This document shows, in pieces, positions 1 through 64,000 of a stretch of 64,000 nt of DNA (the stretch's first letter is position 1; the number at the start of each line of letters is the position of its first letter). The stretch lies in the NCBI GenBank assembly GCA_965218435.1, contig CBDCKW010000009.1, positions 1,088,001 to 1,152,000 of the forward strand, in the 5' to 3' direction. A program made the translations under genes and the position numbers. Source of the stretch: Truepera sp. GTDB taxonomy: Bacteria; Deinococcota; Deinococci; Deinococcales; Trueperaceae. The notes below the pieces were generated by a model, which ran no database searches, was not told the DNA's origin, and worked only from the letters and a program-made list of their open reading frames with translations.

Positions 1-244
1 GCCCGCGTGTGACCTGTACACCTTCGTTGACGAAAGCGTCGGCTAAACCGAGGACGGCAAGCCGCTCCAAAGACGGGGGATGGACGCCGATGGCCCTCGA
101 GTGCAGGGCGGGTGTAGGGCGACGCTCGAGCACCCGTACGCTTACGCCGAGCTGCGCCAACCGGCAGCCCAAAAAGAGGCCGACCGCGCCGCCACCCACG
201 ACGATGACCTCAGCGTCAAACCCCGGTTTAGACATCCGGGGCAT
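1..244 (-). CDS. FAD-dependent monooxygenase, N-terminal part (runs off window)
   Basis: Manual translation MPRMSKPGFDAEVIVVGGGAVGLFLGCRLAQLGVSVRVLERR...HSRAIG shows a GxGxxG Rossmann motif. Start could be 235. Confidence 0.85.
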   Translation of the reverse strand, partial: MPRMSKPGFDAEVIVVGGGAVGLFLGCRLAQLGVSVRVLERRPTPALHSRAIGVHPPSLERLAVLGLADAFVNEGVQVTRG

Positions 245-932
245 CTAGGCCGTAACTCAGCAGCAGCCGGTAGGGGTAAGGGCTCGAGATATGCCAGCCG
301 GGAGGTGTGATAGCGCGAAGTTCGTCGGATGTGTACGAGCGCAGCACCGAGGTGAGGCCGTCCGGGGTGATGTACGAACCGCGAAAAAACGGACTGGTGA
401 GAGCAGCAAATCCGGCGTAGGCAACGTCGGCGCGGGCGATGTCGTTATGCAATACCACGCGGCCAAGGGCGGCGCTATCGTCGCACAACGCTTTAACCTC
501 TTCGTTGGACAGGTGATGCAGCAGGTGGTTGGAGACGACGACGTCGAAGGTATCGCCACGCGCCCGTACTGTGCTCGTGTCGGTCTGTTCAAACGAAAGT
601 CTTAGCTGAGGCGGCAGATTGTGAGCAAACGCCGCCGCGCGGGGGTCAGGGTCAATCGCCTTGATGGAAAGCTCCAATCCATCGCGCTCAGCCCAAGCGA
701 GAAGTCGGCGCGGAATATCACCGCCGCCGAAGCCTACGTCTAACAGATAGTTTGTCCGTCCCTGCACCAAGTGTGGTCGCAAGTGCTGCCGGTAGAGCGT
801 CCACCACCCTGAAAAGATTCGGTTGACTATAGCGAAATGGGCGTAGGTCGCCTCGAGCTTACTCAGATTGCACGCCGGGTCGTCCATCTGTTCGCGCAGC
901 TCTGGCCTTCTGTGGCGCAAAATGAGCGGCAT
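228..932 (-). CDS. Class I SAM-dependent methyltransferase (type III PKS-associated)
   Basis: LLDVGFGGGD motif I, FDVVVSNHLLHHL; coupled to the PKS stop codon. Confidence 0.85.
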   Translation of the reverse strand: MPLILRHRRPELREQMDDPACNLSKLEATYAHFAIVNRIFSGWWTLYRQHLRPHLVQGRTNYLLDVGFGGGDIPRRLLAWAERDGLELSIKAIDPDPRAAAFAHNLPPQLRLSFEQTDTSTVRARGDTFDVVVSNHLLHHLSNEEVKALCDDSAALGRVVLHNDIARADVAYAGFAALTSPFFRGSYITPDGLTSVLRSYTSDELRAITPPGWHISSPYPYRLLLSYGLDAPDV

Positions 933-2026
933 CAGCAGCGTGTTAAGAGCCCGCTTTCAACCGTCAGACCGGGGCCGAAGGCGACGGCGCAGACCCGTTC
1001 ACCCCTTGCCGAGTTCGCCAAAATCTCTTGCAAGACGAATAAAACTGTCGCGCTGCTCATGTTGCCGTAGTCGCGGAGAACGGTGCGAGAGGGTTCCAAC
1101 GCGTCATCTGCCAGCCCCAAACTCTTTTCGACCTTATCCAAAATCGCTCGCCCGCCGGGGTGAATGCCCCACCGCTCGATATCGGGGACGCCTAAACCGA
1201 ACTGTTCAAACAAGGGAGCCAACGCCGCGCCGATATTCGCCTCTAAAATCTCGGGCACATAGCTCGATAAGACAATATCGAAGCCTTCGTCGCCGACCGA
1301 CCACGCCATATCGCCCTCACCTTCGGCGGTCAGGGTGGTCGCTAGGGCGCTCAGCTCAAAAGCCGGAGCTTGAGGTTGACGCGCACTGACTAGAGCCGCG
1401 CCCGCACCGTCGGCAAACACCGAACTCGCCAGCAAGCGGTCTACGTCGCCGCCGAGTTGCAGGTGCAAGGTGCAGAGCTCTAAACACACCACCAGCACCA
1501 CCGCGCTTGGGTCGGCTTGGCAAAACGCCCGCGCCATCTTAAGTGCCGGAAACGCCGCGTAGCAGCCCATAAAGCCGACGTGAAACCGCTGCACACCGGG
1601 GTTTAAGCAGAGGTCGCGGACCAAAAAGTAATCCGGCCCCGGCGCACAAAACCCGGTGCATGAGACCGTGACGACGTGCGTGACGTCATCTGTACTAAAG
1701 CTCGAGCCCACGAAGACCTTTTCCGCCACTTCCTTAAACAGGGGCCGCGCCGCCTCGGTATAGAGGTCGTTGCGAACTTTGGTCGAAGGGGAGGTGTACG
1801 TACCGTGTTCGTCTAAAAAGAGACCGTCGGGCTGCGCGTTGTCGGGAGCAAAGTCCGGGACGACGCTGTAGCGCGTTTCAATGCCCGATTGACTATAAAG
1901 ACGGTGAACGAGGCGCTGGGCGAGGCGGTCAGAAAGCTGCGCCTTGAGGGTGTCCCGAGCATAGGTCTGAGGGATCTTATGCTGCGGCACGGCGGTCGCC
2001 AGCTGATGGATAAAGACGGGGGTCAT
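932..2026 (-). CDS. Type III polyketide synthase (chalcone synthase-like)
   Basis: Catalytic triad motifs GFMGCYAA, IHPGG, GNMSS; C-terminal FGPGLT. Confidence 0.95.
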   Translation of the reverse strand: MTPVFIHQLATAVPQHKIPQTYARDTLKAQLSDRLAQRLVHRLYSQSGIETRYSVVPDFAPDNAQPDGLFLDEHGTYTSPSTKVRNDLYTEAARPLFKEVAEKVFVGSSFSTDDVTHVVTVSCTGFCAPGPDYFLVRDLCLNPGVQRFHVGFMGCYAAFPALKMARAFCQADPSAVVLVVCLELCTLHLQLGGDVDRLLASSVFADGAGAALVSARQPQAPAFELSALATTLTAEGEGDMAWSVGDEGFDIVLSSYVPEILEANIGAALAPLFEQFGLGVPDIERWGIHPGGRAILDKVEKSLGLADDALEPSRTVLRDYGNMSSATVLFVLQEILANSARGERVCAVAFGPGLTVESGLLTRC

Positions 2027-2163
2027 CCTTTACTTTACGCGGTTCTTGGCTGTGTCCTATGAGCTTAGAAGACGCGGTACCGCTAATCAGGTACGTTTTA
2101 AGGGGGTGCGGCGCTGGAGGGCTCGAGCTAAGCTTAATCCTAAGCTCAGCTGAGGGAGGCGTA

Positions 2164-3534
2164 ATGGCGCTCAAATCTATCAACCCGGCGACCGGGGAAA
2201 CGGTTCATGAATACGACACGGTTTCGGATGACGAAGCCAAAAATATCGTTGACGCGGCGTACGAGGCGTTTTTAGGGTGGCGTGAGACAAGCTTTGAGAC
2301 TCGGGGAGCGGCGCTTAAAAAGGCGGCGTCGCTGTTAAGAGCTGAAAAAGAAACACTGGGCCGTTTGATGACCGCAGAGATGGGGAAGCCGCTCAAACAA
2401 GCCGTCGCTGAAATTGAAAAATGTGCGCTTGGCTGCGACTACTACGCCGAACACGGGGCGCGGCTTTTAGAGTCCCAGATCATCGAAACCGACGCCCGTA
2501 AAAGCTACGTCTCGTACCGGCCACTCGGGGTCGTGCTCGCTATCATGCCGTGGAACTTTCCCTTCTGGCAGACCTTCCGCTTTGCTGCGCCTAACCTCAT
2601 GGCAGGTAACGCCGGAGTGCTCAAACACGCCGAAAACGTCACCGGGACGGCGCTTGCTACTGAAGACCTGCTCTTACGCGCTGGATTTCCCGAAGGACTG
2701 TTCCGGGCACTCCTGATCGAGACGCCACAAGTTGAAAAGGTTTTAGACCATCCCAACATCGTCGCGGCGACCCTGACGGGAAGTACACGGGCGGGGCGGG
2801 CCGTCGCAGCTCAAGCGGGGGCGCGGCTGAAAAAGACGGTGCTCGAGCTCGGTGGCTCTGATCCGTACCTTATCTTGGAAGACGCCGATTTGGAGCTCGC
2901 CGTAAATGCGTGCGCCACCGGCAGGTTACAAAACAGCGGTCAGAGCTGCATCGCCGCCAAACGCTTTATCGTCGTGGCGTCACGCAAACATGAGTTTGAG
3001 GAGGCGTTAAAGGCGCAGCTGCAGACCTTTAAGATGGGCGACCCGTTAGACGACGCGACCGACCTCGGCCCCCAAGCCCGCGTTGATTTGCGCGATACGC
3101 TTCACGGGCAAGTTAAAAAAAGCCTCGAGGCGGGTGCCAAGCTCCTTTTGGGCGGCGAAGTTCCGGCAGGCCCCGGTGCGTTCTACCCGCCGACGCTGCT
3201 GACCGACGTGACGCCGGGAATGCCTGCGTTTGACGAAGAGACCTTTGGGCCGGTGGCTGCTGTGACTGAAGCCAAAGATGAAGACGACGCCATTAGGCTC
3301 GCCAACGAAACCTCCTACGGCCTCGGCGCAGCGGTTTTTACCCGGGATTTAGCAAAGGGTGAACGGATTGCCAATGAGCGGCTCGAGGCCGGAAACTGTT
3401 TTGTCAATGCGTTTGTCAAGTCCGACTCACGGCTCCCGTTTGGTGGCGTCAAACATTCAGGCTATGGGCGAGAGCTTTCCGAACTGGGGATTAAAGAGTT
3501 TGTCAACGTGAAGACGGTCTATATCGCTGAATAG
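2164..3534 (+). CDS. NAD(P)-dependent succinate-semialdehyde dehydrogenase-like aldehyde dehydrogenase
   Basis: PWNFP, LELGGSDP, GQSCIA, EETFGP motifs; GGAGG RBS before ATG 2164. Confidence 0.9.
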   Translation: MALKSINPATGETVHEYDTVSDDEAKNIVDAAYEAFLGWRETSFETRGAALKKAASLLRAEKETLGRLMTAEMGKPLKQAVAEIEKCALGCDYYAEHGARLLESQIIETDARKSYVSYRPLGVVLAIMPWNFPFWQTFRFAAPNLMAGNAGVLKHAENVTGTALATEDLLLRAGFPEGLFRALLIETPQVEKVLDHPNIVAATLTGSTRAGRAVAAQAGARLKKTVLELGGSDPYLILEDADLELAVNACATGRLQNSGQSCIAAKRFIVVASRKHEFEEALKAQLQTFKMGDPLDDATDLGPQARVDLRDTLHGQVKKSLEAGAKLLLGGEVPAGPGAFYPPTLLTDVTPGMPAFDEETFGPVAAVTEAKDEDDAIRLANETSYGLGAAVFTRDLAKGERIANERLEAGNCFVNAFVKSDSRLPFGGVKHSGYGRELSELGIKEFVNVKTVYIAE

Positions 3535-3603
3535 GGACTTATGTGGCTGTTTGGTAAATGCCGAGCAGCCATAAAAAATGCGCCCTCTCAGGCGCTGATA
3601 AAA

Positions 3604-3635
3604 ATGAGTATATACTCATATGCACTATCTGTCAA
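3604..3635 (-). promoter_or_regulatory. Consensus sigma70-type promoter (TTGACA-N17-TATACT) overlapped by a perfect 16-bp palindrome ATGAGTATATACTCAT
   Basis: -35 at 3635-3630 and -10 at 3612-3607 on the minus strand; palindrome at 3604-3619. Confidence 0.65.
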
Positions 3636-3943
3636 GATTATGCACTGTTGACCGGACAAAAGTCTGTATAACGCTGCCTGGGCTTCGCAAAAAACCTCCT
3701 TTAGCAAGGGGAAAAGGTCTATTTACGGAGATTCACGTGTAAACACCGTGCTAAACGCAGCTAATTGAGTTTTGTCCGGGTTTCAGGATGCGCCCGAAGG
3801 TTTGCTGGGAACTCGCTCGAGGTCCTTTCAGGCCGTCTAAAGCCAAGCGGTAGACGGCAAAGGGCAGAACGCAGCGGCGCTTTTTTATCCAGATTGAGGT
3901 GCGCCTTCCAGCGTCTAGCTGGGCTCGAGCCCATACTGGGGTC

Positions 3944-4582
3944 ATGACCGACCTTCCCGAAGACGCCTTTCGCCGCGCCGACGAAACGCCCGACGAGCTT
4001 TTTTATCAGCAGCCCCGGTTTGTCACCCATATAGACGACGCGGCCATCGCCGCCGTGACGCAGCTTTACCGTGACTATCTACCGGCTGGCGGCGCAATCT
4101 TAGACCTGATGAGTTCGTGGATCAGTCATCTGCCGCCCGCGGTCAGCTATAGCCGGGTTGTCGGGCTCGGGCTTAACCGAGCAGAGCTCGAGAGAAACAA
4201 CCGGCTCACCTCGTTTGTCGTGCAAAACCTCAATACCAACCCAACGCTGCCTTTTGCCGACAATGAGTTTGACGGGGCCGGGATCACGGTTTCGATTGAC
4301 TACCTGACCGATCCGGTGACCGTGCTCCGCGACCTCGGGCGGGTGCTGAGGCCGGGTGCGCCGGTAGTGATCAGCTTTTCCAACCGCTGTTTTCCGAGCA
4401 AAGCGGTGGCGCTCTGGCACCGTTTAGATGACCAGGGACACTTGGAACTGGTCGCCCGCTACTTACAAGACGCAGGGAACTGGACCGAGACCGAACAGCT
4501 TGACCGTAGCCCTACCGGACTTAAGAGAAGGCTGGGTTTCGGCGGCGACCCGCTCTACGCGGTGGTGGCGCGGGCACGCTGA
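3944..4582 (+). CDS. SAM-dependent methyltransferase (type 11-like)
   Basis: FYQQPRFVTHID, LDLMSSWISHLP, FSNRCFP motifs. Confidence 0.85.
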   Translation: MTDLPEDAFRRADETPDELFYQQPRFVTHIDDAAIAAVTQLYRDYLPAGGAILDLMSSWISHLPPAVSYSRVVGLGLNRAELERNNRLTSFVVQNLNTNPTLPFADNEFDGAGITVSIDYLTDPVTVLRDLGRVLRPGAPVVISFSNRCFPSKAVALWHRLDDQGHLELVARYLQDAGNWTETEQLDRSPTGLKRRLGFGGDPLYAVVARAR

Positions 4583-4594
4583 AATGACCTGAAC

Positions 4595-6193
4595 TTATTC
4601 GCCGGTATAGATCACGCCGACTTCTGAATTACTCGAGTTCAGGCTTTGAGGTACGAACTGTGGCACGACTGGCAATGCACGTTTTTCGGGCGGCGCGTCG
4701 GCGACGTCGTATTTGCGCAAAAGCGGATTGTTGTACCGGTTCATCCGTGCGACCATCAGACTACGCATGTCAGATAGGGTGCCTTGGTACTTTGGGTCCG
4801 CCGCGAGATTGTTGCGTTCTTGTGGATCAGTTTTGAGGTCGTAGAGTTGTTCAGGAGCGACAAGGGGGGTGTCCCAGCCTTCTTTAACCCAAAGCTCTTT
4901 GGTATAGGTGAGGTCGGTGTTTGCGGGCCGAGGCTGGTCATAACCGTCGAGCCGCCGGATGTATTTGTACTGTATGGTTCTAACTGAGGCTTGCGGTTCA
5001 GGAACGGCGTGCGCCTCGTGTTCGGCAAAAACTGCGTCGTTAATTTCCTCGACTTCACCTCGGATGAGCGGCCTCAGCGACTTGCCCTGGAGCCACGCGG
5101 GTTTGGGCAGCTCTAAAAGGTCGCAAAGGGTCGGGAAAACATCTATCTGCGAGACGAGGGCGTTACTGACCTTGCCGCCGAAAAATCCGCCAGGGCCGCG
5201 AAACATCAGCGAAACGCCGAGGCCGCCGTCGGTGTGGTTGGCTTTCATGCCGGGGAGCGGGATACCGTGGTCGGTAGTAATCATGACGAGCGTGTTGTCA
5301 GAGAGGCCGTGCCGCTCGAGCGCCCCTAAAACTCGCCCGATAGCTTCATCGAGTTTGCTGGCTGCGACCCCAAAGTCGGCCATGTCACGCCGCGTTTCGG
5401 GAACGTCACCTAAGTTTGTAGGAATCTCTGCATTGACCAAATCGCCGTTTTCATAGCCAAAATACGATCCTGCGGGCATTTTAGGTAAGGCGTGAGTGGC
5501 AACAAAGCCGACGTCGAGAAAAAAGGGCTGCTTTGGAGAACTACCAAGATACTCAACGGCTGCATCTGCAACAGGTGCAACTGAATAGGGACTATTTATC
5601 TTAGGAAGTGTGTCGTAGCCAACAAGCTTCGCAGCCTCTTGTGGGTCGCCCCCGGCAATATGCTGAATCCCCGCGAGCGCCGTTGTGTAACCGCTCCGTT
5701 TCAGTGTTTGGATTAGAGTCTGCGAATAATCGTTGAGTTTCCAACCTCGGTGTGCCAGCCCCCACATGCCGTTACAACCAGGCGTCATACCAGTTAAAAG
5801 GGCGGCCCTCGAGGGCGAGCACGTCGGCGACGCACTAAACGCCTGCCGAAAGACCATGCCTTCGTCGGCGAACTTTTGCAAATGTGGTGTCGAGATGTGG
5901 TGGCCGTAAGGCTCGGTGTAGCGTCCGGTATCGTGTGAATGGATATAGACGATATTAGGACGCTTGGGGTCGGTGTTTTTAATAGGCGGTGAGTCAATAC
6001 GACAAGCTGACGCCAGCAGTGCTACCAGTGAAGTCTTACCGATCAGCCCCAGCGTGTCACGCCGCGATACTTCTTTTAGGGCACTCCGGTTCGTCAGCCT
6101 TCGCTTTTGTCCTGACGCCACTTTTTCACACTCCAGAATAAATTTTTGAAGGCAACTGTTAGGTGCTCTCTCGATGTAGAGAGTGTAGCTCAA
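4595..6193 (-). CDS. Sulfatase, Tat-exported lipoprotein (true start probably downstream of 6193)
   Basis: CSPSRAALLTG formylglycine motif, TTDHG, LYDLKTDP; SRRDTL twin-Arg and LASAC lipobox. Confidence 0.9.
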   Translation of the reverse strand: MSYTLYIERAPNSCLQKFILECEKVASGQKRRLTNRSALKEVSRRDTLGLIGKTSLVALLASACRIDSPPIKNTDPKRPNIVYIHSHDTGRYTEPYGHHISTPHLQKFADEGMVFRQAFSASPTCSPSRAALLTGMTPGCNGMWGLAHRGWKLNDYSQTLIQTLKRSGYTTALAGIQHIAGGDPQEAAKLVGYDTLPKINSPYSVAPVADAAVEYLGSSPKQPFFLDVGFVATHALPKMPAGSYFGYENGDLVNAEIPTNLGDVPETRRDMADFGVAASKLDEAIGRVLGALERHGLSDNTLVMITTDHGIPLPGMKANHTDGGLGVSLMFRGPGGFFGGKVSNALVSQIDVFPTLCDLLELPKPAWLQGKSLRPLIRGEVEEINDAVFAEHEAHAVPEPQASVRTIQYKYIRRLDGYDQPRPANTDLTYTKELWVKEGWDTPLVAPEQLYDLKTDPQERNNLAADPKYQGTLSDMRSLMVARMNRYNNPLLRKYDVADAPPEKRALPVVPQFVPQSLNSSNSEVGVIYTGE

Positions 6194-6396
6194 CTTACTC
6201 TCACCTGTCTACTAAAAGCCTGTGCAGAAGGGGAGAAAACGGACATTATGAGAAATTTCTGAATTAACATTCACACTTTTTGTAAATTAGACGCTTTGTA
6301 AGCCTAGATACAGTATGATGACTCCGCTGTCCCCTCATGTTCGGAGAGACCCTAAAGCTCTTTGAACGCTCAATCCAACGTGTTAAAGGGAGTGTG

Positions 6397-7946
6397 ATGC
6401 CAGCAGAAGTGTCACGCCGCAAAGTGCTAGAACTGTGTCTACGTTTGGGCGCGGGAGCGACAGTCGCTTCAGCACTCACAAGTTGTGGGTTACTGAGTTC
6501 AACGCCGAAAAAAGTCGAGACAGTCAAAAAACCACCTCTGGGACCTCGTTACCGGGGTGAACGGCCTAACGTGGTGCTGGTAGACGATTTGGCGACCGGC
6601 GTCATGGGTGAGGGGAGCCGCTACCCGTTTTTAGGGACTCCCAACGTCAGCCGGTTGCAACGCGAAGGTGCAACCTTTGACCGGGCATTCGTCTCATCGT
6701 CAATCTGTTCACCGAGCCGCGCAAGTTTACTGACCGGCGTCTACGCCCACAACAACGGGTCCGAGTCAACGATATAGAGGAGTTGCCGAGCACTATCCCG
6801 ACGTTTCCGTCACTTCTCAAAGCGGGAGGGTACGAGACCGGCTTTGTCGGTAAGTGGCATATGGACGGGACAAATTCGGAGCCACGACCAGGTTTCGACT
6901 ACTGGCTGAGTTTTGCAGGACAGGGTTTTTATACTAACAACGTCCTAAACGAAAACGGGCGCAAATTCAAAGAAGACGGTTACATCACCGATATTTTGAG
7001 CAAGTACGCTGTGGACTATATTCAGCAACCCAGAGAAAACCCGTTTTGCCTGATTGTCTCGCACAAGGCGGGGCACGTGCCATTTAAGGCGGCTCCCAGG
7101 CATCAAAACGCTTTTAAGGGTACGGTACTGCCCGAACCCGCTAACTTTCAAGACACGATGGAAGGTAAACCTGCGTGGCAGCGGCGCTACAAAAAGTGCG
7201 GCCTGGAACGCAAAAAATGGGAAGCGTGTGGTGAGGTTGCCGAACCGCTCCCGGTGGAGCCCTGGGACGCGCATAGCGAAAACCTCCTGACTCACCTGCG
7301 GACGTTGTTAGCCGTTGATGAAGGGTTGGGTGACATCTTTGAGGCACTCACCAACATGGAGCAGTTAGACAACACTGTGTTTATCTTTACCAGCGACAAC
7401 GGCTTTATGATGGGCTCGCACCGACTCAAAGACAAACGCGTGATGTACGAAGAATCAATGCGTATTCCGCTCGTTATTAGGTATCCCGAAGGGCTCAGCG
7501 CGGGCCGCCGCAGTCAGCGGCTGGTCTCAATGCTCGACCTTGCCCCCACGCTTCTGGAGTTGGGTCAGCAGCGCGTCCCCGCGACGATGATGGGCGCGTC
7601 ACTCGTGCCGCTCTTTGGGGATGAAAACGTGCCGTGGCGTGACCGGCTCTTATACGAATACTTTCAAGAAGGTCCCGGCCCAGCGGTGCCGACGATGTTG
7701 GGTGTCCGTACTGAGCGGTATAAGTACGTCCACTATCCCGACCTGCCTGACGATATTGACGAGCTTTACGACTTAGAAACTGACCCCCTAGAGCTGCGCA
7801 ATCTGATTGCCGACCCCGCCCACGCCGTCATGCTCGGTGAACTGCAGAGTTCTTTAGCGCAGTAGCTTGCCGACACCGGGTACACGCCGCAGCTGGCGAC
7901 GCCGGGGGTAACGCCTGAACCGTCCGTTGCCCAAACGACCTCGTAA
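6397..7946 (+). pseudogene. Sulfatase pseudogene, paralog of 8031-9551
   Basis: CSPSR motif; 1-nt frameshift near 6759, premature TAG at 7863-7865, 2-codon deletion in PNVVLVDD relative to the paralog. Confidence 0.85.
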
Positions 7947-8030
7947 GGCTGCTGCTCAACCTCGTAGGCGACGGTCTGTCTCAGTATGAGTAGGGTAATG
8001 GTCGGCTGTTTTTGCGGTACGCTGTAGCGT

Positions 8031-9551
8031 GTGATCTCCCGCCGAAAACTGCTCGCTTACGCCGGAGGACTGGGCGCGGCGACGCTCGGTGGTGCGTTGC
8101 TCGAGCCCTTCATCCGCGACCAGGGCTACCGCCGTCCGCAACTCGCCGCGCCACCACCCGGTCCACGCTACCGGGGGGAGCGCCCGAATATCACCTTAGT
8201 GCTTGTCGATGACCTGGCGGCGGGGGTGGTGGGCCGGAGCTCGAGCTTCCCCTTTTTAGAGACGCCGCATATAGACGCCTTAGCGCGTGAAGGCGCGTCG
8301 TTTCCCAACTCGTTTGTGCCGACTTCAGTCTGCTCACCGAGCCGCGCGAGTCTCTTAACCGGGACATACCCGCACACCCACGGCGTGCTCATCAACGATG
8401 TTAAAGACTTGGGCGCGGAGCCGCCCAACTTTCCGTCACTGCTCAAACGGGCTGGCTACGAAACCGGCTTTGTCGGCAAATGGCATATGGACAACGCCCG
8501 CTCCGACCCGCGTTTGGATTTTGACACCTGGCTCAGTTTTGCGGGGCAGGGTGTGTACGACAACCCGGTTTTGAACGAAAACGGGCGGGAGTATCGAGCG
8601 CACGGTTACGTCACCGACTTGCTAAGTAGCTACGCGGCAGGGTGGGTGCAGCGTCCGCGTGAGCGGCCCTTTTGCCTGATGCTGTCGCATAAGGCCATGC
8701 ACGTGCCGTTCGAGGCGGCGGCGCGGCACCGGTTTGCCTTTGCCGGGGCGCGGCTCCCGGAACCGGCCAACTTTAACGAAACCTTTGAGGGTAAACCCGC
8801 GTGGCAGCGCCGTTACAAGCTCTGCGGGTTGGGGCCGGACACGTGGGACGCGTGCAACCCTGATGATATTCCGGCATCACTACCGCTCGAGCCTTGGAAC
8901 CCACAAGATCACGAGCTTTTGACCTATTTGCGTACCTTACTCGCCGTAGATGACGGCGTAGGGCTCGTGCGGGCGGCGCTCGAAAGCGTCGGGCAGCTCG
9001 AGAACACCTTAATTATTTTCACCAGCGATAACGGGTTTTTGCTCGGTGCGCACCGGCTTTTCGACAAACGGGTGATGTATGAAGAGTCGCTCCGCGTGCC
9101 GCTTTTGCTGCGGTATCCGAAACGGATTACGGCGGGGTCGAAACCTAAGGGGATGGTCTCGAGCCTAGACCTCGCCCCGACGGTGTTAGAGCTGGCCGGG
9201 GTTGCGGTGCCGGAGACAGTGCAAGGCAGATCGCTCTGGCCGCTTTTAGAAGACGAGCAGGTAGCTTGGCGCGATACTCTCTTATATGAATACTTTCAGG
9301 AGTACGGCCCCGGCGTGCCGACGATTTTAGGCGTCCGCACTGAACGCTACAAGTACGTCACCTACCCGGATTTGCCTGAAGATATCGGCGAACTTTACGA
9401 CCTTAAAAAAGACCCCGGTGAGCTGCGCAATCTCATCGGCAAGCCGCAGTACGCAGACATCGTGCAGCTGATGCAGGGGCGGCTCGAGCACCAGCTCACT
9501 CAGACCGGTTATAGCCCCATAAAATATGAGCGGCCGACCACGGCACATTAA
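8031..9551 (+). CDS. Sulfatase (N-acetylglucosamine-6-sulfatase-like), Tat signal
   Basis: SRRKLL twin-Arg, CSPSRASLLTG, GKWH, TSDNG motifs. Confidence 0.92.
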   Translation: MISRRKLLAYAGGLGAATLGGALLEPFIRDQGYRRPQLAAPPPGPRYRGERPNITLVLVDDLAAGVVGRSSSFPFLETPHIDALAREGASFPNSFVPTSVCSPSRASLLTGTYPHTHGVLINDVKDLGAEPPNFPSLLKRAGYETGFVGKWHMDNARSDPRLDFDTWLSFAGQGVYDNPVLNENGREYRAHGYVTDLLSSYAAGWVQRPRERPFCLMLSHKAMHVPFEAAARHRFAFAGARLPEPANFNETFEGKPAWQRRYKLCGLGPDTWDACNPDDIPASLPLEPWNPQDHELLTYLRTLLAVDDGVGLVRAALESVGQLENTLIIFTSDNGFLLGAHRLFDKRVMYEESLRVPLLLRYPKRITAGSKPKGMVSSLDLAPTVLELAGVAVPETVQGRSLWPLLEDEQVAWRDTLLYEYFQEYGPGVPTILGVRTERYKYVTYPDLPEDIGELYDLKKDPGELRNLIGKPQYADIVQLMQGRLEHQLTQTGYSPIKYERPTTAH

Positions 9552-9635
9552 ACTTGGCAAGTAAGTCAGCAGGTAAGTCAGACCATTTTTGTATCTTTAT
9601 ACTCGCGGATGCTACCTTATCGTTATGAGGTTCAT

Positions 9636-10787
9636 ATGTCGCTGCTAAATAAACCCCCTGCCGCACTCGCGTTAGAGGACGGCACCATCTACTACGGCTA
9701 CGCCTTTGGCTACCACGGCGAAACGGTCGGTGAGATTGTCTTTAACACCTCGATGACCGGCTACCAAGAAATCCTGACCGACCCCTCGTATTTCGGGCAG
9801 ATCGTCACCATGACGTACCCACACATCGGCAATTACGGCGTGTCGGTCTACGATATGGAGTCGAACCGGCCGTTTGCACGCGGCTTTATCGTCCGCGAGT
9901 TTTCACGTACCGCGTCGAACTACCGCGCTAATCAAGACCTCCAGAGCTTTATGGAAGAGCATCAGATTGTCGGCATCGAAGGGATTGATACGCGGGCTCT
10001 GACTCGGCGGCTCCGGCAAGGAGGCGTCGTCAAAGGTGTGATTCGGCACGGTGAACTGAGTAAGGCGGGCGGCGAGGCGCTCGTCGAACAGGCAAGGGCT
10101 CACGCCGACATTGACGGGCGCGACCTGACGCCCGAAGTGACGACGCCGCTGCCCTACGCGCGGCCGACGTTTAAGGACAACCCCAGGGTCGTCGTCATGG
10201 ATTTTGGCATCAAGCACTCGATTGTCTATAAGCTCGAGCAGGCCAACGCCGAGGTCATCGTCGTTCCGGCGCAAACAACGCCCGCGCAGATTATGGCGCT
10301 CAACCCTTACGGTTTAGTCATCGCCAACGGCCCTGGCGACCCGGCCGGGCCGAAATACGCGCACGATACGGTGTGGCAGATGTTGGGTCTGTTGCCGACC
10401 TACGGCATCTGTTTGGGTCATCAGCTTTTAGGCTTAGCCGTCGGCGGCACGACCTACAAGCTCAAACACGGCCATCACGGAGCCAACACGCCGGTGAAAA
10501 ACTTAGTAACCGGCGAGGTCGAAATCACCAGCCAAAACCACAACTACGCCGTAGACATCGCTTCAATTCCCAGCGGGCAGTTTCGCGCGACGCATGTGAA
10601 CTTAAATGATAGGACCTTAGAGGGGATGGCGCACACCCGTTACCCGGTGTTTAGCGTGCAGTATCACCCCGAAGCCAGCCCCGGCCCGCACGACGCGTCA
10701 TATTCGTTTCGGCGCTTTATCGAAGAGGTCAACGCGTTTGAGGGGGCAACGGCGCTACCCGCAGCGAAACAACTCGACGATTTATAG
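9636..10787 (+). CDS. carA: Carbamoyl-phosphate synthase small subunit
   Basis: [33 protein letters not shown]. Confidence 0.97.
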
Positions 10788-10913
10788 CATTTCCAAAAGA
10801 GACTGTACCAAGCTTCATCTCTTAGGGGTACGTGCTGGTCGGCTAAACTCAGACAGAGCGCGTTGCTGACCAGATGATACCTGCTTCTGCTGTAAGAATA
10901 TCAGCGGAGCTTT

Positions 10914-11633
10914 TTATGTAGCGCTCGAGCGGCGCACTTCGCGGACTAAAACAAACGCCTCGGCTGCTCTAAGGTTGACAGTAGAGCCGCGCAGCTGCGC
11001 GAGGGCCGTGATGGACTCGAGCGAGCGTTCATTGGGAAAGTCCCGCAGCTGACTGCTGTAAGCGCGCATCGCTGCCAGTTTGACCTCGAGCGTCCCCGTG
11101 ATGTCAAAAAAGGCCGTCGGCAAAAATCCGGGCGTAAGGAGCGGCGCGTTCCAGTTGGTTTCAGACAGCGTTTCGTAGGCGTAAATCCGTGCGGGTACTG
11201 CCACACCGTTGGGGCGCGCCGCGACCATCGCCGCGTTAAAAATAATCTGATGGTCGAGGTGAATGTCACCTAAAAAGGGAACGAAAAGCGTGGTCGGCGC
11301 GACCTTCTGCATCACCTCGGCGAGTGCTCCGTTGACCTCAGCTTGCGGAATTGTGTCCAGATAAGCTGCGGGCAACTGGTCTAAAAAATAGGTTTCGTTG
11401 ACCCCTAAAAGCTCGTGGGCGTGCGCCGCTTCTCGTCTGACGGTCTCGACCTGCTCGGGGCTAAAGTGACGCGCTTGCCCTTTACTGGTGATACAGACGA
11501 CGACGCGGTGACCCTGAGCCGCGAGGCTGGCAATGGTACCCCCGACACCGAGCACTTCGTCGTCGGGGTGAGGCGCAAAAATGAGAACGGTTTCTCGAGG
11601 CTCAGTCAAGGGTTTAATCATAGGTTTAGTCAT
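10914..11633 (-). CDS. PIG-L/LmbE family N-acetyl-sugar deacetylase
   Basis: APHPDDE and HLDH metal-binding motifs. Confidence 0.9.
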   Translation of the reverse strand: MTKPMIKPLTEPRETVLIFAPHPDDEVLGVGGTIASLAAQGHRVVVCITSKGQARHFSPEQVETVRREAAHAHELLGVNETYFLDQLPAAYLDTIPQAEVNGALAEVMQKVAPTTLFVPFLGDIHLDHQIIFNAAMVAARPNGVAVPARIYAYETLSETNWNAPLLTPGFLPTAFFDITGTLEVKLAAMRAYSSQLRDFPNERSLESITALAQLRGSTVNLRAAEAFVLVREVRRSSAT

Positions 11634-12591
11634 GCGTCTCCTGGGTACGTGACAGCGACGTGTAGAGCTCGAGCCAGTTGATACCCAGCTGGTCGTGGAC
11701 TTTGAGAACCTCTCGAGCGGGGCGAACACCGTCAGCCGTTTCTACTTCTGAGACCAGAATGTGCTGCTTGTCGCCGCACTGAATCAGCGCCCCGTCAGCT
11801 GAGAGCTGCTGCACTTGCCCCGGCAACCCCCAATAAGGGGCCTCGCCCACCAAGGTCGCCTCCCAAAGCACCAGCTTGTCCCCTTTGTAAAAGGTAAACG
11901 CGCCCGGATACGGTCGGCTTACGGCGCGGATGAGCGTCCACACCTCGTCTGCGCCTTCATGCCAGTCAATCAGACCGTCATCGGCTGTGCGTTTAGCGCA
12001 GTAACTCGCGCCCGTTTGGGGTTGCGGGTGACGGGGCGGAGACCCACTCTCCAAAAGGGGCAACGCTGTGGCCATCAACTCACGCAGGAGCTCGAGCTGT
12101 TTGGCGTAGAGCGTGGTGACGGTTTCGTCGGGGTGTAAGGCCAGCTCGCGCTGCACCAAAATGTCTCCCGAATCAACCCCTCGGTCGAGCCAGAACAGCG
12201 TCGCCCCGGTGCGGCGCTGCCGCTGCAAGATCGTCCAGGGGAGAACGGCGCGACCGCGATTTTCCGGGATCAGGGCCGGGTGGTAACCGAGCAGCTGAGC
12301 GTCAAGCGCGAAAAATCCTTCACGCAAAATCTGCGACCAGCCGATGACCATCAGGTAATCCGGGTCCAGTTCGCGGAGCTGCGCTAGCACCTCGGGGCGG
12401 TTGACGTTGGCCGTTTCGATGACCTTGACGTTGTGCTCTGCTGCGAGCGGACGCAGGTCAACAAAGTCGGAGTGTCTGCTCGAGCGGCTGAGCGGGAGCG
12501 TCAGAAGCGCGAGCGGCGGCGTCCCATAGTCAATTAGGCATTCAAGGGCGACGCGGGTGCTGTCAACCGCGCCGATAAGTACGATGTTCAT
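11626..12591 (-). CDS. Formyltransferase (Fmt/ArnA-N-like, probably a sugar N-formyltransferase)
   Basis: GYHPALIPENRG, DRGVDSGDI, RAVSRPYPGAF. Confidence 0.85.
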   Translation of the reverse strand: MNIVLIGAVDSTRVALECLIDYGTPPLALLTLPLSRSSRHSDFVDLRPLAAEHNVKVIETANVNRPEVLAQLRELDPDYLMVIGWSQILREGFFALDAQLLGYHPALIPENRGRAVLPWTILQRQRRTGATLFWLDRGVDSGDILVQRELALHPDETVTTLYAKQLELLRELMATALPLLESGSPPRHPQPQTGASYCAKRTADDGLIDWHEGADEVWTLIRAVSRPYPGAFTFYKGDKLVLWEATLVGEAPYWGLPGQVQQLSADGALIQCGDKQHILVSEVETADGVRPAREVLKVHDQLGINWLELYTSLSRTQETHD

Positions 12592-13198
12592 ATCTCTGCG
12601 CCTCCTCGAGCGCGTGCTGATTGGGTTTTTCACCGAACAAAACGACTTCGGCGGTGCGGAGTAAAATCTGCAGGTCAAACCCAAGCGACCAGTGATCCAC
12701 GTAAAAGACGTCGAGGGCGATGCGTTCGTCCCAAGTGAGTTCAATATTGCCGTTGACCTGCGCCCAGCCCGTCACACCGGGTTGAAGCCGTAAACGGCGT
12801 TTTTGAAAGGTGTCGTACAGGGCTGCTTGCTCGAGCAGGGTGGGGCGCGGCCCGACGAGGCTCAGCTCGCCCCGTAAAACGTTAAAGAGCTGCGGGAGTT
12901 CATCAATTTTCAGGCGTCTGATCACCCGGCCCGTGCGCGTGACCAGCGGGTGCGCTCCGGTCACCGTGCCCATCGTCGTGACGTCGGCGTCATTGACCTT
13001 CATACTGCGAAACTTGAAGATACTAAAGGCGGTGTCACCCCGACCGGCGCGTTTTTGGCTGAAAAAGACCGGGCGACCGTCCTCGAGCAAAATCAGCAGT
13101 ACGGTCACGAGCAGTAGGGGAGACAAAATGAATAGGACGGCCGAAGCGACGGTGAGGTCGAGTGCACGTTTGACGAACAGCGAGAGAGTACGAATCAT
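12563..13198 (-). CDS. Bacterial sugar transferase (initiating phosphoglycosyl transferase, PglC-like)
   Basis: KFRSM, DELPQLFNVLRGELSLVGPRP, PGVTGWAQVNG. Confidence 0.93.
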   Translation of the reverse strand: MIRTLSLFVKRALDLTVASAVLFILSPLLLVTVLLILLEDGRPVFFSQKRAGRGDTAFSIFKFRSMKVNDADVTTMGTVTGAHPLVTRTGRVIRRLKIDELPQLFNVLRGELSLVGPRPTLLEQAALYDTFQKRRLRLQPGVTGWAQVNGNIELTWDERIALDVFYVDHWSLGFDLQILLRTAEVVLFGEKPNQHALEEAQRYEHRTYRRG

Positions 13199-13257
13199 GC
13201 TCCCCAACGCTAACATCCCAGCAACCTAAAACGGCGTACTTTTGTCCGGCACCAAGC

Positions 13258-13692
13258 TCAGTTGAGCGGCCGAACAAACTTGATCGGATCGTCCTTTGAA
13301 CGTCGCTGCCGTGCTAACAAGTACGCGCCCAACCCGAGCGGCCCCGCAAAAAGCGTGATGAGCACATAGACTCGAGGCTCCATGCCCCAGTATTTAGCGT
13401 CACGGAAAATCCACACGCCCGCGAAGAGGTCGAGGGTCAACAGATGTGCCCACACCGCCAAAAAGCCCCACTCGAGGCTCAGCCCGCGCCGTAAACCGTC
13501 AAGCGACAAATCAAAGCCTGAACCGGTAGCTAGCGCCCCTAAGAGAAGGAGCGTGTAAACTCCAGCCAGTACGATATACGGCCAGTACGCCTGCACCAGC
13601 CGCTGCGTAAAACGCGTTTTGGGAAAGAGCAGCATCCCGAGCCAGAGCGGGAGCGGCAAGACGTTGAGAAGACTAAAGACGGTTTCGGCCAT
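13258..13692 (-). CDS. ABA4-like/DUF4281 membrane protein
   Basis: Hydrophobic; WAHLLTLDLFAGVWI and GPLGL motifs. Confidence 0.75.
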   Translation of the reverse strand: MAETVFSLLNVLPLPLWLGMLLFPKTRFTQRLVQAYWPYIVLAGVYTLLLLGALATGSGFDLSLDGLRRGLSLEWGFLAVWAHLLTLDLFAGVWIFRDAKYWGMEPRVYVLITLFAGPLGLGAYLLARQRRSKDDPIKFVRPLN

Positions 13693-13826
13693 GCTTTAGT
13701 CTAACGGACACAGCCAGGGCAGTTGGACTAGACGTTGCGGAAAATATAGGAGTCAGTGGTAAGCATTCAGAAGTCAGTAGGTGCCTACGTTTGCCCTAAT
13801 TTCTCGTTTTGTATTTCAGCTAAAAT

Positions 13827-15188
13827 CTAAAGCGTCATAAACAGGTTGTTGAGCGATTCGCTCAGCGTCGGGTGGGCGAAGGGGGAATCGCGCAGCGCGG
13901 TGTAAGGCAGCTTGCCCAGCATCGCTACCTGCAAGACGCTCATCACTTCGCCGCCCTCGAGTCCTAAAATCGCTGCCCCTAAAATTTGGTCGGTCTCCGG
14001 GTCTACGAGCGCCTTCATAAAGCCCCGAGTCTGACCCGTTTCAATCGCCCGCGCCACGCTGCTCATCGGCAGTTTGGCGACCTTAAACGCCTTCCCCTGC
14101 GCCTCAGCGTCTCGTTCGCCTAGCCCCACCCGCCCGAGCTGCGGGTCCATAAAGACCGTGTAAGGCACGATGCGACCTTCCGTGCTGCGGTCGCCGCCAT
14201 CTAATAGATTTGCCTTAAGGATACGAAAGTCGTCATACGAGATATGGGTAAATGCCGGTCCGCCTTTGATGTCGCCGAGGGCGTACACACCGGGGACGTT
14301 GGTCTCGAGCTTGTCGCTGACCTCGATATAACCCTTGGCGTCCGTGTGGATGCCAGCCGCCCCCAGATTTAAGAAGTTGCTGTTGGGCGTGCGTCCGGTC
14401 GCCACCAATAGATGTGAACCCGAAACGCTCTCGCCGCCTTTTAGCGAGAGGGTTACACCGTTTTCAGAACTGATTTTCTCGGTTGTTGCGCCGAGCAGCA
14501 CCGTCACGCCGTCCTCACGTAAAATATCGGCTACCGCGTCCGCGACGTCTTGGTCTTCACGCGGGAGGAGCTGCTTACCGCGCTGAATAATCGTTACCTC
14601 GCTCCCAAAACGGCGGAACATCTGGGCAAACTCGAGCCCGATGTACCCGCCGCCCAAGATGACCAAGTGCTCAGGTACTTCGCCCAGTTCCATAATCGAC
14701 GTCGAGGTCAAAAAGGGTGTATCTTTAAGTCCTTCAACCGGCGGAATACTGGGCCGTTCCCCAGCGTTGATGGCAATCGTCTCGGCGCTGAGCATTCGCT
14801 GGCCGCCGCCATTAAGCGCCACCGCGACCGTCTTCTCACCTGTAAACGTCGCTTCGCCCCAGATCAGCTCGATCTGCTCATTTTTCTCAAGGCTCTTCTG
14901 GTTGCCGTCTCTAAACGACGCGACCACCTCGTCTTTACGCGCCCTCACTTGCGCCATAGCTACGCTGACCGGCCCCGTATGCACGCCGAAGTCGGTGGAG
15001 CGGCCCGCAAGATACGCGGTCTTGGCGCTCGCCACCATTGTTTTGGTCGGCGTACAGCCTTCGTTGACGCAGGTTCCGCCGACGTGTTTACGTTCGATAA
15101 GCGCGACGCGTTGGCCTGCCGCTGCCGCCGCACTTGCCAGCGGGCCACCTGCTTGCCCGGAACCGATAACAATGAGATCAAAGTCCAT
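13827..15188 (-). CDS. Pyridine nucleotide-disulfide oxidoreductase (mercuric reductase-like/RclA-like)
   Basis: [13 protein letters not shown] redox disulfide, GGGYIG, C-terminal HPTLSE; lacks the MerA C-terminal CC. Confidence 0.88.
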
Positions 15189-15316
15189 GTTTTACGTTAT
15201 CGCATGTCCCGGTAGTATGGATGTACGTCATTTAACGCACTAAAGGCTGACGTACGATCTTAAAGTGCGTACCAAAGGGTCTTTACCTACATTCACCGTT
15301 AGGAGGCTGCACCAGC

Positions 15317-15344
15317 AAAGGCAGCACGGAAGGTTGCTGCCTTT
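15317..15344. terminator. Intrinsic terminator-like hairpin
   Basis: AAAGGCAGCA-N8-TGCTGCCTTT downstream of the S8 gene. Confidence 0.6.
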
Positions 15345-15411
15345 ATTGATGGGTCCAGAACTGAGCTGCCTCGAGCCTTGATGCCTGCTTCTCACTTGCT
15401 ACTTCTAAGGG

Positions 15412-16599
15412 TTAAAGCCCGCTGTAAAGCAGCCGGTTGGGAGCCCCACCGGTATCATGCAGTTTGCTCTTCGTCGTTTGCGCCTCGAGAAGACGCGTCA
15501 CTAAAGCAGGGGACGCGCTCCGGTTTTTCTCCAAGATAAGCGCGGCGACCCCGGCGGCGTGCGGGGCTGCCATCGAAGTTCCGCTCATCGTCAGGCTGCC
15601 CCTCAGCCCCGCCGACGTGACGTCTTCACCGGGAGCGAAGACGTCTACACAGCGTCCACGGTTGCTGCCCTGCCAGAGTTTATCTTGACGGTTGCTGGCC
15701 CCGACCGTCAGCACTTCGGGGACGTGGGCCGGTGAAACGTTGCAGGCGTCGCTACCTTCGTTGCCCGCAGCGACGACGACCGTTACGTTTTGTGAGACGA
15801 GCGCCGCGACCGCCTCGTCAATCGCTCGAGATTTCGGAGACTCGAGGCTCATGTTCGCTACCGACGGGCCGGTGTGGTTGAAGTTCACCCAATCGATCCC
15901 GCTGATCACCGCTGAGTTCGACGATTCGCCGTTACAGCTAAATACCCGTACCGCAACCAGCTTGACACCTTTAGCCACGCCGTAAGTTTTGCCGCCGAGG
16001 GTACCTGCGACGTGCGTGCCGTGACCGTAACAGTCGGTGTAACCGTGACCGTCGTCAACCGCCGTAATCCCGCCGACCAAGCGGTCACCGAACTCGCTCC
16101 CGCCGCGAATCCCAGAGTCAATCACATACGCCGTAACGCCTCGCCCCGTCGCCCGGTAACGGTAGCGGCCGTTTAGCGGTAAACTCCGCTGGTCGAGGCG
16201 GTCGAGACCCCAGCTCGGCCGACTCTGGGTTTGAATTTGGGTACCGCTCAGTTTAACCACACGGTCGGGTTCGGCGTAGCGGACGCGCGGGTCGGACTCG
16301 AGTCGTGCGAGCGCCGCCTCGTCTACTCCAGCGGCGACGAAACCGTAAATTACCGCTAAAGTCTGAACGTTTTGCACGCCGAGCGAGGCGGCCACGGCGG
16401 TGGGCTCGAGGCTCATTTGCGGTTGTACAGTTTGCGCACCCCGTTCGGGACGCTCGAGCGCGACAATATACTGACCCGGAATCGTGGCTGCGGTGTCTGT
16501 GGCCGCTTGCGGTGCATCAGAAACACGGGCACACGCGGCTAACAGCGTAGCACTGCATAAGAGGGTGAACAAGAGGTTGGTGTAACTGGTGTGACGCAT
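15412..16599 (-). CDS. S8 subtilisin/aqualysin-like serine protease lipoprotein with I9 propeptide
   Basis: VIDSG, GHGTHVAG, SGTSMAAPH triad; LAAC lipobox. Confidence 0.93.
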   Translation of the reverse strand: MRHTSYTNLLFTLLCSATLLAACARVSDAPQAATDTAATIPGQYIVALERPERGAQTVQPQMSLEPTAVAASLGVQNVQTLAVIYGFVAAGVDEAALARLESDPRVRYAEPDRVVKLSGTQIQTQSRPSWGLDRLDQRSLPLNGRYRYRATGRGVTAYVIDSGIRGGSEFGDRLVGGITAVDDGHGYTDCYGHGTHVAGTLGGKTYGVAKGVKLVAVRVFSCNGESSNSAVISGIDWVNFNHTGPSVANMSLESPKSRAIDEAVAALVSQNVTVVVAAGNEGSDACNVSPAHVPEVLTVGASNRQDKLWQGSNRGRCVDVFAPGEDVTSAGLRGSLTMSGTSMAAPHAAGVAALILEKNRSASPALVTRLLEAQTTKSKLHDTGGAPNRLLYSGL

Positions 16600-16787
16600 A
16601 CTTTCTCCCTGACATTTGCTCCCTGGCATCTGCTGCGCAGACCCCTACTCTATGTCAACACTGCCCTAACAGATGCAAAAAATTTAGCTTGCATCAGGAG
16701 GTTCAAGGTGAGTATAAAGCGGCTTTTGTGGCTTTGATGAGCGCCACTAGCTACTTTGATGAAGCTCTGTTTAACTGCCGGGTTTAG

Positions 16788-17231
16788 CTATTGGGCGGGA
16801 CCCAGCCACACCGTCACGGGGCCGTCGTTGAGTAAACTCACCTGCATGTCCGCGCCGAACTTACCTGTTTGTACCTCGAGCCCCTGTGCCCTGAGCTGTT
16901 CGGCAAAGTAAAGGTAAAGTGCCTCGGCTTCAGCCGGAGGTGCTGCGCCCGTAAAACTCGGGCGGTTACCCCTCGAGGTATCGGCATAGAGCGTAAACTG
17001 ACTCGCCACGAGCGCGGCGTTGCCAGCTTCTCTCACACTGAGGTTCATCTTGCCCGCGTCGTCGTTAAAGATTCTCAGTTTGGCGATTTTCACCGCGAGG
17101 GTGTCGGTGTCCTTTTGAGTGTCACCGTGACCGACGCCGAGCAAGACGAGGAGACCCGGCCCGATCTCGCCGACGGTCTGCCCTGCGACCGTCACACGGG
17201 CAAAAGTGACCCGCTGTAAAAGTGCGCGCAC
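16788..17231 (-). CDS. dtd: D-aminoacyl-tRNA deacylase
   Basis: MRALLQRV, SQFTL, NDGPVT. Confidence 0.97.
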
Positions 17232-17246
17232 GGTTAGGTTGCCAGC

Positions 17247-17534
17247 TCAGCTCTCGAGCGGTGATTTGTCCGGGTGCTTGGCTGGAAACTCGGCGAGCCG
17301 CCCCTGCACGGTCTCGAGCGCGTGGTGCAGCGTACTCCGCTCGGTCTCATCTAAGTTGCCGTTCGTTTTTTGCTGGAGCATCTTGAGGAGGTCTAAACTC
17401 CGTTCGCCGGTTCGCCGCGCGAGCACGCCGTCTCGGGCGAGGTGCCGCACCATCGGGCTGTCGGCCTCGCCCAACGCGGCCTCCGCCGAGGCGAGCAGCG
17501 AATGCACCAGGCCGATAAAGCGGGGATCACTCAT
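17247..17534 (-). CDS. DUF1844-like protein
   Basis: LDLLKMLQQKTNGNLDETE motif. Confidence 0.7.
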   Translation of the reverse strand: MSDPRFIGLVHSLLASAEAALGEADSPMVRHLARDGVLARRTGERSLDLLKMLQQKTNGNLDETERSTLHHALETVQGRLAEFPAKHPDKSPLES

Positions 17535-17547
17535 CTTCTGGTACTCA

Positions 17548-18171
17548 TTAAAAAAGCCCGTCTTGCTGCGCACTGTCAATCACCAGCGAACTCGCCGGTT
17601 TCGGCCCGAGGGCGTCGAGCGTTTCTTTAAGCGTGCGGATGTCTTCCCACATAAGCCATTTGGGAGAGCCTTTTTCGCGGCTCGGGTTACGGAGCAAATA
17701 GGCGGGGTGAAACATCGGAAAGATGCGGATGTTGTGCCACTCGAACCATTTGCCGCGCGTTTTGGTGATGCCGTCTTTCGTTCCGGCAAAATACTGCGTG
17801 GGAAAGTTGCCCAGCGTCGCAATGATCTGCGGACGAATCAGCTTGAGCTGTTCTAATAAGACCGGCTCGGACGCCAAAATCTCGTCGGGTTTGGGGTTGC
17901 GGTTATTTGGCGGGCGGTACTTGAGGATATTGGTGATGTAAATGTCCTCACGTTCGATATGCCCGCTTTCTAAAATGCGGTCTAACAGCTGTCCGGCGCG
18001 CCCGACGAAGGGGCGGCCCTGCGCGTCCTCGTCTTCACCGGGCGCTTCGCCGATAATCACGAGGTCGGCGTCGGGGTTGCCTTCGCCGAACACGAGGTTG
18101 GCCGCCAGTTCTGAGAGCGCACCGGATCGGGCCGTGTCTTTGGCTTGTTGCTCTAATTCCAAAAGCGTCAT
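17548..18171 (-). CDS. Uracil-DNA glycosylase, family 4
   Basis: [27 protein letters not shown]; the usual Fe-S Cys ligands are not evident. Confidence 0.9.
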
Positions 18172-18286
18172 AGCCAGATTTTACCCTAGCCCCCAGCCCC
18201 AAACCACGTGTCAGGGTGCGAACTTACGCCGAAGCTAAGTTTGGTAACGCCCCCGCACGTTGCCGATATTTTTAGTGCGTGTATTT

Positions 18287-18670
18287 TTAGTGCGTACCGT
18301 TTTGGGACAGCTTGGGCCGCTGACTCCGTACCTCACGGCGAACTTTGGGCTCGAGGCCGATCATCAAAAAAAAGTTTTCCAGAGCGTTTTCTTGCCCTTT
18401 GATGTCAATATGTTCGCTTTCGCCGGTACCCGTGACAAACGGCAGCTCTTTGTAACAGTTGAGCGCGTGCATGACGACGGCGTTCGGGGGCTGCGTTTCG
18501 GCGATTTCAGCGAGGCGGGCGTAGATGCTGCGGCGCGCTTCGGCGTGCGCACAAAAGGCTTCAGGATTATCGGTCTCAGGCGCTCTCAGTACGTCTTGTC
18601 TGGCGATGCGGCGGTAGTGCTTAAGTCCTCTAAGAATCTCGTCTGAGCTTAACACAACCCTTACATCCAT
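18287..18670 (-). CDS. Hypothetical protein
   Basis: 127-aa ORF co-oriented with its neighbours, coding-like composition. Confidence 0.7.
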   Translation of the reverse strand: MDVRVVLSSDEILRGLKHYRRIARQDVLRAPETDNPEAFCAHAEARRSIYARLAEIAETQPPNAVVMHALNCYKELPFVTGTGESEHIDIKGQENALENFFLMIGLEPKVRREVRSQRPKLSQNGTH

Positions 18671-18913
18671 CAGTTACGCCCCCTTGTGTAATGCCGAAGC
18701 TTTTGTTGACATAATTGCCCCGGATTATAGCAGGTCTGTCTTAGCGTAGCGGTGTTCGCCAAACAAGTCAGCTGGCTCCTAAGCTAAACGCCTCGAGCAG
18801 AAGTGGTGGCGTTCTCGAGCCGTAAAACTTACAAGCTGATAAAAAACTTGCAACCCGACACCGCCAACTGACAAGACCGAAAACTTAGCTGTTGGTCAAA
18901 TCAAGGCGGCGGT

Positions 18914-19156
18914 TCACGCCTCGAGCTTTTTAATCGGGATAGGCGGCGTTACTAGGTTTTCAGTCCGCGCTTCTTTGAGGTCACCGCAAAAACGGGCGAG
19001 GTCGGAAATCTCTAACGCCTCCGAGGTGTAGGCGCAGCGGCGGCACTCGAGCTCGGAAAAGCCTTCGGTGTACATATACGTGACGGTATCGCTGCCCCCA
19101 CACTGCGGGCACAGTTCGCCGAGCTCGAGACCTTCAGCGTCAAAATTCACGGTCAA
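18914..19156 (-). CDS. Small zinc-ribbon protein
   Basis: CPQC...CRRC; GGGAGG RBS. Confidence 0.7.
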   Translation of the reverse strand: MTVNFDAEGLELGELCPQCGGSDTVTYMYTEGFSELECRRCAYTSEALEISDLARFCGDLKEARTENLVTPPIPIKKLEA

Positions 19157-19811
19157 CCTCCCTTAATGGTCATTCTAAACCCAGCGTAGAACGAGCGGTG
19201 TTTTGAAAAGGTGACTTAACCCGCTTCCAGGTAAAATCAGTTGGTTCGGTACACTTATGAGTATGAAGCTGACGCACGCGCCGCCGGGTTACCGAAGTCC
19301 CTTTTTAGATGTCGTGGAAGGACTCGAGCCTCCCACGATATTAGACTTGTTCCCGAATAGACATCAAGTGAGCCAGAGGTTCCATAAACCTGCTGAGACG
19401 ACGAGCACATCGTCTTCAAAGTTGTCTCTATGGTTGCGGTAAGGAGTCGTAAGAATACGAAACCGTTTCATTCCGCCGATAGCGTGCTCGATAAAAACTC
19501 TCAACTTGGCTAAGGCACGGTTGTCTTGCTTCTGTTCGGGGCTAAGGTGCGGGTCAGGCTTCTTTTTGCTTTTGCGCGGTTTCTTGTGGGGAATGCGAAT
19601 ACTGAGACCTTGATAGTCTGTCTGTATCCCTTGATAGCCCAAGTCGAGTAGTACTTCAGTGTCTGCAAACCAAGCCTTTTCCGAAGGAAACTCTGTTTTA
19701 AGCATGGTGTAGTCATGCGTTTTACCCGGGAAAGTCTGACCCAAGAACAAAATGACCTTGTTCGCTGAGGAGAAAACGGTGTTCTTCAAGGTATGGCGCT
19801 TTTTTTACCAC

Positions 19812-19847
19812 GTCTTGGACAAAACGGCACCTCCCGGGCCTGTCCGC
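19812..19847 (+). mobile_element. 36-bp hairpin micro-insertion, copy A
   Basis: GTCTTGGACAAAACGGCACCTCCCGGGCCTGTCCGC interrupts the transposase YSGKK motif. Confidence 0.75.
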
Positions 19848-20031
19848 TATAGTGTTCACGTTGTTTTTCGTCATCACTTGGACGTTGATAGAGACGCTCA
19901 GTTACATCAACTAGCAGATGCTCTAGGTCTACGTTTGCCAGGGTGATTTTAAGTGCTTCGGCATTAGCAAACGTGCGTTCAGGCAAAACTCCCAAGCTTG
20001 CCAAAGTCTTAGACATGATAGGGGTCAGTCT

Positions 20032-20069
20032 GCGGACAGGCCCCTTTCGGGTGCCGTTTTGTCCAAGAC
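20032..20069 (-). mobile_element. 38-bp hairpin micro-insertion, copy B
   Basis: GTCTTGGACAAAACGGCACCCGAAAGGGGCCTGTCCGC on the minus strand; removal restores ENVH-RLTPIMSK. Confidence 0.75.
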
Positions 20070-20819
20070 ATGGACGTTTTCACAAGCTTTTGAACGCGCC
20101 ATATCAAAGTGGGTTCCCAGCACATCAAACGTCGGATAATTCTTGAAGTAGTAAAGCATGAACAACAGCTTTGCCTCGGCACTGGCTAACTTGCCTTTTT
20201 GCCCTCCACCCGACCTACGCTGTTTTAGCCCTTGTACATACGCTTGCTCCTGCTCAGCCTGGTGGATTTTCGCAAACACTTTCGCCAGAACCTTGAACTT
20301 CTCGCTTGATAGACCTGTCAGTGCTTTTAATTGTCGCTCGTCTCGTATCTTCGCTAGCATTTCGCTACTTTAGCAGCTTCTCCTCACTATTAGGGAACTA
20401 CTCTATTGACCCAACAGAGTGACGTTTTTTACCGGGACGCACAGCTGACAGCGTTTATCTCTGCGGCGCGGTGCCAAGCTGTTGGCGGCAACGCGCTCAT
20501 CGTTCCCAATATCCCTTACGAAAATTTCTACGCCATGCCCGACACTCTGCTCGGCACACTACACGCGTTCTCTAAACGCCTCGCGCTGGCGTTTAAGACG
20601 GTCTACGGTTGTGACGGCGTACTTTTACGGCAGCACAACGAACCGGCGGGCAGTCAAGATGTGTGGCACTATCATCTGCACGTCATTCCGCGCTTTACGG
20701 ATGACGAGTTTTACGCTACAAAGCCGCAAAAAGTCTGGACGACCCCGGAAGAGAGAGCTCCTTACGCTCGAGCCCTAAAAAATTACTTTGCCGAGAGCAT
20801 TTAAGCCGTCTAAGTCTTA

Positions 20820-21224
20820 CTAGAGTGCGAAAAGCCCTTCAAAGACCCTGACGTCTTCTTCAAACGTCGGCTGCAGCTGTCTCAGCTCTGCCAATGTAAC
20901 CCACGCAATCGCTTCTACTTCGTGACTGTGACTGCCTGTCCCGGCTTCGCCTACAATGATTTCAGTTGTCCAAAAGTGCAACACGAATTGTCCGTCATGT
21001 GAGAGGATTTCAGCGACTTTCTTGACTGCAGTGACCTCGAGGCCGACTTCTTCCATGACTTCACGCTTCAGCGCGTCCTCTTGCGTCTCGCCTTTTTCTA
21101 TGCGTCCGCTGACCGGACACCAGTACCCGCTCGCCGCTTCGGTGTAATTGGAGCGTTTGACGAACAAAAAAGCGTCGGACTTCTGAAGAATCGCAACGAC
21201 TGCGTGGATACGGTCAGCTGACAT
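20820..21224 (-). CDS. NUDIX hydrolase
   Basis: GRIEKGETQEDALKREVMEEVGL Nudix box. Confidence 0.9.
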   Translation of the reverse strand: MSADRIHAVVAILQKSDAFLFVKRSNYTEAASGYWCPVSGRIEKGETQEDALKREVMEEVGLEVTAVKKVAEILSHDGQFVLHFWTTEIIVGEAGTGSHSHEVEAIAWVTLAELRQLQPTFEEDVRVFEGLFAL

Positions 21225-21272
21225 GTTCAGTTAGATTATAGTAAAGAAGTCCATTTTGGCGTGTCTGGAGGC

Positions 21273-22913
21273 TTAATTTGAGGGGACACCCGCTCGAGCC
21301 TCTTCCAAGAGTTCTCGGGCGTGGGCGAGCGCAGTTTTGGTCTTCGCGCCCGAGAGCATCCGGGCGAGTTCGGCCACGCGGTTTGCTCCCCCTAACCTCG
21401 TGACACGCGTGACGGTGCGACCTGCCTGCTCGAGTTTTTCAACCTTAAAGTGCGCGTCGGCAAAGGCGGCGACTTGCGGCAGGTGCGTGACGACCAAAAC
21501 TTGGTGGTGTTCGGCCAAACGCTTTAAGAGGTGCCCGACGGTGCGGGCCGTCTCGCCGCCCAAACCCGCGTCTACTTCGTCGAAGACAAGGGTCGGCTGT
21601 TGTGAACCGGTGACGACATTTAAGGCGAGCATCACCCTTGACAATTCACCGCCTGAAGCAACAGCCGAGAGTGGCGCAGGCGGTTCGCCTAAGTTCGCGC
21701 TTAAAAAGAAGGTCACCTTGTCGCGGCCCGTCGCGGTGGGTTCAGGCAGCGCGTCTAACTCGGCGCTGAACTGGGCATGGGTCAGTCCGAGCGGGCGCAG
21801 CTCACGGGTTACGTCTTCAGCTAGTTTTTTGGCAGCTTTGCGGCGAGCTTGGGTGAGCGTGCCGGTCAGTTTAGTAAGTTCTGTATTCAGCGCTGTTTGC
21901 TCGGCTTGGAGCCGCTCTAAATCGAACTCAGCGTTGTGGAGCCGGGTCATCTCAGCTTCAGCGGTGGCGTAAAACTCTAAAACTTCGGTAATAGAGCCCC
22001 CGTATTTGAGCTTGAGCGTCTCCAACTGGCTGAGGCGGCGCTCGAGCCGCTCGAGCGTCGCCGGGTCACCACTAAAGTCAGCTAAGAAACTCTCGACTTC
22101 GGCGCTCGTCGCCTGAACACTTTCTAACGCGCCGCGTAACTCGGCGGCGAGCGCCGCCGGAACCTCGTGATAGCGTCCGGCACTCTCTAAACTGCTTACA
22201 GCCTCAGCCAAAAGTGCCAACGCGTTGGGCTCACCTTCGCTCAGGCGCTCCAAGGCTCCGGCACTGCCTTGCAAAATACGTTCGGCGTGGCGGTGGCTCT
22301 CGAGTTCAGCGCGGAGCGTCTCCTCCTCGCCGGGAACGAGGTTGGCCGCTGCGATTTCTGAAACCTGAAACTGCAACACGTCGAGCTGCCGCGCCCGCTC
22401 GCGGAGTGCGCTCTGCAAGTCGCTCAGTTCTTTGGTTACCTGCGTCAACCGGCGGTAGCGTTCACCGACCGTGTGGAGCGTGTCCTGCGCGTGAACGTCC
22501 AACTGGTTGTCCAAAAGCCGCCGCTGCTCGCCCGCGGACAGTAGCGTCTGCGAGGCGTGCTGACCGTGAATGGCGAGCTGCGCCGCACCTTTGTCTGAGA
22601 GTTCGGCAAGCGTTACGACTTCACCGTTTAAGCGGGCACTGCTCCGGCCCGACGCCTGCACGCGGCGTGTCAGGGCCTCGGCGTTATCTTCAGCTTCTCC
22701 TGGAGTGCCGAAAAATCCCTGGATGAGTGCGCTGCTTGCGCCCGCCCGAACTGCCCGCGACTCGGCGCGGCCTCCGAGTAATAGGGTCAGCGCGTCAACC
22801 AAGATAGACTTGCCCGCGCCGGTCTCGCCGGTCAAGACGTTTAAGCCGGGGGCGAAGGTGACGCGCAGGGCGTCTACGATGGCAAAGTCAGCTAGCTCGA
22901 GCGCAAGTAGCAC
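21273..22913 (-). CDS. recN: DNA repair protein RecN
   Basis: GETGAGKS, ASGGELSR, VFDEVDAG, THLPQVA. Confidence 0.96.
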   Translation of the reverse strand: MLLALELADFAIVDALRVTFAPGLNVLTGETGAGKSILVDALTLLLGGRAESRAVRAGASSALIQGFFGTPGEAEDNAEALTRRVQASGRSSARLNGEVVTLAELSDKGAAQLAIHGQHASQTLLSAGEQRRLLDNQLDVHAQDTLHTVGERYRRLTQVTKELSDLQSALRERARQLDVLQFQVSEIAAANLVPGEEETLRAELESHRHAERILQGSAGALERLSEGEPNALALLAEAVSSLESAGRYHEVPAALAAELRGALESVQATSAEVESFLADFSGDPATLERLERRLSQLETLKLKYGGSITEVLEFYATAEAEMTRLHNAEFDLERLQAEQTALNTELTKLTGTLTQARRKAAKKLAEDVTRELRPLGLTHAQFSAELDALPEPTATGRDKVTFFLSANLGEPPAPLSAVASGGELSRVMLALNVVTGSQQPTLVFDEVDAGLGGETARTVGHLLKRLAEHHQVLVVTHLPQVAAFADAHFKVEKLEQAGRTVTRVTRLGGANRVAELARMLSGAKTKTALAHARELLEEARAGVPSN

Positions 22914-22932
22914 GCGTATAGTTTAGCAAGTT

Positions 22933-22959
22933 GTGCCCTGAACGTTGGCGTCAGGGCAC
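22933..22959. terminator. Inverted-repeat hairpin (possible terminator)
   Basis: GTGCCCTGA-N9-TCAGGGCAC between the fasciclin gene and recN; no clear U-tract. Confidence 0.45.
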
Positions 22960-22998
22960 GCCAATTGCTCTATAAATATAGACGCTTGCTATATCGGT

Positions 22999-23520
22999 TT
23001 AAGGCTCTATCACGCTTAAGAGATTGTAGAAAGCACCGTCATCTTGTTTCTTCGTATCTTTGAGTATGGGGCCATCTATCAGCGCATCGTTGACGTAAAA
23101 ATCATCTCCTCGTCTGCTAATGGCTAAGGTATCGCCGTTGAGATTTTTGAAACTCAGGTTGTCAGTTTCAAACAGCGTTTTAGGATAGTAGTTGCCTGGT
23201 GCAATGTAGGTGCGAATAAACTCGGGTAACTCACTACTTTCCATAAACGCTTCTTCGGTAATGCCTCGAGCTTTGAAGTACGTTTCAAACGCCGTGTTGG
23301 TTGGGACGAACGCTGTATAGGGACCATCTGCTTCTATAAGAAGCTTTCGTACATCGGCAAGGCTGTCTTGCCTAAGAGCAGTAGAAAATGTTCCTGCGCC
23401 TTCGTCTTCGGGTACGCTGTCAGTCAATATCATAGCGAGAGACGGAGCCCGGTCAACGACAAGCGTCGAGCCACAAGCGGTTAGCATCAAGATGAGTGCA
23501 AGAGTGAGGTAATATTTCAT
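22999..23520 (-). CDS. Fasciclin (FAS1) domain lipoprotein
   Basis: LTAC lipobox; GPYTAFVPTNTAF FAS1 H1 motif. Confidence 0.85.
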   Translation of the reverse strand: MKYYLTLALILMLTACGSTLVVDRAPSLAMILTDSVPEDEGAGTFSTALRQDSLADVRKLLIEADGPYTAFVPTNTAFETYFKARGITEEAFMESSELPEFIRTYIAPGNYYPKTLFETDNLSFKNLNGDTLAISRRGDDFYVNDALIDGPILKDTKKQDDGAFYNLLSVIEP

Positions 23521-23537
23521 GTGAAATCTCTCCTAAC

Positions 23538-25732
23538 CTAGTATCTGATAAACATATCTACACTACCGCTATCGCTACGGTCTGCGACATGGACGTACCA
23601 CTGATAGCTACCCGGTGCTAGATTGCCTGAAGCGAGCTGATAGTACCCGTCCTTCGGAATAATCTTGTATTGAAGATTTTGATACGTGCCGTCAGCTTTT
23701 CGCTTGTTCAAGCCTGCTGCGATAGGCACCTGATTTCCTTGAACAGCCATAAACCTTTGACCTGACGAGCTCAAAGTAAACTCGTAACTTCCCCCCTTGG
23801 TGGGTGTGAGGTTGAATCCACGCCATGTGCAGTTCGGTAATCCGACGCTATTTACACAAGGCGACTGATCACGGTAATAACCGAAAATGCTTGAGGCGTC
23901 TCTACTAGTAAGTCTTTCGCTTTCCCCCATACGGTTTTTGTCAATACCGGAACCCGCTCTAGGTAAAATCGTACATGCTGAGTCAATATTGTTGAATAGG
24001 CAGTCACGTTGGGCCTGTTCGGTCTTACCAAGTGCCCATTTTGGATAGTAGACCTCCGGCGAAAGTCACACAATGGCTTGTAGATCATGGTTGTAGAGAG
24101 CAGCAATGAGATTAAGCCGAAGTCCAAAGCGCCTGCGCCGATGACGATAGGTTTCTTTGAGGATACGCCAGACCTTAAGCTTACGAATGACGTGTTCAGC
24201 GAGGATGCGTTCTTTAGCTAGGATGCGGTTATGTAGCTGTTGCTCTGGGGTAAGTACGTTACCCTTCCAACGTTTATGCGGGGTACGGCTTTTGGGATGA
24301 AGCTTAGCCACGCCCTGAAAGCCGCTATCAGAAAGAAGTTCGGTGTTTGGCGCGAGCACCGTAGCGCAGCGGCTTTGTGTCAATAACTTGAAGTCGTGTG
24401 CTCGGCCTTTGCCATAAGCCGTACATAGGATGCGCTGACTGTTTTGTGCAACAAATACTTGGCTCTTTTGCGTGTGTCGTTTCTTCTTACCCGAGTAGTA
24501 ACGCCGCTACCCTGCCGCTGCGCTTGGGGCACTTTGTTTTTTTGGGACGTTCAACCGGCGACTCGGCAATATCCACTACCACAACTTCTAGCGTCTGGTC
24601 GTCACGCAACGCTTTGCGTCCCGGCAGTGTGAACTTACCCGAGCTGATGAGGGCGTCTTCGACGCGTTCTATGGTGCGCCGCACGGTGCTCTCGTCTACG
24701 CCCCAATCTTCTGACAAGTGAAAGTGGGTTCGGTATTCTCGTAAAAACGATAGGGTCAGTACAAGTTGGTCTTCAAGACACAGCGCGGGAGTTCGTCCGC
24801 GTTTCTTCTTCCGCCCCTCTCTCGCTTTAAGTAACTCCAGCATCGTTCTGAAAGTGGTGGGCTTGACCCCAAGTTTGCGTTTGAACTTCTCAGGTGACAA
24901 CTTTAGACTCCGTGCTGTTTGTTCGCGCATCTTTACATGTTGTCATCTTCGAGCTACTTTCGCCGGAGGTCTAGTGCATAATGGAGTAAGGATCATAAGT
25001 TGAAAGTTGTGCGCCGGTAGAGCAATTCTTGTTTAATTGACCTTTTGGGTCATATGCACGCCCGCCATAGACATTTATGAAGTTGTCCCGGTCGCACCGA
25101 GAGTGTTCGTGATTCAAAGCAACCGCGTGTCCGATCTCGTGGATCGTATTTGCTAAGTCACATCTTGTACCGAGATAGGTATTAACAGTTCCTCCAGAGT
25201 ACCCTACATAAGATGAGCAGTCGGTCTCTTCTGCAGCTCTCTGGAAGACAATACGTGCCCCACAACTGCGCGGATAGAAGCGTAGCATCGTTGCATCTTG
25301 CCAATGCTCAATAGCTGTATTGAGGTTTGCACGCTGTGAAACAGTCAAATTAGTTTCATACGCGTAATAAACTTGACCATGAGGCCAAAACTTATAGTTA
25401 CCTAAAATATCGGTAGCTCCAAACGCTTGGGATGAGAGCGAGCCGTCATTGGCCTTTTCAATTTTAGCTTCTACCTCTTCAACTGGTCCGAGAATCATAT
25501 CACCGCCGATAACTGCTAAACCGTCCACAACTCGGTAAGTGAACGTTTCACCATCTATCTCAGCTGACCTAATCTCCCCTGGTTTGTTGGGAGCATATTC
25601 GCCAATGAATGGTTCTGGGTTTTCGATACTGTTGATTACTAGAGGTGCGTCTGCAGTCTTGCTACAGGCAACTAACGTTAGTATAAACGCGAGACATAAC
25701 AACTTACTTAGCGAGGGGGGTAGATTGCGTAT
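23538..25732 (-). pseudogene. Astacin/M12A zinc metalloprotease lipoprotein split by an IS
   Basis: LVAC lipobox, HEIGHAVALNHEH, SIMH Met-turn; IS removal gives SIMHYYPKW...MGESERL, in frame to 23538. Confidence 0.88.
24051..24971 (-). mobile_element. IS5-family (ISL2/IS702-like) insertion sequence with a two-ORF, -1 frameshift transposase
   Basis: Perfect 16-bp IR GACCTCCGGCGAAAGT, TA duplication at 24049-50 and 24972-73; orfA 24930-24487, orfB with DSGFQG and AEHVIRKLK. Confidence 0.93.
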
Positions 25733-25927
25733 TTGTCTCCTATACTCTTACTCTCTGGTACAAAATCGCTTACAACAACTGGTTGACCTTCACGTAATGA
25801 ATATAGGTGACTTAGCCCAGATTGTAACTCCTAGAAGGTAAGATAGCGGGAGTATAGGGTTTCTCATTCCCCCTTAATATAAGACTCAGGTTAAGGTTTC
25901 TTAATTCAACAATGTCGTTTAGGCTGT

Positions 25928-26821
25928 TTAGGCCAGCTCGAGCGTGTACGCCACCACGCCGTGTGAGAGCCTGAAGCCGACGGCCTCGAGCGCAAACGAC
26001 GCTGAGCGTTCATCGTCGTGCGCCCGCGCCAAGACCAGCTCGATCTGCTCGTCTTGGAGTGCTTCGGCCAGACCCCGTAAAAGGAGGTCGCGGCCCAACT
26101 TGCGGCCACGTGCGGCGGGCAGCACCCCGAAGTAGGCGATTTCAGCGTAACCTTCGTCGGGGAGTTTCTCGAGTTCCAAATGCCCGACCGGAACCCCGCC
26201 CTCGTAAACAACCGTCAGACTTACCTGCGGGTCGTTAAAACGTTCTAACAGGTCTTCATCAGACCACGCGAGCCGTGTGGCCCAGTTGTCGCTCGTGTCG
26301 CGGTAAAGGTCGCGGTAGAGCCCCACATCAATCTTTTGGTTTGTCTCAAACCTGAATAGGCTTGGGCTGACGGGGCGAAGCGGCGTCTCGCGCCGAAACT
26401 CGTAGATATAGGTCGTGCGAAACGGCTCGAAGGTGCCTTCAGCGAGGGCGTCTTGGGCGCGCCGATTCTCCTGGTCTACAAACGCCTCGAGGTAGCTGTA
26501 CCCGTGTACTCTGGCCTCGGCGACAAGCCGCTCTAAGAGCGGCTTGGTATCTACATTGACCTCGGGGTGCAGCAGCGGTCCTTCTAAAAAGACTTCGCCT
26601 TCGTAGTTGCAGAGCGCGGCGTAAGCGGCGAGCAGGCCACCCTCCTCGAGCACCAAAGGCACCATCTCGGTATAGGGGCTCAGCTCCCCGAGTTCTAAGG
26701 CCAACTCTTCAACGCTGCGGCTTTCCGGCGTCATACTGCGCTGCGACGCCCGCTCGTCTTGAGCTTTAAGCAGCTCTAACAGCCCCGGTAAGTCGCGGTT
26801 TTCAAACGGACGGACAGTCAT
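25928..26821 (-). CDS. Tandem GNAT acetyltransferase
   Basis: FGVLPAARGRKLG acetyl-CoA motif; two-domain length. Confidence 0.8.
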   Translation of the reverse strand: MTVRPFENRDLPGLLELLKAQDERASQRSMTPESRSVEELALELGELSPYTEMVPLVLEEGGLLAAYAALCNYEGEVFLEGPLLHPEVNVDTKPLLERLVAEARVHGYSYLEAFVDQENRRAQDALAEGTFEPFRTTYIYEFRRETPLRPVSPSLFRFETNQKIDVGLYRDLYRDTSDNWATRLAWSDEDLLERFNDPQVSLTVVYEGGVPVGHLELEKLPDEGYAEIAYFGVLPAARGRKLGRDLLLRGLAEALQDEQIELVLARAHDDERSASFALEAVGFRLSHGVVAYTLELA

Positions 26822-27280
26822 GGTTTATGCTACTGCAAAACTGCCTAAGCTCTGCTGTCCCTGTTCGCCCCTACGCCCGCCTAAGCCGTTCCACCTTAAG
26901 CCGTCCCACCTGTAGACCAACTGCTCGAGCAGGTCAGTCCGACAATAGTTTCGACAAACCTTTAGAGATTTTGAAAGTAGATGATCTGAAACACCGTATA
27001 AAACTCCCAAAAACCGGCTAAATTTTAGTTGTCGGTCGTGCCGGGGTCTGAACCGCTTCAGTCGAAAACGAGTCAGCGGCGGGTGTTGCCGACGCCGCGC
27101 TTAAATTTGGATAACGAGTTTCGCTTGTTGGAGCCCAAAACGGCAACGGCTCGCTCGGCTTGTATCAAGCTGCAACGTGTTGACACCTCCGCTGCAAACC
27201 ACAGCTACTATCTAGTGTCCGAGTAAAGTTTCACCGATTAATGTCTGAACAAAGGTTTATTAACTCATAGGAGGATAACT

Positions 27281-28252
27281 ATGCCGAGGTTTGTATTTGC
27301 TTGTATGTTGGTTTTTGGCTCGCTCGGGTCAGCGCAGACGCTTCGGGCGTCACACCAGTGGCCGCAGGGTGATTTGCGTGACGAAATGGTTCAGCTCATC
27401 AAAACCGAGGTCGAAGCGGCGGACGTCGGGCTTGATATCCGCGTGTTCCCGGGTAGCTCGCTTTTCGGTGCGGACGAGCAGTGGGACGCCGTAACGCAGG
27501 GCCAGTTCGACATTACCGCGTTGCCGCTCGATTACGCCAGCGGTGACCACCCAGAATTTAGCGCGACGCTGATGCCGGGTCTGGTTAAAAGCTACGCGCA
27601 CGCGCAGCGGATTGACAAGTCGGAGTTTATGAACCGGATCAAAGCGATCATTAACGATGCGGGCGCAGTGGTGCTCGCCGATACCTGGCTCGCAGGCGGG
27701 TTTACCTCGAGCAAAAACTGCATCTTGGTACCTGAAGACATCAAAGGGCAAAACTACCGCGCCGCTGGACCCTACTTTGAGAAGATGCTCGCAGGTGCGG
27801 GCGCGTCCATCGTTTCGATGCCGTCATCTGAAGCGTACACCGGGTTACAGACCAAAGTCATTGACGGCTTAAACACTTCCGACGCGTCGTTTCTCTCGTA
27901 CCGCATTTACGAACAGGTCAAGTGCTTGACGCCTTCAGGTGACAACGCCTTGTGGTTTATGTACGAACCCATCTTGATGAGTAGCCGCACCTTCGACCGG
28001 CTTTCGCCGGAGCAGCAAAACGCGCTGATGGCGGCGGGCAAAAAGGCCAGCGAGTACGCGTACAGCGCCTCGGCCGACCTCGAGCAGACTTTAATCAACA
28101 CCTTCAAAGAAAACGGGGTCGAGATTGCCGACATGGACCGCGAGCAGTGGCAACAGTGGATTGACCTCGCGCAAAAAACGGCCTACGCTGACTTTATGAG
28201 TGAGGTTCCGGACGGCAAAGAATTGATCGAGTTGGCCCGTCAGGTCGAGTAA
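27281..28252 (+). CDS. dctP: TRAP transporter substrate-binding protein (DctP family)
   Basis: Signal peptide, ASHQWP, SEAYTGLQTKVIDG. Confidence 0.9.
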   Translation: MPRFVFACMLVFGSLGSAQTLRASHQWPQGDLRDEMVQLIKTEVEAADVGLDIRVFPGSSLFGADEQWDAVTQGQFDITALPLDYASGDHPEFSATLMPGLVKSYAHAQRIDKSEFMNRIKAIINDAGAVVLADTWLAGGFTSSKNCILVPEDIKGQNYRAAGPYFEKMLAGAGASIVSMPSSEAYTGLQTKVIDGLNTSDASFLSYRIYEQVKCLTPSGDNALWFMYEPILMSSRTFDRLSPEQQNALMAAGKKASEYAYSASADLEQTLINTFKENGVEIADMDREQWQQWIDLAQKTAYADFMSEVPDGKELIELARQVE

Positions 28253-28818
28253 TGCCCAAGGCTGCCAGATACCCTAAGCCTGCCAGATACTATGTAGGTT
28301 TCGTCGGGGGTCTGTCAAAGACCCTCGGCGCGTTTGCGGTGGTGATGATCTGCGCCGCTATTTTGCTGATTATTCAGGTTATCTTGTACCGCTACGCGCT
28401 GGGCCGTTCGACGAGCTGGCAAACCGACGTTATTATCTTTTTAGTCGTCGCTGCGACCTTTATCGGGAGTTCTTACGTGTTGCAGCGGCGGGGGCATATC
28501 AACGTAGATTTAGTGGCAACCTTGCTTAATGACCGGGGTAAGTGGTGGCTCGAGCTGCTCGGCGGCGTGTTGTCGCTCGTTTTTTGTGTGCTGATGGCCT
28601 ATTACAGTGCGCTATGGTGGTATGACGCTCTGGAGCGCGGCCGCACCACCGCGACCATGATCCGGATTCCGCTGTGGCTGCCTTACTTGTCGCTGCCCGT
28701 CGGGATGGCCGGATTGTCATTACAATACGTGGCGAATTTGCTCGAGCACCTCTATACCGGCCGTGAAATCGAGTACGAAGAACCTGCGGTCGTTACGGCT
28801 GTAAAGCGGACCAACTGA
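28252..28818 (+). CDS. dctQ: TRAP transporter small permease
   Basis: About 4 TM segments, GHINVDL. Confidence 0.9.
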   Translation: MPKAARYPKPARYYVGFVGGLSKTLGAFAVVMICAAILLIIQVILYRYALGRSTSWQTDVIIFLVVAATFIGSSYVLQRRGHINVDLVATLLNDRGKWWLELLGGVLSLVFCVLMAYYSALWWYDALERGRTTATMIRIPLWLPYLSLPVGMAGLSLQYVANLLEHLYTGREIEYEEPAVVTAVKRTN

Positions 28819-30113
28819 TGGAAACTGCGGTCACCCTACTCATCACCTTTGCCCTGATCGGCACCTCGATGCCGATCGCTTTTGCGCTCGGTCTCAGCGC
28901 ACTTTTAGCACTGCTGCTCTTCGACGGCTTTTTCTCGTTACAGTTCTTGCCGAATATCCTCTTCGGCGGCCTGACCGACTTCGGCCTGATCGCCATCCCG
29001 ATGTTTATCGTGATGGGCACCGTAATCGCCTCGACCAAAGCGAGCAGCGACCTTTACGAATCGCTCCATCAGTGGCTCTACCGCGTTCCCGGTGGGCTCC
29101 TCATCTCAACTATTTTTGCTTCGATGATCTTTGCGGCTCTCTCGGGTTCGTCCCCGGCAACGAGCGCCGCCGTCGGCAAGATTGCCATTCCTGAAACCAA
29201 AAAACGTGGGTATCCCGCGCCGCTTTCAGCGGGAACCGTCGCCGCCGGGGGTACTTTGGGTATCTTGATTCCGCCCTCGGTGACGATGATTGTGTACGGC
29301 GTCGCCGCCGAAACGTCAATCGGCCGCCTGTTTATCGCTGGAATTATCCCCGGTCTGATGATGGTCGCGCTCTTTTCGTTATGGATTGTCGTCCGGATAC
29401 GCTGGCTCGGTATCGGCAAAGACATCAAAGCTGAGCGGGTTCCGCTCCGCGAACGTTTGCGCTTTTTGCCGCGCGTGCTGCCCTTTATGTCAATTATCGT
29501 GCTGATCTTGTGGGCGCTTTACGGCGGCGTTGCGACCCCTTCAGAGGCGGCGGGGGTCGCGGCGTTCGCTGCGTTTATCTTTGCAGTAGTACTCTACCGC
29601 ATCTGGCAACCTGCGGCTATCAGCCGGATTTTGACCGAAGGGGTCCGTGAATCGGTCATGCTGATGCTAATTATCGGAACGTCGGCGTTATTTGCCTATG
29701 CGCTTTCGTCTCTGTACATCACCCAATCGGCGGCCGAGGCGATTATTGCGATGAACCTGAGCCCGGTCATGCTGATGATTTTAATCAACATCTTTTTGCT
29801 GATCGCCGGATTTTTCTTGCCGCCCGTTTCGGTTATCGTGATGGCGATTCCCATCTTGCTGCCGATTATTGACGCCGCCGGGTTTAACCGTATCTGGTTC
29901 GGTGTGTTGATGACGCTCAATATGGAGATCGGGCTGATTACGCCGCCGGTCGGCCTCAACCTGTACGTCTTAAAAGGGATTGCGCCCGACCTCTCGTTCG
30001 GCGCGATCGTCCGGGGGTCGTATCCGTTCATGCTGCTACTGATTTTGGGAATGGCGCTGCTCTACTTGTTTCCAAGCTTGGCGACTTGGCTACCCACTAC
30101 GCTGATGGGCTGA
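28818..30113 (+). CDS. dctM: TRAP transporter large permease
   Basis: SGSSPAT, GILIPPS, ITPPVGLNL. Confidence 0.93.
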   Translation: METAVTLLITFALIGTSMPIAFALGLSALLALLLFDGFFSLQFLPNILFGGLTDFGLIAIPMFIVMGTVIASTKASSDLYESLHQWLYRVPGGLLISTIFASMIFAALSGSSPATSAAVGKIAIPETKKRGYPAPLSAGTVAAGGTLGILIPPSVTMIVYGVAAETSIGRLFIAGIIPGLMMVALFSLWIVVRIRWLGIGKDIKAERVPLRERLRFLPRVLPFMSIIVLILWALYGGVATPSEAAGVAAFAAFIFAVVLYRIWQPAAISRILTEGVRESVMLMLIIGTSALFAYALSSLYITQSAAEAIIAMNLSPVMLMILINIFLLIAGFFLPPVSVIVMAIPILLPIIDAAGFNRIWFGVLMTLNMEIGLITPPVGLNLYVLKGIAPDLSFGAIVRGSYPFMLLLILGMALLYLFPSLATWLPTTLMG

Positions 30114-30114
30114 G

Positions 30115-31461
30115 ATGAAGGTGGATTTCAGCACCTTTGGGCGTATTGCGCGGGACGTTCTGGGCTCGAGCCGCGACTACCTGACGCGGTTTAGAGACAG
30201 TTCGGGCGAGGCTGAAGATGAATTGACGGCGCTTCTCTCCACCCGCGGCGAGGTGGCGGGTATCGTCCTCGCGCAGGACATCTTGCAACGGTATCAAGCT
30301 CTGGACGACGCCGAAAAAAAACGCTTTTTACACCACTTAGCTGAAGATTTTGCGGCGGACGCCGCTGAGATTATCAGCGCGTCGCAGCGTTACCTGAAAG
30401 AACCTTCGGCGCGGCACTACGAAACGCTGATGAAAACGAGCGAACCGCCTCGCCAAGAGGTGTTGCGGCGGCTTAATACTGCGCCGGGCGGGACGCTGGC
30501 ATTGGTGCGGATGCGTGAAGACCTGCTCCGTTACCTGCGTGAAGCGAAGAGCGAGACCTTGGCGGCGCTCGATCTCGACTTTAATCACCTCTTCTCGAGC
30601 TGGTTTAATCGCGGCTTTTTGGGTGTCGAACGCATTGATTGGAATAGTCCAGCCGAGCTCTTAGAACGCATCATCCGCTACGAAGCCGTTCACGACATCG
30701 CCGACTGGGAAGATTTGCGGGGCCGGGTCAACGCGCCCGACCGTGCCTGCTATGCTTTTTTTCACCCGGTTTTAGGGGAAGAGCCGCTGATCTTCGTCGA
30801 GGTGGCCCTGACCAAAACCGTACCGAACAGTGTCCAGGCGCTCCTCGCCACTGACCGTGATATCATCCGGCCGCACGAGGCGAAAACGGCGGTGTTTTAC
30901 TCGATTTCAAACTGTCAGCCCGGTCTTAAAGGCATCTCGTTTGGCGCATTTTTGATCAAACAAGTTCTTCAAGAGCTGAGCCAAACCTATCCGAACCTAA
31001 CGACTTGGGTGACGCTCTCGCCGGTACCCGGGTTTACGCGCTGGCTGGCGAAGGGTGACGCTGGTGACGCCGACGAGGGCGCTGAAGCAGATGCGGCAGC
31101 GAAAGTGACTGAGTTGCAGGGAGATTTAGAAGGTGTTTTGGCAACTCCGTTGAGAGAACGCAGCGAGCAGCTAGCGCCTTATGACCGTGACCTCGAGACC
31201 TTGGCGCTTCGCTACTTTACCCAGGCCAAACGCGCTTCGGGTGTCCCGGCGGTTGACCCGGTGGCCCGCTTTCACCTAAATAATGGAGCCAGGCTGCTCC
31301 ATATCCATCCTCGAGCCGACCTCTCAGCCAAAGGGCTTAAAGAAAGCCTCGGCCTGATGGTCAACTATCAGTACGAACCCAAAAAGATGCTCGAGCACCA
31401 CGAAGCTTACGCGACCAAACAGCAGGTCGTGCTGGCAAGGGAGCTGGCCAAACGGCTTTAG
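30115..31461 (+). CDS. Malonyl-CoA decarboxylase (MatA-like)
   Basis: WFNRGFL, YEAVH, EPLIFVEVAL, FYSISNCQPGL, DPVARFHLNNGA. Confidence 0.92.
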   Translation: MKVDFSTFGRIARDVLGSSRDYLTRFRDSSGEAEDELTALLSTRGEVAGIVLAQDILQRYQALDDAEKKRFLHHLAEDFAADAAEIISASQRYLKEPSARHYETLMKTSEPPRQEVLRRLNTAPGGTLALVRMREDLLRYLREAKSETLAALDLDFNHLFSSWFNRGFLGVERIDWNSPAELLERIIRYEAVHDIADWEDLRGRVNAPDRACYAFFHPVLGEEPLIFVEVALTKTVPNSVQALLATDRDIIRPHEAKTAVFYSISNCQPGLKGISFGAFLIKQVLQELSQTYPNLTTWVTLSPVPGFTRWLAKGDAGDADEGAEADAAAKVTELQGDLEGVLATPLRERSEQLAPYDRDLETLALRYFTQAKRASGVPAVDPVARFHLNNGARLLHIHPRADLSAKGLKESLGLMVNYQYEPKKMLEHHEAYATKQQVVLARELAKRL

Positions 31462-31537
31462 CAGCGTTTAGGACGGCTGAACCCGTCTCTCGCTAAGCGT
31501 ACAGTCACCACTACAATTCCAAACGGTAGGTACCGCT

Positions 31538-32722
31538 ATGAAACCTCTTGAAAATTTGCGCGTTTTAGACCTCTCCCGTATTTTGAGCGGTCCTTACTGC
31601 ACGATGGTCTTAGCCGACTTCGGCGCAGATGTAGTCAAGATCGAGCGCCCCGGTAGTGGCGACGATACCCGGAGCTGGGTGCCGCCATTTATCGGCGACG
31701 AATCGGCCTACTTTTTGTCGGTCAACCGCAACAAACGCAGCCTCACTTTGGACCTCAAAACGCCTGCAGGTAAAGAGGTCCTCTTGCGGCTAGCTAAGTG
31801 GGCGGACGTGGTTGTCGAAAACTTCCGCCCCGGTACCGCTGAAAAGCTCGGCATCGGTTACGACACGCTTAAAGAACTTAATCCCCGCCTGATTTACTGC
31901 GCGATTTCCGGGTTTGGGCAGACCGGCCCCTACCGCGATAAACCGGGGTACGACGCGGTGGGGCAGGCGATGGGCGGACTGATGAGCGTAACCGGCTACC
32001 CGGAGCTGCCGCCGGTTCGGTTTGGCGTCGCAATTGCCGACCTCGGCGCGGCGATGTGGAGTTTGGTGGGGATTTTAAGTGCGCTACACGTACGTGAACA
32101 GACCGGGCGCGGTCAATACATTGATACCTCGCTTTTTGAAGGGCAGGTGTCATGGCTGACTTACGTCGCCGGAAACTACTTTGCAACTGGAAAAAACCCT
32201 GAGCGGCACGGTTCGGCGCACCCCAACATCGTGCCGTACCAGGCGTTTGAAACGAGCGACGGCGCTGTCATGATCGCGATCGGTAACGACGGTTTGTGGA
32301 GGAAGTTTGTCGTGGCGATAGGGCGGCCTGCGCTGGGAGACGATCCCAAATACATGACGAACGAGACCAGGGCCGCGCACCGGGATGAACTGATCGGCGT
32401 CTTGAGTGACGTATTTAAGGCGCAGACGACAGACGAATGGATCGAGCAACTCGGTCAGCGTGGTGTGCCGGTGTCGCCGATTCAAAGTGTTGCCGATGTG
32501 GTTGAAGACCCGCACGCCGCCGCCAGGGACATGTTTGTCAAATTGCAGCACCCGACGGTCGGGGAAATGACCGTCACGGGGATTCCCGTCAAACTTTCCG
32601 AAACGCCCGGTGAGGTTAAAACGCCGCCCCCAACCTTGGGTCAGCACAGCGAAGAGGTGCTGCTCGAGCTGGGCTACTCACCTGAAGACATCGCGGCGTT
32701 GCAAAAAAATAGCGTTGTTTAG
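31538..32722 (+). CDS. Class III CoA-transferase (CaiB/BaiF family)
   Basis: DLSRILSGP, NRNKRS, ENFRPG, PGYD. Confidence 0.93.
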   Translation: MKPLENLRVLDLSRILSGPYCTMVLADFGADVVKIERPGSGDDTRSWVPPFIGDESAYFLSVNRNKRSLTLDLKTPAGKEVLLRLAKWADVVVENFRPGTAEKLGIGYDTLKELNPRLIYCAISGFGQTGPYRDKPGYDAVGQAMGGLMSVTGYPELPPVRFGVAIADLGAAMWSLVGILSALHVREQTGRGQYIDTSLFEGQVSWLTYVAGNYFATGKNPERHGSAHPNIVPYQAFETSDGAVMIAIGNDGLWRKFVVAIGRPALGDDPKYMTNETRAAHRDELIGVLSDVFKAQTTDEWIEQLGQRGVPVSPIQSVADVVEDPHAAARDMFVKLQHPTVGEMTVTGIPVKLSETPGEVKTPPPTLGQHSEEVLLELGYSPEDIAALQKNSVV

Positions 32723-32842
32723 ATGGAGTGCTATTCTGCTGGCTCACGGCTGGGTTGCTTGCTTGAAGGGACAATTTGACAGGTGGCCTCGAGCAGGATG
32801 ATAACGGGACTCGAGCTGGCTTATTTGGCACTGTGTTCCCCC

Positions 32843-33988
32843 TCAATACTTGCTCGGTGGGTCGTAGCGGCGGTGAATCGTCTGCGCCAGCGTGTAATAA
32901 TCCAAGAGCTTTTCGGTAGACGCCCGCCAGCTCCAGCGTTCCATCTCGAGTCGTGAGCGTTCCCCGAACCTCTGCCTCAGCTCTGCGTCAAAGAGCAGCG
33001 TGCCGAGTTTGTCAGTCAAATCGCCGAGGTCACCTGGGGTAAACATCAGGCCGTTCTCTCCCTCGCTGATCACATCGGGGATGCCGCCAGCTCTAGCCCC
33101 AACTACTGGAACACCCGAGGCCATCGCCTCCATCGCCACAAATCCGAGCGTTTCGGTGTCCGAGGGAAAGGCAAACACGTCGGCTGACGCGTAGGCTTGC
33201 GCCAACTCGTCGCCGCTCATATAGCCGGTAAACACGGTCGGCGTGTCGGCGAACTGTTCGCGTAACGCTTTTTCAGCTGGGCCGGAACCCACAAACGCCA
33301 GCCGTACCTCGGAAAGCTGGGTGACGGGCGCGTAAAGCCAGTCGAGCCGTTTTTCAAATGAAAGCCGCCCGACGTAGACCATCAGCGGTTTGTCCGGCTC
33401 ACCGTCTGAGAGGCGCAGCCGCATGTCGCCGGAGTTGTTGCCGGGGGTGTAGCGCACCGTATCTACCGCTTTCGGCCAGAGCCGCACCCGGTTGATACCG
33501 AGCCCCCGCGCCGAATTGACCATCGGTTGACTCGTGCAGAGGTTGACGTGCGCTTGGTTGTGAACATCCCGAATCCAGGTGTGCGACAACGGTTTGAGAA
33601 AGCCTAAGTTGAGGTGCTCGACGTAGTGCGGCAGGTCGGTGTGAAAGCTCGCTAAAAGGGGCAGGTTGCGCTGTTTGGCAATGGCGGTGCCCCACATGCC
33701 TAAAACGACCGGGTTGATGACATGCACGATATCGGGTTTGAAGCGGTCCAACTCGCGGCCCAAACGGGGGCGGGGGAGACCTAAAAAAAGTTCGGGATAC
33801 CACGGGTAAAATGACACCGCCGGAACCTTGATGATGGGAAACCCTTGAAAGCTCTCGGGCGGGTTTTGCGGCGCGAAGATGATGGCTTCGTGACCGAGGC
33901 TTTGGAGCTGTTCCAAAGTCCGCAGCATCCGGGTAACGATGCCGTCAATTTTGGGTAGAAAGGTTTCGGTAAAGTAGGCGATACGCAC
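32843..33988 (-). CDS. sqdX: GT4 glycosyltransferase, SqdX/SQD2-like sulfoquinovosyltransferase
   Basis: TETFLPKIDGIVTR, SDTETLGFVAMEAMASG; adjacent to sqdB. Confidence 0.75.
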   Translation of the reverse strand: MRIAYFTETFLPKIDGIVTRMLRTLEQLQSLGHEAIIFAPQNPPESFQGFPIIKVPAVSFYPWYPELFLGLPRPRLGRELDRFKPDIVHVINPVVLGMWGTAIAKQRNLPLLASFHTDLPHYVEHLNLGFLKPLSHTWIRDVHNQAHVNLCTSQPMVNSARGLGINRVRLWPKAVDTVRYTPGNNSGDMRLRLSDGEPDKPLMVYVGRLSFEKRLDWLYAPVTQLSEVRLAFVGSGPAEKALREQFADTPTVFTGYMSGDELAQAYASADVFAFPSDTETLGFVAMEAMASGVPVVGARAGGIPDVISEGENGLMFTPGDLGDLTDKLGTLLFDAELRQRFGERSRLEMERWSWRASTEKLLDYYTLAQTIHRRYDPPSKY

Positions 33989-34128
33989 GGCTATGATAGA
34001 CCTATGATGCGTTGTCGGTACCTGGGCCGGTCAAAACGGAACGAGTCGGACCTAGTTGTTCTAAAAGCGTTATGAATAGATGCGCCATAGTCAGTATGGG
34101 CTACCCAGCTTTCAAACTTACCCGCAAG

Positions 34129-34280
34129 GTGCGGCACGACGTTTCTTGTCCGCTCCTTGATAGGCCGTGAACCGTCCGGTAAATTGGCTACCCTCACACG
34201 CACAAGGGGTGAATGGTAGCCAGCTTGAACGTTCAAAAGGTTGTACACAACTCGGCCCCTACTCAGGTGGTGGGCTCGAG
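34129..34280 (+). mobile_element. Probable truncated group II intron 5' end (domain I fragment)
   Basis: Starts GTGCGGCACGACGTTTC; contains GGCCGTGAAC..CGGTAAA, a GGCTACC/GGTAGCC stem and CTTGAACG..AAAAGG, resembling IIB intron 5' ends from recall; no DV and no RT ORF. Confidence 0.45.
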
Positions 34281-35501
34281 CTTCTCCGTACCCACGCTGC
34301 TTTTAGGAACGCCAGCTTTGGGTATCCCCGCATGTTGTGCTTTGGTCCATAGAGACATTGCCGGAATCTTGCTCAGGTCGGCCCTGTTTGCGTACTTTTT
34401 GGCAATTTCAGTAACTTCTAACAGCAACCCTTCGGAAAGCGTCGTCGGGTTTAGGCCCATATCTAAAAACAGGTCGTTTTTGACGTGCAGTTCGTTTTCC
34501 GGCGACTCTTTGCGGGGGTTCGGGACGTAGGCTACGTCGTCACCCGTAAGCTTGGCGACGAGCTGCGCTAAGTCGCGCACCTTGTGTGTTTCGGTCATCT
34601 GGTTCAAGATACGGACGCGCTCACCCACAGCCGGGGGATGGGTCAGCGCCAGCTCGACGCAGCGCACGGTGTCCTGAATATGGATAAACGCCCGCGTCTG
34701 CCCGCCGGTGCCGTGAACGGTCAGCGGATACCCGACCGCTGCTTGCATCAAAAAGCGGTTCAGAACGGTACCGTAATCGCCGTCATAATCGAAGCGGTTG
34801 ATGAGGCGTTCGTCGCGGGCCGTCTCTTTCGTATTCGTCCCCCAGACGATGCCCTGGTGCAGGTCGGTCACGCGAACACCGTCATTTTTGTTGTAAAACG
34901 CGAACAACAGCTGGTCTTGTGTTTTAGTCATGTGATAGATGCTGCCGGGGTTCGTCGGGTAGAGAATCTGCTGCTGCACCCGTTCGCCGGTCTCGGTAAC
35001 GACCTCGACGTCTAAGTAGCCCTCCGGAATCTTCATCCCGGCGGTGCCGTAACCGTACACGCCCATCGTGCCTAAGTGCGCGATATGAACGTCTTGACCC
35101 GACTCGACCACGGCGCAAAGCACATTATTGGTCGCGCTGACGTTGTTGTCTACGGTGTAGCGTTTATGCCGTGGCGACTTCATCGAATAGGGGGCAGCCC
35201 GTTGTTCGGCAAAGTGAACGATGGCGTCGGGGCGTTCAGCCTCTAAAATCCCCAAAAACCGCTCGTATTCGGTCGCCAGGTTGAGGTTGTAAAACCCCAG
35301 CTCGTTGCCTGAAACCTCTTTCCAGGCTGCAATACGCTGGTCTATCGGCGCAACCGGGGTCAGCGAAGTTGCGCCGAGTTCGTTGTCAATGTTGCGCCGT
35401 GACAAGTTATCTATGATGACCACTTCATGACCGAGGTTCGACAGGTGCAGCGAGGTCGGCCAGCCGCAAAAGCCGTCGCCGCCCAAAATAAAAACTTTCA
35501 T
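34263..35501 (-). CDS. sqdB: UDP-sulfoquinovose synthase
   Basis: GGDGFCGWPT, HFAEQRAAPYSMK, LGTMGVYG, TDLHQGIVWG, FDYDGDYGTVLNRF. Confidence 0.95.
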   Translation of the reverse strand: MKVFILGGDGFCGWPTSLHLSNLGHEVVIIDNLSRRNIDNELGATSLTPVAPIDQRIAAWKEVSGNELGFYNLNLATEYERFLGILEAERPDAIVHFAEQRAAPYSMKSPRHKRYTVDNNVSATNNVLCAVVESGQDVHIAHLGTMGVYGYGTAGMKIPEGYLDVEVVTETGERVQQQILYPTNPGSIYHMTKTQDQLLFAFYNKNDGVRVTDLHQGIVWGTNTKETARDERLINRFDYDGDYGTVLNRFLMQAAVGYPLTVHGTGGQTRAFIHIQDTVRCVELALTHPPAVGERVRILNQMTETHKVRDLAQLVAKLTGDDVAYVPNPRKESPENELHVKNDLFLDMGLNPTTLSEGLLLEVTEIAKKYANRADLSKIPAMSLWTKAQHAGIPKAGVPKSSVGTEKLEPTT

Positions 35502-35608
35502 CGTGCCTCCGTAGGCGTGGGGCAGGCTTGCCCCAACAAAGTACCTGTCAGTCTAGCACTTCGTATGTACGGTTAAACAGGCTGAGTAAACGACAAGAAT
35601 AGAGCTAC

Positions 35609-35631
35609 AAAAAGCAGACCTTAGGTCTGCT
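35609..35631 (-). terminator. Intrinsic terminator after the GT2 gene
   Basis: AGCAGACC-TAA-GGTCTGCT followed by a T-run on the minus strand. Confidence 0.65.
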
Positions 35632-35814
35632 CGAGCCTCTTTGCCAGCTTGCCCGGCTTTTGCTCTCTAACTGCTGCGCCGAATACACGAAAGACACTTT
35701 TCACAGGCTGCAGATGCTTGAATGCCGTTTTTTGTAGCTCGGCTGTGATCTTATTGGCTGTAGTCTCAGATATTACCAACGCCCTTAGCTGATAAGGTCA
35801 ACAAAACCCAAAGC

Positions 35815-37026
35815 TCAAAGGATACTGCCGCCTCCGCGCACCTTACGGAGCCACTCGCGCCACTGCCGTTTGACGAATCTGCGGCGGTAACTTTGCGCCC
35901 CCGCCTTCCACTCGCCGGATTTAACGGTTGCCCAGATCACCACAGCTGCGATAAAAAACGGGTGCAGCACGGCCCAGGTCACGGTGTTAAGGCCGCCCAA
36001 GTCGCGCCGCCCCATCAATCTTTCGCCTAAGTGCATCCCGTAAACCTCAACGATGAGTTTCGCACCCCAGAGCCCGAACACCCACGGCATCAGCGCAGGG
36101 TCAAAAAAGGCCAGCACCACGCCGAGGCTCAGCACGACGCTCTGCGCCCCTAAAACTGAAATGGCGGCAAAAAAGGCCGGATGGTAGTGCATGATGTGAA
36201 AGTAGCGGCTGACCCAGCGGCGGCGCTGATTTAAGAGCGCGTAAACGCCCGGCATCGGTTGGGTATAGACGCGGATATCGGGGGTATTGGCAAAGACGAT
36301 GCGGCCTTGTTGCAAGCGGCCCATTCGCTGCGTCAAGAGGTCTTCGTCACCCGAAGGGGCACGGCCCGACGCGCCGAAACCGCCGATCTGCAAAAACGCG
36401 CTGCGGCGGTAACCCTGATTGTTGGCGGAGGAGGCGAACTTCCAACCGAAGTGCGTCAAGGCCATCGAGGTCATCATTAAGGATAACCAATCGGTTGATT
36501 CAAACCGCTGCACGGCGCTCGAGCCGTCATTCGGGCGCGTGCTTTCGACGTAGCCCACGACCATCGCCACGTCCGGCGCGAAGTGTGAGACCATCCCCGA
36601 CACCCACGTCTCCGGGTACTGACAGTCGGCGTCCGAGGTTAAGATAAGCTCGCCGGTTGACGCCTGAATCCCGGTATTGACCGCGTTGACCTTGGGTGAT
36701 AAGCGGCGGCTCGGTAGGTGAACGTTGACGAGGCGGAAGCGCGGGTCTTGCGCCACAAAGCGTTCGATGATGGCTTCGGTCGCGTCGGTTGAGCGGTCGT
36801 TGACGATCACGAACTCGAGCCCCCCCGTATAAACCTGCCGGGAAAGCGAGGCGAGCGTCGCAGCTAATTTGTCCTCTTCGTTATGCGCGGGGATAATCAC
36901 GCTGACGCTCGGCGTTGCAGCGTTTTGGGGGCGGTCGTTATGTCTGAGCAGGCCGACAATGACCATCAGCATCAGACCGATATAGGGTAACACGAGCGCG
37001 TAGAGTAAAATTAAAAGTAACGTCAT
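35815..37026 (-). CDS. GT2 membrane glycosyltransferase
   Basis: IIPAHNEE, NDRSTD, SDAD, GDED, QRRRW; TM helices. Confidence 0.9.
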   Translation of the reverse strand: MTLLLILLYALVLPYIGLMLMVIVGLLRHNDRPQNAATPSVSVIIPAHNEEDKLAATLASLSRQVYTGGLEFVIVNDRSTDATEAIIERFVAQDPRFRLVNVHLPSRRLSPKVNAVNTGIQASTGELILTSDADCQYPETWVSGMVSHFAPDVAMVVGYVESTRPNDGSSAVQRFESTDWLSLMMTSMALTHFGWKFASSANNQGYRRSAFLQIGGFGASGRAPSGDEDLLTQRMGRLQQGRIVFANTPDIRVYTQPMPGVYALLNQRRRWVSRYFHIMHYHPAFFAAISVLGAQSVVLSLGVVLAFFDPALMPWVFGLWGAKLIVEVYGMHLGERLMGRRDLGGLNTVTWAVLHPFFIAAVVIWATVKSGEWKAGAQSYRRRFVKRQWREWLRKVRGGGSIL

Positions 37027-37446
37027 AAGTTAAAACCTGAGGCTTGCACGCCCGAGTCTAGCATAGGGGCCTCTCAGCCGAAAGCGCCCTAAGCACCCAC
37101 TTATTCAAGAGTACCGCAAGGGTCGTGTCGCTACAGAGGTTACGCGGGTTGGGCCGAGCGGGTTAATCAGCTGAGCGTCGGACAACTCGCCGAGCCGACC
37201 TGCTGAGTTCGTTTGAGCCGTAGCCATACAAATTTTCAGCTACGCAGCTCACCTCATATTTTTATTTTCAAAAGGATTTGCTCCAAGCCGTGACCCAAAA
37301 CCTAATAGACCATAATAATAAAGATCCATAGACTATAAGAAATAGACCATAAGAATATGTGCGCTGTCGGCGCTCAGACAATACAAGTTGACAACACAAG
37401 CTCTACGCGACTGCTCGGTGGCGCAGCTGAGCGGTACGCTGTAGAC

Positions 37447-39711
37447 GTGAAGCTGCCGGACGCACTCGCTAAGCACCGCTCGTATCACGGCTGGTTGGGA
37501 GCACAAGCGGGGTATCGCGGGCAGATTGAGTTTTTTAGCTACGTGCCGGGGCGAGTCGGCGGTGAGCGAGCTTTACCCCCGGCGCGTTACCGCGCCCTGT
37601 TGGCGCAGCTCGAGATTACACCCTACAAACATCAGGCTGAGGCGCTCGCCTACAGCGCAGCGGGGAAAAATGTTGTCGTAGCAACGCCGACGGCTTCGGG
37701 CAAATCGCTTAGTTATCAGGTACCGACGCTCGAGGTCCTGGCACGCGGTGCTCACGCGCTCTACTTGTTTCCGACCAAGGCGCTCGCGTTCGACCAATTA
37801 GAAAAGCTCACCCAGCTTGCTGAGAAGTTAAAGCTCGGCGGTTTTGTCTCAACGTTCGACGGCGATACACCCACGCAGCACCGCCAAGCGGTTCGTGAGC
37901 ACGCACGCTGCATCCTGACGAACCCGGATATGCTCCACTACGGTATTTTGCCGCAACACGCGCGGTGGGCACGGTTTTTGGGCTGCTTAGAACTCATCGT
38001 CTTAGATGAACTGCACGCCTACCGCGGCGTCATGGGGACGCACGTCGCCAATATCGTACAGCGCCTGTTACGGTTGGCGCGCTCCTACGGGGCGACGCCG
38101 CAAGTCGTTGCGGCGAGCGCAACCATCGGGAATCCGGCCGAGCACGCGCACAACCTCACCGGGCTTAAGTTTGAAGCGGTAACCCAAGACGAAAGCCCCA
38201 GGGCTGAACGTGAACTGCTCTTCTGGCGGCCCCCGGATTTGCCCGGTCAAGCAGGGGTGGACGGGCGTCGCCGCAGCACCCACGCCGAAGCTGCCGACCT
38301 CGCAGCGCTGTTTGTCAAAACCGGGCTTAAGAGTATCTTTTTTTGTAACTCGCGCAAGTCTGCCGAGCTGCTCCGCCGTTACGCCGCCGAAGTGTTGACC
38401 GACGCTGAAAAGGCGCGGTTGTCGAGCTACCGGGCAGGGTACAGCAGCGAGGACCGCCGCATGATCGAGTCGGCGTTTAAGGCGGGACGGCTTTCGGTCT
38501 TGACGGCGACGAGTGCGCTCGAGCTGGGCGTGGACATCGGCGGGGTAGACGCGGTGGTGTTGGTCGGCTATCCAGGGTCGTTGACGGCGTTTTGGCAACG
38601 CGCCGGGCGTGCGGGCAGAGGCAGTACACGGGCTTTAACGCTCCTCATTCCGGGCGGTGATCCGCTTGACGAGTACTACCTCACGCATCCCGAAGCCGTC
38701 ACCGAGGGCCGCGTCGAGCACGCGGTAGCCGACGCCTTGAATACCGAACTGCACCCAAAACACCTGGCGTGTGCGGCGGTTGAGAGGCCGCTCGAGCCTT
38801 ATGAGCCGCTCGTCGGCGGGGTAGATTTGGCGTCATTAGCCGGGTTTAAGGAATACCGGGGCCGCTGGGTTTACCGGGGCCGTTATCCGCACCGCACGCT
38901 CAGTGTGCGCGGGACGGGTGTGGGGCGTATCAAGCTGCGGGACAATCTAGGTCGCAATTTAGGCGAGGCCGATTGGGTCAGCGCCCTCCGCGAGCTGCAT
39001 CCGGGCGCAGTCTACTTGCATCAGGGCGAGAACTACCTCGTGCGTAACCTGGACTTGGAAAAAGGCGAAGCCTACTTACTGCCGCACTTAGAAGACACCT
39101 ATACGCAGGCGCGTTCTGAAACCGAAGTGACCGTGTTGGCTGAGTCCGAACGTTTTGGCCGCGTCCATACGGGCCGCGTCGAGGTCACGACGAGTTTTAC
39201 CTCGTATGTCCGTAAACGCCTCTACCGCGAGACTATCTTAGACGAGCGCCCTTTAGACCTACCCGACGCGAGTTTTCTCACGCAGGCGCTCTGGTTTGAG
39301 GTGACTGATGTTGCCGGGGCGGTGCCGCCAAGTTTGTTGCCGAGCGCCATACACGCGCTCGAGCACACCCTCATCGGCCTTTTACCCGCCTTTGTCCTGT
39401 GCGAACGTGCCGATGTCGGCGGCGTCTCGTATCCGGCGTACCCGGCTAGCGGCGCACCGACTATCTTTATTTACGACGGCTACCCCGGCGGGGTAGGCTA
39501 CGCTAGAGAAGGCGCGACAAGGTTTACCGAGTGGCTGAGGGCGGCGGGTGAGCTGCTCACCCGGTGCCCGTGTCAAAACGGGTGCCCGCGCTGCGTGTTA
39601 TCACCTAAGTGTGGCAACGGTAACCAGCTGCTGGATAAAACCGCAGCAAAAGTGCTGAGCCTTAGTTTGCTTGCTACACTTTCTGCTACGCCGTTAATCC
39701 TAAAGGCGTAG
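37447..39711 (+). CDS. DEAD/DEAH-box helicase with C-terminal DUF1998 (MrfA/YprA/Hrq family)
   Basis: TPTASGKS, DELH, SAT, QRAGRAGR, CPCQNGCPRC; GTG start after TACGCT -10. Confidence 0.92.
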   Translation: MKLPDALAKHRSYHGWLGAQAGYRGQIEFFSYVPGRVGGERALPPARYRALLAQLEITPYKHQAEALAYSAAGKNVVVATPTASGKSLSYQVPTLEVLARGAHALYLFPTKALAFDQLEKLTQLAEKLKLGGFVSTFDGDTPTQHRQAVREHARCILTNPDMLHYGILPQHARWARFLGCLELIVLDELHAYRGVMGTHVANIVQRLLRLARSYGATPQVVAASATIGNPAEHAHNLTGLKFEAVTQDESPRAERELLFWRPPDLPGQAGVDGRRRSTHAEAADLAALFVKTGLKSIFFCNSRKSAELLRRYAAEVLTDAEKARLSSYRAGYSSEDRRMIESAFKAGRLSVLTATSALELGVDIGGVDAVVLVGYPGSLTAFWQRAGRAGRGSTRALTLLIPGGDPLDEYYLTHPEAVTEGRVEHAVADALNTELHPKHLACAAVERPLEPYEPLVGGVDLASLAGFKEYRGRWVYRGRYPHRTLSVRGTGVGRIKLRDNLGRNLGEADWVSALRELHPGAVYLHQGENYLVRNLDLEKGEAYLLPHLEDTYTQARSETEVTVLAESERFGRVHTGRVEVTTSFTSYVRKRLYRETILDERPLDLPDASFLTQALWFEVTDVAGAVPPSLLPSAIHALEHTLIGLLPAFVLCERADVGGVSYPAYPASGAPTIFIYDGYPGGVGYAREGATRFTEWLRAAGELLTRCPCQNGCPRCVLSPKCGNGNQLLDKTAAKVLSLSLLATLSATPLILKA

Positions 39712-39815
39712 TTCTTTTTCTAAAACAACAACCAGTTTTTCTCAGATCAGGCCATGTACCTAAAAGCACCGTCCAGAACAGCTTTCACGCCTTATAGGTA
39801 TTGTCCTTTCGAACA

Positions 39816-39844
39816 TTGACGCAAACTCCATGAGCGACTAATGT
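39816..39844 (+). promoter_or_regulatory. Sigma70-type promoter TTGACG-N17-TAATGT
   Basis: Canonical spacing; ends 5 nt before ATG 39850. Confidence 0.6.
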
Positions 39845-39849
39845 GAAGC

Positions 39850-39960
39850 ATGTCACTCGGACTTCTCTCACTTCTAACCGCTCTGGTGATATTTAACGTT
39901 TTTTTGTTTTGTGGAGGAGGCAGTTTTCCGCTGTTGGCTGAGCTAGATGAGCAAGACTAA
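39850..39960 (+). CDS. Putative leaderless 36-aa small membrane protein
   Basis: MSLGLLSLLTALVIFNVFLFCGGGSFPLLAELDEQD; below the ORF-track cutoff. Confidence 0.55.
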   Translation: MSLGLLSLLTALVIFNVFLFCGGGSFPLLAELDEQD

Positions 39961-40197
39961 GGCAGCGACGGAGAACTGCCAGCTATGCGCTGGGTAGCCT
40001 GTATTCGCTCGGCTAAACGCTCCAAAAATGTTGAATCCCAACCGCTCTCAACAGTGTTTTAGTTGTCTCACTTGGTCGCAACACTGCCTACTTACTTTAT
40101 TTGCAACGTCAACCGTCACCTTTAATCTCAACTCTGACATTTGTGAAGTCGGCCAGCTTGGTGTCTACCGCCGTTGGCCCCCTCGAGAGGATACAGC

Positions 40198-41433
40198 ATG
40201 AAAACCCTTTATCTAAGTCACGCCGCCGCTCTGGGGGGAGCTGAGCTGTACTTACTCGACTATCTAACCTACTGCCAACGCCATCATCAGGGCCAGGGCA
40301 GTAAAACGCTGCTCTTCGCCGAAGGTGAGTTTGCGCAGAGCTTACGTGGTGTAGGCGCTGAGGTTGAGGTGATGGCCGCGCCAAAAAAGTTGCTCGGTGT
40401 GACCAGGGAGGCCAAAGGCTACCAAAGCCTCGGCGCCGCGTCTGAACTTTTGGGGCTGGCCCGCCGAGTCGCGCGCACGGCTGCTGATTACGACGTCATC
40501 TTTGCCAACTCGCAAAAGGCGTTTATGGTCGGTGCGCTCGCGGCCCTTACCTCGCGTAAACCGCTCGTCTGGTGTTTACACGACATCTTGAGTGCCGGGC
40601 ACTTCAGCGCGGCCAACCGCAAACTTGTGATTACGCTCGCTAATCTGACGGGGGCGCTCGTCGTCGCCAACTCGCAAGCCACGGCGGACGCGTTTGTCAA
40701 GGCCGGTGGCCGAGCGGCGAAGGTCAGAGTCGTTTATAACGGTATTGACGTTGACGCCTACTGTAAGTCTGACGCTGCGACCAACCTCGCAACCGCCGAC
40801 CTGCGCCGCGACCTTGGGATCGGCGACGCGCCGGTCGTCGGCGTGTTTAGCCGGTTGTCTGAGTGGAAAGGTCAGCACGTGCTACTAGAGGCGCTCACTG
40901 AGCTGCCGGGTGTTCACGCTGTCCTCGTTGGTGACGCGCTCTTTGGTGAAGATGCTTACGCCGAGCGCCTACGTGAACAGACGCAGCGTTTGGGGCTCGG
41001 CGGCCGCGTTCACTTTTTGGGGTTTAGACGTGATATTCCCGAGCTGATGCAGTGTGTTGATATTGTGGCGCACACCTCAGTGACGGCTGAACCGTTTGGC
41101 CGGGTGGTAGTTGAGGGCATGCTTTCGGAAAAACCGGTGATTGCGACGTGCGCAGGCGCGATTCCTGAAATTATCAGCGACGGGGAAACCGGCCTGATGG
41201 TTGAACCCGGCGACGCCAACGCCTTAGCCGCCGCCATCAGCACAACCTTAGCGGAGCCTGAAAGGGCGGTGACTCTGGGAACGGCGGCGCGGCGAGCGGT
41301 GCAGGGGCGGTTCTCACTCGAGGCTCTCTCGGGAGGTCTTGAACGCTGTTTTGCTGAACTGAGCGTGTCAGCTGCACCGACCTCGGGCTCGCCGGAAAAG
41401 GCGCTCGACGACTACGAACCTCAGCTTGCTTAA
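40198..41433 (+). CDS. GT4 glycosyltransferase
   Basis: GGAEL, RLSEWKGQH, EPFGRVVVEGM. Confidence 0.92.
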   Translation: MKTLYLSHAAALGGAELYLLDYLTYCQRHHQGQGSKTLLFAEGEFAQSLRGVGAEVEVMAAPKKLLGVTREAKGYQSLGAASELLGLARRVARTAADYDVIFANSQKAFMVGALAALTSRKPLVWCLHDILSAGHFSAANRKLVITLANLTGALVVANSQATADAFVKAGGRAAKVRVVYNGIDVDAYCKSDAATNLATADLRRDLGIGDAPVVGVFSRLSEWKGQHVLLEALTELPGVHAVLVGDALFGEDAYAERLREQTQRLGLGGRVHFLGFRRDIPELMQCVDIVAHTSVTAEPFGRVVVEGMLSEKPVIATCAGAIPEIISDGETGLMVEPGDANALAAAISTTLAEPERAVTLGTAARRAVQGRFSLEALSGGLERCFAELSVSAAPTSGSPEKALDDYEPQLA

Positions 41434-41598
41434 ACAACTCCGTGCCGGATGTGGCGGCTGGTTTAGCTGGTATTCCGGGTGCTGCAGAGTTGGCTATCCT
41501 AGTATTACAGCCGCAGTTAGCAGGAGTAAGTTGAGCTGTAACTTTCTCCCACGCCACACCACCTAAGCTTAAAACCTGGGCAGTTGAATCTCAGGGGG

Positions 41599-41702
41599 AT
41601 ACATTTCCCGAGGCTTGCCTCGAAACTAGGAACGTATCAAGGTAAGCGTAGCTTACGAGATTTTCCTAAATACCCCGTCCGCTTGCGGCGGGGATTTTTA
41701 TT
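41599..41702. mobile_element. Three-hairpin non-autonomous element (IS200/IS605-end-like MITE/PATE)
   Basis: CGAGGC-TT-GCCTCG; GTAAGC-GTA-GCTTAC; CCCCG(T)CCGC-TT-GCGGCGGGG. Confidence 0.55.
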
Positions 41703-41841
41703 AAAGAAACGATTTCCGCAGCGTCCGTAAGGCGTATATCACGAAGAACGAGCGTGGCTCGGCTTACGCCTTTTTAGCTGGTATTTTTGCGTCCCGAGAA
41801 CTTCTTACTTGCTGCTACACACAGATGATAGCCTCAATACT

Positions 41842-42759
41842 ATGCGAGGAACCCACGCGTCTCTGCCCGACCCCCGTAACGAAACCGTCCAAGTGTACAT
41901 CAACGGCGAGTTCTTTCCCCGTACCGAAGCCAAAATCTCTGTCTTCGACAGTGGCTTTTTAGTCGGTGACGGCGTTTGGGAGGGTATCCGGCTGGACAAA
42001 GGCAAGTTTGCCTTTTTAGACCGGCATCTGACCCGACTTTTTGAAGGGGCAAAGGCGATTAGCCTGGACATTGGTAAGACCAAAGAAGAGCTGGCTGACG
42101 CACTCTACGCAACAGTTCGGCAAAACGACATGCAAAGTAATGTTCACGTCCGGCTGATGGTTACGCGCGGTACCAAAAAAACACCGTCGCAAGACCCGCG
42201 GTTAGTGGTGGGTGGCCCCAACATCGTGATTATCGCCGAGCATAAACGCGCCGACCCGGATGTGACGAGGGCGGGGGTGCGGCTTTTTACGGCAACCGTG
42301 CGCCGTCCGCCACCCGACACGCTAGACCAAAAGCTCAACTGCCACAGTAAACTGCACGAGGTCGTGGCGCTCGTGCAGGCACTTCACGCGGGCGCGGACG
42401 AGGCGCTGATGTTAGACTCCGAGGGGTTTGTGGCGACCTGTAATGCGACGAACTTTTTTATCGTCCGGCAGGGTGAAGTTTGGACGTCAACCGGGCAGTA
42501 CTGCCTGAACGGGATTACGCGGCGGCTGGTCTTAGAGCTTTGCCACGCGAACGGTATTCCGGCGTTTGAAAAACCCTTCTCCCTCACCGAGGTGTACAGC
42601 GCCGACGAAGCGTTTGTCACCGGCACCTTTGGCAGTCTGACGCCGGTCGTCTCGGTAGATGGGCGCGACCTCGGGGCAAATCTGAGGGGGGGCTTCGGCC
42701 CGGTTACGGCGCGGCTCAGTAGCCTTTACCAAGAAGCGGTTGCCGAGGCGACACTGTGA
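41842..42759 (+). CDS. PLP-dependent aminotransferase class IV
   Basis: DSGFLVGDGVWEG, LNGITR, ADEAFVTGT. Confidence 0.92.
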   Translation: MRGTHASLPDPRNETVQVYINGEFFPRTEAKISVFDSGFLVGDGVWEGIRLDKGKFAFLDRHLTRLFEGAKAISLDIGKTKEELADALYATVRQNDMQSNVHVRLMVTRGTKKTPSQDPRLVVGGPNIVIIAEHKRADPDVTRAGVRLFTATVRRPPPDTLDQKLNCHSKLHEVVALVQALHAGADEALMLDSEGFVATCNATNFFIVRQGEVWTSTGQYCLNGITRRLVLELCHANGIPAFEKPFSLTEVYSADEAFVTGTFGSLTPVVSVDGRDLGANLRGGFGPVTARLSSLYQEAVAEATL

Positions 42760-43484
42760 CCAAAACTGTGACGAAACGTATTTCAATCTGGTCGGGGCCG
42801 CGCAACGTCTCGACCGCGCTGATGTACAGCTTTCGTTCACGCGCCGATACGCCGGTCGTTGTAGACGAACCGCTCTATGGGCACTATCTCAAACGAACTG
42901 ACGCGCCGCATCCGGGCAAGGCTGAAGTCTTAGAGGCGGTGGATACAGACGGTGAGCGGGTCGTCTGTAAGGTTTTGTTAGGTCGCTATGACGCTGGCAC
43001 TGTGATGTTTAAGAACATGGCGCACCATCTGCCGGGTCTGAATCCCGCCTTTTTAGACGAACTGGATAACGTGCTGCTAGTACGTGACCCCGCTGAGATG
43101 CTCCCGTCTTTGGCCCAAGAACTTCCCGATCCGACGCTCCGCGATACCGGTTTGCAAGAACAGGTTTGGCTGCTCGAAAAGATTCAAATGTCGGGTAAAG
43201 TGCCCGTTGTGATCGAAGCCAGGAGGCTGCTCCAAAATCCTGAAGGGATATTGCGTGCGCTTTGCAGCGCGTTAGCGTTGCCCTTTGACCCGGCGATGCT
43301 TTCGTGGCCCGAAGGCCCCAAACCTGAAGACGGGGTGTGGGCAAAATATTGGTATAAAAACGTTCACGCCTCGAGCACCTTTGCCCCGTATACGCCCAAA
43401 ACTGCACCGTTTCCCGAGCATCTAAAGCCGCTGCTCGAGGTTTGCGCGCCGCTTTACGACCAGCTGCGGCGTTGCGCGCTCTAG
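42756..43484 (+). CDS. Sulfotransferase-like P-loop protein (aminotransferase IV-associated)
   Basis: WSGPRNVSTALMYSF, DEPLY, MLSWP...DGVWA..WY. Confidence 0.8.
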   Translation: MTKTVTKRISIWSGPRNVSTALMYSFRSRADTPVVVDEPLYGHYLKRTDAPHPGKAEVLEAVDTDGERVVCKVLLGRYDAGTVMFKNMAHHLPGLNPAFLDELDNVLLVRDPAEMLPSLAQELPDPTLRDTGLQEQVWLLEKIQMSGKVPVVIEARRLLQNPEGILRALCSALALPFDPAMLSWPEGPKPEDGVWAKYWYKNVHASSTFAPYTPKTAPFPEHLKPLLEVCAPLYDQLRRCAL

Positions 43485-43577
43485 CACTAAGCTATCCCAC
43501 AGCGTTTGGGAACATTTAGGCTTTTTGCTTACCAACGTTGTGAGTATTCGCATCTCAGACGGTATAATTTCAGAATA

Positions 43578-46500
43578 ATGTCAGGTGTAAAAGATGAAAC
43601 TTGGAAATCCACTGAACTTTGGCGCTTTATAGAAAATTCCCAAGATAGTGAAGCAGAATCCGTCCGCACTTTGCTCGAGAGTGTGATGCCTAGTGTTGAA
43701 ACTGTTTTGTCTAAAGGTGGTACTTCATCTACAGACTTCACGCTTCACGATGAGGGTCACGCTTTTAGGGTAGCACAGACCATGACAAAAATCGTTCCTC
43801 ACGATGTTTTGTCCAAGCTTTCTATCTATGAGTTGATGTTGCTGTTACTCTCAGCATATTTGCACGATATAGGTATGACACCTGAGAGAAAAAAAGTCCA
43901 TGAACATTATGCTTATTTGCTTACAGGTGATGCTAGAGGTTTAGACGCCCAAGCGCGAGCTGAATTTCAAAGCTGGTTAGATCACCAAGGCTCGAGTATA
44001 GAGCCACCTTTAGCGCGTGGAGCCCCCTCTCGTGAGCAGCTAGAGCAAGTAGAACTATTGACGACTCATTACTGTCGTTTCAAACACAACGATTGGAGTG
44101 AAGGTTGGGTTCGGCAACACTTATCTAAGAACCGTATTGCTGGTTACTCCCATTGGTTAGAAGACCTTATTCTTCTGTGCCGAAGTCACCATGAGACGTA
44201 CAAAGACCTTGTAGGTAGCAAATTTAAGCCTCGAAAAGTAGGGCAACCGTTCAGAATCGTCCATTTAAGATATCTAGCGTGTGTACTCCGCATCTCAGAT
44301 GTTCTCGAGTTTGACCCGAAGCGTACACCAGATGTTATATTCCGACATCGTAGTGTCTCGGAAGGCAGTCAGATATTTTGGCATAAAGACCACGAGATTT
44401 CCTCTGAATTTAGCTCGGAAGAGATAAAGGTCTTTGCACGTCCGTCAAATGCGTATGTACACAAAGCACTCGAAGAAACTGTAGAACAAATAGACACTGA
44501 GCTTCGCATCTGCCGAAAAATAGCTGATGAATTGCACTTTTCGAAAATACCTCAGCTACAGGAGGATTCACCGCACCGCTGGGACTTACCTGCATCATCT
44601 AATGCTTCAGTTGAACCTTCAGAAAACACTTATGAGTACATAAACGGAGCGTTTCGCCCGAACACAGAGCGTTTGCTCAAACTTCTTTCGGGTGTCGAAC
44701 TATACAAAGACCCGTTGGCGGCAGTTCGAGAGCTGTTACAAAATGCTTTCGATTCCGTCAGGGAACGCATAGCGTATCAGCGTCTTGAAAAGTCTAATCC
44801 GGCAGACCCTAATCTCGAGAAGTCTTTAGGGTCACTGCATGAAGTACATCTGAGATTCGAAGTTGGTGAAGACAACAGCACCTTCAAACTTATTTGTGGG
44901 GATGAAGGTATGGGAATGACTAAAACTATCATCAGCGACAGCTTCTTAGTCAGTGGTACTTCCAAAAGGCAAGATATTCTTGCTTTAGAACGCAAGTATA
45001 GGGAAGCAGGTGTCAACTTAGGACGAACCGGGCAGTTTGGAATAGGCGCTCTAAGCTATTTCATGCTGGCAGACAAATTGACGATACAAACGAAGCGCAG
45101 CCAAGAGGCTGGAGATAGCGAAGCGACAGGATGGGCCTTTGAAACGCGAGGCATTGAAGCATTTGGTGAACTGCGCACTACTAAGATGTCAAAAGTTGGG
45201 ACACAACTTACGCTGCATTTGCGTAGTGACATTGTTGGAAACGAACCTTCAGCGTGGTTTTCTGCCTTAGAGAAATATATTAGAGAAACGCTATTGTATA
45301 TTCCGTGTAGATTCACGCTGAGCAGTTCGTTGACAGATTGCGAGCCTGTGGTCTTTGAACCTGGCTGGTTCAAAGATACTAATAGTTTTGAGCCTCATGT
45401 TTTAGACGCTCTAAAGAATGTAGATTGGCGACACTACAGTCTAACCAGTAACGAAATGATTGACGTTCTGACGGTAGAGGCTCGTCAAGAACTACGTCAG
45501 ATGCAGGAGCGCCAGGATGCAGCTTACAAGCAGGCCCGAGACTCCTTGAAATGGAAAGTTGTAGAGGGCACGTTTGGAAATAATCTAGGAAGATATAGGG
45601 TACAAATCCCGTACTTTGACCTTGCAAGCCATCTGTCGCTGGCATATCTCAAAATCAGACAAGAAGGTCAAACTGATTATATGGAATATGTAAAAGAACG
45701 TGATTTCATATATTTTCCCGACTGGCAAATGGATATTGGGTGGAAAGGGGTTTCTACATTATCCACAGGGCGTAACAATCGTTTTTATGAATTAGCGTTG
45801 CCTGTTAATAATTTCTTTTCGGCGATTGTAGAAGTAGATACATACTCATCAGACGTAGGACTACTTTCGGTTGACAGGAAGGGTATAGAACTTAGCCAAG
45901 CATTTAAGCTTGCGTTACGAGATTTATATAAAGACTTAGAAAACATGTATGACGAGCTGCTGCGTGAAAACATAAAGTCAAAATTCGCTCTGCTAAACCA
46001 TATTCTTACAACAGGTTCCTTGCCCTCAGTTGATGATATGAAATGGATTAAAGGAATAAGGGACCCGAAACATCCAGAAAAGAGAATTGCTGCTTGGGAC
46101 GGAGTTTCTCTACCAGTAGTTCACTACTCAAGAAGCATCAGGGGATGGGGCGACGAAGGTAACATTCTGAGCGATTTTGATGAAGAAAGGCTGTCGTGGC
46201 GTGGTTATGAAGTGTCAACCTTTCATAGCCTCTCGCGGTCTGGAAGAAGTGCAAACACTTGGCGAACGCCAGAAGCTGTGCCTGATCGCATAGTCGAATT
46301 TACTCACAAGAATACCTTATTTCTCGCAGTATTATGGACTAAACAGTCCATAGAAAACAGCGACTTGACGACCTTAATGAGTATAGGCCAGAAGTGTTTG
46401 TTTCCTATGGAATGGAAAAAGCTAGCTATCGTTCAGCTTGAAGACTCTGGTACAAGCAGTTTATCTTTTCTAAATGGCGACAACAATTTAGTGCAGATGT

Positions 46501-46886
46501 TTGACGAAAATCGGTATAGAGAACTTCGGCCTACACTATCAATAGCATTTGACCCACTGCTCTCAAAAGATACAATCCTTAAAGACAAGTTTTATTCGGC
46601 AACCTGGCTATTAGCATATCTTGCAAAATCAAGAGGACATGAAGAGTGGACATACAAGTCAATATGGGATGCTTTGCCCCAGCGTGACCCGCGCTTTCTT
46701 ACGTCGCTGTGGGCAATGCTCGGACTTGACGAATCTACACCTATCTATGTCTGGCACGGAGAACAACAAGACGGTTACTTGCTCGAGATATCGCCCGGAG
46801 TTTGGAATGTTCATAAGGATATGGCGGCAATCAGGCAACATCTACCAGAACCATCTAACGAGTGGAAACTTCAGCAAACGTCATAA
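43578..46886 (+). CDS. HD-domain + HSP90-like (GHKL) ATPase + unknown C-terminal region; candidate defence/conflict protein
   Basis: FTLHDEGH, YLHDIGM, CRSHH, LRISDVLEFD; RELLQNAFD, DEGMGMT, GQFGIG, GTQLTL; visibly AT-richer than flanks. Confidence 0.85.
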   Translation: MSGVKDETWKSTELWRFIENSQDSEAESVRTLLESVMPSVETVLSKGGTSSTDFTLHDEGHAFRVAQTMTKIVPHDVLSKLSIYELMLLLLSAYLHDIGMTPERKKVHEHYAYLLTGDARGLDAQARAEFQSWLDHQGSSIEPPLARGAPSREQLEQVELLTTHYCRFKHNDWSEGWVRQHLSKNRIAGYSHWLEDLILLCRSHHETYKDLVGSKFKPRKVGQPFRIVHLRYLACVLRISDVLEFDPKRTPDVIFRHRSVSEGSQIFWHKDHEISSEFSSEEIKVFARPSNAYVHKALEETVEQIDTELRICRKIADELHFSKIPQLQEDSPHRWDLPASSNASVEPSENTYEYINGAFRPNTERLLKLLSGVELYKDPLAAVRELLQNAFDSVRERIAYQRLEKSNPADPNLEKSLGSLHEVHLRFEVGEDNSTFKLICGDEGMGMTKTIISDSFLVSGTSKRQDILALERKYREAGVNLGRTGQFGIGALSYFMLADKLTIQTKRSQEAGDSEATGWAFETRGIEAFGELRTTKMSKVGTQLTLHLRSDIVGNEPSAWFSALEKYIRETLLYIPCRFTLSSSLTDCEPVVFEPGWFKDTNSFEPHVLDALKNVDWRHYSLTSNEMIDVLTVEARQELRQMQERQDAAYKQARDSLKWKVVEGTFGNNLGRYRVQIPYFDLASHLSLAYLKIRQEGQTDYMEYVKERDFIYFPDWQMDIGWKGVSTLSTGRNNRFYELALPVNNFFSAIVEVDTYSSDVGLLSVDRKGIELSQAFKLALRDLYKDLENMYDELLRENIKSKFALLNHILTTGSLPSVDDMKWIKGIRDPKHPEKRIAAWDGVSLPVVHYSRSIRGWGDEGNILSDFDEERLSWRGYEVSTFHSLSRSGRSANTWRTPEAVPDRIVEFTHKNTLFLAVLWTKQSIENSDLTTLMSIGQKCLFPMEWKKLAIVQLEDSGTSSLSFLNGDNNLVQMFDENRYRELRPTLSIAFDPLLSKDTILKDKFYSATWLLAYLAKSRGHEEWTYKSIWDALPQRDPRFLTSLWAMLGLDESTPIYVWHGEQQDGYLLEISPGVWNVHKDMAAIRQHLPEPSNEWKLQQTS

Positions 46887-46917
46887 GCTCATTAACATCT
46901 TCAACCGGTTAGAGATT

Positions 46918-49263
46918 TTAGATCTCAAGTTTTTCTTTAACCAACTCCTGCGCCAACTGCGGATTGGCCTGCCCTCTCGTCTCGCGCATGAGTTGCCCGA
47001 CAAAAAATCCTAGCAAGCCGGTTTTCCCGCCCCGGTAGGCGTCGGCTTTGTCGGGGTTTTGGCTGACGAGCGCGTCTACGAGGGGTTCTAGTGCGCCCCT
47101 ATCTGAGACTTGCTCGAGCCCCCGCGCCGACACAATCTCCGGTGCGCTTTTGCCCGTTCTGACCATCTCGGCAAACACTTCTTTAGCGAGACGCGCACTG
47201 AGGGTACCGTCATCAACGAGCGCCACGAGTCCGGCGAGGTCTTCCGGTGAGACCTTAAACGCGCCGTCTAATTTGTGTTCGTGGGCTACGTCGCCGACAA
47301 CCCAACTCGCCAGCTGTGGGCTCATATGGACGTTTGCGGCGTTTTTGAAATACTCACCGAGGGCACTGTCCCGAACGAGGACGGCGGCCTCCTCGGGGCT
47401 CGCGCCCTGCGCGGTAAAGCTGTTAAAGCGGTCCCGTTCATCAGGGGAGAACTCAGCTGTTACATCTCGAGGTGTTTCTTGCGGACGCTTTTCCTTTTTT
47501 TTAACTTGGCCTCTGGCCTCGAGCCTGCTTTGAGTGCCGGAATGTGCCTGCACGTCGTGCGTTTTCGCCCAGGCGTCTTTGAGGGTGATGGTGCGGTTGA
47601 AAACCAGTGCGTCAGGTTGGCTGTCTACCGAATCCTGAACGAAAAACCCGGTTCGTTCAAACTGATAGTGCGTCGTACTCGGGTCACCTTGGACGCTCGG
47701 CTCAACGAACCCACGCCGAACTGTGAGCGAGTCGGGGTTGAGCTTTTGGACGAATGGCACATCGTCATCTTCAGGATTAGGAACGCTAAAAAGCCGGTCA
47801 TAAAGCCGAAACTCGGCGGGGACAGCTTCTTTAGCCGAGACCCAGTGAACGACGCCCTTAACGTCTTTGCGCGGCGTTTGGCCCAAGGTGTCAGACTCAA
47901 AAGTGCAGCGCAGTTCGGTTACAACACCCGCCTCGTCTCTAACGACCTCATCACAGCGAATCACATAGGCGTGCCGGAGCCGCACCTTGGCTCCCGGCGA
48001 GAGCCGCTTAAAGCCTCGTTCCGGCGTCTCTTGAAAATCGCTCTGTTCGAGATACAGTTCACGGCCAAAGGGCAGGAGCCTCGAGCCCTCATTAGGCACG
48101 TCGTGTGGCCAATAGGGGGCCTCGAGCATTTCGCTCTGACCTTCGGGATAATTCGTCAAGGTGACTTTGAGCGGTTCCAACACGGCCATCACACGCGGCG
48201 AAACCGGGCTCAGGTCGCTGCGGATGGCGTACTCTAGGAGCGCAATATCAACCGTGCGGTTGGTCCGTGAAATGCCGATCCGTCCGGCGAAGTCGCGGAC
48301 GGCTTCAGGCCGCACACCGCGCCGCCGTAAACCCGTCAGGGTCGGCATCCGGGGGTCGTCCCACCCTGAGACCGCGCCGACATTAACGAGTTCGATCAGC
48401 CTGCGTTTGCTGACGACGGTGTACTCGAGGCTTCGCCGCCCAAATTCGTACTGATGCGGCCTCTGTCCTTCCCAAAGATTTTCCATGAGCCAGTCATACA
48501 CCGCGCGGTTGTCGCTAAACTCCAAGGTGCAAAACGAGTGCGTTACCCCGTCGAGCGCGTCCGATGGGGCCTGCGCAAAGTCGTAACTCGGATAGATGTG
48601 CCACGCCTCGCCGGTCCGGTAGTGCGGCGCGTTGACGATGCGGTATAAGACCGGATCGCGAAGTTTCATATTCGGATTCGTCAGGTCAATTTTCGCCCGC
48701 AAGACGTGCGCCCCGTTGTCAAACTCACCGCTGCGCATCTTTTCTAACAACTCTAAGTTCTCCTCGACGCTTCGTTCACGGTACGGGCTCGGGGTGCCGG
48801 GTGTGGTCGCCGTCCCGCGCAGCGTCGCCATTTCCTCTTCAGGCACGCTGTCCACGTAAGCTTTGCCTGCCCGGATGAGCGTTTGGGCCATCTCGTAAAG
48901 CTCAGCGAAATAGTTTGAGGCGTAGCTGACCGCCCCCGCCCACTCCCAGCCGAGCCAGCGCATGTCGCGGATGAAGCCTTCGGCGTACTCGAGCCTCTCA
49001 GTCAGCGGGTTCGTGTCGTCCATCCGTAACCGCGTCAAGCCGCCGTAATCTTGGGCCAAACCGAAGTTGAGATAGCTGGCCACCGCGTGCCCGATGTGGG
49101 CGTAGCCGTTGGGTTCCGGCGGAAAGCGGGTGACGATCTGCACCCCTGTTTGCGCGGCCCGGTCCAAAATATCGGTTAAAAAGTTTTCCGAAACGAGCCG
49201 CTCCGGGTTCGCATCGGGGTTTACGGCGGTCATTTCCGGGTCGGGTGAAGCAGTCGGGGCCAT
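46918..49263 (-). CDS. glnS: Glutaminyl-tRNA synthetase with C-terminal GatB/YqeY domain
   Basis: TRFPPEPNGYAHIGH, VSKR, WDDPRMPT; C-terminal GFFVGQLMRETRGQANP. Confidence 0.96.
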   Translation of the reverse strand: MAPTASPDPEMTAVNPDANPERLVSENFLTDILDRAAQTGVQIVTRFPPEPNGYAHIGHAVASYLNFGLAQDYGGLTRLRMDDTNPLTERLEYAEGFIRDMRWLGWEWAGAVSYASNYFAELYEMAQTLIRAGKAYVDSVPEEEMATLRGTATTPGTPSPYRERSVEENLELLEKMRSGEFDNGAHVLRAKIDLTNPNMKLRDPVLYRIVNAPHYRTGEAWHIYPSYDFAQAPSDALDGVTHSFCTLEFSDNRAVYDWLMENLWEGQRPHQYEFGRRSLEYTVVSKRRLIELVNVGAVSGWDDPRMPTLTGLRRRGVRPEAVRDFAGRIGISRTNRTVDIALLEYAIRSDLSPVSPRVMAVLEPLKVTLTNYPEGQSEMLEAPYWPHDVPNEGSRLLPFGRELYLEQSDFQETPERGFKRLSPGAKVRLRHAYVIRCDEVVRDEAGVVTELRCTFESDTLGQTPRKDVKGVVHWVSAKEAVPAEFRLYDRLFSVPNPEDDDVPFVQKLNPDSLTVRRGFVEPSVQGDPSTTHYQFERTGFFVQDSVDSQPDALVFNRTITLKDAWAKTHDVQAHSGTQSRLEARGQVKKKEKRPQETPRDVTAEFSPDERDRFNSFTAQGASPEEAAVLVRDSALGEYFKNAANVHMSPQLASWVVGDVAHEHKLDGAFKVSPEDLAGLVALVDDGTLSARLAKEVFAEMVRTGKSAPEIVSARGLEQVSDRGALEPLVDALVSQNPDKADAYRGGKTGLLGFFVGQLMRETRGQANPQLAQELVKEKLEI

Positions 49264-49362
49264 AGGTGAGCCTATCACTCAGTTACGTGTGCGACAACTG
49301 AATGTCAAACGTTCGGCCGCAGTTTGTCAGGGTGTTCTGGTAGCTAAGGCTCTACCGCCGAG

Positions 49363-50208
49363 TCAAGGCCCAAGCAGTATCCGTGAGCGAAACTCCGCCT
49401 TACCCTGGACGCCTGTTCCAGCTTCAGACGTATGCTCGAATGTTGCGCCCGCTCCTGAGCCTTCGCCTGCCCCCGAGGTCACATAAAGCGTCCTCAGGTC
49501 AGTGCCCCCGAAGGTCAATGACGTGACATTTTTGGCGTCTAACGGTAACTCATCTAAGACACGCCCGTCCGCGTCATGGTGAACGACTTTCCCGCCGCTA
49601 TGCCGCGCAGAGAAAAAGGTACCGTCAGCAGCGACCGTAAGACCGTCGGGGATGTCGGTTTCAGTGGGCGCTTCGTAGATCAGGTCACGCCCGGTCAGCT
49701 GCTGGGTCGTCTCATCGTAGTTAAAGCGGTAGATATGCTGCGCGGTCGAATCGGTCCAGTAAAACGTCCTTAGGTCGGGAGAAAAGCCTATCCCGTTGGC
49801 AACCTGGGTACCGTCCCAGAGCCGTTCCAACACGCCGTTTTGAAACACGCGGTAGACGCCGCCTGAGGTCTTGGTTGAGCCGATGGTTCCGGCCAGCACA
49901 TCGCCGGTAGGGGTCGTGGTCACGTCATTAAACCGCGCCATGCCCTCTTCGTGCACCTCGAGCAGCGTTTCGGGTTGACCGCCGGGCTCGAGCCGCGCGA
50001 TGTCCGACACCCGGAAAAGAAGCAGGCTGCCATCTTCTTGCAGGGTAAAGCCCCCGACTTTTTCCCCGTGATAGATCACGTCATGCCGGCCCGCTTGGTA
50101 ACGGTGGAGAGTGCCGCCGTCAATGTCGGTCCAGTAGAGGCACCCTTCGCGGTCGTCCCAGAGCGGGTTTTCCCCGAGCGTACAGTGAGCCTGAACAAGG
50201 ATTTTCAT
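49363..50208 (-). CDS. SMP-30/gluconolactonase/LRE family protein
   Basis: LGENPLWD, RFND, NGIGFSPD, PDGL. Confidence 0.9.
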   Translation of the reverse strand: MKILVQAHCTLGENPLWDDREGCLYWTDIDGGTLHRYQAGRHDVIYHGEKVGGFTLQEDGSLLLFRVSDIARLEPGGQPETLLEVHEEGMARFNDVTTTPTGDVLAGTIGSTKTSGGVYRVFQNGVLERLWDGTQVANGIGFSPDLRTFYWTDSTAQHIYRFNYDETTQQLTGRDLIYEAPTETDIPDGLTVAADGTFFSARHSGGKVVHHDADGRVLDELPLDAKNVTSLTFGGTDLRTLYVTSGAGEGSGAGATFEHTSEAGTGVQGKAEFRSRILLGP

Positions 50209-50299
50209 CAAGGACCTCGCTAACTTCGCCGAACCGTCGCTACTGCTTTTGGTAGGGCACATACTAGAGGCACGTAGCGAGTTGAGATAAGGCTTTGAG

Positions 50300-50992
50300 C
50301 TACAGTTTCTCAGAATAAGAATAGAGGACGAGTAAGTCCTCGAGCCCTGACACTGCAAACGTGGGCGGGCTCAGATGTTGAGGCCAAACACGCCCGTGCC
50401 GCAGCCAAACGGTCTGCATTCCCACCCTCTTTGCGCCCATGATATCTTTCTCCGGGTGATCGCCGACAAAGGTACAAGACGACGGTTCAGCGCCGAAACG
50501 CCGCACGGCTTCTAAAAATATCTCGGGTTCAGGTTTACGCATTCCGACTGCTTCTGAAATAAGGCTGAAGTCCACTAGACTATCTAACCCAGAGGCTCTT
50601 AACTTTTGTTTTTGTGCCAAGATTGTCCCGTTAGTGACGATGCCAAGTCCAGCACCTTGCAGACGCAACTGCCGCAGCACAGCCAGTGCGCCCGGTTGCG
50701 CCGTACAGGTCTCAAAAGCGTTTAACCTGAAGTCAGTTACCAACTCCGCTACCGACGCGTTCAGCTCAAACTCGCGGGTAAGCGTTTTATAGACCTCTAC
50801 TTTAGACGCGTGGCCGTTTTGCTCGAGCTCCAGAAAACGCCGGGTATAGCTTTCCGCCAACGGCTTGCCCGCGCCGTACTTTTTATATTGTTCGGGTAAG
50901 AACGTCTCGAGGGAGGGCAGTCGGTCAACGAGCGTACCGTCGAGATCAAAAAGCCAAACGTCAGACCTAAACTCACACCCGGACTTAGCCAT
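50300..50992 (-). CDS. HAD family hydrolase
   Basis: FDLDGTL, VTNG, KPEPEIF, VGDHPEKDI. Confidence 0.92.
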   Translation of the reverse strand: MAKSGCEFRSDVWLFDLDGTLVDRLPSLETFLPEQYKKYGAGKPLAESYTRRFLELEQNGHASKVEVYKTLTREFELNASVAELVTDFRLNAFETCTAQPGALAVLRQLRLQGAGLGIVTNGTILAQKQKLRASGLDSLVDFSLISEAVGMRKPEPEIFLEAVRRFGAEPSSCTFVGDHPEKDIMGAKRVGMQTVWLRHGRVWPQHLSPPTFAVSGLEDLLVLYSYSEKL

Positions 50993-51077
50993 AGGTGACG
51001 ATACAACCTTATTTGCTAAAGCTAAGCCGAACGAAACCTAAAAAAGCTCTCACCGCCCATATGTTAAACTCGTCCGC

Positions 51078-51422
51078 GTGGCGCAACCTGAACTCAAGCT
51101 TCCCAACGTCGAAACGCTCGCGCCGATTTTAGGTCAGCTCACGTTCGGTGCGCTCGCCGGTTTTGCGGCGGGGTACGCCCTTAAAAAAATCGGTAAGTTT
51201 GCAGCCATTACGCTTGGGCTCTTTTTTCTCGGTGTTCAGCTCTTGGCGTATTACGGCCTGGTGGAGATCAACTGGCTACAGATTCAAGAGGGCGTTGACC
51301 CGCTCCTCCGCCCCGAATCGTTGCAGGCGCTGTGGCGCTCGCTGGTTGACTTGCTGACGCTCAATCTGCCCTTTGCCGGTGCGTTCGTCCCCGGTTTGTT
51401 GCTCGGCTTGCAGCGCGGTTAA
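51078..51422 (+). CDS. FUN14 family membrane protein
   Basis: GFAAGYALKKIGK, YGLVEINW. Confidence 0.8.
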   Translation: MAQPELKLPNVETLAPILGQLTFGALAGFAAGYALKKIGKFAAITLGLFFLGVQLLAYYGLVEINWLQIQEGVDPLLRPESLQALWRSLVDLLTLNLPFAGAFVPGLLLGLQRG

Positions 51423-51521
51423 AGCGCAGTTTATAAGCTGCTTTTAGGCTAGAGTGCGGGAGTGCCCAAGTTAAAGTCAGTTCTGAGTTGCCCGTTTTTT
51501 ATTAATCAGCACCGTAAACAT

Positions 51522-51542
51522 TCTGAGTGAGGTACGCTCAAG
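51522..51542. promoter_or_regulatory. HAIR-like (HspR operator) site
   Basis: TCTGAGT-N7-GCTCAAG versus consensus CTTGAGT-N7-ACTCAAG. Confidence 0.55.
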
Positions 51543-51561
51543 CTACCTGATACAAATCCGC

Positions 51562-51591
51562 TTGACATTCGGCGGGTACCGTGCATATGAT
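51562..51591 (+). promoter_or_regulatory. groESL promoter TTGACA-N18-TATGAT
   Basis: Near-consensus boxes upstream of CIRCE. Confidence 0.75.
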
Positions 51592-51600
51592 AAGCCTTAG

Positions 51601-51627
51601 TTAGCACTCGAGCAAAGCGAGTGCTAA
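51601..51627. promoter_or_regulatory. CIRCE element (HrcA operator)
   Basis: Perfect TTAGCACTC-N9-GAGTGCTAA. Confidence 0.97.
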
Positions 51628-51660
51628 AAAATTGCAGAGACGTTTTGAGGAGGAGTAGAG

Positions 51661-51948
51661 ATGGCACTAAAACCACTGGGAGACCGAGTGATCGTCGAAG
51701 TTGTTGACGAGCCGCAAACCACGGCGAGCGGGATCGTTTTGCCCGACACCGCCAAAGAGAAAAGCCAACGCGGGAAAGTGATTGCCGTAGGACCGGGCAA
51801 GCTGCTCGACAACGGTGAACGTGCGGCGGTTGAAGTCAGTGAAGGCGACACCGTGATGTTCGCTAAATACGGCGGCACCGAGGTAACGCTAGACGGCCAA
51901 GACCTTATGATCTTGCAAGAACGCGACATTATCGCGGTTGTTGCGTAA
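51661..51948 (+). CDS. groES: Co-chaperonin GroES
   Basis: [28 protein letters not shown]. Confidence 0.98.
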
Positions 51949-51961
51949 AACAGCTGCGTAA

Positions 51962-53641
<1,680 letters not shown>

Positions 53642-53672
53642 GTCCTGCTTACCCAGCAAATACCTACCAAAC

Positions 53673-53696
53673 AGGCGGCCTTCGGGCCGTCTTTTT
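53673..53696 (+). terminator. Rho-independent terminator of groESL
   Basis: AGGCGGCC-TTCG-GGCCGTCT-TTTT. Confidence 0.9.
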
Positions 53697-53708
53697 CGTT
53701 ATGCTTTC

Positions 53709-54569
53709 ATGGTGATTGAAGTGAAGCTCGAGACACCAACCCAACTCGCCGCTTACGAGGGTAGCCAACGGGTCGGCGCGGTCACCTTTACTCACAACAG
53801 GTTTCACTATCACCCCCGCATTTATACAGTGGCTTTTTCTAACTTTGCTACCAGTGTAGATGTTGCGGCGGTTGCGCACAAACTTTATGACTGTCTCGTT
53901 CAGGAATTACAACCGCACAGACCGCTGCTGTTGCGAACAGGTGTAGACGAAGGCGATCCTTTTTACGCTGCGCTTAGGGCGCTGGGATTTCGGGATTACA
54001 GACGAGTTTACAACCCAGTATTAGATGTTGCTGCGTTTGACCTCGAGCGTCTTAAAGAGGCCGAAACCACCTTTGCGGCGCTCGAGTATGAGCTCGTTCG
54101 GCTTTCAGATTTAACTTGGTCTGAGATTGAAACTGAGCTGTACACGCTTCATGTCGAGGTCTATAGGGACACCTCAACCGTCGTTCCTGCCACACCCGAA
54201 CAGTTCAGTCAAAGTGAGTGGCTGGGAGCCACTGTCAAAGCTGACGCAGTGATTCCCGAAGCGTTTTTTATCGCCATAAGAGACGGTGAGTTCGTCGGCT
54301 TCGGTAACTTGTTTCGTGGCGACCCAGGTGAACTCGAGACCGGTACTTTCGGTACCAAACGCCGCTACCGGCATCATCACAAAGAAATTATGCTGGCCAT
54401 CAAAGCGCGTGAAATTGCCTACGCCAAAACGCACGGTTATGAGACCATTCGGGCAGAAATTGACGCTGAAAACCCCTGGATACTGCAAATTTGTGCCGAA
54501 CTGCCCTTCGTGCAGGGCAAAGATCACCTCAGCTTGGTCAGAGTTATGAACTGGACGGTGGCGCTGTAA
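53709..54569 (+). CDS. GNAT-fold acetyltransferase-like protein
   Basis: GEFVGFGNL, FGTKRRYR, EIDAENPWIL pattern. Confidence 0.7.
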   Translation: MVIEVKLETPTQLAAYEGSQRVGAVTFTHNRFHYHPRIYTVAFSNFATSVDVAAVAHKLYDCLVQELQPHRPLLLRTGVDEGDPFYAALRALGFRDYRRVYNPVLDVAAFDLERLKEAETTFAALEYELVRLSDLTWSEIETELYTLHVEVYRDTSTVVPATPEQFSQSEWLGATVKADAVIPEAFFIAIRDGEFVGFGNLFRGDPGELETGTFGTKRRYRHHHKEIMLAIKAREIAYAKTHGYETIRAEIDAENPWILQICAELPFVQGKDHLSLVRVMNWTVAL

Positions 54570-54596
54570 AAGCCTTTTTACGCTGACTTCCGGCAG

Positions 54597-55049
54597 TTAC
54601 GACACGACTTTACGCGCGACGAGTTCGTCGTCCTCGAGCTCTCCTGTCTCAACGAAACCCAAAGTTTGGTAAAGCTGTCTTGCCACGGTATTTGTAGGCG
54701 AGTACGACAGCGCAAACTTGTTGCTACCGGTTTGTTCACCCAGTACGTTTACCGCTTCAGTGACGGCTGCTTTGCCATATCCCCGCCGTTGCTGCGCCCG
54801 GTCAACAAAGACACCGCCGAGCCAACAGCTTTTACCGTCATCAATCCCCCACATCATAAAACCGACAACCCGCTCGCCCGCGTAAATCGCCAGTGGGTTC
54901 CAAGTTCCGCCGTGGCAGCAAAGTGCCAGATAAAAGCTTGGTTCAGCGACAAAAGTGCGCTGCTCCGGGGTGACCCCTAAGCTCACCACCGCCCGCCAAT
55001 TGGTTTGATCTATAGGGCGTAAGGTAACCGGCAACCGGGCATCAGACAT
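54597..55049 (-). CDS. GNAT N-acetyltransferase (spermidine acetyltransferase-like)
   Basis: VDRAQQRRGYGK, NTVARQLYQTLGF. Confidence 0.88.
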   Translation of the reverse strand: MSDARLPVTLRPIDQTNWRAVVSLGVTPEQRTFVAEPSFYLALCCHGGTWNPLAIYAGERVVGFMMWGIDDGKSCWLGGVFVDRAQQRRGYGKAAVTEAVNVLGEQTGSNKFALSYSPTNTVARQLYQTLGFVETGELEDDELVARKVVS

Positions 55050-55074
55050 GTCAAAGCTGAGTATAGCAGTAGGT

Positions 55075-55091
55075 CTCAACTTCAAGTTGAG
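55075..55091. promoter_or_regulatory. Perfect dyad CTCAACTT-C-AAGTTGAG (MerR/SoxR-like operator)
   Basis: Palindrome just upstream of the TATACT -10 of the GNAT gene. Confidence 0.5.
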
Positions 55092-55347
55092 GGCTTTGCC
55101 GCTGTGCAGAGGGTTTGGACTAAAAGAGTTAGGCTGAGGCTCGAGCAGCTTTATGATGCGGTTCGGCTGACGCTAGTGCGCGGCCTAGCATCCGCTTTAC
55201 CTAAGGCTTGGGTTCATTATGCCGCGGTACTTATGATGATACAGTGATTATGCAGTTGTGGGTGGTCAGCACCCCGTCCAGTGAGGTACTTATCGCTACT
55301 AAACATACTCAGCTTGATCCGGTAACTTCTGGCGTGGTTTTGACCGT

Positions 55348-55860
55348 GTGCGGCGCTACGGGTTCAGCCTTAGAGCTTTAGCCATGGGCCTTAACCTCGT
55401 CGGTCAAGCTTCTTTGTCAGGGACAGCCACAGCTTCCGAGTCGGCTGACTGTTGTGAAGAACACCGCCGTGAAAAATGTTGCTGTGAAAAGCACCGCGAA
55501 AAAGCTCGAGACCATCTGCAAAAGGTGCTCTCAGGCGTATTGTACGCGCTGGCAGAGGTAGCGTCCGGCGAAGCGGTCGGTGACTTGGAGCGCAGCGTCT
55601 GGCACCTGCAGATGGCGTGCAACTATCTCAAGCTGGCTGCCGGCGAAACCGGCACAGCAGAGGCCGACACCGTAGATACGGCGAGAGAGAGATTAACCGA
55701 GCGATTTTTCTGGCTCCAGGCGTCAATGGTTCGTCACCGCGGCGCTGGGGGTCACGCCCAAGCCTTGTTAGAGGGGCTCGAGGTTATGGCCGCCGTGTCC
55801 TCCTTGCTCCCCGCCGACGCGTCAGCTGCCGAGTCACCCGGCGAGCAAACGTACGATTAA
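55348..55860 (+). CDS. Hypothetical protein (Cys-rich segment)
   Basis: 170-aa ORF filling the gap; start uncertain. Confidence 0.5.
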   Translation: MRRYGFSLRALAMGLNLVGQASLSGTATASESADCCEEHRREKCCCEKHREKARDHLQKVLSGVLYALAEVASGEAVGDLERSVWHLQMACNYLKLAAGETGTAEADTVDTARERLTERFFWLQASMVRHRGAGGHAQALLEGLEVMAAVSSLLPADASAAESPGEQTYD

Positions 55861-55936
55861 GCTCTACTCCCAAAATGCCGCTATAATCTGGCGCTGAGCA
55901 ACTGTCTCACTACCCGCGCGGGGTAGACTCGGAGTC

Positions 55937-56791
55937 ATGACTACGATTGCAGTAACCGGCGGCAGCGGCAAACTAGGTCGCGCCTGTATCAAAGACCTGT
56001 TGGCTCACGGCTACACCGTTGTCAACCTCGACGCAAACGCGCCGCACCCGCAACTCTGCCACTTTACCCAAACCGATTTTGCCGACTTCGGTTCGACGAT
56101 AGACGCGCTGGCCGGGTCGGACGACCGTTACCCGAAAGTAGACGCCGTGGTTCACCTCGCCGCGTACCCGGCTCCGGGTCTCGTGTCCAACGCCGCACTC
56201 TTTGCCAACAACACTTTAAGCACCTACAATGTCTTCGCCGCGTCGCGCATTTTAGGCATTACCAATGTCGTATGGGCTTCTTCGGAGACCCTTTTGGGCA
56301 TTCCCTTTAACGACCCGCCCCCCTACATTCCTTTGGATGAAGATTACCCAGTACGCCCCGAATCGTCGTACTCGCTCTCCAAAGAACTCGGTGAGGTGAT
56401 GGCGGAGCAGTTTTGCCGCTGGGAACCCGAGCTGAAGATTATCGGTTTACGCTTTTCCAACGTGATGGACCCGGAAGACTACGCCGAATTTCCGAGCTTC
56501 GACGCCGACGCGATGACGCGCAAATGGAACCTGTGGGCTTATATTGACGCCCGTGACGGTGCTCAAGCCATCCGTAAAGCGGTTGAACACGAAGGCAAAG
56601 GCGCGGACGTGTTTATCATCGCCAACGCCGACACCGTGATGACCCGGCCCAACGCCGAACTAATCCAAGAAGTGTTTCCAGGTGTGCCGATGAAACGCGA
56701 GGTTGAGCCGAATGAAACGCTTTTGTCTATTGACAAGGCGCGCCGGGTGCTGGGGTATGAGCCGGAGCATTCGTGGCGGGATGAAGTTTAG
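55937..56791 (+). CDS. NAD-dependent epimerase/dehydratase (extended SDR)
   Basis: TGGSGKLG, YSLSK. Confidence 0.9.
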   Translation: MTTIAVTGGSGKLGRACIKDLLAHGYTVVNLDANAPHPQLCHFTQTDFADFGSTIDALAGSDDRYPKVDAVVHLAAYPAPGLVSNAALFANNTLSTYNVFAASRILGITNVVWASSETLLGIPFNDPPPYIPLDEDYPVRPESSYSLSKELGEVMAEQFCRWEPELKIIGLRFSNVMDPEDYAEFPSFDADAMTRKWNLWAYIDARDGAQAIRKAVEHEGKGADVFIIANADTVMTRPNAELIQEVFPGVPMKREVEPNETLLSIDKARRVLGYEPEHSWRDEV

Positions 56792-57525
56792 CGGGGATTG
56801 GTTTCAGGCGAGGGCTCGAGTCTGACAGGTAGGTAGAAGTGTGAAAAGGCAGAGGGTGTGCCGTCGGTCAGGGTAAAAGGCTGCCAAAGAATATGGAGCT
56901 TTAGGTTGGTCTCGAGCGGTGAAACGGGTTTCCCCGAAGTATCTACGATGCGGTAAACTGTTGGGCCACCCGGTTTGCCAAGTGCGCCGACGGCTTTGGA
57001 ACCTGCCACCCACATATATTTCTCAGGGGAAAAGCCGAGGCCCCCGACAAGGGTTGGAGACGCGGCAGAAGCAAGGTAGCGTCGCGCCTTTTGACGAGGT
57101 AATTGAAGTGGTCCACCTACTCTGAAAGTTCCCTTTTTGTTAGTGCTCAGCTCCACATGGAATACATAACCACAAGTACGGTCAAAGATGGAAACGCGGT
57201 AGGCATCCCAGTTGTAAAAGTCATCTTGGGGCGTGAAAACAAAATCAGGTTGTTTCCTCCGCGCTTCTGCAATGCGCCGTTGCAACCGTTGACGATCTTG
57301 TGACATGGGGTGAATGAGGGAGTGAACGAAAACAGGTTTTCCCGGATAAAGTCTCTTGGCTTTGGGAGAACAGCTTTTCTCGAGATAAGCCGGGGGATAA
57401 CCATAAGTGGGTCTTGCCAGCACAGCTCGAGCACTCTCGAGCGCCGACTGTTTAATCTGTGCGGTGTTCTCCTGGGCAAAGGCGCATGTGAGCAACAAAA
57501 AGAGGCTTAGCAGGCAGACTTTCAT
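56788..57525 (-). CDS. Secreted hypothetical protein, paralog 1
   Basis: Signal peptide MKVCLLSLFLLLTCAFA; similar to the neighbouring gene. Confidence 0.8.
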   Translation of the reverse strand: MKVCLLSLFLLLTCAFAQENTAQIKQSALESARAVLARPTYGYPPAYLEKSCSPKAKRLYPGKPVFVHSLIHPMSQDRQRLQRRIAEARRKQPDFVFTPQDDFYNWDAYRVSIFDRTCGYVFHVELSTNKKGTFRVGGPLQLPRQKARRYLASAASPTLVGGLGFSPEKYMWVAGSKAVGALGKPGGPTVYRIVDTSGKPVSPLETNLKLHILWQPFTLTDGTPSAFSHFYLPVRLEPSPETNPR

Positions 57526-57551
57526 TCAGCTAAATCTAGCACACTGAGGTC

Positions 57552-58304
57552 TTACGGTTTTGAAGGGAGGGGCTCGAGCTTAATAGGAAGCTGAAAATGC
57601 CAATACGCCGAAGGGTCGCCCATCGAAGTTACAAACGACTCACGAAAGATGCGCGTTTTCAATTTTGTCTTTAGCGGTGATACAGGTCTGCCCGAACGGT
57701 TTACAATCCGGTAAACCTTATGCTTGCCAAATGCTTCAACAGCCTTAGTGTCTGATACCCAAAGATAACCGTCATTTTCAGGAGTAAGGGACTCGTAGAA
57801 AGCGATAAATACAGGAAGTTGCTTAGTGCCAAGCAGCCTTTGTGCTGTTTTCGCGCTTATAGGTTTGAACTCTCCCGCTACTGAGGGAGCATATAGCCCG
57901 GTTCTTGACCGGATATGAAAAAGATAACCGCATACGCGGTCATAAATAGGTACTTCATAAAAATCTCGGTTAAGTTTGGCAGCCTCTACTTCACCTTTAG
58001 GGTCACCGATGAAACCGGGTTCTTTCATGGCCCGAGCGACCCGCGTCCGTAGCCGTTCGAGATCACGTCGAGTCGGATGTATAAGGGTGCGTACTAGAAA
58101 AGGACGCCCAACATAAAGCTGGTTTTTACTGAGCGCACAGCGGTTCGCACCTTCATCTTTACCGAAGAACCGCCCGTCAGCGTTAAAGAAAGGGGTTTGA
58201 ATCATGGTTTGAGCCGTTTTAAGCGCCACCTGTTTAATCTGCGCGGTGCTATGGGCAAAGGCGCACGTAAGCATTAGAACGAAGCTCAGCAGGCAAATTT
58301 TCAT
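57552..58304 (-). CDS. Secreted hypothetical protein, paralog 2
   Basis: Signal peptide MKICLLSFVLMLTCAFA; shares DRxCGYxFH and YRIVxxSGxPVSPL. Confidence 0.8.
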   Translation of the reverse strand: MKICLLSFVLMLTCAFAHSTAQIKQVALKTAQTMIQTPFFNADGRFFGKDEGANRCALSKNQLYVGRPFLVRTLIHPTRRDLERLRTRVARAMKEPGFIGDPKGEVEAAKLNRDFYEVPIYDRVCGYLFHIRSRTGLYAPSVAGEFKPISAKTAQRLLGTKQLPVFIAFYESLTPENDGYLWVSDTKAVEAFGKHKVYRIVNRSGRPVSPLKTKLKTRIFRESFVTSMGDPSAYWHFQLPIKLEPLPSKP

Positions 58305-58330
58305 CGAACTAAAGTTAGCACACTGAGGGC

Positions 58331-58360
58331 TTAAAGTTTTGAAGGAGGGGGCTCGAGCCT
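58331..58360 (-). pseudogene. 3' remnant of a third paralog
   Basis: Encodes RLEPPPSKL*, matching KLEPLPSKP*, followed by the same intergenic spacer. Confidence 0.55.
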
Positions 58361-58403
58361 GTTGAAGACAGTAGTAAAATAGCCAAGAAGGAGGATGTTC
58401 AAG

Positions 58404-59042
58404 ATGCCACAACGTGAACGCTTAAAAGCTGACCTGAAAAAAGCGATGAAAGCACGCGAAAGCCAAACTGTTACGGTGCTCCGTTCGCTGTTAGCTGCTA
58501 TTGACAATGCAGAAGCTGTAGAACTCGGTACGTCATCTAGTTTCGTTATAGGGCGGGCTAACGATGTACCAAGAAAAGCTTTGAGTGAAGCTCAAATACG
58601 TGAGGTTTTGCGGGGTGAAGTCGAAGAATTGCAGACTGCGGTAGCGGAATATGAACGTTTGGGTAAACTCGAGGAAGCCGAAACCCTTTCTAAAGCTCTG
58701 GATGTGGCTAGTGGGTATGTTTCGGAAACTCCAACCGAAAATTATCTGTACCATAAACTTAGCTTTCAGAGGGGAGAGGAAACCGACGCTTTTGTCAGGG
58801 CGCTACAGCGGTTTCTCGATAGTCCTCGAGGTAGCGTCTATATAAGCGGGCCGCAGAGTACCGAAATTTGGACAACTCGGGAGCTTGCCGACGACCCGCT
58901 TGAGGTCTACCTAAATGACAGTGCGCTTGCAGCTACAGAAGCGGCGTTTGCACCGGCACCTGTTCAAAACACGCAGTACGGCGACAGCTTACCCAATGAC
59001 ATGGTGCTGTGGTTGCGCGGAACTACCTTGAATCTTGGGTAA
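58404..59042 (+). CDS. YqeY-like N-terminal domain fused to an unknown C-terminal domain
   Basis: LKKAMKARE...LRSLLAAIDNAEA; AAGGAGG RBS. Confidence 0.7.
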   Translation: MPQRERLKADLKKAMKARESQTVTVLRSLLAAIDNAEAVELGTSSSFVIGRANDVPRKALSEAQIREVLRGEVEELQTAVAEYERLGKLEEAETLSKALDVASGYVSETPTENYLYHKLSFQRGEETDAFVRALQRFLDSPRGSVYISGPQSTEIWTTRELADDPLEVYLNDSALAATEAAFAPAPVQNTQYGDSLPNDMVLWLRGTTLNLG

Positions 59043-59092
59043 ACTTTTTATGCTCCGAACTCATTATTCGCCACACTTTGAGACTTCTTACT

Positions 59093-59476
59093 TTACAAAT
59101 ATCTGCCGAGCATGACCATCTTCTCACTCGTGTAAAACCCGCACGCATGGTAGAACGCTTCGGCGGAACGGCCGCCGGTTGTCAGCAAGTATATTTTAGC
59201 TACGCCTTGCTGCTCGAGGTTGGCCTCGAGCCTTTTTAACAACGCTTTCCCGACCCCTTGACCCTGATGTTCAGCCAAAACACACATCTCTGAAAGGTAA
59301 AACTGCATGTTCTGGTCCCGCTGTTCGACGCGTCCTAAAGCGAATCCGACGACGCTACCTTCGGTTTCAGCAACGACGCCCGACGAACGCGGCGTAGCCA
59401 AAAGGTCTTGCAAGTAGGTCCGTGCTTTGCCCGAAGTCCAAGCCTCGCCCCACGGCTCACCGTTAAAAACGCGCAC
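59093..59476 (-). CDS. GNAT acetyltransferase (frame stays open upstream to the guaB stop, no clear start)
   Basis: FNGEPWGEAW, EMCVLAEHQGQGVG. Confidence 0.8.
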   Translation of the reverse strand: MRVFNGEPWGEAWTSGKARTYLQDLLATPRSSGVVAETEGSVVGFALGRVEQRDQNMQFYLSEMCVLAEHQGQGVGKALLKRLEANLEQQGVAKIYLLTTGGRSAEAFYHACGFYTSEKMVMLGRYL

Positions 59477-59535
59477 AAAAACCTCGGCACTTTGGGCAAG
59501 GTGACACGTTTCAAAAGGTAGCAGTTTGACGGGAG

Positions 59536-61032
<1,497 letters not shown>

Positions 61033-61110
61033 TTACCCACTTTCTTGACATTTAGCACAGGTAGGACTGAGTTTGGCTGCGCTCTTTGAGGCAGCTCGAG
61101 GTACTCCATC

Positions 61111-61503
61111 CTAAAGGGTTGCCACGTGTGGGTAAAGCGCCTCAAGCCACACCTTCGGCAGTCTCAAGGCGCGTCCGGTTTGATCTACCGGGATGTGCAG
61201 GCTGTCGCCGGTGGCAATTACTTCGTCGCCCCGGGTGACTACATAGTGATAACGGGCGCGGCGGCTTTTGAGTTCGGTCAGGTTAGCGTCAACGAAAAGT
61301 TCATCGTCAAACCGGCTGCTTTTTAGGTACTCTACATTGACCGCGCTTACGGCGAGCGAGATACCCGAGTCCTCGAGCCTCCGGTAGTCAAGCCCTCTGG
61401 CCCGTAACCATTCGACGCGGGCCGCCTCGAACCAGATGATATAGGCGCTGTGATGCGCGACGCCCATCTGATCGGTTTCGGCAAAACGGACGCGTAGGTT
61501 CAT
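61111..61503 (-). CDS. Acyl-CoA thioesterase (YbgC/FadM hotdog family)
   Basis: RVRFAETDQMGVAHH. Confidence 0.9.
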   Translation of the reverse strand: MNLRVRFAETDQMGVAHHSAYIIWFEAARVEWLRARGLDYRRLEDSGISLAVSAVNVEYLKSSRFDDELFVDANLTELKSRRARYHYVVTRGDEVIATGDSLHIPVDQTGRALRLPKVWLEALYPHVATL

Positions 61504-61679
61504 GTTACCGGCTTACCTTACGCAGTTTGTTCTCGGCAGCTAGCTTTGGAGACAAGTGTAAGAAATGGAGCCTACAGGAGAGAGAATCAAACAGGTGTTC
61601 TGTGTTCTGCATTCTGCACTCTGGAGCTTCCCGGCATTTGTGTACTGACAGCTTACGCACAAAGCGAGTTGGTAGCAAG

Positions 61680-61973
61680 CTACAGGACCTCGAGTGGATT
61701 ATCCGTAAAAATCAGCTTCGGCGTCCGGCGCAGGTCCAAATCATTGGCCAACTCACGTTGTAAAAAACCGCTGGCCCGCGCCAGAGCGTCCTGAAAGTCG
61801 GGCATATCAGCTTTGTTTAAGGTACTCACCAGCACTTTGGCCTGCGAATAATCGTTATTAAGTTTGACCCGCTCGACCGTCACGACGAGCGGAATCCGGG
61901 GGTCTTTAAGTTGTGGGATCAGCTCGCCTAAAGCGCGGACGAGGGTGCGTTCGTTGCGTTCACGTGCGTCCAT
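61680..61973 (-). CDS. rbfA: Ribosome-binding factor A
   Basis: LKDPRI, ASGFLQREL, LRRTPKLIF. Confidence 0.92.
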   Translation of the reverse strand: MDARERNERTLVRALGELIPQLKDPRIPLVVTVERVKLNNDYSQAKVLVSTLNKADMPDFQDALARASGFLQRELANDLDLRRTPKLIFTDNPLEVL

Positions 61974-62416
61974 CCGAGTAGGATAACGCACGCACGGCGT
62001 CGACTTTGAAAGCTCTGACGGTCGCCGTGTCAATAAAGCGCGGAGACGGGCAAGAACAGAACAAAAGATTCCTGGTAGCCGCCCCTAACTCGAGGCTGGT
62101 GTATAGACAGTAAGTCCGGTGGTTTGGTAAATTCTGCCAGCACTGCTCAGGAAGAAATAAGATTTTCACGAGCAAGAATATTGTGAAATTAGTTACTTAT
62201 TAGTCGCTCGGTCGGCCAGCTCTTGGTTTTGAGCAGCTGCCGGGTACGCAAACATCACTTTGGCGGCGAATCTTTAGAAGCGTTGCCGGTTCAAGCGGTT
62301 TGGCAGCCAGCGTCATAGGCGAGCGTTTAGCAGCACGCTTACGGAGACAAGGTAAACAGCCTGGATGCTCGAGGTCGGCACCTAGGCTGTTACAGGCTGA
62401 ATATGTCTAAGGCCGT

Positions 62417-63430
62417 TTAAGGCGTCGCAGGTAGGACATTACGGACGAGCAGCACCGCGTCGTTAAAATCGTTGAGCCGGTTCGACTCGTCGGTAGCGAG
62501 GACGTAGGTGGTCTCACCGTTTTGTCTGGCTAACGGATAGACCCGGACGTGATGCGAGGTCGTGTCGAAGGTATTGCGTAAGTCTTCGGTATAAACCGTG
62601 CGCGCTTTGAAAAAACGGGTCGTCGGCCAAAACGAATAAAACCCAAAGGGTTCAGCAGTGGGGGAGAAGCTCACGACGCCCGCGGAAGCTGCGCCTGCTG
62701 GAACGATCGCAGGTTCAAGCCGCTGCCCGTTAAGCGTCGGCGAGGTGGGCAGGCTCAGGAGCTTTTGCAGCGTCGGTTGCGCTTCGCCCGCTTCGTAATA
62801 ACCGAATTCAAAAACCGGTTCGACGTCCGGCACCGCGAACGCCGCGAGCACCTGAACGCGCACCGGTTTGGCCGGGTCAGCGCGGACGAAGGTCTGCGCT
62901 CTAACCTCGTCGCCCAAAAGATAATCTGCCGGTTTCTCTACCAGTGGCGAGGTAGCCGGGTCGCGGTCACCGGTTTGCAGCGGAAAGCCGTAGGTGTCAA
63001 AAATCCACTGAAGCGAAGGTTCGGCGGTACCGTTTTGGTCTCTGACACTGAGCCCTCCCAGCACAACGCTGCCGCCGGCAAGCTCTAATGTGGCGTGTTG
63101 CGGGCCGAAGTCACCGGCAACCGGCGTAAAGGTCACGGTGAGGTCTAGGGCCTGCCCCGCGCTAAGCTCGAAGGGCGCACTGTTTGGCAGCGCAAACTGC
63201 GCCGCGTCCTCGCCGGTGATGCCGGGGAAAACCTCGAGCTTGTCCGTCCCCGTATTGGTCATTCGGAGCGTTTGCGAATCGTGCCCGATACTCCCCCCGG
63301 CGGTAAACACGAGCATGTCGCGGCTAAGTTGGGGTGCGTCCGTTCCAGGTTCAACAGTCTCTTTAGTTGCGCTGCACCCCGCCAACGTTAGGCCGAGCAC
63401 CAGCAGCAAATACGGCGTCCTATAGTTCAA
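62417..63430 (-). CDS. Lipoprotein with an Ig-like domain and a beta-rich C-terminal domain
   Basis: LAGC lipobox; NTGTDKL...VTFTP Ig-like pattern; NDFNDAV at the C-terminus. Confidence 0.75.
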   Translation of the reverse strand: MNYRTPYLLLVLGLTLAGCSATKETVEPGTDAPQLSRDMLVFTAGGSIGHDSQTLRMTNTGTDKLEVFPGITGEDAAQFALPNSAPFELSAGQALDLTVTFTPVAGDFGPQHATLELAGGSVVLGGLSVRDQNGTAEPSLQWIFDTYGFPLQTGDRDPATSPLVEKPADYLLGDEVRAQTFVRADPAKPVRVQVLAAFAVPDVEPVFEFGYYEAGEAQPTLQKLLSLPTSPTLNGQRLEPAIVPAGAASAGVVSFSPTAEPFGFYSFWPTTRFFKARTVYTEDLRNTFDTTSHHVRVYPLARQNGETTYVLATDESNRLNDFNDAVLLVRNVLPATP

Positions 63431-63886
63431 GTTGATCTACCCCTTCTCAATAACCCTGTTCTCGGTAACCCTGTTCTCAGGGAGCGTGTTCTCGGCAACT
63501 TCGGCATAAAAGCAGACTAGCAGACTGTCCAACTGCGCCGCTGTACTTAACGACAAGTTGTGTGACAGCGCCCTTTTGTACAACTAAATGTTCTGCGTAA
63601 TAAGCCCGCAAAGTATGCTTTATAGCGTGCTGAACAGCAAACATCTGCTTGTGCGGCTCGAGGGGCTAACTGTCTTGTCCTGAACGAAGAAAGTAGCCGT
63701 TTTTCTCACTATTTCGCAGAAGATTTACTTTATAACGCGACAATGCGGTTGCAATTCGTTTCAACCTCGCTTTGCACCGTTTTGTAAAGAACGCCAGCGG
63801 TGAACCGGGCCGTAAGTAGGCTGAAAAAGTCTCAAGCTGCTCTCTTGATTCGCACTTCTGTTAAAAAACCCCTTACAATAACCTCT

Positions 63887-64000
63887 ATGAGGCGTTACGC
63901 GTTACTAAGGCCCACCGAACTGGCGCAACTCGCAGAGCTTAGCGAGCGGCACGAAGAGTTGATGCAGCAGCTCGAGGCCGACACGCAGGGCGCGCTGCTT
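63887..64000 (+). CDS. Partial CDS (runs off window)
   Basis: TACAAT -10, 7 nt, then ATG; open frame MRRYALLRPTELAQLAEL... Confidence 0.6.
   Translation, partial: MRRYALLRPTELAQLAELSERHEELMQQLEADTQGALL

Follow-up and report, generated by a model that had tools for sequence, protein, structure and literature searches.

A 36- to 40-nt mobile hairpin, apparently undescribed, that recurs at transposase codons in Deinococcota

Two short hairpin inserts interrupt a single transposase gene in the window, the 64,000-nt stretch of Truepera sp. DNA that was analyzed, and they belong to a real and apparently undescribed family among the very small mobile repeats. Members of this family are 36 to 40 nt long and insert as a block, flush with flanking DNA whose last base before the unit is a pyrimidine; their 3′ end is fixed, and their 5′ end often has one extra T. 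Because they are spread across genomes that include complete isolate replicons, they represent neither an artefact nor a local duplication. The optional 5′ T, the nesting, the tandem arrays, the cargo carried at the hairpin tip, and the repeated use of the same codons in diverged transposases all go beyond what a preliminary description of this DNA had claimed.

The host of both inserts is an insertion sequence (IS) of IS5-family type on the minus strand (19342–20405; 1064 nt including both inserts), bounded by an imperfect 19-nt terminal inverted repeat at 19342–19360 (plus strand, on the 3′ side of the gene) and its counterpart at 20387–20405 (minus strand, on the 5′ side). The first insert, e1 (19812–19847, plus strand, 36 nt), lies antisense to the transposase gene and in frame, and the second, e2 (20032–20069, minus strand, 38 nt), lies in the sense orientation and shifts the frame after ENVH. 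The two have the same architecture and agree over 20 nt from the 5′ end and 12 nt from the 3′ end, so that the tip, longer in e2, is their sole difference; the positions and the tip-only difference given in the preliminary description are thus confirmed. When up to three mismatches are allowed, the left-arm 17-mer occurs twice in the window against an expectation of 0.21. The host gene falls into three pieces on the minus strand: an N-terminal piece that stops at e2 (20070–20360; HTH_Tnp_4, E 3e-8), a middle piece of 184 nt that separates the inserts (19848–20031), and a C-terminal piece (19364–19811; DDE_Tnp_4, E 3e-16). Skipping both inserts yields one open HTH–DDE reading, through the joints ENVH|RL and HYS|GKK, as far as an A7 run at 19800–19806, where the frame changes, presumably through a programmed −1 shift of the kind known from IS5-family genes. 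Insert e1 sits inside the Ser codon of HYS|GKK, a site that is also occupied in other IS5 relatives (L145, L165). A second IS5-family element in the window (24066–24930; HTH_Tnp_4, DDE_Tnp_4) is hairpin-free; its e1-type site is empty, with a hot-spot Ser codon of the other type and no pyrimidine at the cut.

Exact empty alleles are available for these insertions. In a comparison of the window with contigs assembled from 4 of 14 runs, contigs of runs X5 (one) and X6 (two) skip precisely 20032–20069, and one contig each of X3, X5, and X6 lacks both inserts, joining 19811 to 20070 with 184 letters between; none of the joints listed from these contigs skips e1 alone. Relatives therefore exist that lack exactly 38 or 36 + 38 bases, which upholds the earlier claim that exact removal restores the transposase. 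One X5 contig retains e1 and lacks e2. Since the 36-mer is still present in this contig without the 38-mer, the inserts go back to two events, as had been proposed from the sequence, and e2 was probably inserted later than e1. Further exact empty alleles were found beyond those of the window IS. An identical twin of the host IS, both inserts included and with different flanks, lies elsewhere on the window's contig, at C9:1477898 of its genome (G000), where the closest other transposases to that of the host IS are 30–35% identical. Either the IS moved while frame-shifted (for example, after exact loss of the 38-mer), or the inserts were passed on by gene conversion, or an intact copy was lost.

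Read from the 5′ end, each unit starts with a 5-base tail and a 5-bp stem, continues with a purine-rich 4-base bulge that ends in C and with stems of 3 and 2 bp separated by a bulged A, and is completed by a free tip and the 3′ tail GC. In e1, these parts correspond to the 5-nt 5′ tail at 19812–19816, stem P1 (5 bp) at 19817–19821/19841–19845, the 4-nt bulge at 19822–19825 (likewise purine-rich with C at its end), the 3-bp stem at 19826–19828/19838–19840, the bulged A at 19829, the 2-bp stem, a 4-nt loop at 19832–19835, and the 3′ tail GC. A window copy folded as a single sequence gives only a weak signal (z −1.35 and −2.16 relative to shuffles); it is covariation across the family that settles the fold. 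In a set of 54 of the 65 distinct 35–39-nt units, 98.0% of 540 cells are paired, compared with 84.2% in shuffled data, and the stems contain 75 two-sided changes, compared with 19.1, a value reached by none of 500 shuffles; the shuffle test is inflated by the relatedness of the units, a flaw from which the slide test, with at most nine such changes in slid controls, is free. RNAalifold arrives at the same fold unprompted, so that the bulged stem drawn in the preliminary description is now settled at the level of the family. Stem sequences drift while Watson–Crick pairing is kept, and related 39- and 40-nt subfamilies retain the tail, the first stem, and the bulge. Units that occur with two or more flanks contain a single A–C pair and no G–T pair, which points to a hairpin that acts as DNA, not as RNA.

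The properties of the insertion sites were derived from 191 distinct sites in 100 site families (loci L001–L030 and L108–L339), which remained after a strict filter had dropped 75 of 266 candidate sites. The 3′ end of the insert reads CGC in 95 of the 100 families, and its 5′ tail reads GTCTT in 86 and TTCTT in nine. The base preceding the insert is a pyrimidine in 92 families and in 235 of 239 unit-plus-flank contexts. A flank repeat of at least 2 nt is seen in just 6 of the 100 families, which, together with the exact empty alleles, bears out the proposal of flush insertion without target duplication; the many copies and their exact insertion as a block do the same for the idea of an extremely small, single-hairpin, non-autonomous mobile unit. 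Many inserts carry one additional base at the 5′ end, which is T in every resolved case. At one nested site with a known empty state, this T is absent from nine inserts and present in seven; because the next base is C in all of them, the T there belongs to the unit and does not reflect a duplication, while at sites followed by T a one-base duplication is indistinguishable from the extra T. The suggested CCAY target holds for both window copies, which follow CCAC and CCAT, but not for the family, as CCAY precedes just 5 of 100 site families, or eight after one T is dropped. The target matrix is weak at 2.2 bits, being pyrimidine-rich at −4, −1, and +1, and targets score higher than nearby pyrimidine sites in likeness to the end-to-end junction of the unit itself (4.72 vs. 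3.86 of 12, p 7e-9). A comparison of 100 sites with 300 controls revealed no common target fold or hairpin signature; some hot spots are stem-loops. Units are found in both orientations relative to host genes. Selection for in-frame inserts, with lengths in multiples of three, was considered and rejected, as the apparent pattern was largely due to the numerous 36-nt units and is disrupted by the extra T.

Transposase genes figure prominently among the hosts. By hand tally, 47 of the 100 site families have a transposase Pfam match on the adjacent frame, about seven more are ISs by motif or homology, and the others are mostly intergenic repeats, MITE-like units, or without assignment. In all, 123 of the 191 sites fall into 32 recurrent families, and relatives of the IS630, IS1, IS3, IS5, IS982, and IS6 transposases are hit at recurrent codons. 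In 23 site families there are at least two flank groups under 80% identical, with element ends mostly 85–100% identical and with different size variants sharing a site, although this count is overstated, a few of the families being chimeric pairs or loose clusters. At the IS630 site before NPIE, six groups carry units of 36, 51, 60, and 75 nt, with flanks on average 55% identical and element ends 97%; the IS1 site RQ|RLAR and the IS3 sites HSDQ|G and KKAAA|FF comprise five groups each. These motif names are taken from translations. The flanks at the IS630 site vary at synonymous positions right beside the junction, and this sequence pattern therefore argues for repeated new insertion at hot spots. 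By the target matrix, 59% of the positions nearby score better than the IS630 hot spot. The dominance of transposase genes may partly result from the purging of inserts elsewhere and from copying along with ISs, but these two processes alone do not explain repeated hits at one codon.

Several host loci show individual features. The one clear case in an ordinary gene is a nested 72-nt insert that lies in frame in an oxidoreductase gene (GFO_IDH_MocA; L207:301–372). In IS3 elements at L258, L261, L263, L265, and L267–L269 (about 1501–1538), a 38-mer plus T (39 nt, in frame) is placed ~10 bases after the A-run between orfA and orfB, the position expected of a hairpin that stimulates frameshifting. 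Such carriers may have remained active, which could account for genomes that contain just one or two copies. Single IS6-family copies at L330:9570–10150, L331:3670–4250, and L333:8340–8800 bear as many as four separate insertions, which lie in both orientations. The left and right flanks at L109, L174, L175, and L210 come from different IS sites, indicating either recombination between element copies or misassembly at a 36–60-nt repeat. On metagenome contigs L149, L181, L216, and L223, the element lies in the loop of GTAG-type REP-like hairpins.

Units also nest and form arrays. The tip tolerates 15 to 39 extra bases (cargo of 15, 18, or 24 bases) or whole nested units, carriers of 51 and 60 nt are present at many sites, and genome G188 contains head-to-tail arrays of at least 12 units. 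The array at L324:1500–2053, of at least 12 units with blocks of tip variants and a repeated nested pair, is itself situated inside a MITE-like repeat of which about 24 copies occur on G188:C1. Among the metagenome loci listed, at least 121 in number, none has its own gene between the two arms, apart from an inserted IS110. Long units recognizable by their left arm only had been considered as candidates for an autonomous copy and were rejected as internal deletions (for instance, the 25 nt at C9:216876–216900), 24-nt cargo variants, or units with an IS in the tip. Inverted pairs 1–2 kb apart are separate insertions in ISs and not the two ends of one element, and a role of the tips as guides was likewise dismissed, given that tip sequences never occur alone in G000 and show no correspondence to the target.

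In the window's genome, a covariance model identified at least 13 units under E 0.05 among the 150 of 4319 candidates scored, and pattern searches further uncovered a 75-nt variant and the outer shells of nested units. Matches to the model occur in 6 of 128 genomes of the source family (f1) and in 32 of 151 genomes sampled across the phylum: 31 of 82 in a second family (f2), and 0 of 48 and 0 of 8 in two others. Copy numbers at E ≤0.5 are highest in G260 (60 matches) and G188 (55). A two-arm pattern scan of species genomes returned 91 loci, with 78 of the 80 titled loci assigned to Deinococcus or Deinococcales, and the hairpin-bearing isolate replicons include a complete chromosome and a complete plasmid. 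The metagenome scan returned the at least 121 loci mentioned above, 15 of which we read as chance left-arm matches. One copy, in an IS5 gene at L340:1501–1537, is on a contig titled Flavobacterium that is possibly mis-binned. The viral collection yielded 18 left-arm matches, none with a right arm and all read as chance, and the plasmid collection yielded three partial matches, none covering over 80% of the unit. Rfam returned no match for the window stretch or for four element-rich loci, and the literature searched (outside supplements, SNR and SDR sequence lists, and most subscription papers) contained no description of the family, the two paper matches to its sequence being unrelated and due to a 12-mer. 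The expectation that the inserts might form a mobile family not previously described has thus held up within these searches, and their presence on complete isolate chromosomes and plasmids speaks for a real family and against the adapter or assembly artefact considered earlier.

The orientation of units relative to replication was assessed by taking dnaA as the origin, with which GC skew agrees in G000, and by collapsing the locus lists by hand. The written strand is on the leading-strand template for most loci in two genomes, G188 (19 of 22) and G212 (12 of 14), as compared with 11 of 19, 16 of 29, and 4 of 6 in three further genomes and a reversed, non-significant tendency in G126 (4/14) and G000 (4/11). 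Leaving out G188, where the bias was first noticed, the tally is 51 of 93. Within G188, 12 of 13 filled copies of the MITE follow the bias versus 7 of 11 apparently empty copies, as counted by hand. These counts are at most suggestive of a replication-strand bias of insertion.

We favor, with a probability of roughly 55%, a mechanism in which an enzyme acting in trans nicks and joins single strands at the two feet of the hairpin and inserts the unit, via a small circle or an enzyme-held piece, into junction-like targets. The enzyme would bind the hairpin on single-stranded DNA, nick both feet, and join the two ends to each other, producing a single-strand circle of 36 to 40 nt or a piece held by the enzyme, which would then be joined to a nick in a target loosely like the element's own end-to-end junction. 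A cut placed one base off would give the extra T, and re-use of the element's own 3′ end as a target would give arrays and nesting. The chemistry would be the peel-and-paste of IS608 or REP/RAYT, performed by an unrecognized strand-transfer protein or a host enzyme. This mechanism is consistent with the exact empty alleles, the covariation, the fixed CGC end, the preceding pyrimidine, both orientations, the arrays, the likeness of targets to the element's own junction, the diverged flanks at shared sites, and the strand bias in two genomes. However, no enzyme emerged among the families tested and no intermediate among the assembled contigs compared; the pairing of guide to cut site known from IS608-type elements is not evident at the hairpin foot, and closure of a 36-nt circle across that foot is an assumption. 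Moreover, a ragged 5′ end with a fixed 3′ end also fits target-primed copying, and a 2.2-bit matrix with no common target structure leaves the hot spots without explanation.

Known enzymes were weighed against this reading by profiling 11 high-copy and 20 model-negative f2 genomes plus five of genus g1, a comparison in which draft absences, masked bases, and enzymes gained and then lost all limit what an absence means, and in which related genomes are not independent. Recognition of the bulged hairpin by a Y1 HUH enzyme (TnpA of IS200/IS605, or a RAYT) or by a Y2 enzyme of the IS91 type would fit the size, the bulged stem, the 5′ tail, and the lack of duplication (accessible text of PMC6006769), and TnpA-REP, which according to the accessible part of PMC3333891 cuts either side of one hairpin and recombines, provides a precedent; in addition, G000 has 22 Y1 matches, and in some metagenome loci the element has entered GTAG-type REP-like hairpins. 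We nevertheless consider such a mover unlikely, as neither Y1, Y2, nor RAYT tracks the element and there is no fixed target tetranucleotide. Y1 occurs in 4 of 11 high-copy and 5 of 20 negative genomes, is missing from G188 with its 55 matches, many of them identical, and has 11 matches in the element-negative congener G122; RAYT (NF047646) exceeded the cut-off in none of five genomes tested and was not a neighbor in any of 317 loci; and Y2 was found in 1 of 15 positive genomes. An HUH protein too divergent for these models, or one that passed through and was lost, would escape these profiles. An RNA route, in which a small transcript of the unit would be reverse-transcribed at a nick in the target, is slightly harder to credit: the extra T would then be a non-templated A at the 3′ end of the cDNA and the arrays a product of template jumping, in keeping with the end pattern, with an extra base that is T in every resolved case, and with seven reverse transcriptase matches in G000, but reverse transcriptase was found in only 2 of 11 high-copy genomes (one below cut-off) and not in G125 or G126, multi-site units lack G–U pairs, and neither a 5′-truncation series, nor target duplications, nor an Rfam match accompanies insertion in both orientations. 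Doubtful, too, is a sub-case of the favored nick-and-join mechanism in which a host type IB topoisomerase has been hijacked. Bonding of such an enzyme to the 3′ side of its pyrimidine-rich site, with acceptance of a free 5′-OH, would keep the 3′ end of the unit constant, leave some latitude at the 5′ end, and place most of the motif upstream of the cut, and the matrix is indeed pyrimidine-rich. It is the only tested candidate common to the high-copy genomes, occurring in 14 of 15 positive genomes and absent from G122 and from all eight genomes of two element-free families; within f2, however, it does not discriminate, being present in 20 of 20 negatives, and it has no match in G198 (25 element matches; 180 contigs) or in G011 (87% complete), whose three element matches are all in copies of one IS3. 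In f1 it is found in 39 of 128 genomes (a count that includes G090) and in five of the six positive ones, which come from three genera only and so carry little statistical weight. Type IB topoisomerases act on duplex DNA, which also counts against this candidate. The Deinococcus enzyme is reported, in the accessible part of PMC2666729, to lack a CCCTT preference, and we treat topoisomerase IB as a weak lead, no more.

The remaining alternatives are less probable still. If the hot spots were old single insertions, inherited as the ISs diverged and kept alike by gene conversion, movement could be rare; the window IS with its twin and the three IS3 copies in G011 are plainly inherited, the extra T is constant within several site families, and chimeric flanks suggest recombination between copies. 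We find this very unlikely as a general account because IS630 flanks and element ends differ so widely in identity, with synonymous differences up to the junction, because most inserts shift the frame and their carriers could not have diverged as working genes, because 100 site families require many de novo events, and because at one IS3 site the T is present in some cases and absent in others. It is highly improbable that the hairpin is a miniature derivative of the IS110 family, mobilized by a recombinase with a bridge RNA. IS110 elements do insert without duplication, the family is present in all five g1 genomes, and one IS110 lies inside a micro-element tip, but insert and target have no core bases in common in 60 of 100 families, IS110 ends are unrelated to the hairpin, the family is found in 6 of 11 positive and 5 of 20 negative genomes, and the element is the target of IS110 and not its end. 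The partner sought in the preliminary description among Y1, RAYT, IS91, and IS110 has thus not materialized: none tracks the hairpin across genomes, and none is flanked by it. An adapter or assembly artefact, finally, has next to no probability; many holders are metagenome assemblies and a few flanks are chimeric, but complete isolate replicons, compensatory changes, the lineage-limited spread, and the exact empty alleles rule it out. More broadly, one may imagine a gene-less hyperparasite of ISs, a hairpin of 36–40 nt without its own transposase that would be moved by a host strand-transfer enzyme (topoisomerase IB would fit) and steered to conserved motifs of unrelated transposase genes. We rate this whole picture as unlikely; if true, the hairpin would switch ISs off as it spreads and would deliver small cargo in its tip without leaving a scar.

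Other protein families were screened with similar outcomes. GIY-YIG matches occur in 36 of 36 genomes and are mostly UvrC-sized, and Cas1 is found in 6 of 15 positive versus 14 of 20 negative f2 genomes, so that neither tracks the element; no Ssn-like gene does so, and no recurrent non-IS gene neighbors the element in 317 loci. Four equal-scoring reverse transcriptase frames of 568 aa in G000 (C4:851, C5:298721, C5:561912, and C9:776165) probably belong to a recently spread group II intron.

Among known systems, the closest in behavior are the small dispersed repeats (SDRs) of Nostoc that Elhai et al. reportedly described in 2008 as very small mobile repeats of about 20–27 nt with a conserved fold that insert as a block into other repeats; they are not known to have a mobilizing enzyme. 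Like these SDRs, the hairpin enters other repeats as a very small block without duplication and keeps its fold by compensatory change; unlike them, it measures 36–40 nt and occurs in Deinococcota instead of cyanobacteria, and the repeated hits at transposase codons and the optional 5′ T are not known as features of SDRs. Larger classes agree less well. IS91/ISCR elements use a Y2 transposase and a CTTG/GTTC target, whereas Y2 is present in one of 15 genomes positive for the hairpin and the 2.2-bit matrix shows no target of that type. Group II introns and other retroelements differ as well: group II introns encode a reverse transcriptase, insert in the sense orientation only, and have GUGYG...AY ends, whereas the hairpin is found in both orientations, with reverse transcriptase rare and no Rfam match. 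Unlike in IS110/IS1111 elements, core bases shared by donor junction and target are missing in 60 of 100 site families, and the ends are unrelated.

Several families of small repeats in the literature invite comparison, as far as the accessible parts of the sources go; the Nostoc repeats are themselves referred to in PMC2884548. CGTC-tagged REPs carry a CGTC/TGTC tag, are 20–40 nt long, and have no dedicated transposase found (Di Nocera 2013, PMC3733652); their 8–9-bp stem starts with AT, they have a CCA tail, and they are mostly extragenic head-to-head dimers (PMC3733652). Neisseria dRS3/NTS, with Ssn nucleases, are counted among them (PMC11893778), and PMC3733652 contains no mention of Deinococc-. 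The hairpin is similar in size and has likewise yielded no dedicated transposase. Its foot follows a pyrimidine and GTC in the same 235 of 239 contexts, a possible equivalent of the tag in which the pyrimidine comes from the host in both window copies and from an additional T elsewhere; the hairpin differs in its 5 + 3 + 2-bp stem with two bulges, its GC tail, and its single, nested, or head-to-tail units. GTAG-type REPs and REPINs with RAYT comprise a bulged hairpin with a 5′ tail, form arrays, and have a loop targeted by an IS110-family element (PMC3333891, PMC6006769, PMC3116915). These traits, in a size range of 20–65 nt, are shared, but the hairpin has GTCTT or TTCTT in place of GTAG/GTGG 5′ of its foot, lacks a RAYT, is single and not an inverted doublet, and resides in transposase genes in about half of its site families instead of being extragenic. 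With IS200/IS605 PATEs (PMC6006769), it has in common flush insertion, an end hairpin, and a loose motif common to cut site and target; their fork-tied orientation has at most a possible counterpart in the bias of two genomes, with none or a reversed one in five. Unlike PATEs, which have two subterminal end hairpins, the element has one hairpin with both ends at its foot, no fixed target tetra- or pentanucleotide, and no cognate TnpA, Y1 being absent from 7 of 11 high-copy genomes. The small non-coding mobile repeats (SNRs) of Deinococcus radiodurans, at 60–215 bp (PMC11276467), are longer than the hairpin, and SNR-like repeats host it; we set the two apart by description, and the element may overlap with one of the SNRs.

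How transposase-less repeats of 20–40 bases, such as SDRs and CGTC-REPs, move has been a question for over a decade, and the hairpin makes this question testable because it offers cultured, complete Deinococcus genomes, exact ends, a fold proven by covariation, hot spots, and empty alleles, and because the distribution of the obvious enzymes excludes them. To an IS specialist, repeated insertion at a single codon of diverged transposases would come as a surprise, and it would mean that many "broken" IS genes in these bacteria were broken by one agent. Once its enzyme is known, a 36-nt carrier that accepts cargo and inserts flush, without duplication, might also serve as a tool.

The tip itself attracts further elements. 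At L143:2540–3692, as at L136, the tip of a nested micro-element contains an IS110-family element that has a 5′ non-coding region and is flanked on either side by CT; such tips are therefore targets for this IS110, much as REP loops reportedly serve as targets for IS621. The tip of the 60-mer at L022 resembles an IS605-type end hairpin. Cargo of 24 bases exists in two kinds, placed in the tip or in the first stem, that start with ACC, end with GC, and follow a pyrimidine (L003, L120, and L022; G000:C9:2724520–2724594), and these pieces may represent a still smaller mobile module.
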